A model generated the notes under the pieces. The model worked only from the letters and a program-made list of their open reading frames with translations. It had not been told where the DNA came from and did not search any database. Positions 1-64,000 of a DNA stretch of 64,000 nucleotides are shown one piece after another. Position 1 is the first letter of the stretch, and the number at the start of each line of letters is the position of its first letter. The stretch is from an uncultured virus (IMG/VR IMGVR_UViG_3300010342_000399) (lineage: Duplodnaviria > Heunggongvirae > Uroviricota > Caudoviricetes): IMG/VR virus record IMGVR_UViG_3300010342_000399. One strand, given 5' to 3'. The position numbers and the translations under genes were made by a program.

Positions 1-108
1 CCCATCCTACATCTAATCCAAATTTTGTTTCTTGATTTATAAGAATGGTACTATTAGTATTTGTTGTTTGTTGACGAACTCTCATTATAATTTATCCGTT
101 TCTTATAA

Positions 109-3100
109 TTATAATCTTTCTGCAATTTTAGTAAACATCCACCAAGCCGCATATGCTTTCATATTAGCATTAAGTGGCTGTGAATGTGATGAAGCACAAT
201 TATACCAATCCACATTTACTGTATGTGAATTCTGCCAATTTATGGCCCAGTTTCCACCATCGTAATTACACCCATCATCTGCACCAAGATTTAAATAATC
301 AACGCCATTAGGATCATACCTTTCAATATCAGCGAAATCAAATAAAATCCGATTGTTTGTTGCACAATGTGCTCTAATTTGTTCATTTCTTTGATGTAAA
401 TTACCTGATGAACCAGTACCATCAAGATGTCCTGTCATATATACAAATTTAACAGGACGACTAGCATATTCATTTTCAAGACTAGCCATTAAACTTAAAT
501 AATTTGACATAACAACAGAAGATGATAAATAACTTAATTGCCCACACCATGACCACATTACAACATTGCAATTAGGATGAGAATTAAGATATGCCCGCGT
601 TTGATTATAAAACGCAGTATAATCGCCACCACCACCTAAATCTGCTCCGCCTCCACCATAAATTCCATGATCATGAATAGATAATCTATTTGCACTATGT
701 ATATCAGAATTTATAAAATCAAATTTAGGCGAGCCACCCATCACACTATTCATAAGTCCAGTCATACCTTGAATAATTTGTTCACCATGAGATGTATGTT
801 CATATGCGATTAGTAATTTAGATTTTGCATTAGATATAGACACATCACTAAGGGTATTTAACACAATATATCGCGAAATTGTGTGATTCGCAATAATTGA
901 ACCACCAACAATAGTTGGAGGACTTTGTGTTGGTGTTCTAGATAACGATATTGATGGTGTCCTAGATAATGACATTATTGGTGTTCTACTTTTCGACGGT
1001 GCTGGCTGTGATGCCGATGGTGTTCGTGAATTTGATGGTGTACTCGGTGGCGATACACCTGGTGCTAATGTTTCATATGCTCCTATATCTGGTGCCCCAA
1101 AAATACTTCTACCTTCAATATCATTACTGAATCCAAGATATGCTCCAGCGTTAATTGCTGGTGAACCAGATTGTAAATGAAAATCATTACCAGAAACAAA
1201 AAGAGGATCTGCACTTATTGAATTTATATCTTGTGTTGGATATTTTGCTCTCCATTGTGCAAAAGTAGTATATGTTCCATCATCTGTATATGCTAGAATA
1301 GCTACATTATATAAATTATTATCAAATGTAAACTTAGGTGTCATATGTGATGGATTGCCATATCTTATTGCTGGATTTGAACATGTTTTAAAAATATTAT
1401 TTTTTATTTCACAGTTAATGATATTTCCGCGATCTACCCATATCATAACATGACGAGCATTAGATGAATCCGGTCTTTGATTTACACTCCATGAAGTCGC
1501 GTTAACACAAGTATTATTATAAAAATTCACATTTTTCATTGTTACACTTGAATCTTCTGCCCATGTTTCATATTCATAATAACAATTCCATATTCTATTA
1601 TATGACATTTTCACATTGCTCTGGGTAAAGTTTACACCGCCTTGTGGCGAAATACCAGCATCATAACAATCATGTATATTATTATATCTTATTTTAAGAT
1701 CATTTACTCGTTGCCACATTTGAACACCATTACCCATTCTATACGATGGATCACTTGGCACCCACATACCCCCAATCCAAGAAATATCACAATATTCAAC
1801 AATTCCATGACTACATCCATTAATGAATATAATTCCGTTATTACCGCTATATCTCACATCTAAATTACGGAGAATAATAAAATCAGAATTTGAAACTCGT
1901 ATAACTTCTTCAGTTGAATATCCATCAGCACAAATATATGCTCCACCTATTTCAATATGTGAATAATACGATCCCGGATTTGATGTTGAATATAAATAAA
2001 CAAATCTATCTATTGGACTTATATACCATTGACCCTGTCCTACGCATCCACTTAATGTGGTTCTTTTAATACCACAACTTGCTTCATTATTAAAAATTAA
2101 ATTTGCAACATCACTATATGTTGTAACTTGAGTAGTTGTTCGCCAAATATTTCCGCTATACACAGTCCATTGACTTGTAGAACTATAATCTTTAGACCCC
2201 CATATTCTTGGCTTATTTCCTGTACCATATGCATCAAAAGTTATTGGTTTTGGATTGAATGGCCAGAAATCAACTGCTGCTAAAATACCATTAGTCAATC
2301 GTTGTCGTCCAGAATCAGTAAAACGTAACCCGTCAGTTGTGTCTTCAGCACGCATACTATATGGACTTGTTGGATTTTTCATTATAGTATATCCATCTAC
2401 TACATAATCAACATTTATCGCATTATTTTTAATCCAGTTATTTACATTTTCAAGATTTGTTTGACGTGCTAATGTCCACCAACTTGCACTACCGAATGGC
2501 GTCAATGTAACAGCTATTACCTTTGCTCCACTATTGCGAGCATTATTATACATTGTTTGTAAATTATTTTGTATTGTTGATACGCTCGTTCCTGCTGATA
2601 TATCACTTATACCGCCAAATATTATTACGTAATGATGATCACTATTATTAATAACATCAGCACTAAATCTTGATACCATTTGACTAGTTGTATTATCATT
2701 AACTCCCTTATCATATACACGATAAATTGATGTTAATTCAGTTTGTAATTGACTTGGAAATCCACCAGATGTTAAACTATCACCTATACAATATATTCCT
2801 GTTGTTGGCCCGGCATTTCCACTATTTTTGATATATAAATGTCCTCTAAATGTGTCACCTCTTCTAAAATAAACAGTTGATCCTGCAGGAATATTCATTG
2901 AATTTATTTTACTTAATGTTCTCCATGGAGAATTAATTGTACCATTTCCACTAATATCATCACCATCCGCTGAAACATAATAAGCATTTTCTGGTGATTG
3001 TTCTCTTCTACTAGAACTAGGAGTTCGTGATGGGGTTGGTGTTCGACTTGGCGGTTCCGGAGCAACAGTAACAAATTCATATGCTCCAATTGCTGGTGGC

Positions 3101-6100
3101 GTATTCCATCTATTTCCTGCTCCATCATACGTTAAACCAACATTTACACCTGCACGTAAAAGTTTTGATGATGATGAGGGTTTTAAAAAATCTAGAACCG
3201 GTAATGCCCCATTTACCCTAGGTGCATCCATACCAACTGAAGAAAGAGATTTGAAATCTGAATTCGATAAACTAAGTGGAATATCCCATGAATTATGATC
3301 GTGAACTATGCCGCTTGAACGAAACGCATCTGGTCTAGCATTATTATAAGAAACATTATTGCGGAATGTTACTGTTCCACTTCTATAAGTAAAATTAAAT
3401 AAAAATCCTTGTGAACCATTTCCGTATGATGTATTGTTATACATATTTACATCAACAAATGCACCGTCATCCATAGATTCATCAAATCCAATTAATCTAT
3501 TTTCAAAACATAAACAATTTATGACAGTTCTTTGGATACCAGATTCTCTACCAAACACTTTTCCAAGTTTAATTCCTGATCCATTTCCATTACCGCCAGG
3601 GCCCCATCCATTTTTAAATGCCCAACAAGTATCAAGTGTGATATATCCTCCTCTATAAGAGCCATCTGATGCAAAGAAATCAAATCCATCATCACTATTT
3701 CCCCATGCTCGACATCTAGTTAATGTTAAATGACAAGGCGCACCTGCTTGATAAGATGTTAATGTGAATCCATTTGCATATCCTCCAGCATCAGTATAAT
3801 CATAACAATTATATGCGTCGCAATCAATATAATGATTATAATCACTAAGTCCACTAGAAGAAAAACCATCCCCACAATCATGAACAACCATTCGTTCTAT
3901 TATAAAATGACTTGATCTAAACAATCTAACACCAACAGCAATAGGGCAATTTCTTACTTTGCCATATTCTGTAAAGTTTCGTATTGTTAATCCTTTTAAA
4001 TGATAATATGAACAATCTTCAAAATTCAATCCATAATGCCTTGCATTTCCAACAACATCTCTACCATCAAGTATTGGCGTTTGACCCGGATATGCCCATA
4101 TTTTTATATAATTCGATGCTGTTCCGCTTCTATTTAATCTCACCGCACCATTATATGCACCACTTATTAATCTATTAGCAGGATAATAAACACCACCCAT
4201 TATATATACTGTATCGCCAGCAGTCGCAACATCTAAAGCATGTTGCCATGTTGCCCATGGTTGACTAAAAGTACCGGGATTCGAATCATTACCATTTGTT
4301 GCAACATAATATGCATTAGGAACAACGGTTTCTTCAGGAGGACGTGGATATGTCGAAATAGAAAGTGATATTGTTGGCGTTCTAGATAAACTTCTACTTG
4401 GTGTTGGAGTTGGGCTAGCAACAGTAGTATATTCATATATACCAATACTTGGGGGGTTTCTCCATGCTCTACCATCATAATCATTTAATAATCCAACATA
4501 CACTCCCTGATATATAGCCGGTGATCCTGCTAACAAATGATAATCAGTTCCCATTGAAGCAAATAATGGATTACTCTTAATTGTTCTAGCATATGTATAG
4601 TTTGATAATGAATTTACAAAATTTATATTAAAAACTGGATCATTATTATTACCATTACCAAACATTATATTATTTCTGATAAAAATTACATCAGCTAATT
4701 GTCGACTATCTTCGCCAAGAATTGCTCCACGATAAAAATTAAGAATAATATTATTATCTATATAAAAGTGAATCATACGATTGACTTTTGGAATAACAAT
4801 TCCATATGCTGATCGTAAATTTGTATTTGGTATGGTTGTTCCTAAACTATGAATAATATTATTTTGTATTTTTACATTTTCCAATGTTCCTTCATTAGAC
4901 ATTATATCAGAACATTCAATACCCCATGTTTGTAAATCAGTGCCAGATTGGCCTAAATTACTCATTAAATTAGTGTTAATATTAATATTATATAATCTAT
5001 CTATTCCACCAGTATTGTTTCGTAAAAAATATATGGCTTTTGCTACATGATGTATATTATTTTTATATATTTGAAGATATTCACAAGTTCCTTCTAATAA
5101 AATACCTCTCTCCAATGTCATTGGAGTTGTATTCCTACCTATATTATTATTATATATTCTTATCGAATATCCTACTGAATAATAATCAACAGCATTATTA
5201 ATATCAATATCACCCTTTATTCTATTATTATAAATTTCATCACCACCTAAACTAAACCAAGATTCTATAGCACAATCAAAAGGATACGTATCTGTTTCAA
5301 TATCATTATGATGAATTTTTGAATTTTTATTATATCCAAGATCCCAATATTTTAATCCAACACCATGACGTTCCTTACAATCAATATTATTATTATATAT
5401 TTCAAATCCATCTTGAGTTCCCCAATAAACAGATCCATATGATCCTCCAGGATATGACGCTGAACAATTAAGTACAAGATTATTATAAAATTTATTACCT
5501 GTACACCATCCATTATTATCTGGCATTAATGAATGAACACTTTCTTGACTAACAACATAAGGATTATCTAATGTAAATGAATCACTTAACTGACCACTAA
5601 AATATGCAGCGCCTTGATTAAAGTTAATAAATTCACAATCATATATATGAACATTACATCTAAAACTAACTCCAATAGCAATTAATCCAGTTCTATCTCC
5701 ATCAAATCGTATACCTGATATTGATTGATTCCCATATACTGATCTACATGGGTCGCTAGATTCTAATTTAATACATGGATAATCAGAATCATATGTTAAT
5801 TTTAATGTAACTAAATTTTTACCCGCACCCATAATACTTACACTATGTGTCAATAACATTTGTCCAGTTTCTATGTAATTCCCCGGATTCAAATAAATTG
5901 TTGTACCACCTTGTGTTACTTGAGTAGTGGCATAATGTAATGTTCTCCACGGATTATTAATTGTTCCTGTTCCTGTAACATCATTTCCATTAGGATCGAC
6001 ATAATAATATTCTGCTGTAGATGCTCTTGGAGACGGCGTTCTCGATGGCGTTGGTGAAGGACTTGGGCTTAGTATTTCAACATATTCATACGGTCCCATT

Positions 6101-9100
6101 GATGGTGGATCATTCCATGGTACACCAAGAGCATCTGTTGGTAATCCCGTTCGTATTCCCGCACCAATTAAATTACTTGTTGGACGCAACTTTAAGAAAT
6201 TTAATACAGGAAGATTACCATTACTATCTCTTGCCCCATCAATTCCAGCTGAATTAACGCTAATAAATTCTAGATTTCCAACTATTACTGGTGAATCCCA
6301 AGTATTATGATCAACATTTGTTGTATTACCAAGTTCAGCATTAGTTGAAGAATTATCAAATGCTATATTATTTTTTATATAATATCTCATATTTGGATCC
6401 ATATTAAAATGAAATCCACCCTCCCATGTTGGATCATTTCCACCATTTTTATATGAGCAATTATTATATAGAACCGCATTACAACGTATTCCATCATCTA
6501 TAAATCCCCATCTTCTATTTTCAAATGCTATATTATTATAAAAATATCTACGAACATCCGTAGTTGATTGCATCGTTCTTCCTAGTTTAAATCCATTACC
6601 ATCTCCTGCGGGTTCAAAATTATCTGGCTTATATCCATTCCAAAATGACCAACAATTTTCAACAGTAACAGACCCCTCTTCTTCCCAAAGATCTATTCCA
6701 TCATCACTATTCTTCCAAAATCTACAACCTCTTACAGTATTATGTCTGGTAGTAGAATCTCCATTAATACTAAATCCATCAGCATTTCCATATGGATCGT
6801 TTGATGTTAATGGATCTGCATTGTGATGAAAATCAGAATTCAAAACAAGGCAATCATCACAATTAGTTATTTTCATACCACCCCCATTATGGTGAATATT
6901 TAATAACTCAAAAGTACAATGATTACAATAATATGCTCTAAACGCTTCCCATACCTCTGATGATAACTGTGTATAATATGATATTTCTAAACCTTTAACA
7001 TCAATATAATTACCACTCAAAAAAACCGCAGTAAACGGCCAACTATTTGGATTTATATGATTAGGTCCTCTTGTTATAACAGGTATTTCTCCAGGATATG
7101 CGTAAATTCTTATTCTATTACCGTCTGAACCACTTTTTCCATCTAACCATTGTCTTTCTCTATATTGATATGTCCCACCTCTCATGTATATTAAATTACC
7201 TGCCCTGACACTTTGCCATGCACGATTTAATGTAAACCATGGTCTCTCTATAGAGCCATCTCCATTATTATCATCACCATCTGGTGATAAGTAAATGTCT
7301 GCATCCTCAATAACAATTGGCGTTGGAGTAACAACAGGCGTAGTAATATCTGGTGGAAAAGTGATATCTGGCGGAAAAGTTACATCAGGTGGTTCAATAG
7401 GTGGTGGCGGTAATGCCCCTTTCATATATGATAATGTATGAGTATCGCACGCGTCTAATTCTTTAGCTTTATAGAAATTAACAATTTCATCTTTTTTATT
7501 AATATATGTTTTTTCATTTCTTAAATAAAAATTAATATTTTTATGTATATAATGCGTGTTATTTAAATATGGATAATCTGTTCCATAACCATCAGGATCA
7601 ATATATCCATGATCATATAAATCTCTCCATCTCCATATTTTTTCTTTTGAAAAATATTCAGCATTTTCAGGTAAATTTTCAACTGGAGTATTAATATCTG
7701 TTGTTTCTATATATGGTGACAATTCTCGTATTTTAAATCTATAATGTGGTTGATAAAAAATACCAAATGGATTTGTTGGCGATGATCCTTCATAAAATTC
7801 ACTTGAAGTTTGTGCATGGTTAAATACTTCAATATTAGCAACAATTTTATGAAAAGCTTCAGAAATTATTCTTTCTTTAAGTTCTTTATGATTATATTCA
7901 ACAAATGCACCATATAATTCTGTACCTTCTGGTATTATATTTCCACTATTGAAAGAAATTCCATCTCTATTAAATGTTGTATATGTTAATCCCGTTTCGA
8001 ATACATTATTACTATCATCAAAATGTTCATCAATCCAAGTATTATGCATATGGAAAGAATATCCAACTTTCGGTGGATAATTAAAATATCCATTACCATT
8101 CCTAAAAATAATAGAAATATATAATTCTGTTGGTGTATATCCTAAGTTATTAGTTATTCCGCTTAATATAAATGGTTCTTTAAAATCAAATAAAACCGAT
8201 TCCATTCTATTTCTTACAACAAGAACATCATTTTCTCCAGCTGCGTTTTCATATAATATTTTTTGTTCATCTTCCCATATTGGAGACTCAAATCCAACTT
8301 TATCAAGAATATAATCATTAACTGATGTTACTATTTTGTGTTTATGTACATAATATTCTGAAGTTGTGTTTTCAATATCTTTTATATCCGTACATCTTTT
8401 ACCTGTAACTAATGTATCTATAGTATTATTTACTTGTGACTTTAAAATATTAACAACATATTCTTCAGATCTATAAATCTCATTACCTACAGAATTAATA
8501 TAATAATAATTATTATTTATACAAATATATTCACCTTGATTCATTCCATGTTTTACTGGACTTGTAAGAATATACTTATATTCATCTTCTGTTACTCTAA
8601 AAGGAATCCCATCACGACTTAAAAAAGATAAAACAGGTACAGTATCTCCACTTAATGTATATTTCATCGGAAAATTAAGATCACGACCAGAAATATATGA
8701 AAGATAAATATTCCAATTAAATTGTGGAGCGATAAGCGCAGTAATTGTTTGATGTTCTGTCGAACCACTAATAACAAAATTAAAATTTGTAAATCCACTT
8801 AACTCATTAACCGATTGTTCTTCAGTTGTCTCATAAAATATATCATCTCTTATAAAAGCAAACTCATTATAAGGTAAAAATCCACAAAAATTGTAATCTG
8901 AACCATCACTAACCAATGCTAATCTATTTCTCAAATATCTATATGGCGATGCTCCGGCATATATATTTCTGAAAACCATTTTTAATTTTCCATATAATTT
9001 ATATCTTAATGATTCAGATCTTTCGGTAGCAAACTGTTCTGTTAAATCTATAACAATATTACGATCATCGATTCTTAGTAAAGATTTATCTTCATCAAAT

Positions 9101-9177
9101 CCAATACGTATTTGACTATCAAGTTCAGGCGCTCCTTCATATCTCAGCTTTGGTAATATAATTTGTTTCTTTTTCAC
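109..9177 (-). CDS. Giant modular virion (baseplate/tail-associated) protein: N-terminal structural region, four right-handed beta-helix domains (two PL9-like), an inserted SGNH domain and a C-terminal SGNH-like domain
   Basis: 3022-aa ORF at the end of the baseplate gene run. Repeated YVxxxGxDxxxG...PWxT starts and GAYE/GxYE ends delimit four beta-helix units. PL9-like motifs NADGF, NSDDGxD and GNGFKLG are present, as is GDSLT. Units are separated by P/S/T-rich linkers. Confidence 0.8.
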   Translation of the reverse strand: MKKKQIILPKLRYEGAPELDSQIRIGFDEDKSLLRIDDRNIVIDLTEQFATERSESLRYKLYGKLKMVFRNIYAGASPYRYLRNRLALVSDGSDYNFCGFLPYNEFAFIRDDIFYETTEEQSVNELSGFTNFNFVISGSTEHQTITALIAPQFNWNIYLSYISGRDLNFPMKYTLSGDTVPVLSFLSRDGIPFRVTEDEYKYILTSPVKHGMNQGEYICINNNYYYINSVGNEIYRSEEYVVNILKSQVNNTIDTLVTGKRCTDIKDIENTTSEYYVHKHKIVTSVNDYILDKVGFESPIWEDEQKILYENAAGENDVLVVRNRMESVLFDFKEPFILSGITNNLGYTPTELYISIIFRNGNGYFNYPPKVGYSFHMHNTWIDEHFDDSNNVFETGLTYTTFNRDGISFNSGNIIPEGTELYGAFVEYNHKELKERIISEAFHKIVANIEVFNHAQTSSEFYEGSSPTNPFGIFYQPHYRFKIRELSPYIETTDINTPVENLPENAEYFSKEKIWRWRDLYDHGYIDPDGYGTDYPYLNNTHYIHKNINFYLRNEKTYINKKDEIVNFYKAKELDACDTHTLSYMKGALPPPPIEPPDVTFPPDITFPPDITTPVVTPTPIVIEDADIYLSPDGDDNNGDGSIERPWFTLNRAWQSVRAGNLIYMRGGTYQYRERQWLDGKSGSDGNRIRIYAYPGEIPVITRGPNHINPNSWPFTAVFLSGNYIDVKGLEISYYTQLSSEVWEAFRAYYCNHCTFELLNIHHNGGGMKITNCDDCLVLNSDFHHNADPLTSNDPYGNADGFSINGDSTTRHNTVRGCRFWKNSDDGIDLWEEEGSVTVENCWSFWNGYKPDNFEPAGDGNGFKLGRTMQSTTDVRRYFYNNIAFENRRWGFIDDGIRCNAVLYNNCSYKNGGNDPTWEGGFHFNMDPNMRYYIKNNIAFDNSSTNAELGNTTNVDHNTWDSPVIVGNLEFISVNSAGIDGARDSNGNLPVLNFLKLRPTSNLIGAGIRTGLPTDALGVPWNDPPSMGPYEYVEILSPSPSPTPSRTPSPRASTAEYYYVDPNGNDVTGTGTINNPWRTLHYATTQVTQGGTTIYLNPGNYIETGQMLLTHSVSIMGAGKNLVTLKLTYDSDYPCIKLESSDPCRSVYGNQSISGIRFDGDRTGLIAIGVSFRCNVHIYDCEFINFNQGAAYFSGQLSDSFTLDNPYVVSQESVHSLMPDNNGWCTGNKFYNNLVLNCSASYPGGSYGSVYWGTQDGFEIYNNNIDCKERHGVGLKYWDLGYNKNSKIHHNDIETDTYPFDCAIESWFSLGGDEIYNNRIKGDIDINNAVDYYSVGYSIRIYNNNIGRNTTPMTLERGILLEGTCEYLQIYKNNIHHVAKAIYFLRNNTGGIDRLYNININTNLMSNLGQSGTDLQTWGIECSDIMSNEGTLENVKIQNNIIHSLGTTIPNTNLRSAYGIVIPKVNRMIHFYIDNNIILNFYRGAILGEDSRQLADVIFIRNNIMFGNGNNNDPVFNINFVNSLSNYTYARTIKSNPLFASMGTDYHLLAGSPAIYQGVYVGLLNDYDGRAWRNPPSIGIYEYTTVASPTPTPSRSLSRTPTISLSISTYPRPPEETVVPNAYYVATNGNDSNPGTFSQPWATWQHALDVATAGDTVYIMGGVYYPANRLISGAYNGAVRLNRSGTASNYIKIWAYPGQTPILDGRDVVGNARHYGLNFEDCSYYHLKGLTIRNFTEYGKVRNCPIAVGVRLFRSSHFIIERMVVHDCGDGFSSSGLSDYNHYIDCDAYNCYDYTDAGGYANGFTLTSYQAGAPCHLTLTRCRAWGNSDDGFDFFASDGSYRGGYITLDTCWAFKNGWGPGGNGNGSGIKLGKVFGRESGIQRTVINCLCFENRLIGFDESMDDGAFVDVNMYNNTSYGNGSQGFLFNFTYRSGTVTFRNNVSYNNARPDAFRSSGIVHDHNSWDIPLSLSNSDFKSLSSVGMDAPRVNGALPVLDFLKPSSSSKLLRAGVNVGLTYDGAGNRWNTPPAIGAYEFVTVAPEPPSRTPTPSRTPSSSRREQSPENAYYVSADGDDISGNGTINSPWRTLSKINSMNIPAGSTVYFRRGDTFRGHLYIKNSGNAGPTTGIYCIGDSLTSGGFPSQLQTELTSIYRVYDKGVNDNTTSQMVSRFSADVINNSDHHYVIIFGGISDISAGTSVSTIQNNLQTMYNNARNSGAKVIAVTLTPFGSASWWTLARQTNLENVNNWIKNNAINVDYVVDGYTIMKNPTSPYSMRAEDTTDGLRFTDSGRQRLTNGILAAVDFWPFNPKPITFDAYGTGNKPRIWGSKDYSSTSQWTVYSGNIWRTTTQVTTYSDVANLIFNNEASCGIKRTTLSGCVGQGQWYISPIDRFVYLYSTSNPGSYYSHIEIGGAYICADGYSTEEVIRVSNSDFIILRNLDVRYSGNNGIIFINGCSHGIVEYCDISWIGGMWVPSDPSYRMGNGVQMWQRVNDLKIRYNNIHDCYDAGISPQGGVNFTQSNVKMSYNRIWNCYYEYETWAEDSSVTMKNVNFYNNTCVNATSWSVNQRPDSSNARHVMIWVDRGNIINCEIKNNIFKTCSNPAIRYGNPSHMTPKFTFDNNLYNVAILAYTDDGTYTTFAQWRAKYPTQDINSISADPLFVSGNDFHLQSGSPAINAGAYLGFSNDIEGRSIFGAPDIGAYETLAPGVSPPSTPSNSRTPSASQPAPSKSRTPIMSLSRTPSISLSRTPTQSPPTIVGGSIIANHTISRYIVLNTLSDVSISNAKSKLLIAYEHTSHGEQIIQGMTGLMNSVMGGSPKFDFINSDIHSANRLSIHDHGIYGGGGADLGGGGDYTAFYNQTRAYLNSHPNCNVVMWSWCGQLSYLSSSVVMSNYLSLMASLENEYASRPVKFVYMTGHLDGTGSSGNLHQRNEQIRAHCATNNRILFDFADIERYDPNGVDYLNLGADDGCNYDGGNWAINWQNSHTVNVDWYNCASSHSQPLNANMKAYAAWWMFTKIAERL

Positions 9178-9198
9178 TTATAAAATATCTTTTATATA

Positions 9199-12100
9199 TT
9201 ATTCAAATATTCTTGCTCCTATTTGCCAAGTGCCACTTTGATTTCTTAAGGCAGGCCTGCTTCCAACAACCCAAGTTGCCGTGGTTTGTAATCCTTCTCT
9301 AAATTCTGCTCCTAAATTAACGCCTCTTTGAATTATTGCTTTTGAACCCGGAACAAATCCTGTCATATTATTCATATGATTAAATGTTGGATTCATAACT
9401 ACAGAATTTTGATCATATCCAAGTTCATTCCTCCATCGATCCCATGTATATGTTGTAGAACCCACCCTAAATATTGGTGTGTGATCACCATCTTCGCACC
9501 AATATATGTTATAATCACATTCAAAATCTGTTAAATTGTCAGCTTGATCAAAACCTATCATAGGAACTTCTCTATATCTATTATAAAATATATTATTTTT
9601 CACTTTTGTGCGGCGAGCTACTGATATTATTCCTTGGCTTTCGCGATCTCTATTATCGTAAATATAAAGAACCGGTCTCCATGTTCGGCCAGCCCCAGTT
9701 CCAGCAAGTCTATCCTGATAAAATGTATTATTATACCAACGAGTACCGCTTACACCTTTTACATTACCACCGACAGTAAAACTATTCAATATATTATAAC
9801 TAATTACACCTTCTGTATCGAGCATATTAGTAAAAGATTTTCTAATAATGCCCATTGGAACATGATGTAAATAGTTATATTTAATAATTGCATTATTTTC
9901 ATGTCCTACAAAAACTCCATGTGTTATTACTGATGAGTCACCCGCTCCTTGCCATATAAACTGATTACCTAATATTACCAAACGATCCAAACTATAATTG
10001 CTTTGTAAATTTTCCTCATAACCGGCTTTAAGCATATAGTTAATGGTATTTTGTGATGTTATATTATTATATAAGAATGAAATTCTTGGATGATCAGAAT
10101 TAAAATAAATAGTAATATCTACACCACCCCATGAACTTGAACTGTTAGTATATGTTTGTGATTGTAATATATACCCATCATCGACAGTAACACATGTAGA
10201 CCAGTCAGTTATTTGTCCTGGTTGATACATTCCTATATATACTGTATGAGAAACTATTGGTGATGAATTATCAAATTGAATTCCCCATTGAAGTCCGGCT
10301 GGCGTAAAATGTTGTTGCCAACTTTGATCTTTATATACGATATATTGACCCAAGCCATTTTGTTCAGGAAATGGAATCACTTCATCTGTTTCTATATATC
10401 CAACTTCACGACGTTCAGCCATATTAACATGTTTACCACATGTACTAGTTGCGGGATTAGCTAAATCACTATCATTTCTAACAAGATAAACTCTAGTCCA
10501 TACTGGTAATGGTAATGGTGGCTCTATTGGAAGGCCATCACAATCTCGACAACCGCCATATATAGAATATATAACACTACCAACATTTGTACATCCAGCG
10601 TTAATTAATTCACTTTCATTTAAAGTTTCATCTAAAACTTCATATGCAACATTAATATCACATTCTTCACCGGCCCAAACACCATCTCCTCGATATAAAT
10701 GCCTACCTGTTGCACTTTTACCATAATAATTTCGAGATGTCTGCGAAAAACCTTCAATACATTTACGTAATCGATAAAAATAAAGATTCTCTGGCGTTGG
10801 TGTAACCGGTCCTGGTGCTGTTACTGTTGGCGTAACTAGAATTGTTGGCGTAACCGTTGGAAATACTGTTACTGATGGTATTCTTATATCTGAAACCGCG
10901 CATTCTTCATCTTCACCAAGATTAAATATATCTTTCGGTCCATAATATTTTATTAATAAATCCAATGACGTTCTTCCCGGCTTTAATCCAAAATAAAATA
11001 AAAATGGTGTAGATAAAACTTGTTTAGCATTTCCTAATTCGCCCCAATAATTATTCAATGTCTGTGGAACAAATGCTTCTCTAACATTATAATCAAGAGC
11101 CAATCGTTCATCTTCTGGCATTGTAGAACTTACATATAAATCTGGTTGTCGTACCCAGACCTTATTAACAACAACAAATATATATCCCATCCACGGATCT
11201 TTAAAATATACTCTCTCATCGTCAGTTCCACGTGAATCCGGAATTACCTGTAACCATAAATCACCTTCAACAAATCTTGTGGCATTTGGATAATCATCTG
11301 GTGCATATGGTTCAATTGTAATAACATCAAATCTTTCAAGTGAATCTTCTGTATCTCCGTTAAAACTAAAAGTACGATGACTCATTGTCATTGGCTTTAA
11401 AATATATTCTTCTTCACCATCCGCCATCAAATAATTTGTTCTACCCATTCTATTATAGACAGGATCAAATATTTTTGTCTCAGTTACTCCACTAACAGAA
11501 AATATTCTTTGTAGCGGCATTGATACAATTTTGGTTTTATCCCATCCTTGATCATCTGAACGCGATCCAAATCTACCAAATCCAAATCCTTCTTTCTCCC
11601 ATAAATAAAAAGGAACTTCTTGCGTATAATCACCTAATCTATAATTTAAGCATAATCTCATATATGCTCCATTATTATCTAGTTTTAAATCAATCGGCGT
11701 TGGACCATATAAATTCGCAAATTTAAAATAATCATCAAAATATTCATCTTCAGGATCCATTAATTCACCATTATACATATAATAATGAGGACCATCTATG
11801 TCAAATGCTTCAATACCAACTTCACAATTAATTGATATTAATTGAGTTATATCCCCATCAAATACTTTTGTGTTTGTTCCAAGAAGAGATTTGCTAAAGA
11901 AATCATCAACTTGAAATTTGGAGTTTGTTGTGTCAAGTCGATAATTTATTGCATATTCTACAATATTGGCAGGATCTTGATAAGATGTATTAGTAATATC
12001 TCTTACAACTGAACATGATGGGTCTGTTCTTAAATCAGTACATATATCACCTAAGAATTCATCTCTTATACCTAAATCATAAAATGTTGTTGGATGAAGA

Positions 12101-15100
12101 ATTTCAATATTACCATTATAAGATTGACCTGTATATTGATAGTTCAAATAATGAACAGGTGTACATCTATAATAAAAATTCTTATCTAAAATATTAAAAA
12201 ATATAAGTTCTTTTGGAAATTTAGATCCTCTTTGATTTAAATCATAATTATCTTCTGTATCCCATCTAATTCTTTTATCAAATTTAAAGAAATATAATAT
12301 ACCGTGCAACCAGTTATCAATAAATGAATAATTTACAATGCCACCGCAAAATGAAATTCCAATTCGTTTTCTTCTATACCATTCTTGTAATGCTTTTAAA
12401 CTATATGATTTACCATTTATAACTGGTATAATTGTAAATAACCCATCACGAAATTCAGATAATCCCGATTTTGTTTTCCTATCATAACGTTTTAAACCAA
12501 TTCCACGTCTAAATAATCCCCTGCGGTAAAAATCCACTTCACGTGGCATTCTCTTAGTTGATCCGCTACCAATAGTTGAACACATTAAATATGGATGTGT
12601 TGCTCTTCTTTCATTTATTTCGAGTTCAGCAAAATTTGGATCATCTATATATTCACCTATCTGCGGATCAAGTGGTGTTCTTCTATTATAATCAAATGAT
12701 GGTGTTCTTGACCAAATATAAGATCTTGTTATACTCTCATTATATAATTTATCATATTTTTCACATCCTGTTTCAATTACAGGAAGTTCACTTGTTGAAT
12801 CCGATTCGTCATTAATATATGTATCATATAACCTCATAACAACCATTTTATTTGGATTTGCTTCATCATATATTAATGATAATTCTTCAGGAACTCTTAA
12901 ATTTACGCCAGTTAATTCTAACCATAAATTAAAACTGATAAACATTTCATATCTTGTGCCATTGCGTTGAAAATAAAAACTATAATCCGGCACATCTTGT
13001 ATAAATTGTGTGAAAGAATCAAAACCTTGCGTAGTACCAGAAAAAAATACCTCAGCAACAAATCTTGGCGTACCATTAGGTAATATATTAGTAGGTAGAT
13101 GTAAGGTATCAAGTGTATTATACGAAATTGGTGGCACATCTTCACAATTATCATCACTTTCTCTTGCTGATTCACCAGGATACATAAAATTTAATAATGA
13201 TGATCCCGGTGCCGTTGAATATGTATAATTACCAGAAAAAAGACCGCCACCGCCAGATTCACTATCGTCAATCCAAAGACGTACATACATGGGTCCAATA
13301 CCATATGGATCTATTACACCAATATGTAACGCAATTTCACAACATCTACAATAGTCATCAATATTTATTCCTGCAGTTGTATATGATTCATCATCTGATG
13401 TACATTCATCACAATCAGGATATATTGTTAATGGAAGTTCTTTAACAAATCTCTCTTGCAATCTATATGTAAAATCTTCAAATTTTTGTCCAATTCTTCG
13501 TAATATTTTAATACCTTGTAAATCACGTCCAATTTCAAATATTATATGGCCAATTATTTCAACACCTCTTATTAATACAACAGTAAAAATATATTGAAGA
13601 AATAATAACACATGTGATAATATAATATTAAATTTAACTCTATTTTTAAAAGCAAAATTCGTTGGAAAATAATTAGTACTTGATGCACAATCTGATTCAA
13701 TATTTGGTCTAATTTCTTTAATACCTAAAAATGAATCTCTAACTTGGGACAATTTTCTTGCAATTGCCCCACCCAACGGTCCTCCAGTAAGTATATTTCC
13801 AATAACACCTATTAATTTACTAGATGGTGATTCAACATGGGTTCCTTGAAATGACGATACAGTATAAACTTTACCATAAACGAATCTATAAAAATAATCT
13901 TGAGGTGATACGCCATTTAATATTAAATTCTTTTTATATTCTTTTGCGTCTTCGCCATAATATAATGAACTAAATTCAACTTGATCACTAGGTGGCGTTA
14001 TTCTAATATAATCTTCAAAAACATCCGAAAATTGATATGTAGTGAGCATTCCTTCACTATATTCAAGTCCGTAACGTAATGGTTGATCTGATGCACCACC
14101 ATATGATCCATATATATTCGGATTAAATTCTCTAAGATTAGGTACAAGATATTTTGCGGTGGCAATTTTATTTGACTGGAACTCTAAACTAAACCTAAAT
14201 CTAGCAATTGCACTAGTTGGTATTCCTTTATTATGTTCATTAGTTACTTCTTGTTCTCCTAGTTCATTTGTAAAAATATAATCTATATTCATAGGAAAAG
14301 CAATCATCGCCACTCCATCTTCATTAATAGTTTCATTTGGATTATAATATTCTAATTCGGGGTATTCTGTAACGCCATCAGAACCTAAAACTGATTTTCC
14401 TGTAAATCGAACACATTCAATTTTCCCTTCAGATGTTTGTAAATTACATTTATATCCACTATTTCTTCTAATTACGCCATTCTTTTTAATAGAATGACTA
14501 TTATCATCTGTTATAGAAGATAATAGAATAATAGCAACCGGTTCAATTTTAATATTTCTTTCAGATAAATCAAAATCTGTTCTTGTAATTCCAATTTCAC
14601 AAAGTTCTTCGTTTCCCCAAAATGGAAATACTTCTATTGTTTTATCAAATGATACTATTTGTGGCAATGAATCAATGTCACTACTTGACTTAAATTTAAA
14701 AAATGATTCAAATTGATCAACACCATATCCTTTATTAAGAAAATCGTTTGGTCTTAACGAATAACATCCTATATCAGACAAATCAATATCGATATGTATG
14801 GTTTGTTGACCAATTGGTACACCCCATATCATAAAATCGCCAGCATTGTTAGTTTTAACAGTATATGTATAATATTTTTCAAAAACTTCAAGAACTTCCT
14901 CTCTTGTTAAAATATCTTTCTGGTCAAAAAATGTTCCTGTTGGATTATGTCCACCATGCTGTTGTCTACTAGGTAAAAGGTTATATCTATAGTTATCTTC
15001 ATTTCTATCTGTAACAGTTTTATATGGATATAATGCATGAATGACCGGATCATCTTCATCAAGATCATCTTCGGGAATAAAAATTGAAACACGAGCATTG

Positions 15101-15291
15101 GGAATACCATATCCTTCATTAGCAGATATACGCCCAACCACCACGCCATATTCAGAACACCTTCCAGATGAAAATATATCCTTTTGAGTAAATTTTAATG
15201 AAAGGATTTCCATTAAATCCCAGCTCTGTTGTATTTCAACATTAATTTTTTGATCTCGCCCAATATTTGTATAAATCCTATGCTTCTGCAT
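9199..15291 (-). CDS. Large baseplate/tail-associated structural protein with an N-terminal carboxypeptidase-regulatory-like fold and a C-terminal beta-helix module
   Basis: 2030-aa ORF directly downstream of the baseplate wedge gene. N-terminal GVVVGRI...GIPNARVSIF...TNNAGDFMIWGVP motif, a PTVTP linker near 10800-10880, and C-terminal YNNTF/KNNIF/DYNIY beta-helix repeats. Confidence 0.65.
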   Translation of the reverse strand: MQKHRIYTNIGRDQKINVEIQQSWDLMEILSLKFTQKDIFSSGRCSEYGVVVGRISANEGYGIPNARVSIFIPEDDLDEDDPVIHALYPYKTVTDRNEDNYRYNLLPSRQQHGGHNPTGTFFDQKDILTREEVLEVFEKYYTYTVKTNNAGDFMIWGVPIGQQTIHIDIDLSDIGCYSLRPNDFLNKGYGVDQFESFFKFKSSSDIDSLPQIVSFDKTIEVFPFWGNEELCEIGITRTDFDLSERNIKIEPVAIILLSSITDDNSHSIKKNGVIRRNSGYKCNLQTSEGKIECVRFTGKSVLGSDGVTEYPELEYYNPNETINEDGVAMIAFPMNIDYIFTNELGEQEVTNEHNKGIPTSAIARFRFSLEFQSNKIATAKYLVPNLREFNPNIYGSYGGASDQPLRYGLEYSEGMLTTYQFSDVFEDYIRITPPSDQVEFSSLYYGEDAKEYKKNLILNGVSPQDYFYRFVYGKVYTVSSFQGTHVESPSSKLIGVIGNILTGGPLGGAIARKLSQVRDSFLGIKEIRPNIESDCASSTNYFPTNFAFKNRVKFNIILSHVLLFLQYIFTVVLIRGVEIIGHIIFEIGRDLQGIKILRRIGQKFEDFTYRLQERFVKELPLTIYPDCDECTSDDESYTTAGINIDDYCRCCEIALHIGVIDPYGIGPMYVRLWIDDSESGGGGLFSGNYTYSTAPGSSLLNFMYPGESARESDDNCEDVPPISYNTLDTLHLPTNILPNGTPRFVAEVFFSGTTQGFDSFTQFIQDVPDYSFYFQRNGTRYEMFISFNLWLELTGVNLRVPEELSLIYDEANPNKMVVMRLYDTYINDESDSTSELPVIETGCEKYDKLYNESITRSYIWSRTPSFDYNRRTPLDPQIGEYIDDPNFAELEINERRATHPYLMCSTIGSGSTKRMPREVDFYRRGLFRRGIGLKRYDRKTKSGLSEFRDGLFTIIPVINGKSYSLKALQEWYRRKRIGISFCGGIVNYSFIDNWLHGILYFFKFDKRIRWDTEDNYDLNQRGSKFPKELIFFNILDKNFYYRCTPVHYLNYQYTGQSYNGNIEILHPTTFYDLGIRDEFLGDICTDLRTDPSCSVVRDITNTSYQDPANIVEYAINYRLDTTNSKFQVDDFFSKSLLGTNTKVFDGDITQLISINCEVGIEAFDIDGPHYYMYNGELMDPEDEYFDDYFKFANLYGPTPIDLKLDNNGAYMRLCLNYRLGDYTQEVPFYLWEKEGFGFGRFGSRSDDQGWDKTKIVSMPLQRIFSVSGVTETKIFDPVYNRMGRTNYLMADGEEEYILKPMTMSHRTFSFNGDTEDSLERFDVITIEPYAPDDYPNATRFVEGDLWLQVIPDSRGTDDERVYFKDPWMGYIFVVVNKVWVRQPDLYVSSTMPEDERLALDYNVREAFVPQTLNNYWGELGNAKQVLSTPFLFYFGLKPGRTSLDLLIKYYGPKDIFNLGEDEECAVSDIRIPSVTVFPTVTPTILVTPTVTAPGPVTPTPENLYFYRLRKCIEGFSQTSRNYYGKSATGRHLYRGDGVWAGEECDINVAYEVLDETLNESELINAGCTNVGSVIYSIYGGCRDCDGLPIEPPLPLPVWTRVYLVRNDSDLANPATSTCGKHVNMAERREVGYIETDEVIPFPEQNGLGQYIVYKDQSWQQHFTPAGLQWGIQFDNSSPIVSHTVYIGMYQPGQITDWSTCVTVDDGYILQSQTYTNSSSSWGGVDITIYFNSDHPRISFLYNNITSQNTINYMLKAGYEENLQSNYSLDRLVILGNQFIWQGAGDSSVITHGVFVGHENNAIIKYNYLHHVPMGIIRKSFTNMLDTEGVISYNILNSFTVGGNVKGVSGTRWYNNTFYQDRLAGTGAGRTWRPVLYIYDNRDRESQGIISVARRTKVKNNIFYNRYREVPMIGFDQADNLTDFECDYNIYWCEDGDHTPIFRVGSTTYTWDRWRNELGYDQNSVVMNPTFNHMNNMTGFVPGSKAIIQRGVNLGAEFREGLQTTATWVVGSRPALRNQSGTWQIGARIFE

Positions 15292-15370
15292 TATCTAAGC
15301 TTAATTTATCTCTCATAACCCCATTTACGGTTTTATATCTATATACTTATTAAGATAAGTAAAAAGAATG

Positions 15371-17203
15371 TTAATATGTAGCTGAAGTAAGATTTTTTGT
15401 GCGAATTTTTATATCCGAATTTGGAAATCTTATTTGAAAAATCTGATTTGACTTCATATAAATTGTATTATCAGATTGTCTGATTTCTTTTGTAAAATCA
15501 TCCACATATGACTGTGCGACTTCCGAAGATGAGTAACTACCGCCTATTTTATTAAAAACTCGAATATCGACTACATTAATAACACCAATAACATTACCTA
15601 TCTCTCTACTCAAATCACCAACCAATAATGGTTCTCCCATTTTTCTTTTACTAATAGCGAAAAAATCTATAATTTTTTGAATAACAGATCTAACTACATC
15701 AACTTGATTATCGTTCTTATTAATTACTAAATCAACTTCCAAACCTAAATCGATAACTTCCCCACTTTGAATATCTATATAATCATTTAACATTCTATAA
15801 TTGGAAAGATAATTCAAAACATTATTTTTTAATGTATTCGAAACAGTATCTATTAATGCACCATTTTCATCATAAGATAAAAGTTTAATTTTAACTTTAT
15901 TATCTTCTTCCATTACATTAACTTTCGCTGGCGCGCCATATGCTGCCGGCATAGTTTCAATTATAGATTTATAATCATTAAGTGTTACAGCTCTGTTTTG
16001 GGCCGAAAAATTATATGCTATCATATTTCTAATTTCTTCAATCGTAGGTATATCTGCACCGCCAACAGCTGGAGTTACATTTGTTACTCGTATTGATTGT
16101 GATACTTGAGAATTTATACTTGAATTGGGTCCATTTACAACATATTCGTAAGCATCCATTGTTGATATAACATTTATACCAATATTTGAATCTTTGCCGC
16201 CACCAATACGATATTTAATAAATAATGTGGTATTTGTTTTAAGAATTTCACCTAAAGCTATATTATTCAAATACGATGTCAAATTAACTTGCATATTACC
16301 ATTCATGTAATTATCAATATTTTCCATCAGATTTATATTACCTGAACCAAATGTTAATGAAAAATAGCCTTCTGGTGTATATTCAGTTACAAATTTTTTA
16401 GTTACACTCACCCAATTTCCTGCTTTAAAATTATGACTATCTGATGCGGCTGTTGGATCCTCAATAAAAACTTTATCATCCATTAATGTTTTTACTTCAT
16501 ACCATTTATTAATCGTAGATCTAAATTCATCAGATGTTGGATTTGAACCATAACTAGTTCCTTCTTTATGTATAACTGACGTTACTCCTAAGACATTTCT
16601 TTCAGGTAAATAAATTTTCAAAAACGGTTTTTGATCTAATTCATTAATAACTTTTCTATATATTCTTGATACTCCACTAACTACGGGTTCTCTTTTCGTT
16701 ATAGTATATGATATTAATTTATTATTTGCATCAAAATTTGGTATTTTTAATCTATTTGAATCTCCTCTACTATTAAATGGACTAGAAAAATCAATATCTT
16801 CTACAGTTTCAAAAATTTGTCCGCCGCCCGATACTTGAGAACCCGCTCTTAATATACCTTCATATCTCTCATCATCTTTATCTCCCCTGACAGGAACATT
16901 TATACTAAAATCGCATAAAGCAACAGATGGCCTATATCCTGGTAATCTAAGTCCATATGTTTTTGCAATATGAAATAAAGACTGTCTCTGTTGAGCAAAA
17001 TCTAACATTGTTTCTTGCCATACTCTATCAATATGAAAATGTAAATTATCGGCAATAGCAGCATTTATATCCAGTAAAACCGAATAAATTGATGCGTCAT
17101 TAAAATTAGATATTAAATCTGGATAATATTGTTTAGTTAATTTTACCAGTTCTTCTCTTAAACTAGCAAAATCTCTTACTGCATATGAAATTTTTTTTGA
17201 CAT
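15371..17203 (-). CDS. Baseplate wedge subunit (T4 gp6 / baseplate J-like)
   Basis: Motifs DFASLREEL, AQQRQSLFHIAKTYG, YRIGGG, GGADxxTIEEIR and AQNRAVTLNDY. Adjacent to a gp25-like gene. Confidence 0.9.
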   Translation of the reverse strand: MSKKISYAVRDFASLREELVKLTKQYYPDLISNFNDASIYSVLLDINAAIADNLHFHIDRVWQETMLDFAQQRQSLFHIAKTYGLRLPGYRPSVALCDFSINVPVRGDKDDERYEGILRAGSQVSGGGQIFETVEDIDFSSPFNSRGDSNRLKIPNFDANNKLISYTITKREPVVSGVSRIYRKVINELDQKPFLKIYLPERNVLGVTSVIHKEGTSYGSNPTSDEFRSTINKWYEVKTLMDDKVFIEDPTAASDSHNFKAGNWVSVTKKFVTEYTPEGYFSLTFGSGNINLMENIDNYMNGNMQVNLTSYLNNIALGEILKTNTTLFIKYRIGGGKDSNIGINVISTMDAYEYVVNGPNSSINSQVSQSIRVTNVTPAVGGADIPTIEEIRNMIAYNFSAQNRAVTLNDYKSIIETMPAAYGAPAKVNVMEEDNKVKIKLLSYDENGALIDTVSNTLKNNVLNYLSNYRMLNDYIDIQSGEVIDLGLEVDLVINKNDNQVDVVRSVIQKIIDFFAISKRKMGEPLLVGDLSREIGNVIGVINVVDIRVFNKIGGSYSSSEVAQSYVDDFTKEIRQSDNTIYMKSNQIFQIRFPNSDIKIRTKNLTSATY

Positions 17204-17221
17204 ATATTTTATTTTTTTCCA

Positions 17222-17674
17222 TTATATGTTTATAATTACAAAATCTGAAGTTGAAAATGTTCCATTATTAACTGTATAGCTTAATTTAACTCGTGCTGTA
17301 TATGGTTTTGTTGTTCCATCACCAATTCTAAATAATCTTGAATCTTCTTCTTCACTAGGTGTTGGAGGAGTTTCAGGATCGTTTTCTGCCGACATTATTT
17401 CTATAGAATTTATATCCAAATTTGGAATATATTTTCTTACGCCTTCTCGTATTTCATCTTCTATATGATTATGTGAAACTGCATCATTCATTTCAAAAAT
17501 ATATTCATATAATCTAGTTCCAAAATCTGGTAAAAAATATCTACTACCCTTTCTACATAATAATAAATGTATAAGATCAGCTCTTACTTCTCTTTCGGGT
17601 GTTGCAGTCATTCTTAAATAATTTCCAATTGCACTATCCCTAAATGGATAATCTATACCATATGTTATACTCAT
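17222..17674 (-). CDS. Baseplate wedge / sheath initiator (GPW/gp25 family)
   Basis: LIHLLLCRKGSRYFLPDFGTRLYEYIFE matches the gp25 signature. Confidence 0.9.
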   Translation of the reverse strand: MSITYGIDYPFRDSAIGNYLRMTATPEREVRADLIHLLLCRKGSRYFLPDFGTRLYEYIFEMNDAVSHNHIEDEIREGVRKYIPNLDINSIEIMSAENDPETPPTPSEEEDSRLFRIGDGTTKPYTARVKLSYTVNNGTFSTSDFVIINI

Positions 17675-17711
17675 TTCTTATATAATAGATATATTGTATA
17701 AATATTATAGA

Positions 17712-17744
17712 ATAAAAAAATCGCAATAATTACTTATTGTGATT
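17712..17744 (-). terminator. Probable intrinsic terminator downstream of the nrdJ transcription unit
   Basis: On the minus strand, AATCACAATAA-gtaa-TTATTGCGATT (one mismatch) is followed by a T run. Confidence 0.5.
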
Positions 17745-17817
17745 CAATTTTATAAATGAAGTGCCGTAAAACCGTTCATAAAAATCTACAAAAAATATTT
17801 CGTTTTACAAAAATGTT

Positions 17818-17850
17818 CTTGTTTTTGTAAATAATTATATGTATATTTGC
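17818..17850 (+). promoter_or_regulatory. Bacteroidetes-type housekeeping promoter (-33/-7)
   Basis: TTG (17819-21), then 20 nt, then TATATTTG (17842-49), matching TAnnTTTG. It lies upstream of the 17899 ORF. Confidence 0.65.
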
Positions 17851-17898
17851 ACTGTAAAAATTGACAAATTATAAATAGGTAGTTCACACTTAGAAATC

Positions 17899-18153
17899 AT
17901 GAAATATTTTACTTGGCAAGAAGAAGAAGCGTGGAATGACGGTTATAACGACAGGAAACGTGGAAGAAGACGCGATTATTCTCGCGACTGGTATTCTGAT
18001 GAAGATGTTGACCAAGCATATCTTGACGGTTATCGCCAAGCCGATCGGGAAGAGCGTAGAAGACAAGAATGGGAGGAATTAGAACGATACGAGGAGGAAA
18101 GGGAGGAGCGAAGAAGGTATGTTCAGCAAAATGAACAAGAGGAATGTTTTTAA
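17899..18153 (+). CDS. Small highly charged protein, possibly Rmf/CrpP-like fold with an acidic/basic coiled tail
   Basis: ATG start and its own promoter. Pattern AWxxGYxxxxxG...Y...AYxxGYxxA. Confidence 0.6.
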   Translation: MKYFTWQEEEAWNDGYNDRKRGRRRDYSRDWYSDEDVDQAYLDGYRQADREERRRQEWEELERYEEEREERRRYVQQNEQEECF

Positions 18154-18162
18154 ACAAATGTT

Positions 18163-18372
18163 TTAGATTAATGTTATTATGCCTGTAATTATAAAATATA
18201 TTACCACCACTATAATTAATCCAATAGCCAATCTAATAGCCCCATCTTTAGCTATTTCTTTTACATTTGTAAATGGACTAAATTTATATATTGCACTATT
18301 TTTAACTATAATTGTATAAATATATACGCCAATACAGTATAGTAATAAAAAAATTAAAATATGAATTGCCAT
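18163..18372 (-). CDS. Small two-transmembrane-helix membrane protein
   Basis: 69 aa with two hydrophobic stretches, co-oriented with and downstream of nrdJ. Confidence 0.6.
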   Translation of the reverse strand: MAIHILIFLLLYCIGVYIYTIIVKNSAIYKFSPFTNVKEIAKDGAIRLAIGLIIVVVIYFIITGIITLI

Positions 18373-18437
18373 TTTATTATAATTTAATTAATATAATATA
18401 CTAAAAAAAAATTAAAAAACAAAATATTTATCAACAT

Positions 18438-21017
18438 TTAACCGCATTTAGAATTACCACAAGACATGCAAGTTAAGCACCCCTCTTTAAATTCTAAATG
18501 TTCACCACCACATTCAGGACATGTACCTTTACCTTTTTCACCGTCCTTAATGTATTTTTTAATAACACGAGCAACACCATTTTTCCATGTATTTATATGA
18601 TCTTCTCTAAAACTTAATGAATTAACTAAATGATACACATAAGTCAACGGCATGCGTTGTCTTAAAACACCCGACACAAGTTTAGCATAATTCCAAAATT
18701 CAGGATTAAATGCCTGATTTAAACCAGTATGAACTTGTCTATCACCATTACTATCCACATATTCAATATCATATCGTTTTTTTCGGACTTTTATAAGTTT
18801 ATTATTACTATCATATTCTTCTATTTCAAAAGTGTTTTTAACGACATCACATTCTTTAATTGAACTTGGTAAATATGCAAGCCCATTTTCAAGTTTACCT
18901 GTAAAAATTTCATAAGGTCTATTGTCTCGTAAACCCACAACGGCAATCCACTTTTCAAGATTATTCTGAAAACGATGCACATCAGCTTTCAATCTTTTAG
19001 GTCGTTTTGGCACATGTATTTCACCTTGCGTATTATCTTTCTTTTCTGCTGTTATTAAAACACCGCTTCGTGAACCGTCTCGATATACTGTACATCCTTT
19101 GCATCCACTTTCCCACGCTGTTTCATAAACTTTTGCAACCAATTCTTCTGTAATATCAGTTGGAAGATTAACGGTCACCGAAATCGAATGATCAACATGT
19201 TTCTGTATGCGACCCTGCATTTCAACTTTCTTAACCCAATCCACATCATTAGCGGTTGCTTTATAATATGGTGATGTCATAATAATTTTATTTAATTCTT
19301 CATCTGACATCGTTTTGATATGTTCTATATCATATCCATTTATTTCGAGCCAATTTTCAAACTTGTGATGAAAAACTAGATATTCAGTCCATGCCAGACC
19401 CTCATCGTCAACGAAATCAATACGAACATCCTTTTCTTGTGGATTAATTTTACGCCTACGTTTGTAGAAAACTTCAAATGCTGGCTCAATACCTGATGTT
19501 GTCTGAGTCATAATAGAAACACTGCCCGTTGGCGCAATGGTAAGAAGAGCAATATTTCTACGGCCATTTCTTTTCATTGCTTCGTATAAAGTCGAGTTCT
19601 TTTCTTTAATTCTTAAAATGAATGGATTATTTTCTTCACGTTTCCAATCATATATTGGGAAAGAACCGCGTTCTTTTGCCATTATCGTTGAAGATTCATA
19701 GGCACACATTTTTAGTGTTTCATGAACCATTTCACTAAACTTTGTTGCTTCTTCAGTACCATAAATTAAGTTTAACGCAGCCAACATATCACCTTCACCA
19801 GTAACACCCAGTCCCGTTCTTCGTCCCATTCGTGTTTTTTCTTTAATTCTTTCCCATAGGCGACGCTCACATATTTTAAGAAAATCATCTTCAGGGTCAG
19901 AATCTATTTTTTCCAATATTGCATCAATTTTTTCAAGCTCAAGATCTATGATATCATCCATATATCTTTGAGCTTTCATAACATCACTTTTAAATAAATC
20001 CCAATCAAAATATGCGTCTTCGACAAATGAATTGTTTTTATAAAACGGATTTACTACATATCCATATAGATTAAGTGCAAGCAATCTACAGCTATCATCG
20101 GCACAAAGAGGGATTTCACCGCACGGGTTGGTTGATATTGTCTCGAAACCCAAATCATCATAACAATCAGGTACACTTTCACGAATTATATGATCCCAAA
20201 ACAATATTCCTGGTTCTGCTGACTTCCATGCGTTGTGAATAATTTTTTTCCAAAGTTTTTGTGCATCAACTTCTTTTGTATATTTTGCTTCACCTTTTAT
20301 TGGAAATTGTTGTTTGTACATTTTTCCATTCATTGCCGATTCCATAAAATCGTCATGGAGTTTAACAGAAATATTTGCACCTGTTACTTTTCCTTGTGAT
20401 AATTTCGCATCAATAAAACTTTCAGAATCTGGATGTCGTATTGATATACTTTCCATTAATGCTCCTCGTCTTCCATCTTGAGCAACTTCTTTCGTAGTTG
20501 ACGAAAATCTTTCCATAAATGGAACAACTCCCGTTGATGTTATTGCACTATTTTTTACAGGGCTACCTGCTGGGCGAATAAATGATAAATCAACACCCAC
20601 TCCACCCCTACGTTTTTCCAGTTGGGCAATTTCTTGATCAAGTTTTAAAATTCCGCCATAACTGTCAGAGTCGCCTTCATTTCCGATTACAAAGCAATTA
20701 CTGAGTGATACAACTTGAAATTCATTACCAATGCCTGACATTGGAGATCCTTGTGGTACAATCCTATTAAATCCTTTTAATGTTTCATATATTTCTTCTT
20801 CCGTTAAAGGATTTGGATAATTTGATTCAATTCTAGCTAGTTCTTTAGCTATTCTACGATGCATATCATCTGGCGTTAATTCATAATAATCTTGATTATC
20901 CTTTAAACAATATTTTTTAATCCATACATCAGTTGCTAATTTATCATTATTAAAATAAGTTAATGTTGATTTATATACATCTTCTTTAGTATATTTTGTG
21001 TAATTTTCTGTTTCCAT
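18438..21017 (-). CDS. nrdJ: Class II (adenosylcobalamin-dependent) ribonucleotide reductase
   Basis: Motifs LSNCFV, RRGGVG, GRRGALM, TNPCGEIPL, TIAPTGS and VYRDGSR, plus a C-terminal CPECG...CxxCGNSKCG. No beta-subunit gene is nearby. Confidence 0.92.
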   Translation of the reverse strand: METENYTKYTKEDVYKSTLTYFNNDKLATDVWIKKYCLKDNQDYYELTPDDMHRRIAKELARIESNYPNPLTEEEIYETLKGFNRIVPQGSPMSGIGNEFQVVSLSNCFVIGNEGDSDSYGGILKLDQEIAQLEKRRGGVGVDLSFIRPAGSPVKNSAITSTGVVPFMERFSSTTKEVAQDGRRGALMESISIRHPDSESFIDAKLSQGKVTGANISVKLHDDFMESAMNGKMYKQQFPIKGEAKYTKEVDAQKLWKKIIHNAWKSAEPGILFWDHIIRESVPDCYDDLGFETISTNPCGEIPLCADDSCRLLALNLYGYVVNPFYKNNSFVEDAYFDWDLFKSDVMKAQRYMDDIIDLELEKIDAILEKIDSDPEDDFLKICERRLWERIKEKTRMGRRTGLGVTGEGDMLAALNLIYGTEEATKFSEMVHETLKMCAYESSTIMAKERGSFPIYDWKREENNPFILRIKEKNSTLYEAMKRNGRRNIALLTIAPTGSVSIMTQTTSGIEPAFEVFYKRRRKINPQEKDVRIDFVDDEGLAWTEYLVFHHKFENWLEINGYDIEHIKTMSDEELNKIIMTSPYYKATANDVDWVKKVEMQGRIQKHVDHSISVTVNLPTDITEELVAKVYETAWESGCKGCTVYRDGSRSGVLITAEKKDNTQGEIHVPKRPKRLKADVHRFQNNLEKWIAVVGLRDNRPYEIFTGKLENGLAYLPSSIKECDVVKNTFEIEEYDSNNKLIKVRKKRYDIEYVDSNGDRQVHTGLNQAFNPEFWNYAKLVSGVLRQRMPLTYVYHLVNSLSFREDHINTWKNGVARVIKKYIKDGEKGKGTCPECGGEHLEFKEGCLTCMSCGNSKCG

Positions 21018-21038
21018 ATATTATTTGTTTTAATAATA

Positions 21039-23714
21039 TTATGCATTTTTAGATGCTTGAACTTTTTGTTTTCTCATTTTATATACTTCTGAAGCCCTAT
21101 TAATGCTAGTTGCGTTTTTAGATGTTAAAATGATATTATCGTTTTTTATATCTATAGTTTCTAAATTAATATTTGAAATGCTTTGATTAGTTTGCTCTAA
21201 ATTTTGAAGTTGATTTAATGTTTCTTCTTTTTCTGTTATTGTCTTGCATATAGCAGCTTCTATTTCTAATTGTGTGTCTTTATGTTCTTCTTTTTTAGAT
21301 TTAATTTCATTTCTTATCTTACTTTCTCTTTCTAATCTTTCTCTATAAACATCAGCTGCATGTTGTTTTCTATATAAAGATCTTTCTTCTTCATGCCCTA
21401 ATAACGTATTTTGTGATTCTGTATCAAATTTAAGATATTCATTATCAAATATACAATTCTGAAATACTACTCCATCTTTTCCAATACGGCTCTTAAGTAA
21501 TGTAATATTTGCCAAATTATTTTCTTTTTGAGATAAACTTTTTGCAATTGAAATAACAACATGCCCCACTTGTGCCTTTTTAATTGATCCACCCATTTGA
21601 TCCGTTGTTACTATATCAGAATTTATACTCTCACGATTACCTTGAGTAGCTGTCCATACTGCTATATTAAATTCATCACCCATACCTTCCAGACTTCTCA
21701 TAATTGTGCCCTCACCTTTCCATTCTTCACCTTCAATTGTTCTTTCCATAGAAATACAATCAACGTAATCTAATACCAACATATCAATTTTTACATTTTG
21801 TGATTCTAGTTTTCTTAACCTATTTCTTATATCTGAAATTGAAACTCCAAAAGGTGGTAATTTTAATATTAAAAGACGATTTTTACGATCTTTTGTAATT
21901 TTTTCTACTAATGATATAACATCATCTTGTTTAGACAATTGATCATCACTTGAAATTTCCGTCCATATCGTATAATGTTTTTTGCGAATTTCTTTTATAT
22001 TGTCTTCAAACACTACATGTAAAACTGTAGCACCATAATTATATGCCGAATTAGCAAATTTTGTTAGTATTGTTGTATTATGAGTTAAAACATAATCTCT
22101 AGTAACATAAAGCTGGTCTTCATTTGAAACTTTTATACATAGTGCCTCTTCATCATGTGAGTATTTTATTGATTTAACATATTTTTGCTTAAAATATCTA
22201 GCCTTTGTTCGATAACTATTAATTTTATTTAATAATCTAAATGGTATTATATTATTATCAAATGAAAATGTTAAAATATATGATAATTTTCTGTTTTTCT
22301 GAGTTTTAGTATTTATTTTTATTATTCCTCCTAATGATAAAACTATTTCACGAATATTTTCAGATAAATCTTTTGATATTGTGGAAATTTGAAGAGTTCC
22401 ATTTTTATTTATATGACCATCAATATCCATTAATCCTTGCAATACTGATAATCTAACATCAATTGAATTGTATATATATTCTTTTGGTATAAATTTATTA
22501 TTCGATATTTTATCTAATAAATTATATATTTTTAATTTTTCTATTATGGATTTTAACGATAATTTATGTGTTATTTGAACATCACTTTTATAATGTTGAT
22601 TAAAAGATATTTGTTCGTCTAAATGTTTTATATTTTCAAATATTTCATCATCTTTTATCGATACATTTATGTCTGAACTATATGATAAACACTTATTACT
22701 CAATATTATACCAAGAAGATAAGGATCAATTAGCACCATATGATTTTCAAATTGTATTGGCTTAACAATAGGTAATTTATAATTATATCGGCTGCCCTTC
22801 TTAATATCTGACATCATATCAGATGTGCTAACTATTTTATAACTATAATTTGGATTTTTATCATTAGTATTATTTACTCTCCTATTCAATGTGCTAACAA
22901 CCCAAAGATGATCTAACCCGCAATTAACAAATGTTTTATCAGTGAATTCAACTTTATATATTGGTTTAACTCCTTGTGGATAAACACCAAGAACATATTG
23001 TTTTTTTCCATCAGAACCAATAATTTCATCACCTATTTTTAGCTCACCATTTTTTACCCATCCTTTTGGAGTAAGTACCGGCTCAGATATTGGTAACTCT
23101 TTTCCAATGCCTGTTGGTGCCAATACTATACCTAATTCACCTTTACTAATACCACCTTTAAGAAGAGCATCAAGACCATCAATTCCTGTTGGATATGGTA
23201 TTCTAGCCTCTTTTTGTAAAGATTCTAAAATATTATCAGTAATGTCTTCTATATCTTCTGTTGATATTCCGGTTTGTAATGCCTTAGTTATGATATTTTC
23301 AATCCTATCATATTCTTCAAATGCACCATTACGAATAATTTCTTCTGATTCTTTTAGAGCCTTTTTAACAACCTGTTGTCTACAAAACTTAAGTGATGTA
23401 TCTTTAATATATTTATCATCTTCTAAATAATACTCTTTAATAGATTTTAATGTATCCAGATGAACTTTAAGATTAACACTATCAGTATTTTCTACAAGTA
23501 TTTTTTGCTGTAATGTATCATAATTTGGAATTACTTTATATAAATCATATAATTCCTTAATATTTGTCATGAGATACCTAAAATATGGACCATCAAAATA
23601 TTTACTATCTATGACATCAATAATTGTTATTGCAAATTTTTTATCTTCTATAATGGTTTTTAGTAATCCTTGTTGAAATGAAATACCTAATTGGCCAAAA
23701 TTTTTATCACTCAT
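21039..23714 (-). CDS. dnaB: Replicative helicase (DnaB / T4 gp41-like) precursor containing an intein
   Basis: PTGIDGLD...GGISKGELGIVLAPTGIGK|intein|TT (Walker A), MLVLDYVD (Walker B), WTATQGNR and LLKSRIG. Confidence 0.92.
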   Translation of the reverse strand: MSDKNFGQLGISFQQGLLKTIIEDKKFAITIIDVIDSKYFDGPYFRYLMTNIKELYDLYKVIPNYDTLQQKILVENTDSVNLKVHLDTLKSIKEYYLEDDKYIKDTSLKFCRQQVVKKALKESEEIIRNGAFEEYDRIENIITKALQTGISTEDIEDITDNILESLQKEARIPYPTGIDGLDALLKGGISKGELGIVLAPTGIGKELPISEPVLTPKGWVKNGELKIGDEIIGSDGKKQYVLGVYPQGVKPIYKVEFTDKTFVNCGLDHLWVVSTLNRRVNNTNDKNPNYSYKIVSTSDMMSDIKKGSRYNYKLPIVKPIQFENHMVLIDPYLLGIILSNKCLSYSSDINVSIKDDEIFENIKHLDEQISFNQHYKSDVQITHKLSLKSIIEKLKIYNLLDKISNNKFIPKEYIYNSIDVRLSVLQGLMDIDGHINKNGTLQISTISKDLSENIREIVLSLGGIIKINTKTQKNRKLSYILTFSFDNNIIPFRLLNKINSYRTKARYFKQKYVKSIKYSHDEEALCIKVSNEDQLYVTRDYVLTHNTTILTKFANSAYNYGATVLHVVFEDNIKEIRKKHYTIWTEISSDDQLSKQDDVISLVEKITKDRKNRLLILKLPPFGVSISDIRNRLRKLESQNVKIDMLVLDYVDCISMERTIEGEEWKGEGTIMRSLEGMGDEFNIAVWTATQGNRESINSDIVTTDQMGGSIKKAQVGHVVISIAKSLSQKENNLANITLLKSRIGKDGVVFQNCIFDNEYLKFDTESQNTLLGHEEERSLYRKQHAADVYRERLERESKIRNEIKSKKEEHKDTQLEIEAAICKTITEKEETLNQLQNLEQTNQSISNINLETIDIKNDNIILTSKNATSINRASEVYKMRKQKVQASKNA
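22077..23099 (-). mobile_element. Class 3 intein (341 aa) with a degenerate LAGLIDADG homing endonuclease
   Basis: Inserted between K and T of Walker A. Begins ELPISEPVLTPKGW and ends VLTHN/T. Has the W (DHLW), C (ALCIKV) and T (THN) triplet, and the LQGLMDIDG motif. Confidence 0.9.
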
Positions 23715-23739
23715 ACCTACCTATTCCTTCAATTTTAAT

Positions 23740-24186
23740 TTATCCTAGTTCATATTCTAGATATGTTTTGGTTAAATTTTTAGCAGAAAGTACATCACTC
23801 AATTCTGCTAAAATTTTTCTTACTTTAGGTCTAATGTCTACCGCATATCTCACTTTTGGATGAAATATGTGTGCTGGAAATATTCTAGAAATAAATACTT
23901 CTTCATTATGTTTTATTTGTAATAAAAAATACTCTTCTTTAATTTCAATTGATTCATTTTCGTCAAATAAATCAAAGTAATAGTCCTCATTTTCACACAT
24001 ATATTCAATTGTCTTTGTCTTTAATTCTTTTGAAATTTCATCACATATATTTGTTACACAATAATATAAATCTAAAGAATTTTTCGACTCTGGATTATAA
24101 TTCATTACGTTAAAAAATCTTTGTATAACAATATTTTTTTCTAACGTTAATATAAATTCGAATTTAGTGATTTCTTGATTTTGCAT
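23740..24186 (-). CDS. Hypothetical protein in the replication cluster
   Basis: 148-aa ATG ORF tightly packed between the exonuclease and helicase genes. Confidence 0.75.
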   Translation of the reverse strand: MQNQEITKFEFILTLEKNIVIQRFFNVMNYNPESKNSLDLYYCVTNICDEISKELKTKTIEYMCENEDYYFDLFDENESIEIKEEYFLLQIKHNEEVFISRIFPAHIFHPKVRYAVDIRPKVRKILAELSDVLSAKNLTKTYLEYELG

Positions 24187-24191
24187 AATTA

Positions 24192-25205
24192 TTATTTTTT
24201 AAAGTTTATATATCGTCTATTTTTTTCTTTTCGAGTTAATCTAAGAAATGGATTTAAAAATTTTATCCAAGCATCATCTGATTTCGGAAGTACATTAAAT
24301 ATACCATCATCTATCATCATTTTCATGGTATTTTTATATGATCTTCCTTCAGGATCTAATGTTTCATTTATCAATTTAATTATATCTTCCTTAGCCTCTT
24401 CAGTTAAAATTGGATTTTCTAGATTTACTATTTTATTATTAATTTCATAAAATTCTTCACCAAAAACACCGTACCTTGTTACTCCTGTTAATAAGTTTTG
24501 TATAAGTTTATTATCTTTATCTTGTTCAAAAAGAAAATTGGCTTTATGTTTAATGTAATCAAGAGTAAGTGGTTGTGTTAATATTTCAGGAAAAAGAACC
24601 TTAAGTTTTTTAACACCTAAATTTCGTATTCCTGCTATATCATCTGAATGATCACCACACAACATTTTAACTAATTTGATATTTTCAATAAGAAATTCTT
24701 CATAATTATACAAAAAAACATCTTTTGGCTTATAAAGTTTTTTGTGTGAAGGATTATATAAATGTGTATCTTTAGAAACAAGTTGCGTTAAATCACCATC
24801 TGATGAAAATATAATCTTTTTTTCATTTGGAGAATTTTGTACATAATATGCTATACAATCATCAGTTTCACAATACATATATTCTCCTTGCCTGACATAT
24901 ACTTCTTCAAGATATTGTTTTATTCTATTTCTTTGGTAATTATATGAACTAATTTCTGATTCGGTCTTTAATCTCGATTTTCTATTTTCTTTATAACGAC
25001 TATATATTTTTTTTCTTAATAATGATCCGTCTTCACCATCCCAAAATACACAAATTTTATCAAGATGATAATTTTCAAACAATATTCGAAGTGCATTTAA
25101 AAAATGGTATATACCACCAATATGCTCACCTTTATAAAAATAATTTTTTACACCATAAAACCCAATAGTGAGCAAATTATCACCATCAACAACCAAAGTT
25201 GTCAT
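24192..25205 (-). CDS. 5'-3' exonuclease / flap endonuclease (T4 RNase H / PolA N-terminal-like)
   Basis: Motifs LVVDGDNL, FWDG, YKENR, ETDDCIA, SSDGDLTQL and GDHSDDIAGIRNLG. Confidence 0.92.
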   Translation of the reverse strand: MTTLVVDGDNLLTIGFYGVKNYFYKGEHIGGIYHFLNALRILFENYHLDKICVFWDGEDGSLLRKKIYSRYKENRKSRLKTESEISSYNYQRNRIKQYLEEVYVRQGEYMYCETDDCIAYYVQNSPNEKKIIFSSDGDLTQLVSKDTHLYNPSHKKLYKPKDVFLYNYEEFLIENIKLVKMLCGDHSDDIAGIRNLGVKKLKVLFPEILTQPLTLDYIKHKANFLFEQDKDNKLIQNLLTGVTRYGVFGEEFYEINNKIVNLENPILTEEAKEDIIKLINETLDPEGRSYKNTMKMMIDDGIFNVLPKSDDAWIKFLNPFLRLTRKEKNRRYINFKK

Positions 25206-25224
25206 TATATCCCAATTTTTATTA

Positions 25225-26244
25225 TTACAATTCTTCTAGGATTTCTTTGCCAATTTCGGCATCGGCTATTTCATCTACAGACACACCTAATCCAGCACTA
25301 ATATATTGAGCATATTTTTTCTTATATTCATCTAATGAAGATTTTTTATCAGCATCTGTTCTACATTTCATAAAATCATGTGCAGTAATCATAATTTTAC
25401 CATCTGCGTATCCTAATCCATTTATATGATTTTTAAGCACACTAACTTTTGTAATTGTCGCTATTTTTATAGTTCTTCCATTCTTAGTTATTGGAACTTT
25501 ATAAATTCCGGCATTTTTTTCATTACCAAATAAGTAAACCAAGGTTGAATTTAACCAAATGGCTTCACCACCTTTAGCCTTAATTTTTGGCTGTCCATAT
25601 ATATTTTCTGGTAATTCTACCCAAGGTTGATTACATATAATCAATGTATTAGTATACTTTTCTTCTGATCTTCTAGATCCTGTAATTCTTTGATTTAATC
25701 CCATTCCTATTTTATCGGCTAAGACCGCGGCATTATGTTGCTTCCCACCCTTACCATCATATGTCATTTTACAAGGTATTGATCCAACAGAATCCCAGAA
25801 AAAACATATATCTTTATTTATTTCTCCCTTTATTTGTATATCTAATAATTCATTAATAAAATCAGTAACTTGTTCAATCCATTTAAAATCATTATTAAAA
25901 ATAAAATTACCATAATAACTTATATTTCCGGTTGTTGAATCTATTTCTTCCTCATATTCTAATCCCATTAATTTTGCATGAGAAAAATCCCATTTTTGTT
26001 CTGTAACTATAAAAACCGGTAAAATATCTTTTCTTAAACAATCTATTGCTGTTTTAATTAATGCTGTTGTTTTTCCTGTATCTGAATGTCCAAGAAACAT
26101 ATTTATATGTCCCATAGCGGGTCCTGGAAGTCCCGTAGCATCTAAAAATGCATCACCCAAATCAAAAAATCTTTGAGGTTTATATGATGCAGTTGATGAA
26201 TATTTTTTTAAAACTGCCGAAAAATCATTTTTCTTTATTGCCAT
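25225..26244 (-). CDS. uvsX: RecA-family recombinase (UvsX-like)
   Basis: Walker A GHSDTGKT, FFWDSVGS, IICNQ, KGGEA and KNHING. Confidence 0.88.
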   Translation of the reverse strand: MAIKKNDFSAVLKKYSSTASYKPQRFFDLGDAFLDATGLPGPAMGHINMFLGHSDTGKTTALIKTAIDCLRKDILPVFIVTEQKWDFSHAKLMGLEYEEEIDSTTGNISYYGNFIFNNDFKWIEQVTDFINELLDIQIKGEINKDICFFWDSVGSIPCKMTYDGKGGKQHNAAVLADKIGMGLNQRITGSRRSEEKYTNTLIICNQPWVELPENIYGQPKIKAKGGEAIWLNSTLVYLFGNEKNAGIYKVPITKNGRTIKIATITKVSVLKNHINGLGYADGKIMITAHDFMKCRTDADKKSSLDEYKKKYAQYISAGLGVSVDEIADAEIGKEILEEL

Positions 26245-26394
26245 TTTATATATTTTATCTTTTATTCCACAAAATTAAACAAGTTCCAAATTCTTGAAAA
26301 ACATCACAAAAGAGGCAGGATCGAGATCAATAGTACCTATCACTTTTCTTGATGCATCTACAAATTGATATACCTATCATAATAAAATTTTTAA

Positions 26395-26425
26395 AATGCC
26401 CGTGTCTTTTGGACACGGGCTTATT
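26395..26425 (-). terminator. Intrinsic terminator after the SSB gene
   Basis: Perfect 9-bp GC-rich stem GCCCGTGTC/GACACGGGC with a 5-nt loop immediately after the stop codon. Confidence 0.75.
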
Positions 26426-26430
26426 TTATC

Positions 26431-27273
26431 TTAGAATGGAAGATCCTCATCAGAATCTTCTTCTTCTTGTGGGTCTTCTGATATATATTCAGATTGTTGC
26501 GCAACATCATCCATGGCTTCTATTTGCGAACTTGATATCCATTTATTAGTATTTTGATCCCATTTCGGTGTTTCTCCATTAGCAACAATATCTAAATAAT
26601 CATCTGACTTTTTTGAATAAACATCGGACCATACTAACGAATCATCGATCCAACTTTTTAGTCGTTCTTCATTAGTAGATAAAGGACTCGGATCTTCAGG
26701 AATAATTGAACTAATCGTTGTATACTCTTTACCACTACCCGATTTAATAATACTTAACGAAAGTGTTAAATCTCTACCATTAATGATATCAGTAATATCT
26801 CCTCTACTTTTAAATATGGGAAATATTTTGTCTAATACTCCATCACTTTTTGAATTATGTTTAAATCTCCAGAATTTAGGACCATCATCCTCATGTTCTC
26901 TATCTATAACTTTTACAATATAATACTTACGAGCACGATAATTTTTTGCTAATTCTTTATCGGACTCAATACCTGTATCCAATAAACTTTGATAAACTTC
27001 ATTTAATGGTGATCTTTTACCCTCCTGTTTTGGATCATAAAGTTTCATCCATTTTCCATCTACTTGTATTTCATGGAAATAAACCTCAACAAAAGGTGAC
27101 GAACCATCTTTAGTCGGTAAAATACGAATTCTTCTTGTTTGATCTGTAACACCTTTTGGTAAAACTGTTGTAAAATACTTCTTCATGCGCTCATCTTGTG
27201 ATGCAAATTTGTTGCCGCTTGCGGCTTTTTTGTTTCTTTCGTACTGTTCTTGTACTGATTCAAATATACCCAT
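26431..27273 (-). CDS. Single-stranded DNA-binding protein (T4 gp32-like)
   Basis: RIRILP...PFVEVYFH, YYIVKVIDR, DITDIINGRDL and an acidic tail ending DEDLPF. Confidence 0.85.
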   Translation of the reverse strand: MGIFESVQEQYERNKKAASGNKFASQDERMKKYFTTVLPKGVTDQTRRIRILPTKDGSSPFVEVYFHEIQVDGKWMKLYDPKQEGKRSPLNEVYQSLLDTGIESDKELAKNYRARKYYIVKVIDREHEDDGPKFWRFKHNSKSDGVLDKIFPIFKSRGDITDIINGRDLTLSLSIIKSGSGKEYTTISSIIPEDPSPLSTNEERLKSWIDDSLVWSDVYSKKSDDYLDIVANGETPKWDQNTNKWISSSQIEAMDDVAQQSEYISEDPQEEEDSDEDLPF

Positions 27274-27309
27274 AATTGTAAAATTTTAATAAAAATGTTA
27301 ATTAACAAT

Positions 27310-27348
27310 CAAAATATACATAAAAAAAGCCTGATTACCAAACCAGGC
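27310..27348 (-). promoter_or_regulatory. Host-type promoter for ssb overlapping a terminator hairpin
   Basis: Minus strand TTTG-N20-TATATTTTG. The same bases form AGCCTG...CAGGCT followed by T7. Confidence 0.55.
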
Positions 27349-27387
27349 TCTCCTTTTTTTATAATTTTTCAAAATTATTTATCACAA

Positions 27388-28035
27388 TTAAAAGTTATAA
27401 TCATTCTCAAAGGCTTTTGGATTAAAAGATTTCATAATTTCATACTTACCATAATTTTCAATATCATTTTTAGTTAATATATATTCATTTTTACCAGAAG
27501 CTCTCATTTCTTCCTGTTTATTATTAAAAAATTCACTTGGATTTTGACTAAATGGATACGAATCTAATGACCTCAATTCTAGTTTTTCTACTGGCGTTTT
27601 TGGCCTAGTTTTTTCAATTTCACTACTTAATTGATCTATTTTTGCTATAACATTATCCATTTCCCCTAATTTTGTTTCTAATTCTCCTAACTTATTAAAA
27701 ACATTATCCATTTTTTCAATTACGTCCACTTCTGCTTTTGGTTGAGTATCAAGTTGTTTTTTAATACTTTTAGTCATATTAACTAAATCTGTGATATCTA
27801 TTTCTTCAGTAGTATCATCTAATTCGGCCGCAGAACCAGTTGCAACTTCAGGAGGAGTTTCAGTATCTCCCGTCATTTTGGGCATATTCATAGATCCACC
27901 TTCTGGAGATAAGTTAGAAATATCTCCTCCGGGTAGCGGTGGAATCGGAGCTTCTTGTTCAATTATATATTTTTCGGCATATCTGTTTATTGCCCAAAAA
28001 CGTTTTACTTCTTCATTAATATTTTTCATTTTCAT
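27388..28035 (-). CDS. Hypothetical protein (coiled coil, Pro-rich region), possibly head/scaffold-associated
   Basis: 215 aa. N-terminal NINEEVKRF motif, acidic Pro-rich linker, heptad region. Confidence 0.7.
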   Translation of the reverse strand: MKMKNINEEVKRFWAINRYAEKYIIEQEAPIPPLPGGDISNLSPEGGSMNMPKMTGDTETPPEVATGSAAELDDTTEEIDITDLVNMTKSIKKQLDTQPKAEVDVIEKMDNVFNKLGELETKLGEMDNVIAKIDQLSSEIEKTRPKTPVEKLELRSLDSYPFSQNPSEFFNNKQEEMRASGKNEYILTKNDIENYGKYEIMKSFNPKAFENDYNF

Positions 28036-28048
28036 AATTAAAAATTTA

Positions 28049-28276
28049 TTAATCTTGTAATAATAATCTACCGTCTTCGGTTATATATTTTTTATTAACT
28101 CTTTCAATCAATCCATCCATTAACCTCAGGATATGACATTCACCTGTTTCAAGGTCACATATAGTTTCTTCCATACCATCATCTGAAATTTTCTTAATAA
28201 CGGTACTCTTTTTTAAAAAGTCTTCTACGGTACTCTTTTTTAAAAAGTCTTCTAATGTTTTACTTATATTATCCAT
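28049..28276 (-). CDS. Hypothetical protein
   Basis: 75-aa ATG ORF with CDLETGEC and an internal 9-aa duplication. Confidence 0.7.
   Translation of the reverse strand: MDNISKTLEDFLKKSTVEDFLKKSTVIKKISDDGMEETICDLETGECHILRLMDGLIERVNKKYITEDGRLLLQD
28200..28253. repeat. Exact 27-bp tandem duplication (in frame, EDFLKKSTV x2)
   Basis: ACGGTACTCTTTTTTAAAAAGTCTTCT occurs twice in tandem. Confidence 0.95.
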
Positions 28277-28302
28277 CTTTACATTTTTATATAAATATCA
28301 TA

Positions 28303-31300
28303 TTATTTAGTTAAATTAAAATATACAATATCATCATTAAATAAATCTAATTTTTTCATTAAAGATTTTGATAAAGCAATACCATATCCTTCAATACTCG
28401 GACCAACATTAACTGGTCCAACATATGTTTTTGATGGACCATTTAAAAAATTTACCATTCTAAAATACTTATTATTTTTAGGATTTAAAAATTCTGTATT
28501 TATATAACCCGCAGAATCTGTTAATATAATAAAACCATCTTTACTACGAGGTATTTTATTTAAATCAAATTTAGTTTCATATATATAATTAGATTTTAAT
28601 GAATCATATATATCAGACCATTTTACGTTTCCAGATAATCTAGTTCCAGATGCAATACTCATACTACGATCTGGAGGAATTTTATATTTAGGCGAATCCA
28701 TTTCAACAACTCTTGCCCTTAACCAAGTTTTTTTATTATACTCTATTTTCGTAATTTCAGGTTGGTTGCCCGCACCATTAAATGGTATTCCATATGGCTC
28801 ATATCCTCCATGTTTTTCAACCATAGTTTCACCAGGAAGAAGTTTACCATGTAAATCATACGTATTAACACCATTATTTGTTATTGTTTGTTGCGTTTTA
28901 GTTGTTTCAGTAAGATTATGACCCTCTTTTACTATTCTTACTGCTTCTTTTATCACTTTATCAAATAATGGTCTATAACTAGCCATAAATGAATCTTCTG
29001 GTTTAGGTAATGCCAATTGAGGTATTCTTGTACCTTTAAACATTGTTTCGATGCCTGTTGACCTAATATTATGAGTTACTTCAGTAATCCAATATGAACC
29101 TCTAAACATCGGAACATTTTTTAAATAAAAATACATAGTTGGCTGTATCATAACATTTCCCATAGATGTTACAGTACATTGATATGATGCTTGCCTATAT
29201 ATATTCCACAATCCAATGTCTACTTGAGCAGTACTTGTTCCACCTTCACTGCGTCCTAATTGCTCATACACATAGAATGATTCTGAAGTATTTCTTATTG
29301 TAGATTGATCTAATTCTAATCCTTTAAAAATTGATTGATTTTGATCACCAAAACTTACTTCAAAAGCAACTACTTTATTTGATTTTGTAAAATCTGTAGA
29401 TGCAAAAATATCGTCAGAAACAATAATGGGGTTATTATTAGTATCACCAATATCAAACCCATCATTATTAAACAAATAATTTTTATTTTTATTTATAATA
29501 TCTGACATTTCAGGATGTTTAGATGTTGGCCCAATATATTGTAATATTATTTTTGGTGTAGCTTCTTGATAATCCACATCTAAAAATGAACCAAACATAC
29601 TTCTAGCAATATCTCTAGATGGTGTAATTCGTAGAGCACTAGTAGCACTAGTTCCATAAAAATTAACATATGCAGGTAATGCTCTAATATCAAACCCAGT
29701 ATCTTGAATTAATAAACTAATTGCGCTATATAAATTAATGCCAGCATTCTCACTTAATCCTAGTCTTATAAATTTAGATAAATCAATAAAAACTTTTTGT
29801 CCAATATCTTTATTAGCCCTATCCAAAAAAAGAAACTCTTCTATTAATAATCGTTGTCCAATAGAATTACCTGCTATCCATTTATCATTAAAAGATTTGA
29901 AATAATTATATGTTTCTAATTTTAATGTTTGTTCATCATTGTGTCCTCTTAATATTGATGAACTTCGTTCTTCTATTACATCACCATTAAGATTATGTTG
30001 AATTTTATGTATAAGATATGTTAAATAATTATTTAATCTTTGTGCTGGCGGTTTTACTCCTAGTGTTGATGGTGGATTTATTATATTATTATTAACATAA
30101 TTAATAAATTCATCATGTGATGGATTTTCTCCTTCAGCTCTTAATCCCGCATACATATATATTAATGGTCTAAACTGTTTAATATTTTCTTCATTTAATT
30201 CAATATTATTAACTCTAAAAAAATCTTGATAATATCCATCCATATCTTCACCTAAATAAAGTTCAATATTACCAAGATTTGTTAGAATTTGCCCTATATT
30301 ATATGAATTCAATGAAAAATGTTTAACATTAACACCAGTAAATCCTCCAAATAAATAATCATCATGTTCTCTCGGATTTGAAATTGAAAGCTTAATTAGA
30401 TTATCTTTCATCTGAAGTTGAGCTGTAATATCTGACAATTTATTTAATTGTTTAATTTTTAAACTTTTAAGTAATTCTACATTATTTGTTTCATCTGTAT
30501 TCTCTTTTTTTACTGATACTATAGCATTTAATAAATCTTGAAATCTTGTATATGAAACTTTGTATGGTGTATATGAAATATTTTCATTTAATTTCTCACT
30601 ACAAAAATTTAAAAATGCAGATTCAAATACATCTAATATATCTGGTTTAAATGTTGCAATTAAATCAATAATTTTTTTATAATTTGACGAAATAGAAAAT
30701 TCATTTTTTATTGTTCTAATATATTCTTTATAATTGGGAAATGAATAACGAGTATAATCAATATTTGTATCACCAATAACAAAATCTGTTCCCACACCCC
30801 ATATAACTCTAAAATTTTCCTGTTCTGCTAATATAAAATCAGTTGCATCCACAGGATTCATTCCATTAGTCGGTAACAAAACATATCTTTGATCATTACT
30901 ATCAAATTTAGATTCATCTATAACCGTTGACCATGTATTTGCTCCAACAGCAACTCCACTACAAGATCTAATCGTACCGTTTGATACCGCATTAGAATAA
31001 CTATTATCTGGTAAATCAATATTGTAAAAACCATATCCATTTACTATTTGATGAAAAATAGTTTCATAATATGGATGAAACCCTATATCAGATGTAGTAG
31101 ATTCACTTATAGATTTACCACCATATAATCCAGTAAATGTAACTCCTTGTTTATTATCAAAAAATAAATTTGATTCAATTCTATTTATTATACCATTAAT
31201 AATATCAACGCCATCATTTATATATTTTTTATATCGATGATAAATTGAACCCCATTTTAATATTAAATAATATGGAATAAAATGTGTCGAGCCTAGTTCT

Positions 31301-34038
31301 CTAAACATTGTCGACATGACTGTTGGTGTACCGGGATTTGATTGCCAAGTTTCACTTTTATACACGATAGTATCGTCAAGATCTTTATATGGTAATGAAT
31401 TTAAAAGTAAATAAGCTGATCCAGCATATTTTCCTGTAGATTCTAATTTAATAAAATCATTATATAATTGCCAATGAAAATATGGTGTATTTAATATATG
31501 TTTTTTATGTCCATCAATATCAATTGTATTCATAAACATATTTGATGTAAATCCATCTTTAATCCACATTGCCGAATCTATTGGAGATGAAATAAATGCA
31601 AATGGAGTATTAACTTGTATCATACCATTTAAATTCAAATCATTCTTATTATAACTTTTATATATTGGCGAATTAAATGGATATAATTTATTTCTATATT
31701 GTTCGGCTTTATAATTTTTTAAAAAGTTATTTACTTTTGTATAATCGCCATTACTACTTTTTGTATTTAAATCAGTCCTAAAAGATTCCATACTAAAATC
31801 ATTTGTAAGACCATTTTGTATGTAGCCTGTTGACGGTAATTGATCTAAATAATATTGATATTTATTTGTTATAGTAGACATTTGTTTAATCAAATCATCA
31901 TAATTAGAAACTTGTTTTTTTAATGTATTAATAACATCAACATCCCACATAATTTGATTTTCTAAATTAGAATATTCAACATCGGCTAATTCATGTATTG
32001 CATCTGTACTAAATGGGCTTAACATTGTCGTTACCTTTGCCCTCTCATACATTTCATATAATATATTACTAATTGACTTATCAGTATATGGTATTGTATT
32101 TAAAACATTACTAAATACACTTGTATCTTTAACAATTATATCAATATCTTCTGAACCATAAACAAAATGAACATTATCTGGAGTACCTTCTTTACCCGCA
32201 AGATTGTCTTTTATTTTTGTTGATACCATATAAAAATTTTCAACAAATTCTACTTCTGGCCATAAATTACTATCCCATGATTTTAATTTCATTTCCATTT
32301 GTTTACTTCCCGGATAAATGACAACATTTTCTCTGTCGCCATGTGTTCCTAACTTTATTTCAGGCCATGGATAAATGGTATCACCACCATCAGTTATAAT
32401 TGATTGTTCATCCAATATCTTTTTTCTTTGTCTTGCATTTTCAAATGCTCTTTCATGAACATCTTTCATTAATCTAATATATGTTTCAGCATTTGCAAGA
32501 ACAATTGCAATAACGTTTCTAATTGTTGGTTTAAATCCAAGTCCTGTGTCCTTAGATCCTTTAATAATTTCATTCATCAATGTTTCAATATCAGTTTCTA
32601 ATTTGTTTCTTTGTTCAATGAAATTTACCAACATTTTATTTATTTCATCTATTATAAAGTGTGTATTAACACCTATTTTCCCATCTTGTTCTATATAAAA
32701 ATCTTTTACATTTTTTACACTTGCACAAGATATTGTTTGAGTTTTATATTTTTTATTTTCTTTATTATTAGACGAGGCATCAATACCAAATGCAAAATTA
32801 TTTTCTAACCTTTTTGTATATTCCTTCAAAATTTTCCCAAGAGAATCTAATTGATCTTTTTGATTCGATGAACTTGCCAAGAAATATTTCCATCGTATTA
32901 ATTCTTCTTCATTTAAAATAGGATCTAATCTCGTTGCGGGAATCACATTCATAAAAGACGTTTGTGATAAATTACTAATATCCCATGCATTAATTTTCTT
33001 TATAAATTCTATAATATCATTTTCATATTCTTTTACTGCCGCTAATGTTCTATAATCAACAAATTCGTCAAATAACTTTTTTTCCATTATCTTATTAAGT
33101 CGTCCAGCCAAAACAATAATTTCTCTAAGTGTTTTTATTGGAAAATCTTTTGGTAGATAACCTTTACTAATATATTCTTGATATACCGATTTTAATACTC
33201 GATATCCTTTTGTTGTTCTTTTTATTTCTTTCTCATATAATCCAGTAAGTTCATTATATTTTATATCTTCACTTGTTTCAGAAAAATAAAAATAAGGGGC
33301 ATTTAATATTGTTTGTAATCCAATATCTGCTAAATATGCATATGTAGATCCCACAAAATTACAATCAATTTCAAAATTACCATTTATAGAATCATACCTA
33401 GAATTAAATTTAATCAAATGTAATCTATATTTAATTGCTTTACCATAATATCCTTTTACTGTTAAATAAAATATTGGCCAAGGTATATGAAAAAATGCGG
33501 CATATGGAGAATCTTGTGGTGTTTCAAATAATGTTTTTCCTCTAACATCAATAAATCTAATATCAACTCTTGGTATAAAATTGGCACCCATAACTTTTAT
33601 TGATATATTATCAATTCCAAAAGTTTGTGCTGTTGGATCAATACCTTTACCTTCTTTAACTTCCGGAAAATATGTATTAATACGACCATAAGTGGCTTCT
33701 GGCCCTCCAATATTAGTCAATGTCGTTGTTCGTTGATTATTACTAATAAATGATTCTGTCCATCTTGTGTCATAATCGCTACCGTCAGCATTTTTCATAA
33801 AATTAATGGTGCCACTAGCTATTGATCTAATAGTACTTTTAAGATCATTTGCTATAAGTGTTGTTCGGGGAATTAAATCCGCTTCTAAATTAACATACAT
33901 GACAAGATTCTCTAGCTCAACCATTCGTGGTTTAAGCACACCATTATCTATAACAGTATTTGGATCAATATAAATAAGATTATTATGATCAACTTTAATT
34001 AATAACTCGTTTGTTGATTTTATATCACTATTCCCCAT
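28303..34038 (-). CDS. Large baseplate hub-like protein (gp27/VgrG/late-control-D-like core with large insertions)
   Basis: C-terminal YQCTVTSMGNVMIQPTMYFYL...GSYWITEVTHNI...ETMFKGTR resembles the gp27/gpD terminal strands. Position after the LysM/gp53-like gene fits this call. Confidence 0.6.
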   Translation of the reverse strand: MGNSDIKSTNELLIKVDHNNLIYIDPNTVIDNGVLKPRMVELENLVMYVNLEADLIPRTTLIANDLKSTIRSIASGTINFMKNADGSDYDTRWTESFISNNQRTTTLTNIGGPEATYGRINTYFPEVKEGKGIDPTAQTFGIDNISIKVMGANFIPRVDIRFIDVRGKTLFETPQDSPYAAFFHIPWPIFYLTVKGYYGKAIKYRLHLIKFNSRYDSINGNFEIDCNFVGSTYAYLADIGLQTILNAPYFYFSETSEDIKYNELTGLYEKEIKRTTKGYRVLKSVYQEYISKGYLPKDFPIKTLREIIVLAGRLNKIMEKKLFDEFVDYRTLAAVKEYENDIIEFIKKINAWDISNLSQTSFMNVIPATRLDPILNEEELIRWKYFLASSSNQKDQLDSLGKILKEYTKRLENNFAFGIDASSNNKENKKYKTQTISCASVKNVKDFYIEQDGKIGVNTHFIIDEINKMLVNFIEQRNKLETDIETLMNEIIKGSKDTGLGFKPTIRNVIAIVLANAETYIRLMKDVHERAFENARQRKKILDEQSIITDGGDTIYPWPEIKLGTHGDRENVVIYPGSKQMEMKLKSWDSNLWPEVEFVENFYMVSTKIKDNLAGKEGTPDNVHFVYGSEDIDIIVKDTSVFSNVLNTIPYTDKSISNILYEMYERAKVTTMLSPFSTDAIHELADVEYSNLENQIMWDVDVINTLKKQVSNYDDLIKQMSTITNKYQYYLDQLPSTGYIQNGLTNDFSMESFRTDLNTKSSNGDYTKVNNFLKNYKAEQYRNKLYPFNSPIYKSYNKNDLNLNGMIQVNTPFAFISSPIDSAMWIKDGFTSNMFMNTIDIDGHKKHILNTPYFHWQLYNDFIKLESTGKYAGSAYLLLNSLPYKDLDDTIVYKSETWQSNPGTPTVMSTMFRELGSTHFIPYYLILKWGSIYHRYKKYINDGVDIINGIINRIESNLFFDNKQGVTFTGLYGGKSISESTTSDIGFHPYYETIFHQIVNGYGFYNIDLPDNSYSNAVSNGTIRSCSGVAVGANTWSTVIDESKFDSNDQRYVLLPTNGMNPVDATDFILAEQENFRVIWGVGTDFVIGDTNIDYTRYSFPNYKEYIRTIKNEFSISSNYKKIIDLIATFKPDILDVFESAFLNFCSEKLNENISYTPYKVSYTRFQDLLNAIVSVKKENTDETNNVELLKSLKIKQLNKLSDITAQLQMKDNLIKLSISNPREHDDYLFGGFTGVNVKHFSLNSYNIGQILTNLGNIELYLGEDMDGYYQDFFRVNNIELNEENIKQFRPLIYMYAGLRAEGENPSHDEFINYVNNNIINPPSTLGVKPPAQRLNNYLTYLIHKIQHNLNGDVIEERSSSILRGHNDEQTLKLETYNYFKSFNDKWIAGNSIGQRLLIEEFLFLDRANKDIGQKVFIDLSKFIRLGLSENAGINLYSAISLLIQDTGFDIRALPAYVNFYGTSATSALRITPSRDIARSMFGSFLDVDYQEATPKIILQYIGPTSKHPEMSDIINKNKNYLFNNDGFDIGDTNNNPIIVSDDIFASTDFTKSNKVVAFEVSFGDQNQSIFKGLELDQSTIRNTSESFYVYEQLGRSEGGTSTAQVDIGLWNIYRQASYQCTVTSMGNVMIQPTMYFYLKNVPMFRGSYWITEVTHNIRSTGIETMFKGTRIPQLALPKPEDSFMASYRPLFDKVIKEAVRIVKEGHNLTETTKTQQTITNNGVNTYDLHGKLLPGETMVEKHGGYEPYGIPFNGAGNQPEITKIEYNKKTWLRARVVEMDSPKYKIPPDRSMSIASGTRLSGNVKWSDIYDSLKSNYIYETKFDLNKIPRSKDGFIILTDSAGYINTEFLNPKNNKYFRMVNFLNGPSKTYVGPVNVGPSIEGYGIALSKSLMKKLDLFNDDIVYFNLTK

Positions 34039-34351
34039 AATATAATTTATACAATTCTATACTTTTTTTATAATCTTGTAAAGATGAAATAAGAGGAAAC
34101 GGTATTCTAAGTAAATAATGGTCTGGCATCATAAATTCGATACCACCAATCGCTGGATTCGCTTGTAATATTAACCAGCCAAACAATGGTGAATTATAAT
34201 ATTCTTGTGATAACTTATCCAATCTATCTTTATTACGTCTAAATTGAATATACTTATCAGTAGATTTAATTGGAATTTCAATACCAGGAACAATCCTAAA
34301 CGTTCCTTCACTTTCAAAAAATTGATATCTGTCAAAATATTGATTATTCAT
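34028..34351 (-). CDS. Baseplate wedge protein (gp53 / LysM / tail X-like)
   Basis: DRLDKLSQEYYNSPLFGWLILQANP...LLRIP. Confidence 0.8.
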   Translation of the reverse strand: MNNQYFDRYQFFESEGTFRIVPGIEIPIKSTDKYIQFRRNKDRLDKLSQEYYNSPLFGWLILQANPAIGGIEFMMPDHYLLRIPFPLISSLQDYKKSIELYKLYYGE

Positions 34352-37300
34352 TACCTAGCAAAATTTAATGTCATTATTGGATTATACATACTTGTTCTTT
34401 TTGTCTTTATTAAATCTTGAATTTCATCAGAATCTGTAATAGTATATTCATTTACTTGAAATTGAATACTATTATTATTTGATTTTGATGGATAGTGGTT
34501 TATACTAAAATTTTTATTTGACGGTGATGACGCTAAAAACGCATCTAATCGTTTGTCCATATTTTTTATCACTTTATCACTAAAAATATCTTTTTTTGAA
34601 TTTCTAAACAAATTCAATATTTTTTCTTTATCAGTTCTTAAAAGAACAGATAAAAACTGTGATAAATCATCAGTTGACATTGTAGACGAAAAGAAATTAT
34701 ATGTATTATCTAAATCATTATAAAATTTTGGCTGATTTGTTTTAATAAAAGATATTAAATCTCCATATACAAATAATTTATCTTTAGAATAACCAGATAA
34801 ATTACATCCAATATACTCTTGAGTTTTTGATATTATTTTTCCATCATGACCATATTGCATTACATAATTTAATTTATCAAAATCCTCAATGACTTTATTT
34901 CTTTTCTGTTCAATATTATTCATATATGCTGTCTCAGTTGTAATATTATTAATTTTTTCTTCAATCATTTTTTTAATATTAGGTTTCAAAATCTCCTCAC
35001 AATTAACCGCAACATTTGTCGGCATATCTTTATTTAATTTCATTAAAGTTGTAATATTTTCAGACATTATTTTATTCGAAATTACATCTTTAAATTGTTG
35101 TGATATTGGGCCAATTTCAATATTTTTCTCGTAATTACCTAATAATTCTATAGTATCTATTCCTGATGGCGTTTGAACTATGTATTCATTTATTGATCTA
35201 TAATCAGGATGTAAAATTATACTTGACAATTTATGACCATATAACATTATAGTTGAATTATATGCAGATATTAAACTTTCAAAATAATTTGCAGTATCAG
35301 AATAAAGTTTATCTATTATTGGATGATATTGAATCATATATGTATCTCCAGTCATTTCAAGTTGTCCGCCATATATTTCTTCTTCATATTTATTATCAGC
35401 TGTTACACTATCAGAATAATTCGGCTTAACCGAATTTTTTGTTCTATTACTTAAGTTTTCTAAAAATTCTTTTGAAAATGTTTTTTCATAAAATTTACTT
35501 CTATCTTCTGTTGATGTTGATCTTGGATCATATACTTCAGTATTTGCATAAAAATTAGATGAAAGAGCATTTTGTAATCTTTCAACAGGTCTTTCTAACC
35601 CTTGACCGCCGATAAAAGTAATATCCAACTGTACGTCAGCAATCATAGGTTGAACTCCAATTCCTTCAGGATTCAAATCCCAGATACTATTATCATATGT
35701 TATATTAACATTTCTAATAATAACTTTCGAATGATAAAAATCGCCTATTCTTAATACACATATTGGCGGTGGCCCAAATGTTGTATTCCTAGCATTCATA
35801 TCACTTCTATCAGATGATCCTTTAATTGGTAATGTATCACCCGGTCTAACACATTGATTCAAAAATGTTAGTCTCGCATTTAATCCTTCAGGTGTCATTG
35901 AATGAAATGATGGATGAAAATATTTTAATTTTTCTTTTAAAGATGAAAATTGTAATGGTGAATCTTCTTCAAGTTGTCTAAAATAATAACATTCTGTTAA
36001 TGTTTTCATTATAATTTCTTTCATCTTATCAATTGATGGAGTAATTTTATTTACTGTTGGTGAATCATCGTTAATTTCAACTAAATTTCGTACATTTGGT
36101 GACGATTCTTCATCTTTCACTACATCTTCCGTATCTGTTTCAGCATCGGTTAATTCATATTTTACACCTATTTGTGTTTTTCTACAATAAAATGTTGTAG
36201 GTGCTACACCATTAAAAATATTTACTATTCTTCCATTCCTAGATAATCTCGTTTGATACGCTACCTTATCTGAGCACGACATATTTGTTATATCAATACT
36301 TTTCTTAGGCTCAAAAGTCTCACCAACATTTTTCACAGATATGGATAAATTTCCATCTTGCGGATATCCTAAATTTCTCAATGGAATTATGATAGGTGGT
36401 TCATCTGCACTCTCATCTGAATTTGTAATAGGTACTTTCCATTTAAGAAATGTATTAACAACATCATTATATTGACTAAGATCTCCACTAAAATAATTAG
36501 GAATAATTGCTTCAGGATCTTGATTATAATTTTTACATAATCTAAAAATTAAATCAATTAAAACACTGTAGGTTCTACGATAAGATAATTTTAAATTATT
36601 ATTAGCCGAATCTGGCGAGCTCGTACTTGATCCCATACGAATAATAATATTTTTTACTTTTCCCTTATCTAAATTATCTTTTAATTTTGAAATACCCTTT
36701 AAATATTTTTGATATTCAGATTCTAATGCGTCAAAACCATTTCTAAGCTGCGTCGACGTTGATATTTTAAGTATATCAAAATCATCATTACTTGGTTTTT
36801 TAATTGAATTAACACCACTTAAAAGCAGATAATCATTTATATGTGAATCGTCCCATGTTGTTGAATTTTTTAATAATGTCTCTATTCCATAAGATAATTC
36901 ATTTATTTGTTCTTCTTTAGAATTAATATGTGTTTCATATTGTTTACCATATGGTTGATTAGTAATTAATGGATTACCAAATTCAATTTCAGGTGTGTCA
37001 TTTTTAAAATATAAATTAGCCATAAATGCCGGATCTTCTACCTTATTTTTTGGCTTTGGTGTACTTTTAACTGATTCCACTAAATATAATTTATTCTGAG
37101 CTATAGGTTGAGGTTCTCCATTACCATTTAAATAAGCCATAACAGCCTTAACCTCATCGGGTGATAACGTTACATATTTTCTTACCAAACTATAAAAGTC
37201 AATATCTTCACAACCAGCAAAAAATGCATTAATGTAATTATCGGCTTCTTGATCAGATATACCTTCAAAATGTTTTCGAACAAGAAGATTTAAAATACTT

Positions 37301-39240
37301 GGATGATCAACAATAACTTTAAATGATACTTGTCCTGTCCTAGTAGTGTTAGTATATGTAAATACGGGCTCAGGTCTACCTAAAAAATCATTGTCTTTCC
37401 ATGAAGCATTATTTTGTTCAGATATTTTTAAATCATATGGAGGAAACCACATTATTCTACCACCGTTTGGTCCTCTTTCACAAACAGGTAAATCCGTATA
37501 TGTAAAACCAGGTATATTAGATGTTTTCCACGCTAAATTTTCAATTGAAAACATATATTTTTTAGCAAACCATCCTTGACCGCTTGAAGACATATTTGAT
37601 GAGCTTGTTCCAAATTCTCCCCTTGCATTTGAATTTGGATATATGTTTAAATTCCATGGTTTTGTTAAAACACTACTTTCAAATTTACGATAATTACCTG
37701 ATTTTTTCATAGTATCAGAATAATTTATATAAGATCTATCTTTTGTCCATACTCTACAATATTCTATACCATTTTCTTGTTTAGTATATTTATCAAAATA
37801 TTTAATAGATGAACCTCTAGATAATATAACATCACCTTCTCGAAAAATTCTACTAGTCTGATCTATAACATTAGCAACATGTGAACGAGCAGCACCGCCA
37901 TCATCTGGCATTGATTCAAGAATTTCCTGAGTTTTTCCTAAAATTGATTTATCTTCAAAATTATAATTTGTTGATACTGATTCTATATATTGTCCTTGAC
38001 TTTGTGTTCGTTTATAACTTGTAGTATATCTTCCTTTATCTGATTCCAATCCAACCAATGTTTGTGATCCCGGTAATGGATTTTTAGACTTTGTGCTTAT
38101 CCATGTTAATTTACCAGCAACTCCACCACCATCAATTATATTTTTTTGTCTTTGAAATAAAGTTGCTTGTATTGGATCAAACATTTGAACTAAATAATAA
38201 TTGCTTCGTACTGGCCTGTCATTAAAATCATTCATTGCATAATAAACATCCTCGCCTCTATCATCACCAATATAAGCAACACTATTTGGAGCTTCAATAC
38301 CTAATATATTCTTAACACTCTGTGCTGTTTGATCAATAAAATTAAATATTTTTGATGTATTTTGTGATCTTGCTGTTGTTGTATAATTCGGAGCATATTT
38401 TGAATATGACAAGTTGTCAAACAAAAATGATCTTTGTCTTTGTCCCATATATTCAATAAACAAATCAGATGGTTTTTGCGTTCTTGATCGTCTTCTAATT
38501 CCTATTAATGAGCCTAATGCACCAGTAGTATCCTGAACAGTCTTTTTAAATTCACTTATAGTTTTTTCTTCAGATTGTTTAGTAATTATAGGATTACGTG
38601 GGTTTGATAAATAATCGCCCGGTATTTCTACCCATGGAAATTCTACTCCGGTAATTGTTTGTAAAAAATCAATGCCTTTACCGGGTAATGTAGATGCAAC
38701 AGTAATTTTGGTATTAGTTTCTATTAATGGTTCTCTACCTGTTAATATATTAATTGCCGTTGTTGTATTTCCACCCAATGCATCTACTAATCTCAATCTA
38801 CCTACAGTAGACGAAATTAAATTTTGTGTTACTCTAGCAAAAAAAGGTCCCTGTGGATTAGTATTTATATTCCACGCAGCAAACTTCATTAATTCAGATT
38901 CGTCATCATATTCTTTAGAACTCATTATACCAATTAAATTATGAATTCTACCCACAAAATACGGATAAAGATTTAAATTTGCTCTTCTTGTGAATACATT
39001 TAAATTTTCATTTATAAAATACTCTGTTGGTTTAAAAGTATTTACATTTTGTGATTGTGTTAATTCAAATTCTCTGGTGTCTTCAACAGTTCCAGGATCT
39101 ATATTTGGAAATACATTTAAATTATGAACACTATAATTAGACGCATTAAATGTTTGAGGTCCATTTGGAACTGTTAAAGTTTTTGATATAACAAAATCTC
39201 TAAAACGTTTACTTGCATTAAAATCTACATAACTTGGCAT
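34351..39240 (-). CDS. Large tail tube initiator/baseplate protein (gp48/gp54-like core) with an inserted OmpA-like region
   Basis: FLGRPEPVFTYTNTTRTGQVSF and PPICVLRIGDFYHSKVII...VQLDITFIG halves flank SSTSS...NLKLSYRR. It lies just downstream of the tape measure gene. Confidence 0.6.
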   Translation of the reverse strand: MPSYVDFNASKRFRDFVISKTLTVPNGPQTFNASNYSVHNLNVFPNIDPGTVEDTREFELTQSQNVNTFKPTEYFINENLNVFTRRANLNLYPYFVGRIHNLIGIMSSKEYDDESELMKFAAWNINTNPQGPFFARVTQNLISSTVGRLRLVDALGGNTTTAINILTGREPLIETNTKITVASTLPGKGIDFLQTITGVEFPWVEIPGDYLSNPRNPIITKQSEEKTISEFKKTVQDTTGALGSLIGIRRRSRTQKPSDLFIEYMGQRQRSFLFDNLSYSKYAPNYTTTARSQNTSKIFNFIDQTAQSVKNILGIEAPNSVAYIGDDRGEDVYYAMNDFNDRPVRSNYYLVQMFDPIQATLFQRQKNIIDGGGVAGKLTWISTKSKNPLPGSQTLVGLESDKGRYTTSYKRTQSQGQYIESVSTNYNFEDKSILGKTQEILESMPDDGGAARSHVANVIDQTSRIFREGDVILSRGSSIKYFDKYTKQENGIEYCRVWTKDRSYINYSDTMKKSGNYRKFESSVLTKPWNLNIYPNSNARGEFGTSSSNMSSSGQGWFAKKYMFSIENLAWKTSNIPGFTYTDLPVCERGPNGGRIMWFPPYDLKISEQNNASWKDNDFLGRPEPVFTYTNTTRTGQVSFKVIVDHPSILNLLVRKHFEGISDQEADNYINAFFAGCEDIDFYSLVRKYVTLSPDEVKAVMAYLNGNGEPQPIAQNKLYLVESVKSTPKPKNKVEDPAFMANLYFKNDTPEIEFGNPLITNQPYGKQYETHINSKEEQINELSYGIETLLKNSTTWDDSHINDYLLLSGVNSIKKPSNDDFDILKISTSTQLRNGFDALESEYQKYLKGISKLKDNLDKGKVKNIIIRMGSSTSSPDSANNNLKLSYRRTYSVLIDLIFRLCKNYNQDPEAIIPNYFSGDLSQYNDVVNTFLKWKVPITNSDESADEPPIIIPLRNLGYPQDGNLSISVKNVGETFEPKKSIDITNMSCSDKVAYQTRLSRNGRIVNIFNGVAPTTFYCRKTQIGVKYELTDAETDTEDVVKDEESSPNVRNLVEINDDSPTVNKITPSIDKMKEIIMKTLTECYYFRQLEEDSPLQFSSLKEKLKYFHPSFHSMTPEGLNARLTFLNQCVRPGDTLPIKGSSDRSDMNARNTTFGPPPICVLRIGDFYHSKVIIRNVNITYDNSIWDLNPEGIGVQPMIADVQLDITFIGGQGLERPVERLQNALSSNFYANTEVYDPRSTSTEDRSKFYEKTFSKEFLENLSNRTKNSVKPNYSDSVTADNKYEEEIYGGQLEMTGDTYMIQYHPIIDKLYSDTANYFESLISAYNSTIMLYGHKLSSIILHPDYRSINEYIVQTPSGIDTIELLGNYEKNIEIGPISQQFKDVISNKIMSENITTLMKLNKDMPTNVAVNCEEILKPNIKKMIEEKINNITTETAYMNNIEQKRNKVIEDFDKLNYVMQYGHDGKIISKTQEYIGCNLSGYSKDKLFVYGDLISFIKTNQPKFYNDLDNTYNFFSSTMSTDDLSQFLSVLLRTDKEKILNLFRNSKKDIFSDKVIKNMDKRLDAFLASSPSNKNFSINHYPSKSNNNSIQFQVNEYTITDSDEIQDLIKTKRTSMYNPIMTLNFAR

Positions 39241-39283
39241 TATATTGTTTTAATAATAAATACAAGCCACTTAAAAATCTATA

Positions 39284-41272
39284 TTAATTTGAATTTGGAT
39301 TTAAAAAACTATTTGCCCATTCCTCAGCAAATCTTTTATCTGCCATGAATATTTGTGCAATTTTATCTGTAGTAGAATCCATAGGATTTATGTTAACATT
39401 ATGTGTAACAATTATCCTTTGTTCTGGTAATGTTTGTGGTGAATTTAAAGATTCATTTCTTCTTGCTGCAACTTCTAAATTTCTTGCTTCTGTTTCTATA
39501 TTTGCAGCTTGTTTTGTTTTATTAGAATTTATAATATCGTTTGTTAAATCTCGAATATTATTAACAAAAGAACCACCAAAACTATTTTTAATATTTATAA
39601 GCCCATCCCAATCTCTTATAGCATTTTGCATAAATTTATCCATTTTATCAATACCAGCAGAGCCTAAATCAGCAATAGCATCAGATAGATTACCTATAAA
39701 TTCACTATCTAACCCTAACGCTTTTTCAATTAAATCTGATGCATTTTTTCCTATTGATACCCTTAACGCTCCTCGAATAAATGAAACGTCTCTTTCAACA
39801 TTTTCAAGTGCCATAACTTGTCGTCTAGCAACATCTTCAGGTCTCATCTCTTCAAGTAATTGCCTCTGTTTAATAAGGGTTTCAATATTTTGTTCACTTA
39901 AATCTGATAAAGCAATAGATGTTTCTGTTGGTAACATTTGTAATTGTTGTCTCAAATCTACCGGAATATCAATAATCATTTGGCCACCTTCCATTCGAGC
40001 TAGATTGATTATAAATTCTCTATCTTTTTCATTTATATTCAATCCTTTTCCTGCCATATCCATTGCTGCCTGTTGCCTTTCCATAGATGCTATAGCACTT
40101 CTAGCTAATTCATTATATTCCATACCTAATATTCTAGCAGCTTCTTTAGCTCTTCTAAGATTAACACCGGTTATTTCAAATCTTCCCTGTTCATTATTAA
40201 ATGTTGCAAAAGCTTTTGTAGATTCAATTAAGGCATCTTGTAATCCTTCAAGATCGTTAGTTGCCATATACATTAATTTTAATGGATCATTTAATGCTCC
40301 AACAGCTCCTCCAATTACTTGTAAATTTGCAACTAATTCTAATGCTTTATCTGGTTCCCATACTTGTTCAGCGAGTTTAAATACTTCAGACATATTAGTT
40401 CTAAATTCTATGGACTTTTGGGCCATTCTTTCTAATGATAAAATACCATTTCTAAAACCATACGCATTTATATTTCTTAAATTTTCATCTACTATTTTAA
40501 GTGTTTCCCTAGCATTTAATCCTATCGATTGTGATCTAATTTGTGAATTCTGAACATAAGTTGACATATCTCGAAGACCTAGACCTATAAATTCAAAATT
40601 TCTACCCATATCGCTAAGTCTTTCCATGCCTCCAATAAATTTACTGGCAAGCGCCATCTCTTTTAATGTATCATCATTAATTAATTTAAATTTTCCTGAG
40701 TTTGATACTAAATTACCAACACTTTCAGCTAATTCGTTAAATCCTATACCAAGTTTTATAGCCCATGGCGAAGCATTCATTATTTCTGTTCTAAATGCTT
40801 CAGCCAATTCTCCTGTCATTGCTGATTTTACATTTATTTCATTATAAAGTTTATTTATGTTGGTTAAATATAAAATAACTTCATTTTGAACTAGTCCTTT
40901 AATTGTATTTAATGTTTGTAATGGTTGTTTAAATACATGAAATAAAGATTCGATTCCTTCTCTAGTTTTTTCAAGAGTACCAAACTCATCTAATTTTGCG
41001 GTTCTAAAATCGTATTGAGCTTCCATAACTCGGCCTAAAAATGTTTGACCACCCATCCGACTACCTCTCACAACATCACTATAATATGTTCTTTCTTGTT
41101 CCGCGGCCTTTAATAAGTCATAATCTTTACTAGCCTGCGCAAACGCATCATCATAGTCATTTCCGCCAGTATTATTAAATCCCAAATCTGAAAGGCGTTG
41201 AAGTATAAAATCTATTTTTTTACCTTCTCTAGATCTTATAATCGCCATTGCCGCTTCACTAAATAATGCCAT
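39284..41272 (-). CDS. Tail tape measure protein
   Basis: Helical Ala/Leu/Glu-rich 662-aa protein following the tube and chaperone genes. Confidence 0.75.
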   Translation of the reverse strand: MALFSEAAMAIIRSREGKKIDFILQRLSDLGFNNTGGNDYDDAFAQASKDYDLLKAAEQERTYYSDVVRGSRMGGQTFLGRVMEAQYDFRTAKLDEFGTLEKTREGIESLFHVFKQPLQTLNTIKGLVQNEVILYLTNINKLYNEINVKSAMTGELAEAFRTEIMNASPWAIKLGIGFNELAESVGNLVSNSGKFKLINDDTLKEMALASKFIGGMERLSDMGRNFEFIGLGLRDMSTYVQNSQIRSQSIGLNARETLKIVDENLRNINAYGFRNGILSLERMAQKSIEFRTNMSEVFKLAEQVWEPDKALELVANLQVIGGAVGALNDPLKLMYMATNDLEGLQDALIESTKAFATFNNEQGRFEITGVNLRRAKEAARILGMEYNELARSAIASMERQQAAMDMAGKGLNINEKDREFIINLARMEGGQMIIDIPVDLRQQLQMLPTETSIALSDLSEQNIETLIKQRQLLEEMRPEDVARRQVMALENVERDVSFIRGALRVSIGKNASDLIEKALGLDSEFIGNLSDAIADLGSAGIDKMDKFMQNAIRDWDGLINIKNSFGGSFVNNIRDLTNDIINSNKTKQAANIETEARNLEVAARRNESLNSPQTLPEQRIIVTHNVNINPMDSTTDKIAQIFMADKRFAEEWANSFLNPNSN

Positions 41273-41293
41273 ATTATATAAATAGATATATTA

Positions 41294-41453
41294 TTATTTT
41301 TTATTATTTTCTTGTTCCAATATATATGTAATATAATATTTTCTTATATAAATAGGCATAGACAAAATATCGCCATATGAAAATCCGCGATTAATTAAAA
41401 ACAAAATCTCTTTTAATTGACCTTCTTTATACTCCGTAGAAAGGACGAAAAAA
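41294..41453 (-). CDS. Tail assembly chaperone C-terminal extension (gp51/gpT-like), probably expressed by frameshift
   Basis: No ATG in frame before the conserved-looking GFSYGDILSMPIYIRKYY motif. Overlaps the end of the upstream gene in the +1 frame. Confidence 0.65.
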
Positions 41454-42182
41454 TTCAACCCCAAATCCAATTTCAACTTGGATTTCTTCTCCTGATGGGG
41501 TCATTATTTTTTGTGTTAAATCAATTCCAGGTTTATTTTCTATAACATATTTTCGAAAATTTTGTGAATCTACGATTGGCATTTCATGTTCCACAAAATT
41601 GTATATTTCCATTGGATCTCTATTACCATTAATTGATTTAATTAACATTTCAAGTCTTTTTGTAACAATAGGCGCTGTTCCAATTCCATTCCAACTATCT
41701 CTAATTTTAAGAAGTTCCTCTTCTTGTTTTTGAGTTAAAAAATTAAATGTTATATTAATTTGACTTTTCTTTAAAAAATATGGATACTCACCATTATTAT
41801 CAGCGACTAATTTAAAATCTTTTATTTTAAGACGAGATAAATCAACCACAGCATTAAATTTTTCATTTGTTCTAGGATCAGTTAATGTTAAATTATATTC
41901 AGAACCAAAAGCGGTATTCCTTAAAAAAATTAATATCGCTTGTTTATCTTCTTCTAATATATCTTCAACTTTTAAATCTTTATCTAGAATTTTTCTTTTT
42001 AAAATTTCTTCAATAATTTTACCATTTGTTGTTATATTTGGCGATGCTAAAATGTTTTCATCAGCTGCCGTTAAATATGCAACTCTAAGAGAACTTTTTT
42101 TATTAGGATACATAATGCCTCTAGTGGGTAACTCAACTACATCATATGCAATTGTTGAATTAATTTTAAATTCTTCTAACAT
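41427..42182 (-). CDS. Baseplate hub assembly / tail assembly chaperone (T4 gp26-like)
   Basis: VELPTRG.MY, LTAADENIL, DKQAILIFLRNTAFG, PGIDL and a C-terminal EFF. Located between the tube and tape measure genes. Confidence 0.8.
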   Translation of the reverse strand: MLEEFKINSTIAYDVVELPTRGIMYPNKKSSLRVAYLTAADENILASPNITTNGKIIEEILKRKILDKDLKVEDILEEDKQAILIFLRNTAFGSEYNLTLTDPRTNEKFNAVVDLSRLKIKDFKLVADNNGEYPYFLKKSQINITFNFLTQKQEEELLKIRDSWNGIGTAPIVTKRLEMLIKSINGNRDPMEIYNFVEHEMPIVDSQNFRKYVIENKPGIDLTQKIMTPSGEEIQVEIGFGVEFFRPFYGV

Positions 42183-42252
42183 GTCTTTTTATTTTAGGAT
42201 GACAAAATTATTTTAAAATATTTTTTTATAAATCCTTAATATTTAATAAATA

Positions 42253-42741
42253 TTAATATAGCTGAATACAACGATCCATTCGTAATGTTACATCAATTGT
42301 CGCTAAATCATCTCTTGAATAATCTAAGTCTCCAAAATTAAGCCCTGTCATAAATGTACCTTGTAAAAGCCATTTTTCAACCACAACGCCAGTCGGATCT
42401 AACATTTCAAGTTCAACATCTTTTTTATATCCAGCGGCATATCCCATTCTTCCTGTAACAGATTCGGCATGTAAACGCATCCATTCCATAAGTGCTTGTG
42501 ATGCTGATGGGCCGATAGGATCTTTAAATTGAACTCTTAATTCTTCCCAAACAAATCGACCAGCAACATATGTTGATGTATTTAAAAATGGAATTTCAGT
42601 AGAACCAATTTTAGCAATTGGCCTCGATGCTGAATAAACATACCATTCATTTATACCTAATGTTGATGGAAATCTTAAAAGAAATCTATTTTTTCGTTTT
42701 GGCTCGTAAGGTACGGGCATTTTCATTAATAAATCTGCCAT
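42253..42741 (-). CDS. Tail tube protein (T4 gp19-like)
   Basis: EPKRKNRF, YVAGRFVWEEL, EW, YKKDVELEMLDPTGVVVEKWLLQG and GDLDYS. Confidence 0.9.
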   Translation of the reverse strand: MADLLMKMPVPYEPKRKNRFLLRFPSTLGINEWYVYSASRPIAKIGSTEIPFLNTSTYVAGRFVWEELRVQFKDPIGPSASQALMEWMRLHAESVTGRMGYAAGYKKDVELEMLDPTGVVVEKWLLQGTFMTGLNFGDLDYSRDDLATIDVTLRMDRCIQLY

Positions 42742-42900
42742 GTCATATTTATATTTAATTCATTTATTACTTTCTTATAAATATATCAAAATTAAAAAAA
42801 TATTTTTTTTTAAATTTTCGTGAAAAATTACCAGTAAATATTGACCCAATAATTAATATTTCAATAAATACTAGTTGTTAAAAAAAAATATTATATTATA

Positions 42901-42930
42901 TTGACTTTTTCATTTTTTTATTATATTTTG
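42901..42930 (+). promoter_or_regulatory. Putative host-type promoter pointing into the repeat arrays
   Basis: TTG (42901-03), 18 nt, then TATATTTTG (42922-30). This is the same downstream element seen upstream of ssb and the glycosyltransferase. Confidence 0.5.
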
Positions 42931-42945
42931 GTACACAGTACCGGC

Positions 42946-43054
42946 CCAGAAATATTGGACCAGAAATATTGGACCAGAAATATTGGACCAGAAATATTGG
43001 ACCAGAAATATTGGACCAGAAATATTGGACCAGAAATATTGGACCAGAAATATT
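42946..43054. repeat. Tandem array of 14-bp CCAGAAATATTGGA (7 perfect copies plus an 11-bp partial)
   Basis: Read directly from the sequence. Confidence 0.97.
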
Positions 43055-43065
43055 ATAAATAAAGC

Positions 43066-43250
43066 AAAATACTAGAATAAAAGATACTAGAATAAAAGAT
43101 AATAGAATAAAAAATACTAGAATAAAAGATACTAGAACAAAAGATAATAGAATAAAAAATACTAGAATAAAAAATACTAGAATAAAAGATACTATAATAA
43201 AAGATAATAGAATAAAAAATACTAGAATAAAAGATACTAGAATAAAAAAT
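43066..43250. repeat. Tandem array of 15-bp AA(A/G)ATA(C/A)TAGAATAA (12 copies) with a 45-bp higher-order pattern
   Basis: Units occur in the order A B C A B' C A A B'' C A B, where A=AAAATACTAGAATAA, B=AAGATACTAGAATAA and C=AAGATAATAGAATAA. Confidence 0.95.
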
Positions 43251-43257
43251 AGTTATA

Positions 43258-43357
43258 TAGAAAAATGTTTTTCTAATCCATTCTCATCGCTTCACAGACA
43301 TTTACCATAAGTGGTTTTACTATGTCTCCACGACTGTTATTCAGGGCATTAACTCCC
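43258..43357 (-). ncRNA. Putative TnpB omegaRNA scaffold remnant
   Basis: GGG...CCC, then CGTGGAGACAT...ACCA-CTTA-TGGT...ATGTCTGTGAAGCG nested stems. These resemble the GTGGAG...GTGAAGC pattern typical of tnpB 3' ends. Confidence 0.5.
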
Positions 43358-43696
43358 AAAGCGGGTAATCCTATCCTTATGCTCAACGAGTATCTTAGCT
43401 ATATTTTCGTCTGACAAAAGTTGAATCATCTTCTTTCTTTCGTCATTAAGCCCGCTACCACATTCTTCCACTACTTTTGACACAATCCACCCATTAGCAG
43501 AACAAAACTCCTGAACTCTTTTCGACTGTGAGATTAAATTCGACCTATTTTCAGATGACGATACTCTCGCATATACAGCTACAACTTCTTTTTTTTGCGG
43601 TGTATCATCTGGAACAATTATAGTACCACTATTGAACATATTCCATGCAGTCCTATATGTAACTCCTAATTATTTTGTGTATTTACTTAATTTCAT
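43349..43696 (-). pseudogene. tnpA: IS607 serine transposase TnpA pseudogene
   Basis: MKLSKYTK*LGVTYRTAWNMF (MerR-like HTH with an in-frame TAA at codon 9), VYARVSS, EECGSGLN and VEHKDRITRFG, followed by a premature stop. The C-terminus is missing. Confidence 0.9.
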
Positions 43697-43700
43697 AATG

Positions 43701-43731
43701 CAAAGATAGTATATTTTTCTATATAAGCAAA
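43701..43731 (-). promoter_or_regulatory. Bacteroidetes-type promoter of IS607 tnpA
   Basis: Minus strand TTTG-N19-TATCTTTG, an exact match to the Bacteroides -33/-7 consensus, just upstream of the tnpA ATG. Confidence 0.75.
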
Positions 43732-43771
43732 TAATTTACTATAAATCTATATTATGTTTTGAATACTGGAC

Positions 43772-43802
43772 AAAAAAAAGGTAGGAATCCCTACCTTTTT
43801 TT
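43772..43802. terminator. Bidirectional intrinsic terminator after the sheath gene
   Basis: A run, GGTAGG-aatc-CCTACC, then a T run. Confidence 0.85.
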
Positions 43803-43816
43803 ATTTTCACTAAGTA

Positions 43817-46666
43817 TTAAATATTCTCAAATGATGCGCCAGTTGGTGTAATTATAAATTCGATATCAATAAATTCTAATGATCTTGTTGGTTTAATATA
43901 AATTTTACCTCTAAGAGTATTTTGATCTATATCTTCTGGATCATTTGATACAACAAGACGGAAGTCATAAAGTCCTCTTTCTTTTTTAATATTTTCAAGT
44001 ATTGGATTAACAAGTCTTGTAAATTCTGCTCGTACTTGTTCATCATTCTGTTCAAAAAGCAATCTCACAGCCACTGCGGCAATAAGTTTTCTTGCTCTTA
44101 ATAATAATCTTCTTACATTGATTCTATCAAGGGCACTTTCTTTTAGTTGGAGTGTTTTATTACCCCAAATAATTGGACCAGTATCAGCAAACGTCGCAAT
44201 TGGATTAATCCTTTCTCTATATAAATCATCTCTTTCATCAAGTGTAAGTTTCTTATATGCCTTAATTGCATTAACAATACCTCTAGAATATCCAGCTACA
44301 GCAAACCAGGGATATGAAACATTATCTGTTAAAGCAATATTTCTTAAAACTTCTCCAGTTGGCGGAATATAAAGTTGTGTTGAATTTTCATTATCTCTAA
44401 TTTGTATCCAGGGCCAATATGTGGCTGAATAGTTTGAATCAAGATTTACGGTATCGAGAAGTCCAATAATATCATCTACTGTAGTTGCATAACCCGGTGC
44501 TGATATTATATACAGTGAATCTGCTCGATCTTTTTCAACCATATCAATAGATTCTTCGGTTAATGATGAATGATCATAAAAATTTATTCCGGGTGTTGCA
44601 AAAATATTAATGTCAACAGCTTCAGCATTAGCGAATGTTTGTATACCTGTTAAATATGCGTAATAATCTGAATTACCAACTGTGTCATTAAAACATCCGC
44701 CATTACTAAAATTATTATCATCATATGTAATTTTACCAAATTTATATTCATCACCAAATGTTCTAACATTTCGGTAAATATCCCATCCATCAAACCCACC
44801 CGCTAGAGCAAGTGTGAATTTACGATAGATTTTATCTTTTAATTTATTGTTATCACCGCCAGTTTGTCCTTCTAAATCATATGGTGTACAATCAAATTCA
44901 AATCCAGTAATTGTTGAGCCAGTTATAGTAGATGCTTGAGATGATAGATGAAATCCTGGTGTTGTTGTTAAAGATGCTAGTTGTTCAGGATCTCCTTTAT
45001 ATTTGAATAAACTTAAATCATATCCTGTTTGATTTGATAATCCTAACATAACTTTTCTAAGTTTATCTCCAGAAAAATCAACAGGTGTTCCATCCCAATT
45101 ATATCTAACTATATCTCCAGCATTATAATATTTTGTCTTATATTTAATTCCGCCTAATACTGCTCCACCATTAAGTGAACCAGCTGTAAATCCTCTAAAT
45201 CCTGCAGGAATTGCATCAACAGGATGATCATTAGACATTTCAAGCATAATATATTTTGATCTAAGTTTATATTGTCCATCTGTAGTACCAATTCTTAATG
45301 CAACGTAGCCAGGTAAATCTGGATTCATTGAACATCTTGAGAATCTTTCAAGTGCAACAATATTATCATCAGTATCATAAAAATCACGTACTAAGATATC
45401 AAATTCAGCTGTTTCAAGATCGATATTTACTATACTTATTTTAATTTGTGTGTTCGATGCATCACCATCAGAAATAGATATAACTCTGAATAAGTCAGCA
45501 ACAATTCCGCCACGTACTTCAGAGACCACATATGGAGATGCTGATGTTTTCCATTCAGTTAAAAAGTCTTTATTAACATTATGTACAACTGGTGTAAGAC
45601 TTAATCCTCTTATTAATCCACGATCTTTTAATGATCGAACCAAATTTGGATATGATTCAAAGACATAAAGTGGATATTGTTCTTCATTTTTATCAAATAC
45701 CCCGGTTCCTAATACCTTAGAAATATATTTAGTTGAAGAATCATTTAAAGAACATATAAATGAATGTGTTTGCCCGCTTTCACCATCTGTTGTAACAGTA
45801 ATTGTAAATTCGCCAAAAGGATTTGTTAAAATTGTTTCACTATTTAATGTTACTCCAGTTTGGGTAGTTATTTGTAAATTTAATTTCGAATGAACGTATG
45901 AACCTCGTGATCTAAGAGCAGCAACTGCAATTTTATCATATGTTTTTTCTGCAACATCATATGTAAATCTAGTTACGTTAAATTCTCCTGAAGATTCGGA
46001 ATATACGAACAAATATGAATAAATTTCATTGTCATTTTCATTATAAAAATTATTATACCAAGCAAAGTTAGTAACATCTCCAATTGGACCGGTAATTTTT
46101 AAAGATGCAGTTAATTCTGATGTGGCAGATGATGGAACAAATCCTATGGTAAACCATTCACCATTAGCATATGATTTTTTGATTATATAATTAGTAACTG
46201 AAAAACCATCTACTGCAGTTTTACCTGATAATTCAGAATAAAAACTACTTTGTGTCATACCAGTTAATGTGGGTATAAAAGAATTATTATCTTCATCAGG
46301 AACTGATGTTGAATCAAAAACAGGTGCACCTAATGTTACAATACCATAAGTTTTATCAGGTCTATATCCTGTTAAACCAAGTATTCTTGTCACAAATAAT
46401 TGATTAGATTCTTGTAAGTATGATTTGGCAAAATAAGGAAGTTCATATGATGGATTTCCATTACCATCTTTTTTCGGTGATGTTGATCCAAAATATGTAC
46501 GAAACTCATTAAAATTTGTTATCAGAACAGGTTCAAATGCAGGACCCTTTAATGTTTCACCTACCATACCTAATGTTGTTACGCCAACACTTTGCGCTAC
46601 GAATGTTAAATCTTTCTCAGATGTGTATACACCCGGAGAAACAAAAACTCTATTTGATGTTGCCAT
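43817..46666 (-). CDS. Contractile tail sheath protein (T4 gp18-like)
   Basis: FVSPGVYTSEKD, GETLKGP, YSATYWPW, PWFAVAGYSRG, INPIATF, WGNKTLQ, LDRINVRRLL and IKPTRSLEFI. Confidence 0.95.
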   Translation of the reverse strand: MATSNRVFVSPGVYTSEKDLTFVAQSVGVTTLGMVGETLKGPAFEPVLITNFNEFRTYFGSTSPKKDGNGNPSYELPYFAKSYLQESNQLFVTRILGLTGYRPDKTYGIVTLGAPVFDSTSVPDEDNNSFIPTLTGMTQSSFYSELSGKTAVDGFSVTNYIIKKSYANGEWFTIGFVPSSATSELTASLKITGPIGDVTNFAWYNNFYNENDNEIYSYLFVYSESSGEFNVTRFTYDVAEKTYDKIAVAALRSRGSYVHSKLNLQITTQTGVTLNSETILTNPFGEFTITVTTDGESGQTHSFICSLNDSSTKYISKVLGTGVFDKNEEQYPLYVFESYPNLVRSLKDRGLIRGLSLTPVVHNVNKDFLTEWKTSASPYVVSEVRGGIVADLFRVISISDGDASNTQIKISIVNIDLETAEFDILVRDFYDTDDNIVALERFSRCSMNPDLPGYVALRIGTTDGQYKLRSKYIMLEMSNDHPVDAIPAGFRGFTAGSLNGGAVLGGIKYKTKYYNAGDIVRYNWDGTPVDFSGDKLRKVMLGLSNQTGYDLSLFKYKGDPEQLASLTTTPGFHLSSQASTITGSTITGFEFDCTPYDLEGQTGGDNNKLKDKIYRKFTLALAGGFDGWDIYRNVRTFGDEYKFGKITYDDNNFSNGGCFNDTVGNSDYYAYLTGIQTFANAEAVDINIFATPGINFYDHSSLTEESIDMVEKDRADSLYIISAPGYATTVDDIIGLLDTVNLDSNYSATYWPWIQIRDNENSTQLYIPPTGEVLRNIALTDNVSYPWFAVAGYSRGIVNAIKAYKKLTLDERDDLYRERINPIATFADTGPIIWGNKTLQLKESALDRINVRRLLLRARKLIAAVAVRLLFEQNDEQVRAEFTRLVNPILENIKKERGLYDFRLVVSNDPEDIDQNTLRGKIYIKPTRSLEFIDIEFIITPTGASFENI

Positions 46667-46797
46667 TGATTATTATTTAGTTAATTTTATTTATTATTGT
46701 TATTATCAATAAATATCTTTATTTTCATCAAAGATTTCCATTATAAAAAATTAAAAGATAATAATTTATCTTTTTTTATCTATATTTATCTTATGAA

Positions 46798-46983
46798 ATG
46801 ACGAGGGATTGTAAAAATATTAAAATCAGTCAAAAACATCATGAAATTTTAAAAACCTATTGCGATAAAACCGGAATGAGAATGTATCGCGTAATAGAAA
46901 AATGGATTGATGAGATTAATAAAGGGAAAAAAGATGATAATATTAAATCAAAGAAAAAAGATATCTATGGTGAAGATACGTAA
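46798..46983 (+). CDS. Small ribbon-helix-helix-like DNA-binding protein
   Basis: KNIKIS (beta strand) followed by HEILKTYCDKTG and MYRVIEKWID (two helices). Divergent from the sheath gene. Confidence 0.6.
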   Translation: MTRDCKNIKISQKHHEILKTYCDKTGMRMYRVIEKWIDEINKGKKDDNIKSKKKDIYGEDT

Positions 46984-46984
46984 A

Positions 46985-48235
46985 TTAAATTAAATAAACA
47001 ATACCAATATTAGAACCCACTACTGGTTCATATTTATATGTCACATCTTTACCACTCCAAGTAAATCCATTATTTTCTTCTTCCACAAGCCCATTTGTTT
47101 CAACATATATAATATCTACAATATCATGTTCTACTGTAAAAGTTAATGATGAGCCATCATAAACAAAATATTCATTTTTAATATGAAGTATTCGTCCATA
47201 AGAATCCTGAAAAACGCCACCTTTTCCTGCAAAATATAAAACTGTTATATTACTCCCTGGTGCGGGTGGTGTTACAAACGTAATTCTAGATGTACCATTT
47301 ATCCAATAATATCCAATATCTTTTTGTTCTACAAGACCATTAATAGCAACGAAAAATAAATAACTAATACTTTCTCCAACATTAAATGTTGTTTGTACGC
47401 CATTACCAACAAATGTAGCTGTTGTAATATCAATTGATTTACCAGCTATTTTTTTGGCAACATTTTTTTGTCCCATAAATTCGTGCATTAATATCATTCT
47501 AGCTATTGCTGGTTTTACTTCAAATTCTTCAGAATCAATTAAGAATCCTAATAATGTGAAATCATATGTTTGTAAATAAAATCTACGATTTTCTAAATTA
47601 TCAATAGGTGAATTATCACTAATATTATTTAAAATAATTGGAATATAGTGTCCTTTTACAACAGTATAAGATTGTCTAGAAGCAAATTTTTGTAAAACAA
47701 TTTTATTAAACTTATTAAGATCTCTAAATTTTTGACAAACAAATATAACTTCATATCCGATATCAATGGGAACTGGTTGTGGTATTTTATATACATCAGC
47801 ACCATTCATATGACCATCCCAAGTTTTAACAGCAGCATAATGAAAATTTCGCCTATCAGGAATAGTTTTTTGTATCATAGGGTGGGTACCAGGTTGAACA
47901 TCTGGTTTTCTTACAACACCAATAAAGGGAACTTTCATATTGCCATCTTCATCTGAAAATGTCCATGTATTAGAAATTTCTGACCATCGTTGTATTGTTA
48001 ATATCTTAGGAATTACTGGAATTTTATTACCATCTGATACTACATTTAAATAAGTATTAACAAATTCTAACATTCCTTTATCCAAATCATCATGTAAAAT
48101 ATCATCTGGTAAATACGTATCAGATTTTATTATTTTATCAAGTAATTCCTGTCGTCTTTCTAATCCTTCTTTAGACGATGGTTCAGTACCAACTTGTCTA
48201 TAAACATTTATATTATTTTTTTTAGGTAATGACAT
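46985..48235 (-). CDS. Tail terminator / sheath stabilizer (gp15-like) with two C-terminal beta-rich modules
   Basis: IPQPVPIDIGYEV...LNKFN. The C-terminal G(N/D)G...F...V.INGLVE...I...Y module is repeated twice. Located between the neck and sheath genes. Confidence 0.65.
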   Translation of the reverse strand: MSLPKKNNINVYRQVGTEPSSKEGLERRQELLDKIIKSDTYLPDDILHDDLDKGMLEFVNTYLNVVSDGNKIPVIPKILTIQRWSEISNTWTFSDEDGNMKVPFIGVVRKPDVQPGTHPMIQKTIPDRRNFHYAAVKTWDGHMNGADVYKIPQPVPIDIGYEVIFVCQKFRDLNKFNKIVLQKFASRQSYTVVKGHYIPIILNNISDNSPIDNLENRRFYLQTYDFTLLGFLIDSEEFEVKPAIARMILMHEFMGQKNVAKKIAGKSIDITTATFVGNGVQTTFNVGESISYLFFVAINGLVEQKDIGYYWINGTSRITFVTPPAPGSNITVLYFAGKGGVFQDSYGRILHIKNEYFVYDGSSLTFTVEHDIVDIIYVETNGLVEEENNGFTWSGKDVTYKYEPVVGSNIGIVYLI

Positions 48236-48236
48236 A

Positions 48237-48752
48237 TTATATTCCTTTAAATTCGTTTTCTTGTACTGGTGAACATATTATTGTTCTATATGATGGTTTG
48301 TATCCAAAATGATGATGTTTATTATCGGCATTAACTTTACCATCATTAATAACATTATAATATCTAATTCTTTTTTCACTATCAGCATATCCAATATAAT
48401 CACCAAATTTTATATCTACTCCCAGATCTTCTAATGTTTTTGTGTAAACAGAAACAATCATATTTCCTGGTTCAAGGTATCTTAATAAGCCAGTTTTATA
48501 TGATTTATTTTCAGCTAGAACAACATGTACAAGAGCATTAATTTCAATTGGCGGTTTAAATTTAATTTCATCTCTTCCAATTTCACCATATATATCATCA
48601 GTATCTGTTATAACCCTATCAACTTGATAAAGAACTATTTTCATATTCAGATCACCATGTAAATATTCCATACCCATTTGTATATGTAAATTATAGTCAT
48701 CTTCAGAAAAGAATTTTGATAATCTTGTTATAGGAAGTCGATTTTCCGCCAT
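48237..48752 (-). CDS. Neck / head-closure protein (gp14-like)
   Basis: DDIYGE...F.PPIEI and LEDLGVDIKFGDYI, plus genomic position. Confidence 0.65.
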   Translation of the reverse strand: MAENRLPITRLSKFFSEDDYNLHIQMGMEYLHGDLNMKIVLYQVDRVITDTDDIYGEIGRDEIKFKPPIEINALVHVVLAENKSYKTGLLRYLEPGNMIVSVYTKTLEDLGVDIKFGDYIGYADSEKRIRYYNVINDGKVNADNKHHHFGYKPSYRTIICSPVQENEFKGI

Positions 48753-48828
48753 TATAATATTTCATTATTATATAATAAATACTTTATATTTCTTTTCTAT
48801 TTATGTATATTATAAAATATTAATAAAC

Positions 48829-50574
48829 ATGGCAATACTCGAAATTGAAGCAAGAAACATTCTATCAGGATATACCGGTGCCAATAATCAGTTGATAGAA
48901 TGGAAAATGAAGCTTTTAACAACAAAAAATTTTAAATTAACTCGAACACAATCAGAATACGTTTTAAAATATTATCAGACAATACCAAAAGTTGCTAGAA
49001 AATATATAAACATTGTTATTTCATTTGGTGAAAGACTTCAAGAAGAAAAATTATTACCAAAACCAGTTGAAAAAATATGGTGTGAAAAACTTTTATGTGA
49101 AACTGATAAAGCATACCATATTTGGGGTAAATTTTTTGATTCCGAGAGGCTTCATGCATTTTGGTTACCTAAAGGGGCAATTTTAAGGCCAGAAAAGAAA
49201 TTGGATTATATTATTGATTATTCCAAATATAATGTTCGGCCACCATTTCCACATCAAAAAGTTGCTATAGAAAAACTTTTAGCAAATGACAGATTTATTT
49301 TAGCTGATGATATGGGATTAATGAAAACAGGTTCATCAATTATTGCATCGTTAGAAAGTGGTGCAAAGAAAATTCTTATTGTGTGCCCCGCATCACTTAA
49401 AAGAAATTGGAAAAGAGAAATAGAAATTTATACTAACAAAAGAGTATTAATAGTTGAAGGAAGAAAATGGGGTTCTACATTTGATTATTATATTATTAAT
49501 TATGATATATTAAAAAATTATCATGTTATTGATAAAAAAAATGAAAGTTTAAATGATAATTTAATTAAAAATGAAAATTTTGACTTAGCAATAATTGATG
49601 AGTCTCATTATCTTAGTAATATTTCTGCAAATAGAACAAAACTCATGAATGATATTCTTAAAACCATACCCAAAGTTTGGTTATTAACTGGTACACCAAT
49701 AACAAATCATCCAATTAATTATTATAATCTATTAAAAATTGTTGATTCACCTGTGGCTCTGAATTGGCAACATTATGTAAAGAGATACTGTAGGGGATAT
49801 AGAATGAAAATTGGTAATAGAACTATATGGAATACTAGTGGAGCATCTAATCTTGATGAGTTAAGAGAGAGGACAAAAGATATATTATTACGAAGATTAA
49901 AAACAGATATACTTGATTTACCAGAAAAAATCGTATCAACAATTCAATTAGAACTTCAAAGCACATATTACAATGAAGAACTAGATGAATTTATGAAAAT
50001 TACCAAAGAACAGAAAGATCATGAAAGTATTACTATAACTATTAATAGACTTATGAAGGTGAGACAAGTAATCGCATATGAAAAAATACCATATACTTGT
50101 GAATTAATAGATAAAGCATTAGAAATGGACAAAAAAGTTATTGTTTTCAGTAATTTTACAATGCCATTAGATACGTTATATGAAAAATATCCAAAAAAAT
50201 CTGTAATTTTTGATGGTAGAATGAACTCAGAGAAAAAAAATCAAGCTGAAATTAAATTTCAGAACGATCCTAAAATAAAAATAATGTTTGCAAATATTGT
50301 AGCCGGCGGATTAGGTTTAAATTTAACCGCTGCCGAAATTGTTATTATGAATGATTTATCTTTTGTACCATCACACCATACCCAAGCTGAAGATCGTGCA
50401 TATAGACATGGACAGATAAAAAATGTTATTGTTTATTATCCATTATTTGAAAATACAATTGAACAAATAGTTTATAATATTCTTAATAGGAAGAAAAATA
50501 ATATTGATCAAGTCATGGGTGATGGTGAATATTCTGAAACTTTTGCAAAAGAACTAATTAATCAATTGATTTAA
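48829..50574 (+). CDS. SNF2-family helicase/translocase (HARP/SMARCAL1-like)
   Basis: PFPHQ, LADDMGLMKT, VCPASL, INYD, DESH, LTGTP, GLGLNLTAA and QAEDRAYRHGQ. Confidence 0.92.
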   Translation: MAILEIEARNILSGYTGANNQLIEWKMKLLTTKNFKLTRTQSEYVLKYYQTIPKVARKYINIVISFGERLQEEKLLPKPVEKIWCEKLLCETDKAYHIWGKFFDSERLHAFWLPKGAILRPEKKLDYIIDYSKYNVRPPFPHQKVAIEKLLANDRFILADDMGLMKTGSSIIASLESGAKKILIVCPASLKRNWKREIEIYTNKRVLIVEGRKWGSTFDYYIINYDILKNYHVIDKKNESLNDNLIKNENFDLAIIDESHYLSNISANRTKLMNDILKTIPKVWLLTGTPITNHPINYYNLLKIVDSPVALNWQHYVKRYCRGYRMKIGNRTIWNTSGASNLDELRERTKDILLRRLKTDILDLPEKIVSTIQLELQSTYYNEELDEFMKITKEQKDHESITITINRLMKVRQVIAYEKIPYTCELIDKALEMDKKVIVFSNFTMPLDTLYEKYPKKSVIFDGRMNSEKKNQAEIKFQNDPKIKIMFANIVAGGLGLNLTAAEIVIMNDLSFVPSHHTQAEDRAYRHGQIKNVIVYYPLFENTIEQIVYNILNRKKNNIDQVMGDGEYSETFAKELINQLI

Positions 50575-51562
50575 GTTCAGATAAAAATTCAGTTAAAATA
50601 TTCAATAAATTCGGATCATCATATTCTATTAAAGTACATCTAACAATTTTTTCCCCATCATCATCTTCAAATCCAATGTAATTTGTGGTGACACCTTCTT
50701 TAATTAGAAAATGGAATGGAATTCGTTTATTATAACAAATTTTATTAATCTCTATTAATGCGTTTGTTATTTCAATATTCTCTATTTTCATTATTTTTAT
50801 TTTAAATTTTTTATGAATTCTAAATTTATTATTAATTTGACGACATTCAGGATCATTTGAAATAGGTGAACATCGAAAAAAGTAAATATATTCGCCATCA
50901 TCAATTGATATATATTTAACGTTATTTCTATAATGTTCGCTATAATACAAATTAAACCAAAAATAATCTCCATCTATTTTTGGTTTGCTCAATTTATGTG
51001 ATTTATGTTGAACGCCATAAATTTTATCTGATAATACAATAAAATCAATCCCCTTATCCATATCTAAAATATTGCCTCTATATAAATTGAATTGATATCT
51101 AGTTGATTTATTTTTTTGATTGGCATGTAAAGTAAATATTGTGGATAACATTGATATTACACCATAATTCCATGTAAACTGAGTTATATAAAACAATTCA
51201 TTAAAAATGAATGAATTAGGATTAAGAATTTTGTCGCGAGAATTAATAAAATAATTTTCAAATAGTTTTTTAAATTTATTTAGATTGGTTTTATATAAAT
51301 CAAATGTCAATTTTTCTTGAAATTTATTATTAAAATAATTAATTAATAGGTTAATACATGAATAATTTGTATTTATTGTGTTTAGCCAAGACCAAATCCA
51401 TTGGTCTAAAATAAGTTGTAAAATGCCAATGTGACCATTTTTTTCATAATAATCAACGCGATATTTAGAGTTGTGACCAAAATTATATGACAAAATAACA
51501 TTTGTTATTATATCTTTTAATATCTTTTTATTTGTAATGATTTGAACTTCATTTATCGTCAT
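50558..51562 (-). CDS. Hypothetical protein, possible PD-(D/E)xK nuclease fold
   Basis: LDMDKGIDFIV...YGVQHKS. Very AT-rich and oriented opposite to its neighbours. Confidence 0.5.
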   Translation of the reverse strand: MTINEVQIITNKKILKDIITNVILSYNFGHNSKYRVDYYEKNGHIGILQLILDQWIWSWLNTINTNYSCINLLINYFNNKFQEKLTFDLYKTNLNKFKKLFENYFINSRDKILNPNSFIFNELFYITQFTWNYGVISMLSTIFTLHANQKNKSTRYQFNLYRGNILDMDKGIDFIVLSDKIYGVQHKSHKLSKPKIDGDYFWFNLYYSEHYRNNVKYISIDDGEYIYFFRCSPISNDPECRQINNKFRIHKKFKIKIMKIENIEITNALIEINKICYNKRIPFHFLIKEGVTTNYIGFEDDDGEKIVRCTLIEYDDPNLLNILTEFLSELKSID

Positions 51563-51601
51563 AATAATAAAATATACGATATTTATTAATAAAAATCAAA
51601 T

Positions 51602-52726
51602 ATGTCTGTAACAGTAATAAGCGGAGAAGAACGAGAAAAACTATTTACACAAGTTTTACATCTATTAGGCTCTCCAGTTCGTGGAATTGAATTAACTGAA
51701 GAACAAATGGACTCACTTTTAGAACTTGCAATATCAGAGTATGAACAATATGTTAATGATTGGTTAATTGAATCGCAATGGACATCATTAGCAAATATTA
51801 ATGTAGAAACACAATCTTTAGCAAGAGCATTTGTAACTAGGAATCTAGATTATATGACACAATATTCACACGCTTATTCAAAAATAGTGGGATTACAAGC
51901 TGGAGGTACATCAGAATTAAAAAAGGATATGTTTTATTTAGTTCCGGGGCAACAAATGTATCAAATTCCTGCTGGTAGAGAAATAAATGAATTATTATGG
52001 TTTACTAGAGCAGAATTAACCGATTCAATTATAGATCCATTTCTTGGTGGATTTGGTGGGCTTGGTGGAGTTGGATTTGGTGGCGTGGGTGGTTTTGCAC
52101 AAGTTGGAGTATCAGGATCTTATTTTATGTTGCCGGCATATGATCTTTTATTAAGAATGCAAGATAGAAATCTAAAAAATAGATTAATTGGTGGTGAATT
52201 AACTTATAGAATCACACATGGTCCAAATGGAACCAAGTGGATACATTTATATAATACACCTGGCGGCAGATTTGATTTCGGATCAATTAGAATGAACAAT
52301 TATGCTGTATGGTACTGGTATTATGATACTGAAATTGTAGATTCTTGTTTAGATAAAAGCAAATATAGTGATATAGCTAAATTACCATCAGATATTGATA
52401 CCGAAAAATTAACGTGGTCGACATTAAATGGACCTGCGCAGAATTGGGTAAGAAAATATTTTATATCATATTGTAAAGAAGCATTAGCAAGAATATGGGG
52501 TAAATTTTCGGGTGATTTACAAGTACCTGATAGTCAAATCAAATTAGATTATCAAACTTTATTAACAGAAGCGAAAGATGATAGAATAAAAATGGTTGAA
52601 GAATTAATAAATAGATTAGAAAGACTTCGACCGGATAAAATGCTTGAAAGAACCGCAAATGAAGCTAAATTTTTAAATGAAAGTATGAAATACAGACCAA
52701 TGGTTTATCCAATTCAAGTTATTTAA
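51602..52726 (+). CDS. Neck / head-tail adaptor protein (gp13-like)
   Basis: LGSPVRGIELTEEQMD...AISEY and WVRKYFISYCKEALARIWGKFSG...P...LDYQTLLTEA. Confidence 0.8.
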   Translation: MSVTVISGEEREKLFTQVLHLLGSPVRGIELTEEQMDSLLELAISEYEQYVNDWLIESQWTSLANINVETQSLARAFVTRNLDYMTQYSHAYSKIVGLQAGGTSELKKDMFYLVPGQQMYQIPAGREINELLWFTRAELTDSIIDPFLGGFGGLGGVGFGGVGGFAQVGVSGSYFMLPAYDLLLRMQDRNLKNRLIGGELTYRITHGPNGTKWIHLYNTPGGRFDFGSIRMNNYAVWYWYYDTEIVDSCLDKSKYSDIAKLPSDIDTEKLTWSTLNGPAQNWVRKYFISYCKEALARIWGKFSGDLQVPDSQIKLDYQTLLTEAKDDRIKMVEELINRLERLRPDKMLERTANEAKFLNESMKYRPMVYPIQVI

Positions 52727-52893
52727 TAATGTCATATTAACATTAAAATTGAAAATTTGAGAAAATTATCACCAAAAGAATTTGATTCTATATTCTAAAA
52801 AACGCTTTCAAAATTTTTAATCACAAAAATTTTATTTATATTTTAGTATTGAAAACTAATTACGGTTCATCTGTAAGTATAATATGTCATAAA

Positions 52894-55749
52894 ATGGAAA
52901 AAAAACTTATTTCTCAAGAGATTATTGAATCTTTTCTTAATGGTGCAGACTCCGAAGAATTTATCGTTAATATTGAATATGATTATAGAAGAAACATAAT
53001 CTATAAAATAATACAAGATCCTGTTAAAGGTAAAATTGTAAAACAGGATACTATTATTCCCTTTTTATGGGTAGGAGATCTAACTGAATTAAATTTTTAT
53101 CAAAAAAATAAAACCCTTCAAAAAGATAAGATATTAGAGCACGGTATTATAATAGAACCACTTAAAACATATGGAAATCAAAGATTAGAAAGAGGTTTAA
53201 AATATCTTGTTAAAAGTGTGAAAGGATATACTAATCTGTTAAATTTTTTTAAGCAAGGAGGTATAGATCCATGGAGTGATAAATACAAGGAATATTTTCA
53301 AATTTTATCAATTACTGAACAATATCTTATTCAAAAGAAAAAACGTCTGTTTAAAGGTATTGAAGATTATTCAGATATTCATAGATTTATGTTTGATATT
53401 GAAACCAGTGGTTTAAATCCTGAAGTTGATAAAATTATTCTTATTGGTGTAAAAGATAATCGTGGATTAAGGAAATTAATTGATGCCATTGGAAAAGATG
53501 GCGAAAAAGGTTGTATTCAAGAATTTTTTAATATCATTAAAGAAACCAAACCTACAATTATTGGTGGGCATAATTCAGCATCATTTGACTGGCCATTTAT
53601 TTTAAAACGTGCCGAGATATTAAAAATGAATATATACGAAATAACTCAAATTATATATCCTGAGCCAATTAAAGTTAAAGAAAGAATATTAAAACTCGCA
53701 AATGAAATTGAACCATATAATCAATATGTAATTTGGGGATTTAATATAATTGATACATCACATTCTGTTCGCAGAGCACAAGCAATTAATTCAGATATTA
53801 AGTCTTGGGGATTGAAATACATAGTAAAATACCTTGAAAAAGAAAAACCAAATCGAATATATATTGACGGTTCAAAAATTTCAAAAATATATATAGAAAA
53901 TGAAAGTTATTATGTTAATCCAAAATCTGGCGGATGGCGTAAAATTGGAGATCCGGGGACAGAAAATCTTTTAGAAAGATTTCCCGGAAAATATGAAATT
54001 TGGTCGGGTAGAAAACTTGTTGAACAATATCTTGATGATGACCTTTACGAAACCATGATAGTAGATGATTCATTTTGTCAATCAACATTTTTACTATCAA
54101 AATTAGTTCCAACAGCATATGAAAGAATAACCACAATGGGAACGGCAACATTATGGAAATTAATAATGTTAGCTTGGTCATATGAATATAATCTAGCAAT
54201 ACCTGAGAAAGATGAAAGAAGACCAATTACAGGCGGATTATCTAGATTATTAAAAGTAGGTTACTCTAAAAATATTGTAAAATTTGACTATACTTCTCTT
54301 TATCCATCAATACAATTGGCACATAATGTTTTTCCTGATTGTGATGTTATGGGAGCACAGAAAGCAATGTTAAAATATTTTCGTAATCTTCGTATAAATT
54401 ATAAAAGACTTAAAGAAGAAAATGAAAAAATAAATCCTGAATTATCTGAATATTATGATAGAAAACAACTTCCACTTAAAATTTTTATTAATGCATATTT
54501 TGGATCTTGTTCCGCCCCAAAAGTTTTTCATTGGGGAGATATGAATATTGGTGAAACTATTACATGTACTGGCCGACAATATCTTCGTATGACAATTATG
54601 TGGTTCATGAAAAAAGGATATGAACCAATTACAATGGATACTGATGGTATTTGTTTTGCGATTCCCAATGATGTTAATGAACATCAATATATTGGAAAAG
54701 GTAGTAATGAATTAGTTATTAAAGATAAAAAATATAATGGTGTTGAAGCTGATTGCGCAGAGTTTAATGATATATTTTTGAGAAATGAAATGGGACTAGA
54801 TATTGATTATATTGCGCAATCAATGGTTAATATTTCAAGAAAAAATTATATATTAAAAATAACTAAAAAGGGAAAAGAAAAAATAAAATTAACTGGCAAC
54901 ACTATTAAATCCAAAAAATTACCACAATATATTGTAGAATTTATGAATGATGGCTTTAATTTTTTATTAAATGGCGATGGTCAATCATTTATAAATTTAT
55001 ATTATTCATATATTGAAAAATTATATAATCATAAAATTCCTTTAGTAAAAATAGCAAATAAAGCTCGTGTAAAACAAACAATTGAAGATTATAAAAAATA
55101 TATTAAAAAAGTTACTAAATCAGGTTCACTTATGCCTAGACAAACTCATATGGAACTCATATGGAGAGATCAATATCCAGCAACATTAGGAGAAACAATA
55201 TATTATGTAAATAATGGCAATAAAAAATCATGTGGTGATGTAGAAAAAAACCGTAAAACTGGTGAAATTGATATTAATTGTTATATGATTAATGAATTTG
55301 ATATTTTAAATAATCCTGATATGACTGGTGAATATAATGTTGAAAAATACATTGGAAATTTTAATAAACGTATTGAACCATTACTTGTTGTATTTAATCC
55401 AGAAATAAGAAATGATATTTTAGTTACAAATCCTGAAAATAGACAATATTTAACATCATTACAATGTGAACTTGATCGCGGACATCCATTAAAATCTGAT
55501 GGTCAAGATAAATTAGATGAAATTTTAACTCTTTCTGATATGGAAGTATTGTTTTGGAATCGAATAAATATAGATCCATATTACATGTATGTGGAAGATA
55601 CTCTTTCGCTTGTTGACCAAGATTGGGTTAATCACAATCGAAAAGTCATGAAAAAAGAAGATAAAGGTATTATCAATAATAAAGAAGATGAAATAATTGA
55701 TAATGATGGTAGAGATTTAGCATATATCACGATACTGAAATTTAAATAA
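52894..55749 (+). CDS. polB: Family B DNA polymerase with 3'-5' exonuclease
   Basis: FDIETSG, GHNSASFDWPFI, FDYTSLYPS, KIFINAYFG, MDTDG and RKNY. The ATG at 52894 is preferred over the TTG at 52849. Confidence 0.95.
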   Translation: MEKKLISQEIIESFLNGADSEEFIVNIEYDYRRNIIYKIIQDPVKGKIVKQDTIIPFLWVGDLTELNFYQKNKTLQKDKILEHGIIIEPLKTYGNQRLERGLKYLVKSVKGYTNLLNFFKQGGIDPWSDKYKEYFQILSITEQYLIQKKKRLFKGIEDYSDIHRFMFDIETSGLNPEVDKIILIGVKDNRGLRKLIDAIGKDGEKGCIQEFFNIIKETKPTIIGGHNSASFDWPFILKRAEILKMNIYEITQIIYPEPIKVKERILKLANEIEPYNQYVIWGFNIIDTSHSVRRAQAINSDIKSWGLKYIVKYLEKEKPNRIYIDGSKISKIYIENESYYVNPKSGGWRKIGDPGTENLLERFPGKYEIWSGRKLVEQYLDDDLYETMIVDDSFCQSTFLLSKLVPTAYERITTMGTATLWKLIMLAWSYEYNLAIPEKDERRPITGGLSRLLKVGYSKNIVKFDYTSLYPSIQLAHNVFPDCDVMGAQKAMLKYFRNLRINYKRLKEENEKINPELSEYYDRKQLPLKIFINAYFGSCSAPKVFHWGDMNIGETITCTGRQYLRMTIMWFMKKGYEPITMDTDGICFAIPNDVNEHQYIGKGSNELVIKDKKYNGVEADCAEFNDIFLRNEMGLDIDYIAQSMVNISRKNYILKITKKGKEKIKLTGNTIKSKKLPQYIVEFMNDGFNFLLNGDGQSFINLYYSYIEKLYNHKIPLVKIANKARVKQTIEDYKKYIKKVTKSGSLMPRQTHMELIWRDQYPATLGETIYYVNNGNKKSCGDVEKNRKTGEIDINCYMINEFDILNNPDMTGEYNVEKYIGNFNKRIEPLLVVFNPEIRNDILVTNPENRQYLTSLQCELDRGHPLKSDGQDKLDEILTLSDMEVLFWNRINIDPYYMYVEDTLSLVDQDWVNHNRKVMKKEDKGIINNKEDEIIDNDGRDLAYITILKFK

Positions 55750-56110
55750 TATGTATATATAGTTTTTCTCTTATTGGAACAATTAATTTACTTGTATTAT
55801 TTCCAGACCCATCTTTAAATTGAATTATAAATTTACCTTCAAATTTTCCAGATTGCGATGTTTGTTCTTCGGTAAATCTATATGTAATATAGTACTCATC
55901 GGTTGTCTGATTGTATTTTTTCATTCTTAATGTTAATGAGCATTTTCCACCAAGAATTATGGGAGATCCGGTTTTAATATCAGTCATTTCAAATGTAATA
56001 TTTGAATTTTCCAATAAAGTATTATATGTGGATTTATCATTTTTTCCATCATCAATTAATCTCATTTTTAATATCGGGTCAGTTGCCCCTTGTCTAATAT
56101 AAAAGTCCAT
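55742..56110 (-). CDS. Small Ig-like/BppU-like virion protein
   Basis: FYIRQGATDPILKM...YRF...T...GKFEGKFIIQF...LIVP pattern. Confidence 0.5.
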   Translation of the reverse strand: MDFYIRQGATDPILKMRLIDDGKNDKSTYNTLLENSNITFEMTDIKTGSPIILGGKCSLTLRMKKYNQTTDEYYITYRFTEEQTSQSGKFEGKFIIQFKDGSGNNTSKLIVPIREKLYIHII

Positions 56111-56140
56111 ATCTTATAAGTTTTATATCATCATTATTAT

Positions 56141-58006
56141 TTATGTTATGGTATAAATTGATGCATTATTCCAATCATTATCATATGCACAATATCCACA
56201 TGATCCTGTTGACCATGTTGCATTATCACGTATTTCTAAAATAAAAGATTTATCTCGATATTGTGTTTCTATTAGATTGCTAGAAACCCATTCTTGATTT
56301 CCAATACATATTGTTTTGTACTTCATGCCATTATTACCAATATAAATTCCTGTTTGTCCATTTAATAATGTTGTTGTATCTTTAATTAATCTTATTGATA
56401 ATCCAAAATTAATTCTTTTAGTAGTTAATGAAAAAATTTCATCCAAGTTATTTAAAACCACAACGTAATAAGTATTGTTTATACGAGATATAGAACATGT
56501 CCAAAAATATCCAAAATTACGAAAATCTAAAAAGTCACCATCTGTATTCCTTAATCCACCACCTCTCCCATTAAATTTACTTAAATTTGTTGCATCTCTA
56601 TTTGGCGCATTCCAATAAAATAAACCTATTTCTTTTGCCGATCCGCCAGAATTCCCATACATTGAAATAAGATTATTAAATAAGATATTAAAATCATCAA
56701 TTGTTGGTACATGGAATCCCGGTGCTGCGATATTTCTATGATTATCTATAACACAACCATTATATAGTAAACCATATACTACTGGGGGATCTAATCTAAG
56801 ATTTGGGGTGCATATTTTTTCACATTCTGAAATATCATAATGTTTTTTTGTTCGTGTTAAATACCGATTATGAAGGTATACATAATCCATTACATCTTCA
56901 AAATATGCTGCATATTTAATGATATAACAAAATATTCCTGCGTGTTGTCCATTTGAACCATTTACGCCGCCGCCAATAACATGAGTAAATGGTTGATATC
57001 CTCTATTCGATAAAATAACATCTTCCCAGTTTTTTATTTTATAGACTAATCTAGCATTATGATATATTTTTAATGTACCTAATCTTTTATATCGATTATT
57101 ATTCCATTTGCTATTTAATTTTTCTGTCGTACCCGATATAATTAAATCACCCCATCCACCTTCATTAGATAAATCACATTCATCATTATTATCATATATA
57201 TTATTTTTTTCAAATGTAATTGTTATATTAAAGTCATTTATTGTACCATTAGTACATAAGGCATTTTCCGTTTTACCAGAATCAACATAATACATAGCTG
57301 TATAGCCAGAAACCGAATTACAATATCCTGAATATCTATATGCTACCCATTGAATTTTTCCGTCTGTTGTAAATCGAAAAGACAATCCATTATCTGCAAA
57401 ATTTTCTACATCATATTCATCTCTTACGCCTTTAAACCAAAATACGCTTTCAGACCAATTTTCGTCTCCGTTTTTATTAAAAATAAAATCAAGAGTCCAT
57501 CCTTTTAATACATTTCTAGCAAGAAAATCATCACAGTTATCAGAACCACCGCCTTCATTAGTGATAAGAACTATTGGTACTTTGTTACAAATTTTTTGCA
57601 CCGGACAACAAATTTCTGTTAAATTACTTAATTGTTCAGCACAACGAATAATATTACTTGTAAATCCATCAATTACTTCTTGTTCTGTTAATGGACTAAG
57701 TAAAGGATCAATAAATGGTATTATATCTTCATGATATTCAACAATTTGAAAATAATGCGTTTCACCAGTAATTCCCGTATAAATAAAAATATCATTATTT
57801 AAAATAACATTCGAATACATATGGTCTGATGTATCAAAATGTGAACAAAAATTGCTATAAATTAGGTGTAAAGTTAAACCAGAATATATATATTCAGTAT
57901 CATTAATAATATTATTATACTCAATTAAATGAATGATATTATAATTACAAATATTATCAGTTATTCCTGTTAATTCATATATTGGTTCTGCGGTAAATGT
58001 TGACAT
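56141..58006 (-). CDS. Virion-associated protein with a lectin/LamG-like middle region and a C-terminal FISUMP (Fibrobacter succinogenes major paralogous) domain
   Basis: YGLLYN...APGFHVPT..DF, ATNLSKF...GGG.R, YFWT and FGLSIRLIKD, followed by YKTICIGNQEW...NL. Confidence 0.7.
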   Translation of the reverse strand: MSTFTAEPIYELTGITDNICNYNIIHLIEYNNIINDTEYIYSGLTLHLIYSNFCSHFDTSDHMYSNVILNNDIFIYTGITGETHYFQIVEYHEDIIPFIDPLLSPLTEQEVIDGFTSNIIRCAEQLSNLTEICCPVQKICNKVPIVLITNEGGGSDNCDDFLARNVLKGWTLDFIFNKNGDENWSESVFWFKGVRDEYDVENFADNGLSFRFTTDGKIQWVAYRYSGYCNSVSGYTAMYYVDSGKTENALCTNGTINDFNITITFEKNNIYDNNDECDLSNEGGWGDLIISGTTEKLNSKWNNNRYKRLGTLKIYHNARLVYKIKNWEDVILSNRGYQPFTHVIGGGVNGSNGQHAGIFCYIIKYAAYFEDVMDYVYLHNRYLTRTKKHYDISECEKICTPNLRLDPPVVYGLLYNGCVIDNHRNIAAPGFHVPTIDDFNILFNNLISMYGNSGGSAKEIGLFYWNAPNRDATNLSKFNGRGGGLRNTDGDFLDFRNFGYFWTCSISRINNTYYVVVLNNLDEIFSLTTKRINFGLSIRLIKDTTTLLNGQTGIYIGNNGMKYKTICIGNQEWVSSNLIETQYRDKSFILEIRDNATWSTGSCGYCAYDNDWNNASIYTIT

Positions 58007-58026
58007 AATTATAAATAGTTTTATTA

Positions 58027-58224
58027 TTATTTACCATTAGTATATTGTGGTACATAATCAATAGTATTATCACCTAAAGTATAATCATAATATTCAGAAT
58101 AATCTAATATAATATCAATTTTACCTAAGATATTATCTACTAGTTCATAATCATAATATTCTGAGAAATCTAAGGTAATATCTAACTTTATTGTACCGTG
58201 TTTTAAAATATCCTGTGTATTCAT
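58027..58224 (-). CDS. Small protein with a duplicated motif
   Basis: ATG at 58224. KLDITLDFSEYYDYEL and KIDIILDYSEYYDYTL. Confidence 0.65.
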   Translation of the reverse strand: MNTQDILKHGTIKLDITLDFSEYYDYELVDNILGKIDIILDYSEYYDYTLGDNTIDYVPQYTNGK

Positions 58225-58285
58225 ATTTAATAAATATCTTATAATATCTTTCACATAATTGGATATTTATATAAAAACTATTATA

Positions 58286-59053
58286 ATGGATAATTTCGTT
58301 AAACAAGTTATTGAAGAAAAATTTGCATCTAAAAAACAACAAAGATATTTTTATGCAAAAGCAAATGATAAGTCTTTACCTAAAAAAGAAAGAAAAAAAT
58401 GGAAAAAATGGTCAGAAGAATTTTCTGATAAAACAGATTTTACTAAATTGCCCGAAAAGGCTGAAGAACAATTAAATCCAGAAAATGAAATTGAAGAAAT
58501 TGTTGACTTTAATGGAAATATAAAATATGGCAACAAACCCGGTAATCTCAATGGATTTATCAGATCTAAAAAAACATCTGACGAAGTTGTATCTGCAACA
58601 ATGGGGCAAATGGGAACTTTTGGTATTTTAGGCGGTCCCACAAATGCCAGTAAAACATTAAAATATTGGGCAGAATCTGATATGAGTAAAGCACTTGGTG
58701 CTGATGAAACAATTGCAGATCCAGATACGAATTATAATGACGCTGTGGACACTTTTCAAGACAAATTAGATGTTCCTGAAGATGAGGCAAAAGAAAGAGC
58801 AAAACAAATGGGATATGATCCTCAATTACCTGATGGAAAAATAAGATTAATTGAAAATCCATTAAATTATATTAATGAATATTTAACCAAAAAAACAAAA
58901 AGAAGTGAACTTGTAAAAAAAAGTAATAATAATATTGATAAAAAAACTATTAATCCAATAATTAGAAGACAGTTGAAATCAATAAAGCAAACATTAAAAA
59001 ATAATAATTTAAGTCTTCAAGACATAACTGAATATTTAGAAGACGATGAATAG
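58286..59053 (+). CDS. Hypothetical protein, probable head-associated
   Basis: ATG at 58286 just after TATTTAT. EEKFASKKQQRYFYA motif. Confidence 0.75.
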   Translation: MDNFVKQVIEEKFASKKQQRYFYAKANDKSLPKKERKKWKKWSEEFSDKTDFTKLPEKAEEQLNPENEIEEIVDFNGNIKYGNKPGNLNGFIRSKKTSDEVVSATMGQMGTFGILGGPTNASKTLKYWAESDMSKALGADETIADPDTNYNDAVDTFQDKLDVPEDEAKERAKQMGYDPQLPDGKIRLIENPLNYINEYLTKKTKRSELVKKSNNNIDKKTINPIIRRQLKSIKQTLKNNNLSLQDITEYLEDDE

Positions 59054-59543
59054 TGAATTAAAAGATAGAGTTTTTAATATTCGGCCCGATATTTTGGACT
59101 TTTTAAAAAAACAAAAAGAAATTCCTGGATTAAAAAGAAATAAAAATCTTCTTGAAAAAGGACAAGTAACGTATGGCCAATTAAAAAGAATATTACATGA
59201 TTTAAAAAAAATAAATAAATTTAAAGATCTAGATAAATATAATTATTATGGTGGTGATTTAATGAAAAATTGGGGAATAATGATATTAACCAACGAACGA
59301 AATTTAATTCGAGATAGAAAAGAATCAGAAAAAATTGCAAATGATATTGCAGGACTAAATGGTATTAGAAAAAATTCTTTTATTAGGCGACACTCAAAAA
59401 ATACTTTATCACCGAGAATTTCAGTAAATAATATCGTTAAACCAAAATCTAATTCGGAAAAATTTACTAATTCTTCAATGTTTTCAGCTAAATCAATGAA
59501 ATTATTTGAACAAATAAATAGAATTAAAAAATTAATGCTATAA
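59046..59543 (+). CDS. Basic hypothetical protein
   Basis: Overlaps the upstream stop codon and ends LFEQINRIKKLML. Confidence 0.75.
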   Translation: MNSELKDRVFNIRPDILDFLKKQKEIPGLKRNKNLLEKGQVTYGQLKRILHDLKKINKFKDLDKYNYYGGDLMKNWGIMILTNERNLIRDRKESEKIANDIAGLNGIRKNSFIRRHSKNTLSPRISVNNIVKPKSNSEKFTNSSMFSAKSMKLFEQINRIKKLML

Positions 59544-60673
59544 TGCCAACAATTTTAGAAACAATAGCAAATCAACAAAGAACTGAGCATTTATCTCGTA
59601 ATTATTATGATTATGATAATGAATATTCATCAAGTCATAAAAATGCACTTTCAACCGGCGATGAAAAAGGTAAGGGTCAAGTTGGTGATACCGGTCCAGT
59701 TGGTGGTTTAACAGATATTAATACAAGAACTGATAACTTAGGAAGAAATTATTATGATCCAAATAATCCATACGGGCCAACACACTCAAATGCACTTTCA
59801 ACTGGCGATGAAAAAGGTAAGGGTCAAGTTGGTGATACCGGTCCAGTTGGTGGCTTAACTGATATTAATACAAGAAATGATAATATGAGCCGAAACCTTT
59901 ATAAACTACTTGATCAATATAGTTCAATACACAAAAACGCTATATCAGATGGTGATGAAAAAGGTAAAGGACAACTTGGTGATACCGGTCCAGTTGGTGG
60001 GTTAACCGATATTAATACAAGAAATGATAATGTGGCTAGGAACATTTATAGTCCATTTGATCAATATAGTTCAACACACAAAAATGCCATATCAGATGGT
60101 GATGAAAAAGGTAAGGGACAAGTTGGTGATACCGGTCCAGTTGGTGGATTAACCGATATTAATACAAGAAGTGATAATCTAGCTAGAAATCTTTATAATT
60201 TATCTGATCAATATAGTTCGACGCATAAAAATGCCATATCAGATGGTGATGAAAAAGGTAAGGGCCAAGTTGGTGATACCGGTCCAGTTGGTGGGTTAAC
60301 CGATATTAATACAAGAAATGATAATATGGGTAGAAATTATTATAACCCATTTGATCAATATAGTTCGACACATAAAAATGCTATATCAGATGGTGATGAA
60401 AAAGGTAAAGGACAACTTGATGATACCGGTCCAGTTGGTGGATTAACTGATATTAATACTAGAGATGATAATTTAGGTAGAAATTATTATCGCCCATTTA
60501 ATGAATATAGTTCAAGACATAAAAACGCCATATCAGATGGTGATGAAAAAGGTAAAGGACAAATTGATGATACGGGGTCGGTTGGTGGTTTAACTGATAT
60601 TAATACAAGAATTGATAATACAGGTAGAAATAAATTTAAATTAACACACACATATCCAGATTTTGAATATTAA
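59543..60673 (+). CDS. Repeat protein made of seven 49-aa units
   Basis: TAATG translational coupling on both sides. The unit is RNxY...YSSxHKNA(L/I)S(T/D)GDEKGKGQ(V/L)GDTGPVGGLTDINTR. Confidence 0.9.
   Translation: MPTILETIANQQRTEHLSRNYYDYDNEYSSSHKNALSTGDEKGKGQVGDTGPVGGLTDINTRTDNLGRNYYDPNNPYGPTHSNALSTGDEKGKGQVGDTGPVGGLTDINTRNDNMSRNLYKLLDQYSSIHKNAISDGDEKGKGQLGDTGPVGGLTDINTRNDNVARNIYSPFDQYSSTHKNAISDGDEKGKGQVGDTGPVGGLTDINTRSDNLARNLYNLSDQYSSTHKNAISDGDEKGKGQVGDTGPVGGLTDINTRNDNMGRNYYNPFDQYSSTHKNAISDGDEKGKGQLDDTGPVGGLTDINTRDDNLGRNYYRPFNEYSSRHKNAISDGDEKGKGQIDDTGSVGGLTDINTRIDNTGRNKFKLTHTYPDFEY
59597..60630 (+). repeat. Seven tandem 147-bp coding repeats
   Basis: GATGAAAAAGGTAA recurs at 59660, 59807, 59954, 60101, 60248, 60395 and 60542 (period 147). 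Confidence 0.95.
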
Positions 60674-61521
60674 TGATAATATTAACTGAAATAGTGAATG
60701 AATTACTGTTAGAACAAGATAGTAAAATAGAAATAATAAGACAATCTATTCTTGAAAAAATTCCTATGTCTATATATTATAGGGGACCGGCAAATGAAGT
60801 TAGAGAGGGTCAAAGAATAGATATTGAACCAGTTGTGTTAGGTAAACATAAACGAACTGGCAATCTTGTTATTTGGGCATTTGTATTTAAGGGCGTATCA
60901 AAAAAGGGGTTACCAGGATGGAAAATGTTTCGTGTTGATAGAATTGTATCTGCAAAGCTTAATTTTAATGTCAAAAATTTTGATCTTAATATTTTACCTG
61001 GATATCAAAAAGGTAAAGCACCTAATGCTATGAAATCATTAAGTAGTGTTGATATTTTTTCACCATATTGGTATAAAGAAGGTGAAACCATTGAAACGCC
61101 ACCAATACCTAAACAGCCAGAAAGTCCAGAAACCGAACCGGTTGATGTTGAAATTCCTCCAGATGAGCGTCCAATTGAAAAACCATTAAACATATCAAAT
61201 AAAGAAGTGTTGGATCGAATTAGTAATAATTTAAAATCAAAAATAAAAAAAATTAATGGCCAAGACTTTATTACACAAGTTGATTATGATCATGCATTAA
61301 AAGATTTATATAATAATAAAGAAAAAGAATTTAAAATTTATCAAAAAGCCATTTCAGGTAATTTAAGACCAGGAGAAGGAACAAGGAAAAGATTTACTGA
61401 TACATCAAAAGCAGAATTAGATAAATTATTAGCAACAAATAATATAAAACTTGAACAACCACCTAATCAATTATTAGAAATAAATAAAATGAAAAAAAGA
61501 TTTAAAAGATTGATTATATAA
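60673..61521 (+). CDS. WYL-domain protein with a Pro/Glu linker and C-terminal helical domain
   Basis: I...I.E...MSIYY...R.IEP..LG...LVIWA...WKMFRVDRI matches the WYL pattern. Confidence 0.75.
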   Translation: MIILTEIVNELLLEQDSKIEIIRQSILEKIPMSIYYRGPANEVREGQRIDIEPVVLGKHKRTGNLVIWAFVFKGVSKKGLPGWKMFRVDRIVSAKLNFNVKNFDLNILPGYQKGKAPNAMKSLSSVDIFSPYWYKEGETIETPPIPKQPESPETEPVDVEIPPDERPIEKPLNISNKEVLDRISNNLKSKIKKINGQDFITQVDYDHALKDLYNNKEKEFKIYQKAISGNLRPGEGTRKRFTDTSKAELDKLLATNNIKLEQPPNQLLEINKMKKRFKRLII

Positions 61522-61558
61522 TAATTTTTTTATAATTTTATAATAAAGAAATATACAT

Positions 61559-62176
61559 ATGGTACTTATAAATAAAAAAATAACTCCACAAGAATTAGCC
61601 GAAAATTTAGTTAATTCCAGAAAAATAATTAACAAACTTGATACTGGTAATTACAAAAAAAGAAATATCAATGAACAATTGATTATTGATAATGATAATA
61701 TTGATATCGATAATATTGATATCGATAATATTGATATCGATAATACTATTAATCAAAATATACCAAAAATTGATACTTCACTAGCTACAATTGATAAAAT
61801 AACTCAATCAAAATTACCAGATGCAATTAAACAGGCAATGATTGAACATCCAATTCCTCAAATATCATTAAATGATTCATTAGATATTAGTATAACTGAA
61901 AGATCGAAAAAAATAATGGAAAAAGAAGGATTAATCTCTCCAACAAAAAGTAAAATAATATATAATCAAAAAAATAGTGGATATTCTACATCATTAAATG
62001 AATCAAAATTACAAAATCTTATTGAAAATGCTGTTCGAAAAGTTCTTGATGAAAAATTAAATCAAATATTATCCGCACAACAATTAAGTAGTATTAATGA
62101 AAATCTTGTTTTAAAAGTCGGAGATTCAATCTTTCAAGGAAAAATTACGGCAGTAAAAAAACACCAAAAACGGTAA
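61559..62176 (+). CDS. Hypothetical protein, probable head-associated
   Basis: SKLPDAIKQAMIEHPI and ENLVLKVGDSIFQGKI. Confidence 0.75.
   Translation: MVLINKKITPQELAENLVNSRKIINKLDTGNYKKRNINEQLIIDNDNIDIDNIDIDNIDIDNTINQNIPKIDTSLATIDKITQSKLPDAIKQAMIEHPIPQISLNDSLDISITERSKKIMEKEGLISPTKSKIIYNQKNSGYSTSLNESKLQNLIENAVRKVLDEKLNQILSAQQLSSINENLVLKVGDSIFQGKITAVKKHQKR
61694..61745 (+). repeat. 15-bp in-frame tandem repeat (DNIDI x3)
   Basis: GATAATATTGATATC x3 plus a partial copy. Confidence 0.9.
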
Positions 62177-62180
62177 ATAA

Positions 62181-62213
62181 TTTGTTTTTTTAAATTTTTT
62201 TATATATATTTTG
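62181..62213 (+). promoter_or_regulatory. Host-type promoter upstream of the glycosyltransferase
   Basis: TTTG-N20-TATATTTTG. Confidence 0.55.
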
Positions 62214-62230
62214 ACATAAGAACATTATTT

Positions 62231-63460
62231 ATGTCAAAAATTAGAATTTTAGCAATTCCGCCAGATACTCATGGCGTCGGAAAATTCAGAATTACTGGGC
62301 CATACACATTTCTTCAAGAAAACTACGGTGATGATTTTCATATTGATTTATTAACAAACATTGAAGATAAAGATGATATATTTAACAATTATGATATTAT
62401 TGTTATGCATACCTTTATACATAACAAAGCGTCATCTAGTAAAAATATAAACAGAGTTAAATGGTTAAAAGAAAAAGGAAAAATCGTAATTATCGATTTT
62501 GATGATTATTGGGAACCAGACATAAGACATCCAATGTATTTACAGGCAAAAATTTCTGGAGCCATTATAACCAAAATTAATTTATTAAAAGAAGCTAGTT
62601 ATATTACTGTTACTACGCCAGTCTACCAAGATACTATTATTAAAAAATTCAATTTAAAAAATGTAGTGGTTTTTCCTAATGCAATTGATGAAACTGAACC
62701 ACAATTTATTCCATCACCAATTCCATCTGAAAAAATTAGATTTGGATGGTTAGGCGGTAGTTCTCATTTATCAGATATTGATCTTATGACATTAGGAATA
62801 TCAAAAATGTATAATACTTTTATTGATAAGATACAATTTGTATTGTGTGGATTTGATTTAAGAGGTACCGTTACAGAAATTAATAAAACAACACAAGAAA
62901 GAAAAACACGTAATGTTAGACCTGAAGAAACTGTATGGTATAAATATGAACATATATTTACTAATAATTATCGTGTTTTAGATAATGATTATATTAACTT
63001 CCTTAAATTATATAAAGAACTTGAATATGATGACACAAACAAGCCATATATAAGAAGATGGACAAAAGAAATAAATAAATATGCAGTAAATTATAATTAT
63101 TTTGATGTATCATTAGCACCTTTAGTTCCAACTATTTTCAATATTAATAAATCACAACTAAAAGCAATAGAATCTGGTTTTTTTAAAAAAGCTTTAATTG
63201 CCAGTGATGTGAGTCCATATACAATAGACTTGATATCAGCTATAGAATTTAATGGAAAATATAATCCTAAAGGTAATGCGTTATTAGTAGATCCAAATAA
63301 AAATCATAAACAATGGTTTCAACACATGAAACGATTAGTTGAAAATCCAAATATGATTGAAGATTTGGGTAATAAACTTTACGAAACAGTTAAAGACAAA
63401 TATTCATTAAAAAAAGTTTGTCAAGATAGATCGGAATTTTTAAAATCAATAATAAAATAA
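62231..63460 (+). CDS. Glycosyltransferase (GT-B fold, GT4-like)
   Basis: GVGKFRI, DFDDYW, VFPNAI, FGWLGGSSH, DVSLAPL...N..KSQLKAIE and IASDVSPY. Confidence 0.88.
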   Translation: MSKIRILAIPPDTHGVGKFRITGPYTFLQENYGDDFHIDLLTNIEDKDDIFNNYDIIVMHTFIHNKASSSKNINRVKWLKEKGKIVIIDFDDYWEPDIRHPMYLQAKISGAIITKINLLKEASYITVTTPVYQDTIIKKFNLKNVVVFPNAIDETEPQFIPSPIPSEKIRFGWLGGSSHLSDIDLMTLGISKMYNTFIDKIQFVLCGFDLRGTVTEINKTTQERKTRNVRPEETVWYKYEHIFTNNYRVLDNDYINFLKLYKELEYDDTNKPYIRRWTKEINKYAVNYNYFDVSLAPLVPTIFNINKSQLKAIESGFFKKALIASDVSPYTIDLISAIEFNGKYNPKGNALLVDPNKNHKQWFQHMKRLVENPNMIEDLGNKLYETVKDKYSLKKVCQDRSEFLKSIIK

Positions 63461-63474
63461 TAAAAATAAAAATT

Positions 63475-63714
63475 ATGTATTATTTAGTAACAATTAATTA
63501 CGAAATTGAAACAGAAAGAAACACTAAGTTACAAAAAATAAAATATATTATTGAGGCTGAAAGTGTTGAAGAGGCCGCAATTATTGCAAATAAATATATT
63601 GAAGGAGATACTAGATCTGCAGAACTCCTGGGTATCACACATATGCCTATTGAATGTGTTATTGGCCCTAAAACATATCCGGAATATTATAAAGAAAAAA
63701 ATATTTTAAAATAA
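63475..63714 (+). CDS. Small protein, DUF4494-like
   Basis: Y.V.I.YE...K.KYIIEAESVEEA pattern resembles Bacteroidetes DUF4494. Confidence 0.55.
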   Translation: MYYLVTINYEIETERNTKLQKIKYIIEAESVEEAAIIANKYIEGDTRSAELLGITHMPIECVIGPKTYPEYYKEKNILK

Positions 63715-63728
63715 AATAATATAAAATC

Positions 63729-64000
63729 ATGTTAACCATACAACAATTAGAACACAATAAAACTAAGTTCATAGAAACTAATAAGAAGTATAATATTATG
63801 ACTAAAGAATTATTAGATTTTCTTGGTGATAATTTGTATATTTCGCCAGCATCGACTCGATTAAGCATGGTTGGTTGTTATCCAGGCGGTTTATTAAATC
63901 ACATAATAAAAGCATGTAAATATGCCATTAAAGTAAATGAGATTTTACCTGAATTTTTAAAACAACCAATTCCAACAATAGTTAAAGTAGTCTTTTTATC
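63729..64000 (+). CDS. Partial HD-domain (YhaM-like) protein running off the window end
   Basis: ATG at 63729 and open to the end of the window. SPAS...CYPGGLLNH. Confidence 0.55.
   Translation, partial: MLTIQQLEHNKTKFIETNKKYNIMTKELLDFLGDNLYISPASTRLSMVGCYPGGLLNHIIKACKYAIKVNEILPEFLKQPIPTIVKVVFL

What the first reader, a model, noticed from the sequence alone, without database searches (positions are those of the whole stretch)
42890..43260. Promoter firing into two different tandem arrays between the tail tube and sheath genes: candidate replication origin or repeat ncRNA
Seen: a non-coding block with an AT-rich leader and a promoter-like TTG-N18-TATATTTTG on the strand opposite the tail operon. 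About 15 nt later come 7.8 perfect 14-bp repeats (each CCA-N7-TGG, containing AATATT), then 12 purine-rich, strand-asymmetric 15-bp repeats. There are no spacers, so this is not CRISPR. Known: T4 origins are a promoter plus a downstream unwinding element that forms a priming R-loop, and other origins use iterons beside an AT-rich tract. Inference: this is either a promoter + iteron + unwinding-element origin, or a repeat RNA acting as a multivalent protein sponge. Sheath and tube genes are normally adjacent, so an organised locus here is unexplained.
Basis: partly seen in the sequence, partly recalled or inferred. Interest (0 to 1): 0.75.

Follow-up and report, generated by a model that had tools for sequence, protein, structure and literature searches.

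The report
Expanded binding-site arrays before phage tube gene
Two tandem repeat arrays between the tail sheath and tail tube genes of an uncultured giant phage are greatly expanded copies of a short-motif control region that all its relatives carry at the same spot, and they sit beside the wreck of a mobile element; what the region does is still unproven.

Summary
A perfect 14-bp x7.8 array (42946-43054) and a 15-bp x12.2 array (43069-43251) lie between the tube (42253-42741, -) and sheath (43817-46666, -) genes. Five other contigs carry them letter for letter.

They are not an isolated oddity. In 52 of 56 distinct sheath-tube spacers of related uncultured ~300-kb myoviruses, the same place holds a roughly 150-bp module. 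It has two clusters of 6-7-bp half-sites (CYAGTA, CTGG, TTGGNCC), direct and inverted, around a pure A+T spacer. A conserved box and an ATATTTAT promoter-like motif follow. About 14 relatives have their own smaller tandem expansions. The window's arrays keep the order and orientation of the motifs in its closest relatives.

As a sigma-70 match it is at chance level. With the arrays, it explains the 1,075-bp gap (usual gap about 325 bp).

Best reading (0.45): a DNA-level array of cooperative protein-binding sites at the tube-operon control region, expanded by slippage. An iteron origin like T4 oriE (0.17) is not excluded, but the skew minima lie 5.7 kb away. An antisense RNA is untested.

The parts
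42253..42741 (-). Tail tube gene (162 aa), first gene downstream of the module.
   Evidence: phrog_4542 tail tube 1.3e-24; PF06841 gp19 7.3e-05, below its cut-off. It is 78-100% identical to the tube proteins of the relatives.
42770..42787 (-). GATATATTTATAAGAAAG: proximal promoter-like motif of the tube gene.
   Evidence: ATATTTAT or TATTTATA lies within the last 75 nt before the tube ATG in 56 of 56 distinct spacers. It is the most invariant block of the alignment. The same motif precedes the inserted homing-endonuclease genes of L052 and L054. Promoter function is inferred.
42812..42837 (-). Degenerate proximal copy of the conserved box (TTACTGGTAATTTTTCACGAAAATTT).
   Evidence: Aligns with the proximal box of the two-box relatives L005, L049, L051, L054, L062 and L064.
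42862..42874 (-). Single CTAGTATTTATTG motif between the two boxes.
   Evidence: The same CYAGTATTTAT(T/A) motif is seen in many relatives; coordinates.
42900..42931 (-). Distal conserved box (CCAAAATATAATAAAAAAATGAAAAAGTCAAT).
   Evidence: Corresponds to AAAAACTACGAAAAA-N3-TTGACA-N3-TCAAG of the relatives. The exact 15-mer occurs once in each of three 68-80-kb related records.
42930..42942 (.). Small hairpin GGTAC-N3-GTACC between box and array; not seen in relatives.
42946..43054 (.). 14-bp x7.8 perfect array. On the operon strand it reads AATATTTCTGGTCC. It is the expanded right arm of the module and ends in CTGGGCCG, as in relatives.
   Evidence: TRF score 218; units. Relatives have ...TGGGCCG/TTGGACCG directly before the box, and L050 has GTATTGGTCC x3 at a 13-bp period.
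43069..43251 (.). 15-bp x12.2 array. On the operon strand it reads TATCTTTTATTCTAG. It is the expanded CTAGTAT-type left arm, built from a 45-bp higher-order unit.
   Evidence: TRF score 296; units. CTAGTAT arrays with a 13-16-bp period occur in L007/8, L015, L024, L044, L055, L080 and L081.
43355..43696 (-). Decayed IS607-family tnpA (serine transposase). It has a TAA at codon 9 and an 11-codon deletion. Homology stops at residue 125 of 185. There is no tnpB.
   Evidence: NF033518 IS607 transposase 4.8e-30, 104.5 bits against a cut-off of 110; PF00239 1.9e-12; 74% identical to the 185-aa P0003 over residues 1-125.
43701..43731 (-). TTTG-N19-TATCTTTG, a Bacteroidota-type promoter-like site 5 nt before the tnpA ATG.
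   Evidence: It is the only intergenic hit among 3 matches to TTTG-N17-21-TAnnTTTG in the window. The consensus is recalled from the literature, not taken from a call.
43756..43769 (-). CCAGTAT: first motif of the left arm, left behind on the sheath side of the IS remnant.
   Evidence: Relatives start the module with (C)CCAGTAT right after the terminator; coordinates.
43773..43802 (.). Two-way intrinsic terminator after the sheath gene (A-run, 13-pair hairpin, T-run).
   Evidence: Equivalent GC hairpins with a T-run follow the sheath stop in relatives.
43817..46666 (-). Tail sheath gene (949 aa).
   Evidence: phrog_23 5.9e-64; PF04984 and PF17482.

Best explanation
The two arrays are lineage-specific tandem amplifications of the two arms of a conserved non-coding module of about 150 bp. 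In a whole family of uncultured T4-like myoviruses of about 300 kb, this module sits between the sheath terminator and the tube-gene promoter.

The module has two clusters of 6-7-bp half-sites (CYAGTA/TACTRG, CTGG(A/T), TTGGNCC). They occur both as direct repeats and as palindromes such as CCAGTATACTGG, around 40-60 bp of pure A+T. After them come a conserved box (AAAAACTACGAAAAA-N3-TTGACA-N3-TCAAG) and the motif ATATTTATAAG.

I read it as a DNA-level array of sites for a sequence-specific, cooperatively binding protein. That protein would act on the control region of the tube operon, as an operator or enhancer, possibly bridging the two arms across the A+T spacer. In this phage, replication slippage or unequal crossing-over multiplied the left-arm unit 12-fold (as 45-bp triplets) and the right-arm unit about 8-fold. 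An IS607-type element landed inside the left arm and then decayed.

Shown: the arrays, their reproducibility, the family-wide module, its motif enrichment and single occurrence, the recurrent expansions, and the IS remnant.
Inferred: protein binding, the regulatory role, and the slippage mechanism.
For: (1) 65 related loci hold both the sheath end and the tube start (56 distinct spacers). 55 spacers are 243-441 bp, median 325.
(2) 52 of 56 distinct spacers hold 3 or more half-sites. In 47 distinct short spacers the density is 22 per kb, against 1.1 per kb in 429 kb of flanks.
(3) The same motifs appear as direct repeats and as inverted repeats 87-124 bp apart. Both arms switch type together between lineages: CCAG, CTAG, GGACC. 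This fits recognition of double-stranded DNA by one protein.
(4) The 15-mer array matches the arrays of L044 and L081 on the opposite strand, and several modules match their own reverse complement. The repeats are therefore used in either orientation, which speaks against a strand-specific RNA.
(5) 16 of 56 distinct spacers pass the array filter. About 14 are CTAG/CCAG-type arrays, mostly with a 13-16-bp period.
(6) The window keeps the order and orientation of its closest relatives: CCAG, CTAGTA, CTGGTCC, TGGGCCG, box.
(7) The module occurs once. The only 200-bp window with 5 or more half-sites in the 82,994-bp record is the array region. The arrays have no second copy. The exact box occurs once in each of 3 related records.
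(8) CTAGTA/TACTAG is depleted elsewhere in the window: 15 seen against about 41 expected.
(9) In the insertion-bearing spacers of L034, L038, L044, L048, L054, L061 and L062/63, the inserted genes lie on the sheath side and the module stays next to the tube gene.
Against: No binding protein has been identified.

The one conserved small DNA-binding candidate nearby (46798-46983) has an invariant N-terminal strand and an invariant AGATA operator. It is therefore a poor match for motifs that change between lineages.

In L052 a second homing-endonuclease gene separates the module from the tube promoter by 1.6 kb. Close proximity to the promoter is thus not strictly needed.

A single-copy site with lineage-specific repeats around an A+T tract fits an origin or a segregation site equally well.

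The 14-mer array is perfect. It is therefore young, and there is no evidence that selection acts on the expansion itself.

Concerted change of repeats can also come from slippage and gene conversion, without any co-evolving protein.
Confidence: 0.45

Rival explanations
1. Iteron-type replication origin, comparable to T4 oriE. The repeated half-sites bind an initiator, the A+T spacer melts, and the conserved box provides a priming transcript.
For: The module is a single-copy, conserved element with direct repeats beside a pure A+T tract. Repeat specificity is lineage-specific, as with iteron/initiator pairs. [quoted passage not shown] The phage has T4-type replication genes: gp32-like, UvsX-like, family B polymerase and a DnaB-like helicase.
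Against: The cumulative GC and AT skew minima are at 48,986 and 48,811, at the switch of gene orientation, 5.7 kb from the arrays. There is no inflection at 43 kb, although skew here follows transcription direction. No initiator gene lies next to the module. The promoter-like site is at chance level. [quoted passage not shown]
Confidence: 0.17
2. The expansions have no function of their own. The module is functional, but the 12-fold and 8-fold arrays are neutral or slightly harmful microsatellite-like slippage products, carried by one clonal, widespread strain.
For: The 14-mer array is 100% perfect and the 15-mer array is built of 45-bp triplets, which are hallmarks of recent slippage or unequal exchange. 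Only this strain has arrays this large. All 6 contigs of the strain are identical over the region. The spacer already tolerates junk such as the IS remnant and inserted genes.
Against: Expansions recur independently in about 14 of 56 distinct spacers, and always of the motif-bearing units. The strain is found in 17 DNA runs from many studies, so the arrays are at least not costly.
Confidence: 0.15
3. Non-coding RNA read from the strand opposite the tail operon. The reverse complement of the box (TTG-N18-20-TAnnTTTT) acts as a promoter. The transcript runs through the repeats to the two-way sheath terminator and acts as a structured or sponge RNA.
For: The reverse complement of the box is conserved and resembles the Bacteroidota -33/-7 promoter form with one mismatch (consensus recalled). 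The sheath terminator is two-way. The + strand RNA of the 14-mer array folds into a long rod (MFE -39.4 kcal/mol, z -5.8, retained in the centroid), while the - strand centroid is open. Contigs from an RNA library touch the arrays.
Against: There is no Rfam match. Array orientation relative to the operon differs between lineages. The same motifs occur as direct repeats, which cannot pair. Any partly palindromic tandem repeat folds well. The RNA-library contigs have depth 2-6, no strand information, and the same level as over the sheath gene, so DNA carry-over cannot be excluded.
Confidence: 0.1
4. Centromere-like or packaging-recognition site. Two arms of short box motifs flank a bendable A+T centre, as in P1 parS or pac sites, and are bound by a ParB-like or small-terminase-like protein.
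For: The site is single-copy, has two arms with two motif types in both orientations around an A+T centre, and shows lineage-specific specificity. The resemblance to P1 parS and pac is recalled, not tested.
Against: No par or terminase gene was found beside it in the window. The contigs show no ends or coverage steps here (contig data only). T4-like headful packaging needs no unique site (established knowledge).
Confidence: 0.06
5. The arrays are amplified TnpA-binding end motifs of the neighbouring IS607-family element.
For: IS607-family ends carry several short directly repeated motifs that bind TnpA cooperatively (passages read in PMC6188088). The arrays begin about 100 bp after the point where tnpA homology stops.
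Against: Relatives without any tnpA carry the same motifs at the same place: the tnpA probe matched only L001 and L004, which are copies of the window's own region, among the 82 stored loci (motifs). The 14-mer array runs into the native junction ...CTGGGCCG-box. In 7 intact tnpA(-tnpB) loci from other viral contigs, neither the upstream 200 bp nor the TRF rows show similar units. Described IS607 ends have 2-5 motifs of 9 bp at about 10-11-bp spacing.
Confidence: 0.03

Closest known systems
Phage T4 oriE iterons (12-nt evenly spaced direct repeats near repEA/repEB)
   Same: A cluster of short direct repeats in non-coding DNA among late tail or baseplate genes of a T4-type phage. It is also present at the syntenic place in relatives, and its function is unproven (passages of PMC3016281).
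   Different: The location differs (sheath-tube spacer), as do the repeat sequences and periods (13-16 bp). The motifs also occur inverted, around an A+T centre. No repE-like gene lies beside the module, and the skew gives no support.
Operator or centromere arrays bound by small ribbon-helix-helix proteins (omega of pSM19035, ParG, ParR/parC); recalled, not from a call
   Same: Runs of 7-11-bp sub-sites in direct and inverted orientation upstream of promoters, bound cooperatively. The 14-mer can be read as two inverted heptads (CCAGAAA / TATTGGA).
   Different: No cognate protein is shown. The nearby RHH-like gene (46798-46983) has only weak support: RepB-RCR_reg E 0.001, below its cut-off, and fold rows for omega and ParG at E>3. 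It also seems tied to invariant AGATA repeats in front of the sheath gene.
P1 parS and similar two-arm sites; recalled
   Same: Two motif types on two arms, in both orientations, around an A+T-rich bendable centre. Motif changes give lineage specificity.
   Different: No partition genes are seen. The phage looks lytic and T4-like. Nothing was tested beyond the layout.
IS607-family insertion sequences
   Same: The tnpA remnant at 43355-43696 belongs to this family. A relative (L061) carries a TnpB gene in the same spacer (PF07282 5.4e-18).
   Different: Only two thirds of tnpA is left, with a stop and a deletion, and there is no tnpB. The arrays are not IS-end motifs.
CRISPR arrays
   Same: Short direct repeats in non-coding phage DNA.
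   Different: The repeats are head to tail with no spacers, and there are no cas genes.

Membership tests
Iteron-type replication origin | Three or more direct repeats of about 12-22 bp | tested here: met
   14 bp x7.8 and 15 bp x12.2. Relatives have 3-10 copies.
Iteron-type replication origin | Adjacent A+T-rich unwinding tract | tested here: inconclusive
   Relatives have 40-60 bp of pure A+T between the two motif clusters. In the window only 14 bp separate the arrays. The whole genome is 29% G+C, so A+T richness is weak evidence.
Iteron-type replication origin | Cognate initiator gene beside the repeats, or shown to bind them | tested here: not met
   The neighbours are sheath, tube and an IS remnant. 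Binding cannot be tested here.
Iteron-type replication origin | Replication starts here (skew inflection or depth peak) | tested here: not met
   Cumulative GC and AT skew minima are at 48,986 and 48,811. Depth profiles are not available because only contigs were held.
T4 oriF/oriG-type R-loop origin | Active promoter directed into an unwinding element, with a persistent RNA-DNA hybrid | tested here: inconclusive
   The sigma-70-like match is at chance level: 34 found against 34.2 +/- 5.6. The sequence is conserved as a box. Transcripts cannot be tested with the data held.
CRISPR array | Repeats separated by unique spacers of similar length | tested here: not met
   The copies are head to tail.
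IS607-family insertion sequence | Serine-recombinase transposase with an N-terminal DNA-binding domain | tested here: met
   NF033518 4.8e-30, 104.5 bits, just under the 110-bit cut-off because the gene is truncated. The remnant aligns from residue 1 of 185-aa homologues.
IS607-family insertion sequence | Intact tnpA (about 185 aa), usually followed by tnpB | tested here: not met
   Stops at codons 9, 116, 120 and 135 of the read-through, an 11-codon deletion, homology ending at residue 125, and no tnpB.
IS607-family insertion sequence | Ends with GG and several 9-bp TnpA-binding motifs | tested here: inconclusive
   The ends could not be defined. Intact relatives show no units like the arrays.
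Operator or centromere array of a ribbon-helix-helix protein | Contiguous short sub-sites in direct and inverted orientation | tested here: met
Operator or centromere array of a ribbon-helix-helix protein | Cognate RHH protein that binds them | tested here: inconclusive
   A candidate lies at 46798-46983. Pfam RepB-RCR_reg gives E 0.001, below its cut-off. The model has a strand-helix-helix order at mean pLDDT 65. No fold match reaches E<=0.001. Binding cannot be tested here.
Known RNA family (Rfam 15) | Match at gathering score | tested here: not met
   0 matches in the window and in 5 loci.

The most novel reading that the evidence does not exclude
The sheath-tube module is a single-copy, genome-level cis site of a widespread family of giant phages: a replication origin or a segregation/positioning site. 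Its repeat specificity has switched several times (CCAG, CTAG, GGNCC) together with an unknown cognate protein. Its copy number can balloon, as here, perhaps to out-compete co-infecting relatives for that protein.
Probability: 0.2. Interest if true: 0.7.

Novelty: new variant of a known kind. Interest (0 to 1): 0.45.

Why it matters
Almost nothing is known about cis-acting DNA signals in uncultured giant phages. This work defines one. It is conserved, occurs once per 70-83 kb examined, is built from short repeats that change between lineages, and is prone to tandem expansion.

The carrier phage is common in digesters, sludge and wastewater (17 DNA runs).

The module gives a concrete, testable handle on either late-gene control or replication and segregation in this family. 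It also offers a natural series of copy-number and specificity variants for finding the protein that reads it.

Finally, it shows that the sheath-tube spacer is a preferred landing site for selfish genes: IS607 tnpA, TnpB, and Hef-like endonucleases.

Tried and rejected
CRISPR: rejected, because there are no spacers.

Coding repeat: rejected. ORF 42901-43062 is only the repeat read as a peptide.

Assembly artefact: rejected, because 6 contigs agree.

General promoter module: rejected. The motifs and the box are confined to this spacer. The three outside clusters found lie in coding DNA and look like chance.

Invertible promoter switch (9-10-bp inverted repeats about 100 bp apart, beside a serine recombinase): considered. 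No close pair of relatives shows the segment flipped. The minus-strand matches are explained by the palindromic build of the module. The recombinase is an IS607 remnant found only in this strain.

Restriction-site avoidance as the cause of local enrichment: only mild. CTAG is 114 seen against 164 expected outside the gap.

Known phages: no DNA match. The best sheath match is 32% identical, Microcystis phage Mel-JY01, whose sheath-tube gap is only 94 bp.

Sequencing runs: the Logan contigs break at the arrays. The 44-nt 14-mer piece has depth 111.8 against about 13.4 in X2, and 69.7 against about 14.7 in X5. My hand calculation expects 5.6-fold for 109 bp. This hints at different copy numbers, but it is too noisy to use.

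RNA-library contigs (X18, X19): depth 2-6 and no strand information, so they are no evidence for or against transcription.

Fold search for the small protein: no match at E<=0.001.

Similarity of the box to the sheath promoter (TACGGAAA 27 nt before TATTTAT): seen in 10 of 44 distinct sheath upstream regions, too partial to build on.

Literature: 0 papers hold 'tail sheath' + 'tail tube' + intergenic + 'tandem repeats' + phage. The motif strings gave only unrelated primer hits. A search on jumbo phage and iterons found nothing relevant in its listing.

Earlier notes of this scan: none on this genome or on these words.
Full report
WHAT IS THERE

Reading 42600-43500 and running Tandem Repeats Finder confirm two adjoining arrays. 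The first is 42946-43054: 14 bp, 7.8 copies, 100% matches (CCAGAAATATTGGA). The second is 43069-43251: 15 bp, 12.2 copies, 89% matches (ATACTAGAATAAAAG). Unit by unit, the 14-mers are all identical. Of the twelve 15-mers, nine carry CTAG and three carry AATAG, and they form a 45-bp higher-order pattern. That pattern points to growth by unequal exchange of triplets.

The flanking genes on the - strand are the tail tube (42253-42741) and the tail sheath (43817-46666). The window is 29% G+C. It encodes T4-type replication proteins, baseplate proteins and several giant proteins. It equals part of an 82,994-bp viral record that CheckV rates as 27% complete, which implies a genome of roughly 300 kb.

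Between the arrays and the sheath gene lies a decayed IS607-family transposase gene. The 96-aa ORF 43349-43639 matches Resolvase (PF00239) and a PHROG 'transposase'. Read through with X at the stops, it matches NCBIfam IS607 transposase at 4.8e-30, with 104.5 bits against a cut-off of 110.

Full-length homologues have about 185 aa. The best one, P0003, aligns at 74% identity over residues 1-125 only. The remnant has a TAA at codon 9 and an 11-codon deletion, and nothing is recognisable after 'RFG' at about 43355. No tnpB follows. A TTTG-N19-TATCTTTG site lies 5 nt before its ATG. It is the only intergenic match of that pattern in the window. The pattern is the Bacteroidota promoter form as I recall it.

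Arrays (306 bp) plus remnant explain why the gap is 1,075 bp.

RELATIVES

A scan of viral contigs with the sheath protein gave 80 loci at 57-100% identity. Of these, 65 hold both the sheath end and the tube start, giving 56 distinct spacers. In 55 loci the spacer is 243-441 bp, median 325, counted with the stop codon.

Ten spacers are longer. One is L004, the window's own strain. The others hold inserted genes:
- a TnpB (L061, PF07282 5.4e-18);
- Hef-like homing endonucleases with a Mom-like domain (L044, L052, L054, and a fragment in L062/63);
- YkuD-type genes (L034, L038, L048).

Earlier notes of this scan describe the same Hef/Mom genes in related phages.

The nearest cultured phage, Microcystis phage Mel-JY01 (32% sheath identity), has only a 94-bp gap. 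The module is therefore a trait of this uncultured family.

THE MODULE

On the operon strand the spacers share one plan:
1. the sheath stop and a GC hairpin with a T-run;
2. a first cluster, (C)CCAGTAT / CTAGTAT / CTGGAA / CTAGAA, often as palindromes such as CCAGTATACTGG;
3. 40-60 bp of pure A+T;
4. a second cluster, for example TTCTGGAACTGGTTATACTGGG or TATTGGTCC repeats;
5. a conserved box, AAAAACTACGAAAAA-N3-TTGACA-N3-TCAAG;
6. about 45 nt further on, ATATATTTATAAG, followed by the tube ATG.

Counts:
- 52 of 56 distinct spacers hold 3 or more half-sites, and 56 of 56 hold ATATTTAT or TATTTATA within the last 75 nt.
- Half-site density is 22 per kb in 47 distinct short spacers, against 1.1 per kb in 429 kb of flanks.
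- The outermost motifs form inverted repeats 87-124 bp apart. The motif type changes in both arms together: CCCAGTATA/TATACTGGG, AACTAGTAT/ATACTAGTT, GGACCAAT/ATTGGTCC.
- 16 of 56 distinct spacers pass a filter for arrays of 2.8 or more copies. About 14 of these are CTAG/CCAG-type, mostly with a 13-16-bp period. Examples are L055 (14 bp x5.4), L044 (15 bp x4.3) and L042/43 (CTAGAA x8-10).

HOW THE WINDOW FITS THE PLAN

On the operon strand the window reads as follows:
- terminator (43802-43773);
- CCAGTAT (43769);
- IS remnant;
- 15-mer array (TATCTTTTATTCTAG);
- 14-mer array (AATATTTCTGGTCC), ending in CTGGGCCG;
- small hairpin;
- distal box (42931-42900);
- CTAGTATTTATTG;
- degenerate proximal box;
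- GATATATTTATAAGAAAG;
- tube gene.

Its closest two-box relatives (L049, L051, L061 and others) have the same order and orientation in single or double copies: CCAG, CTAGTA, CTGGTCC, TGGGCCG, box. The arrays are therefore expansions of the native arms. The IS landed inside the left arm.

As a sigma-70 match it is 1 of 34 sites, where shuffles give 34.2 +/- 5.6.

SINGLE OCCURRENCE AND REPRODUCIBILITY

In the 82,994-bp record, the only 200-bp window with 5 or more half-sites is the array region. BLAST finds no second copy of the arrays. The exact 15-mer of the box occurs once in each of three related records of 68-80 kb, and looser matches are at control level.

Four IMG/VR contigs and one metagenome contig carry an identical 1,484-bp stretch. 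The strain occurs in 17 DNA runs from digesters, sludge, wastewater and 'soil'.

Skew: the cumulative GC and AT minima lie at 48,986 and 48,811, at the divergent gene switch (48752/48829), and not at the arrays. Skew here tracks gene orientation, so this weakens the origin reading but does not kill it.

RNA: there is no Rfam match. The + strand RNA of the 14-mer array folds into a rod (z -5.8), whereas the - strand centroid is open. Any partly palindromic repeat would do the same. Contigs from RNA libraries touch the region at depth 2-6 without strand information, which is uninformative. The 15-mer array matches the arrays of L044 and L081 on the opposite strand, and several modules match their own reverse complement. 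Function therefore seems independent of strand, which favours recognition of duplex DNA.

IS-end origin of the arrays: IS607 ends carry two to five 9-bp motifs (passages of PMC6188088). However, relatives without tnpA have the motifs, and 7 intact tnpA loci elsewhere show no such units.

MOST LIKELY MECHANISM

I take the module to be a DNA-level array of sites for a cooperatively binding, sequence-specific protein acting at the tube-operon control region. Slippage amplified both arms in this strain (confidence 0.45).

The binder is unknown. A conserved 52-61-aa protein encoded divergently from the sheath gene (46798-46983) looks like a ribbon-helix-helix protein, but only weakly:
- Pfam RepB-RCR_reg gives E 0.001, below its cut-off.
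- The model shows a strand-helix-helix order at pLDDT 65.
- The top fold rows, omega and ParG, are not significant.

Its N-terminal strand is invariant across 21 aligned homologues, and it sits beside invariant AGATA repeats. It more likely serves the sheath promoter than the variable motifs.

One case argues against a strict promoter-proximal role. In L052 a second endonuclease gene separates the module from the tube promoter.

COMPARISON AND NOVELTY

The nearest described thing is the set of T4 oriE iterons. These are short direct repeats among late genes, conserved in relatives, with a role never established (PMC3016281, passages read). The layout also recalls RHH operator/centromere arrays and P1 parS; both comparisons are recalled and untested. 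I found no paper describing repeats in a sheath-tube spacer.

I class the finding as a new variant of a known kind (repeat arrays that bind proteins), of moderate interest. Its value is a well-defined, family-wide, variable cis element in abundant uncultured giant phages.

Noticed in passing
window 46798-46983 (+) and 46690-46800: A conserved 52-61-aa gene is encoded divergently from the sheath gene in all relatives examined. Its N-terminal KN(V/I)KIS strand is invariant and it has two helices, so it is ribbon-helix-helix-like, on weak evidence. Three direct copies and one inverted copy of AGATA lie at roughly 11-bp spacing between it and the sheath promoter motif.
   Followed up: partly
loci L034, L038, L044, L048, L052, L054, L061, L062/63 (sheath-tube spacer): The spacer is a landing site for selfish or accessory genes: TnpB (L061), Hef-like endonucleases with a Mom-like domain (L044, L052 x2, L054, fragment in L062/63), and YkuD-type L,D-transpeptidase-like genes (L034, L038, L048). 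All sit on the sheath side of the module, except the second endonuclease gene of L052.
   Followed up: partly
window 48752-48829: The cumulative GC and AT skew minima of the window (48,986 and 48,811) fall at this 76-bp divergent intergenic region, beside an SNF2-type helicase gene. By skew alone this is a better origin candidate than the arrays.
   Followed up: no
window 21039-23714 (-): The DnaB-like helicase gene carries an intein-like insert (Hom_end, LAGLIDADG_3, weak Hint).
   Followed up: no
window 59660-60631 (+): A 147-bp x6.6 coding tandem repeat (86% matches) lies inside the 376-aa ORF 59543-60673.
   Followed up: no
window 28200-28254: A perfect 27-bp x2 repeat lies in the 267-bp non-coding gap upstream of ORF 27388-28035.
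   Followed up: no
window 61684-61745: A 15-bp x4.1 repeat (TATTGATATCGATAA, 95% matches) lies inside ORF 61559-62176.
   Followed up: no
window 17675-18437: A 763-bp stretch has no ORF of 90 aa or more. It lies between the gp25-like baseplate gene and the ribonucleotide reductase gene. No Rfam match.
   Followed up: no
L092 5207-5564: Another viral contig with an intact IS607-type tnpA-tnpB pair has a 15-bp x23.9 array (GGTTGCCTGTGTTCC) about 1.1 kb downstream of tnpB, running to the end of the stored locus.
   Followed up: no
relatives, just after the sheath terminator (e.g. L016, L022, L033, L012): A second conserved hairpin, GTTCC-ACNN-GGAAC plus a T-run, follows the first terminator. It shows a compensatory variant, GTTTC...GAAAC, in L012.
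   Followed up: no
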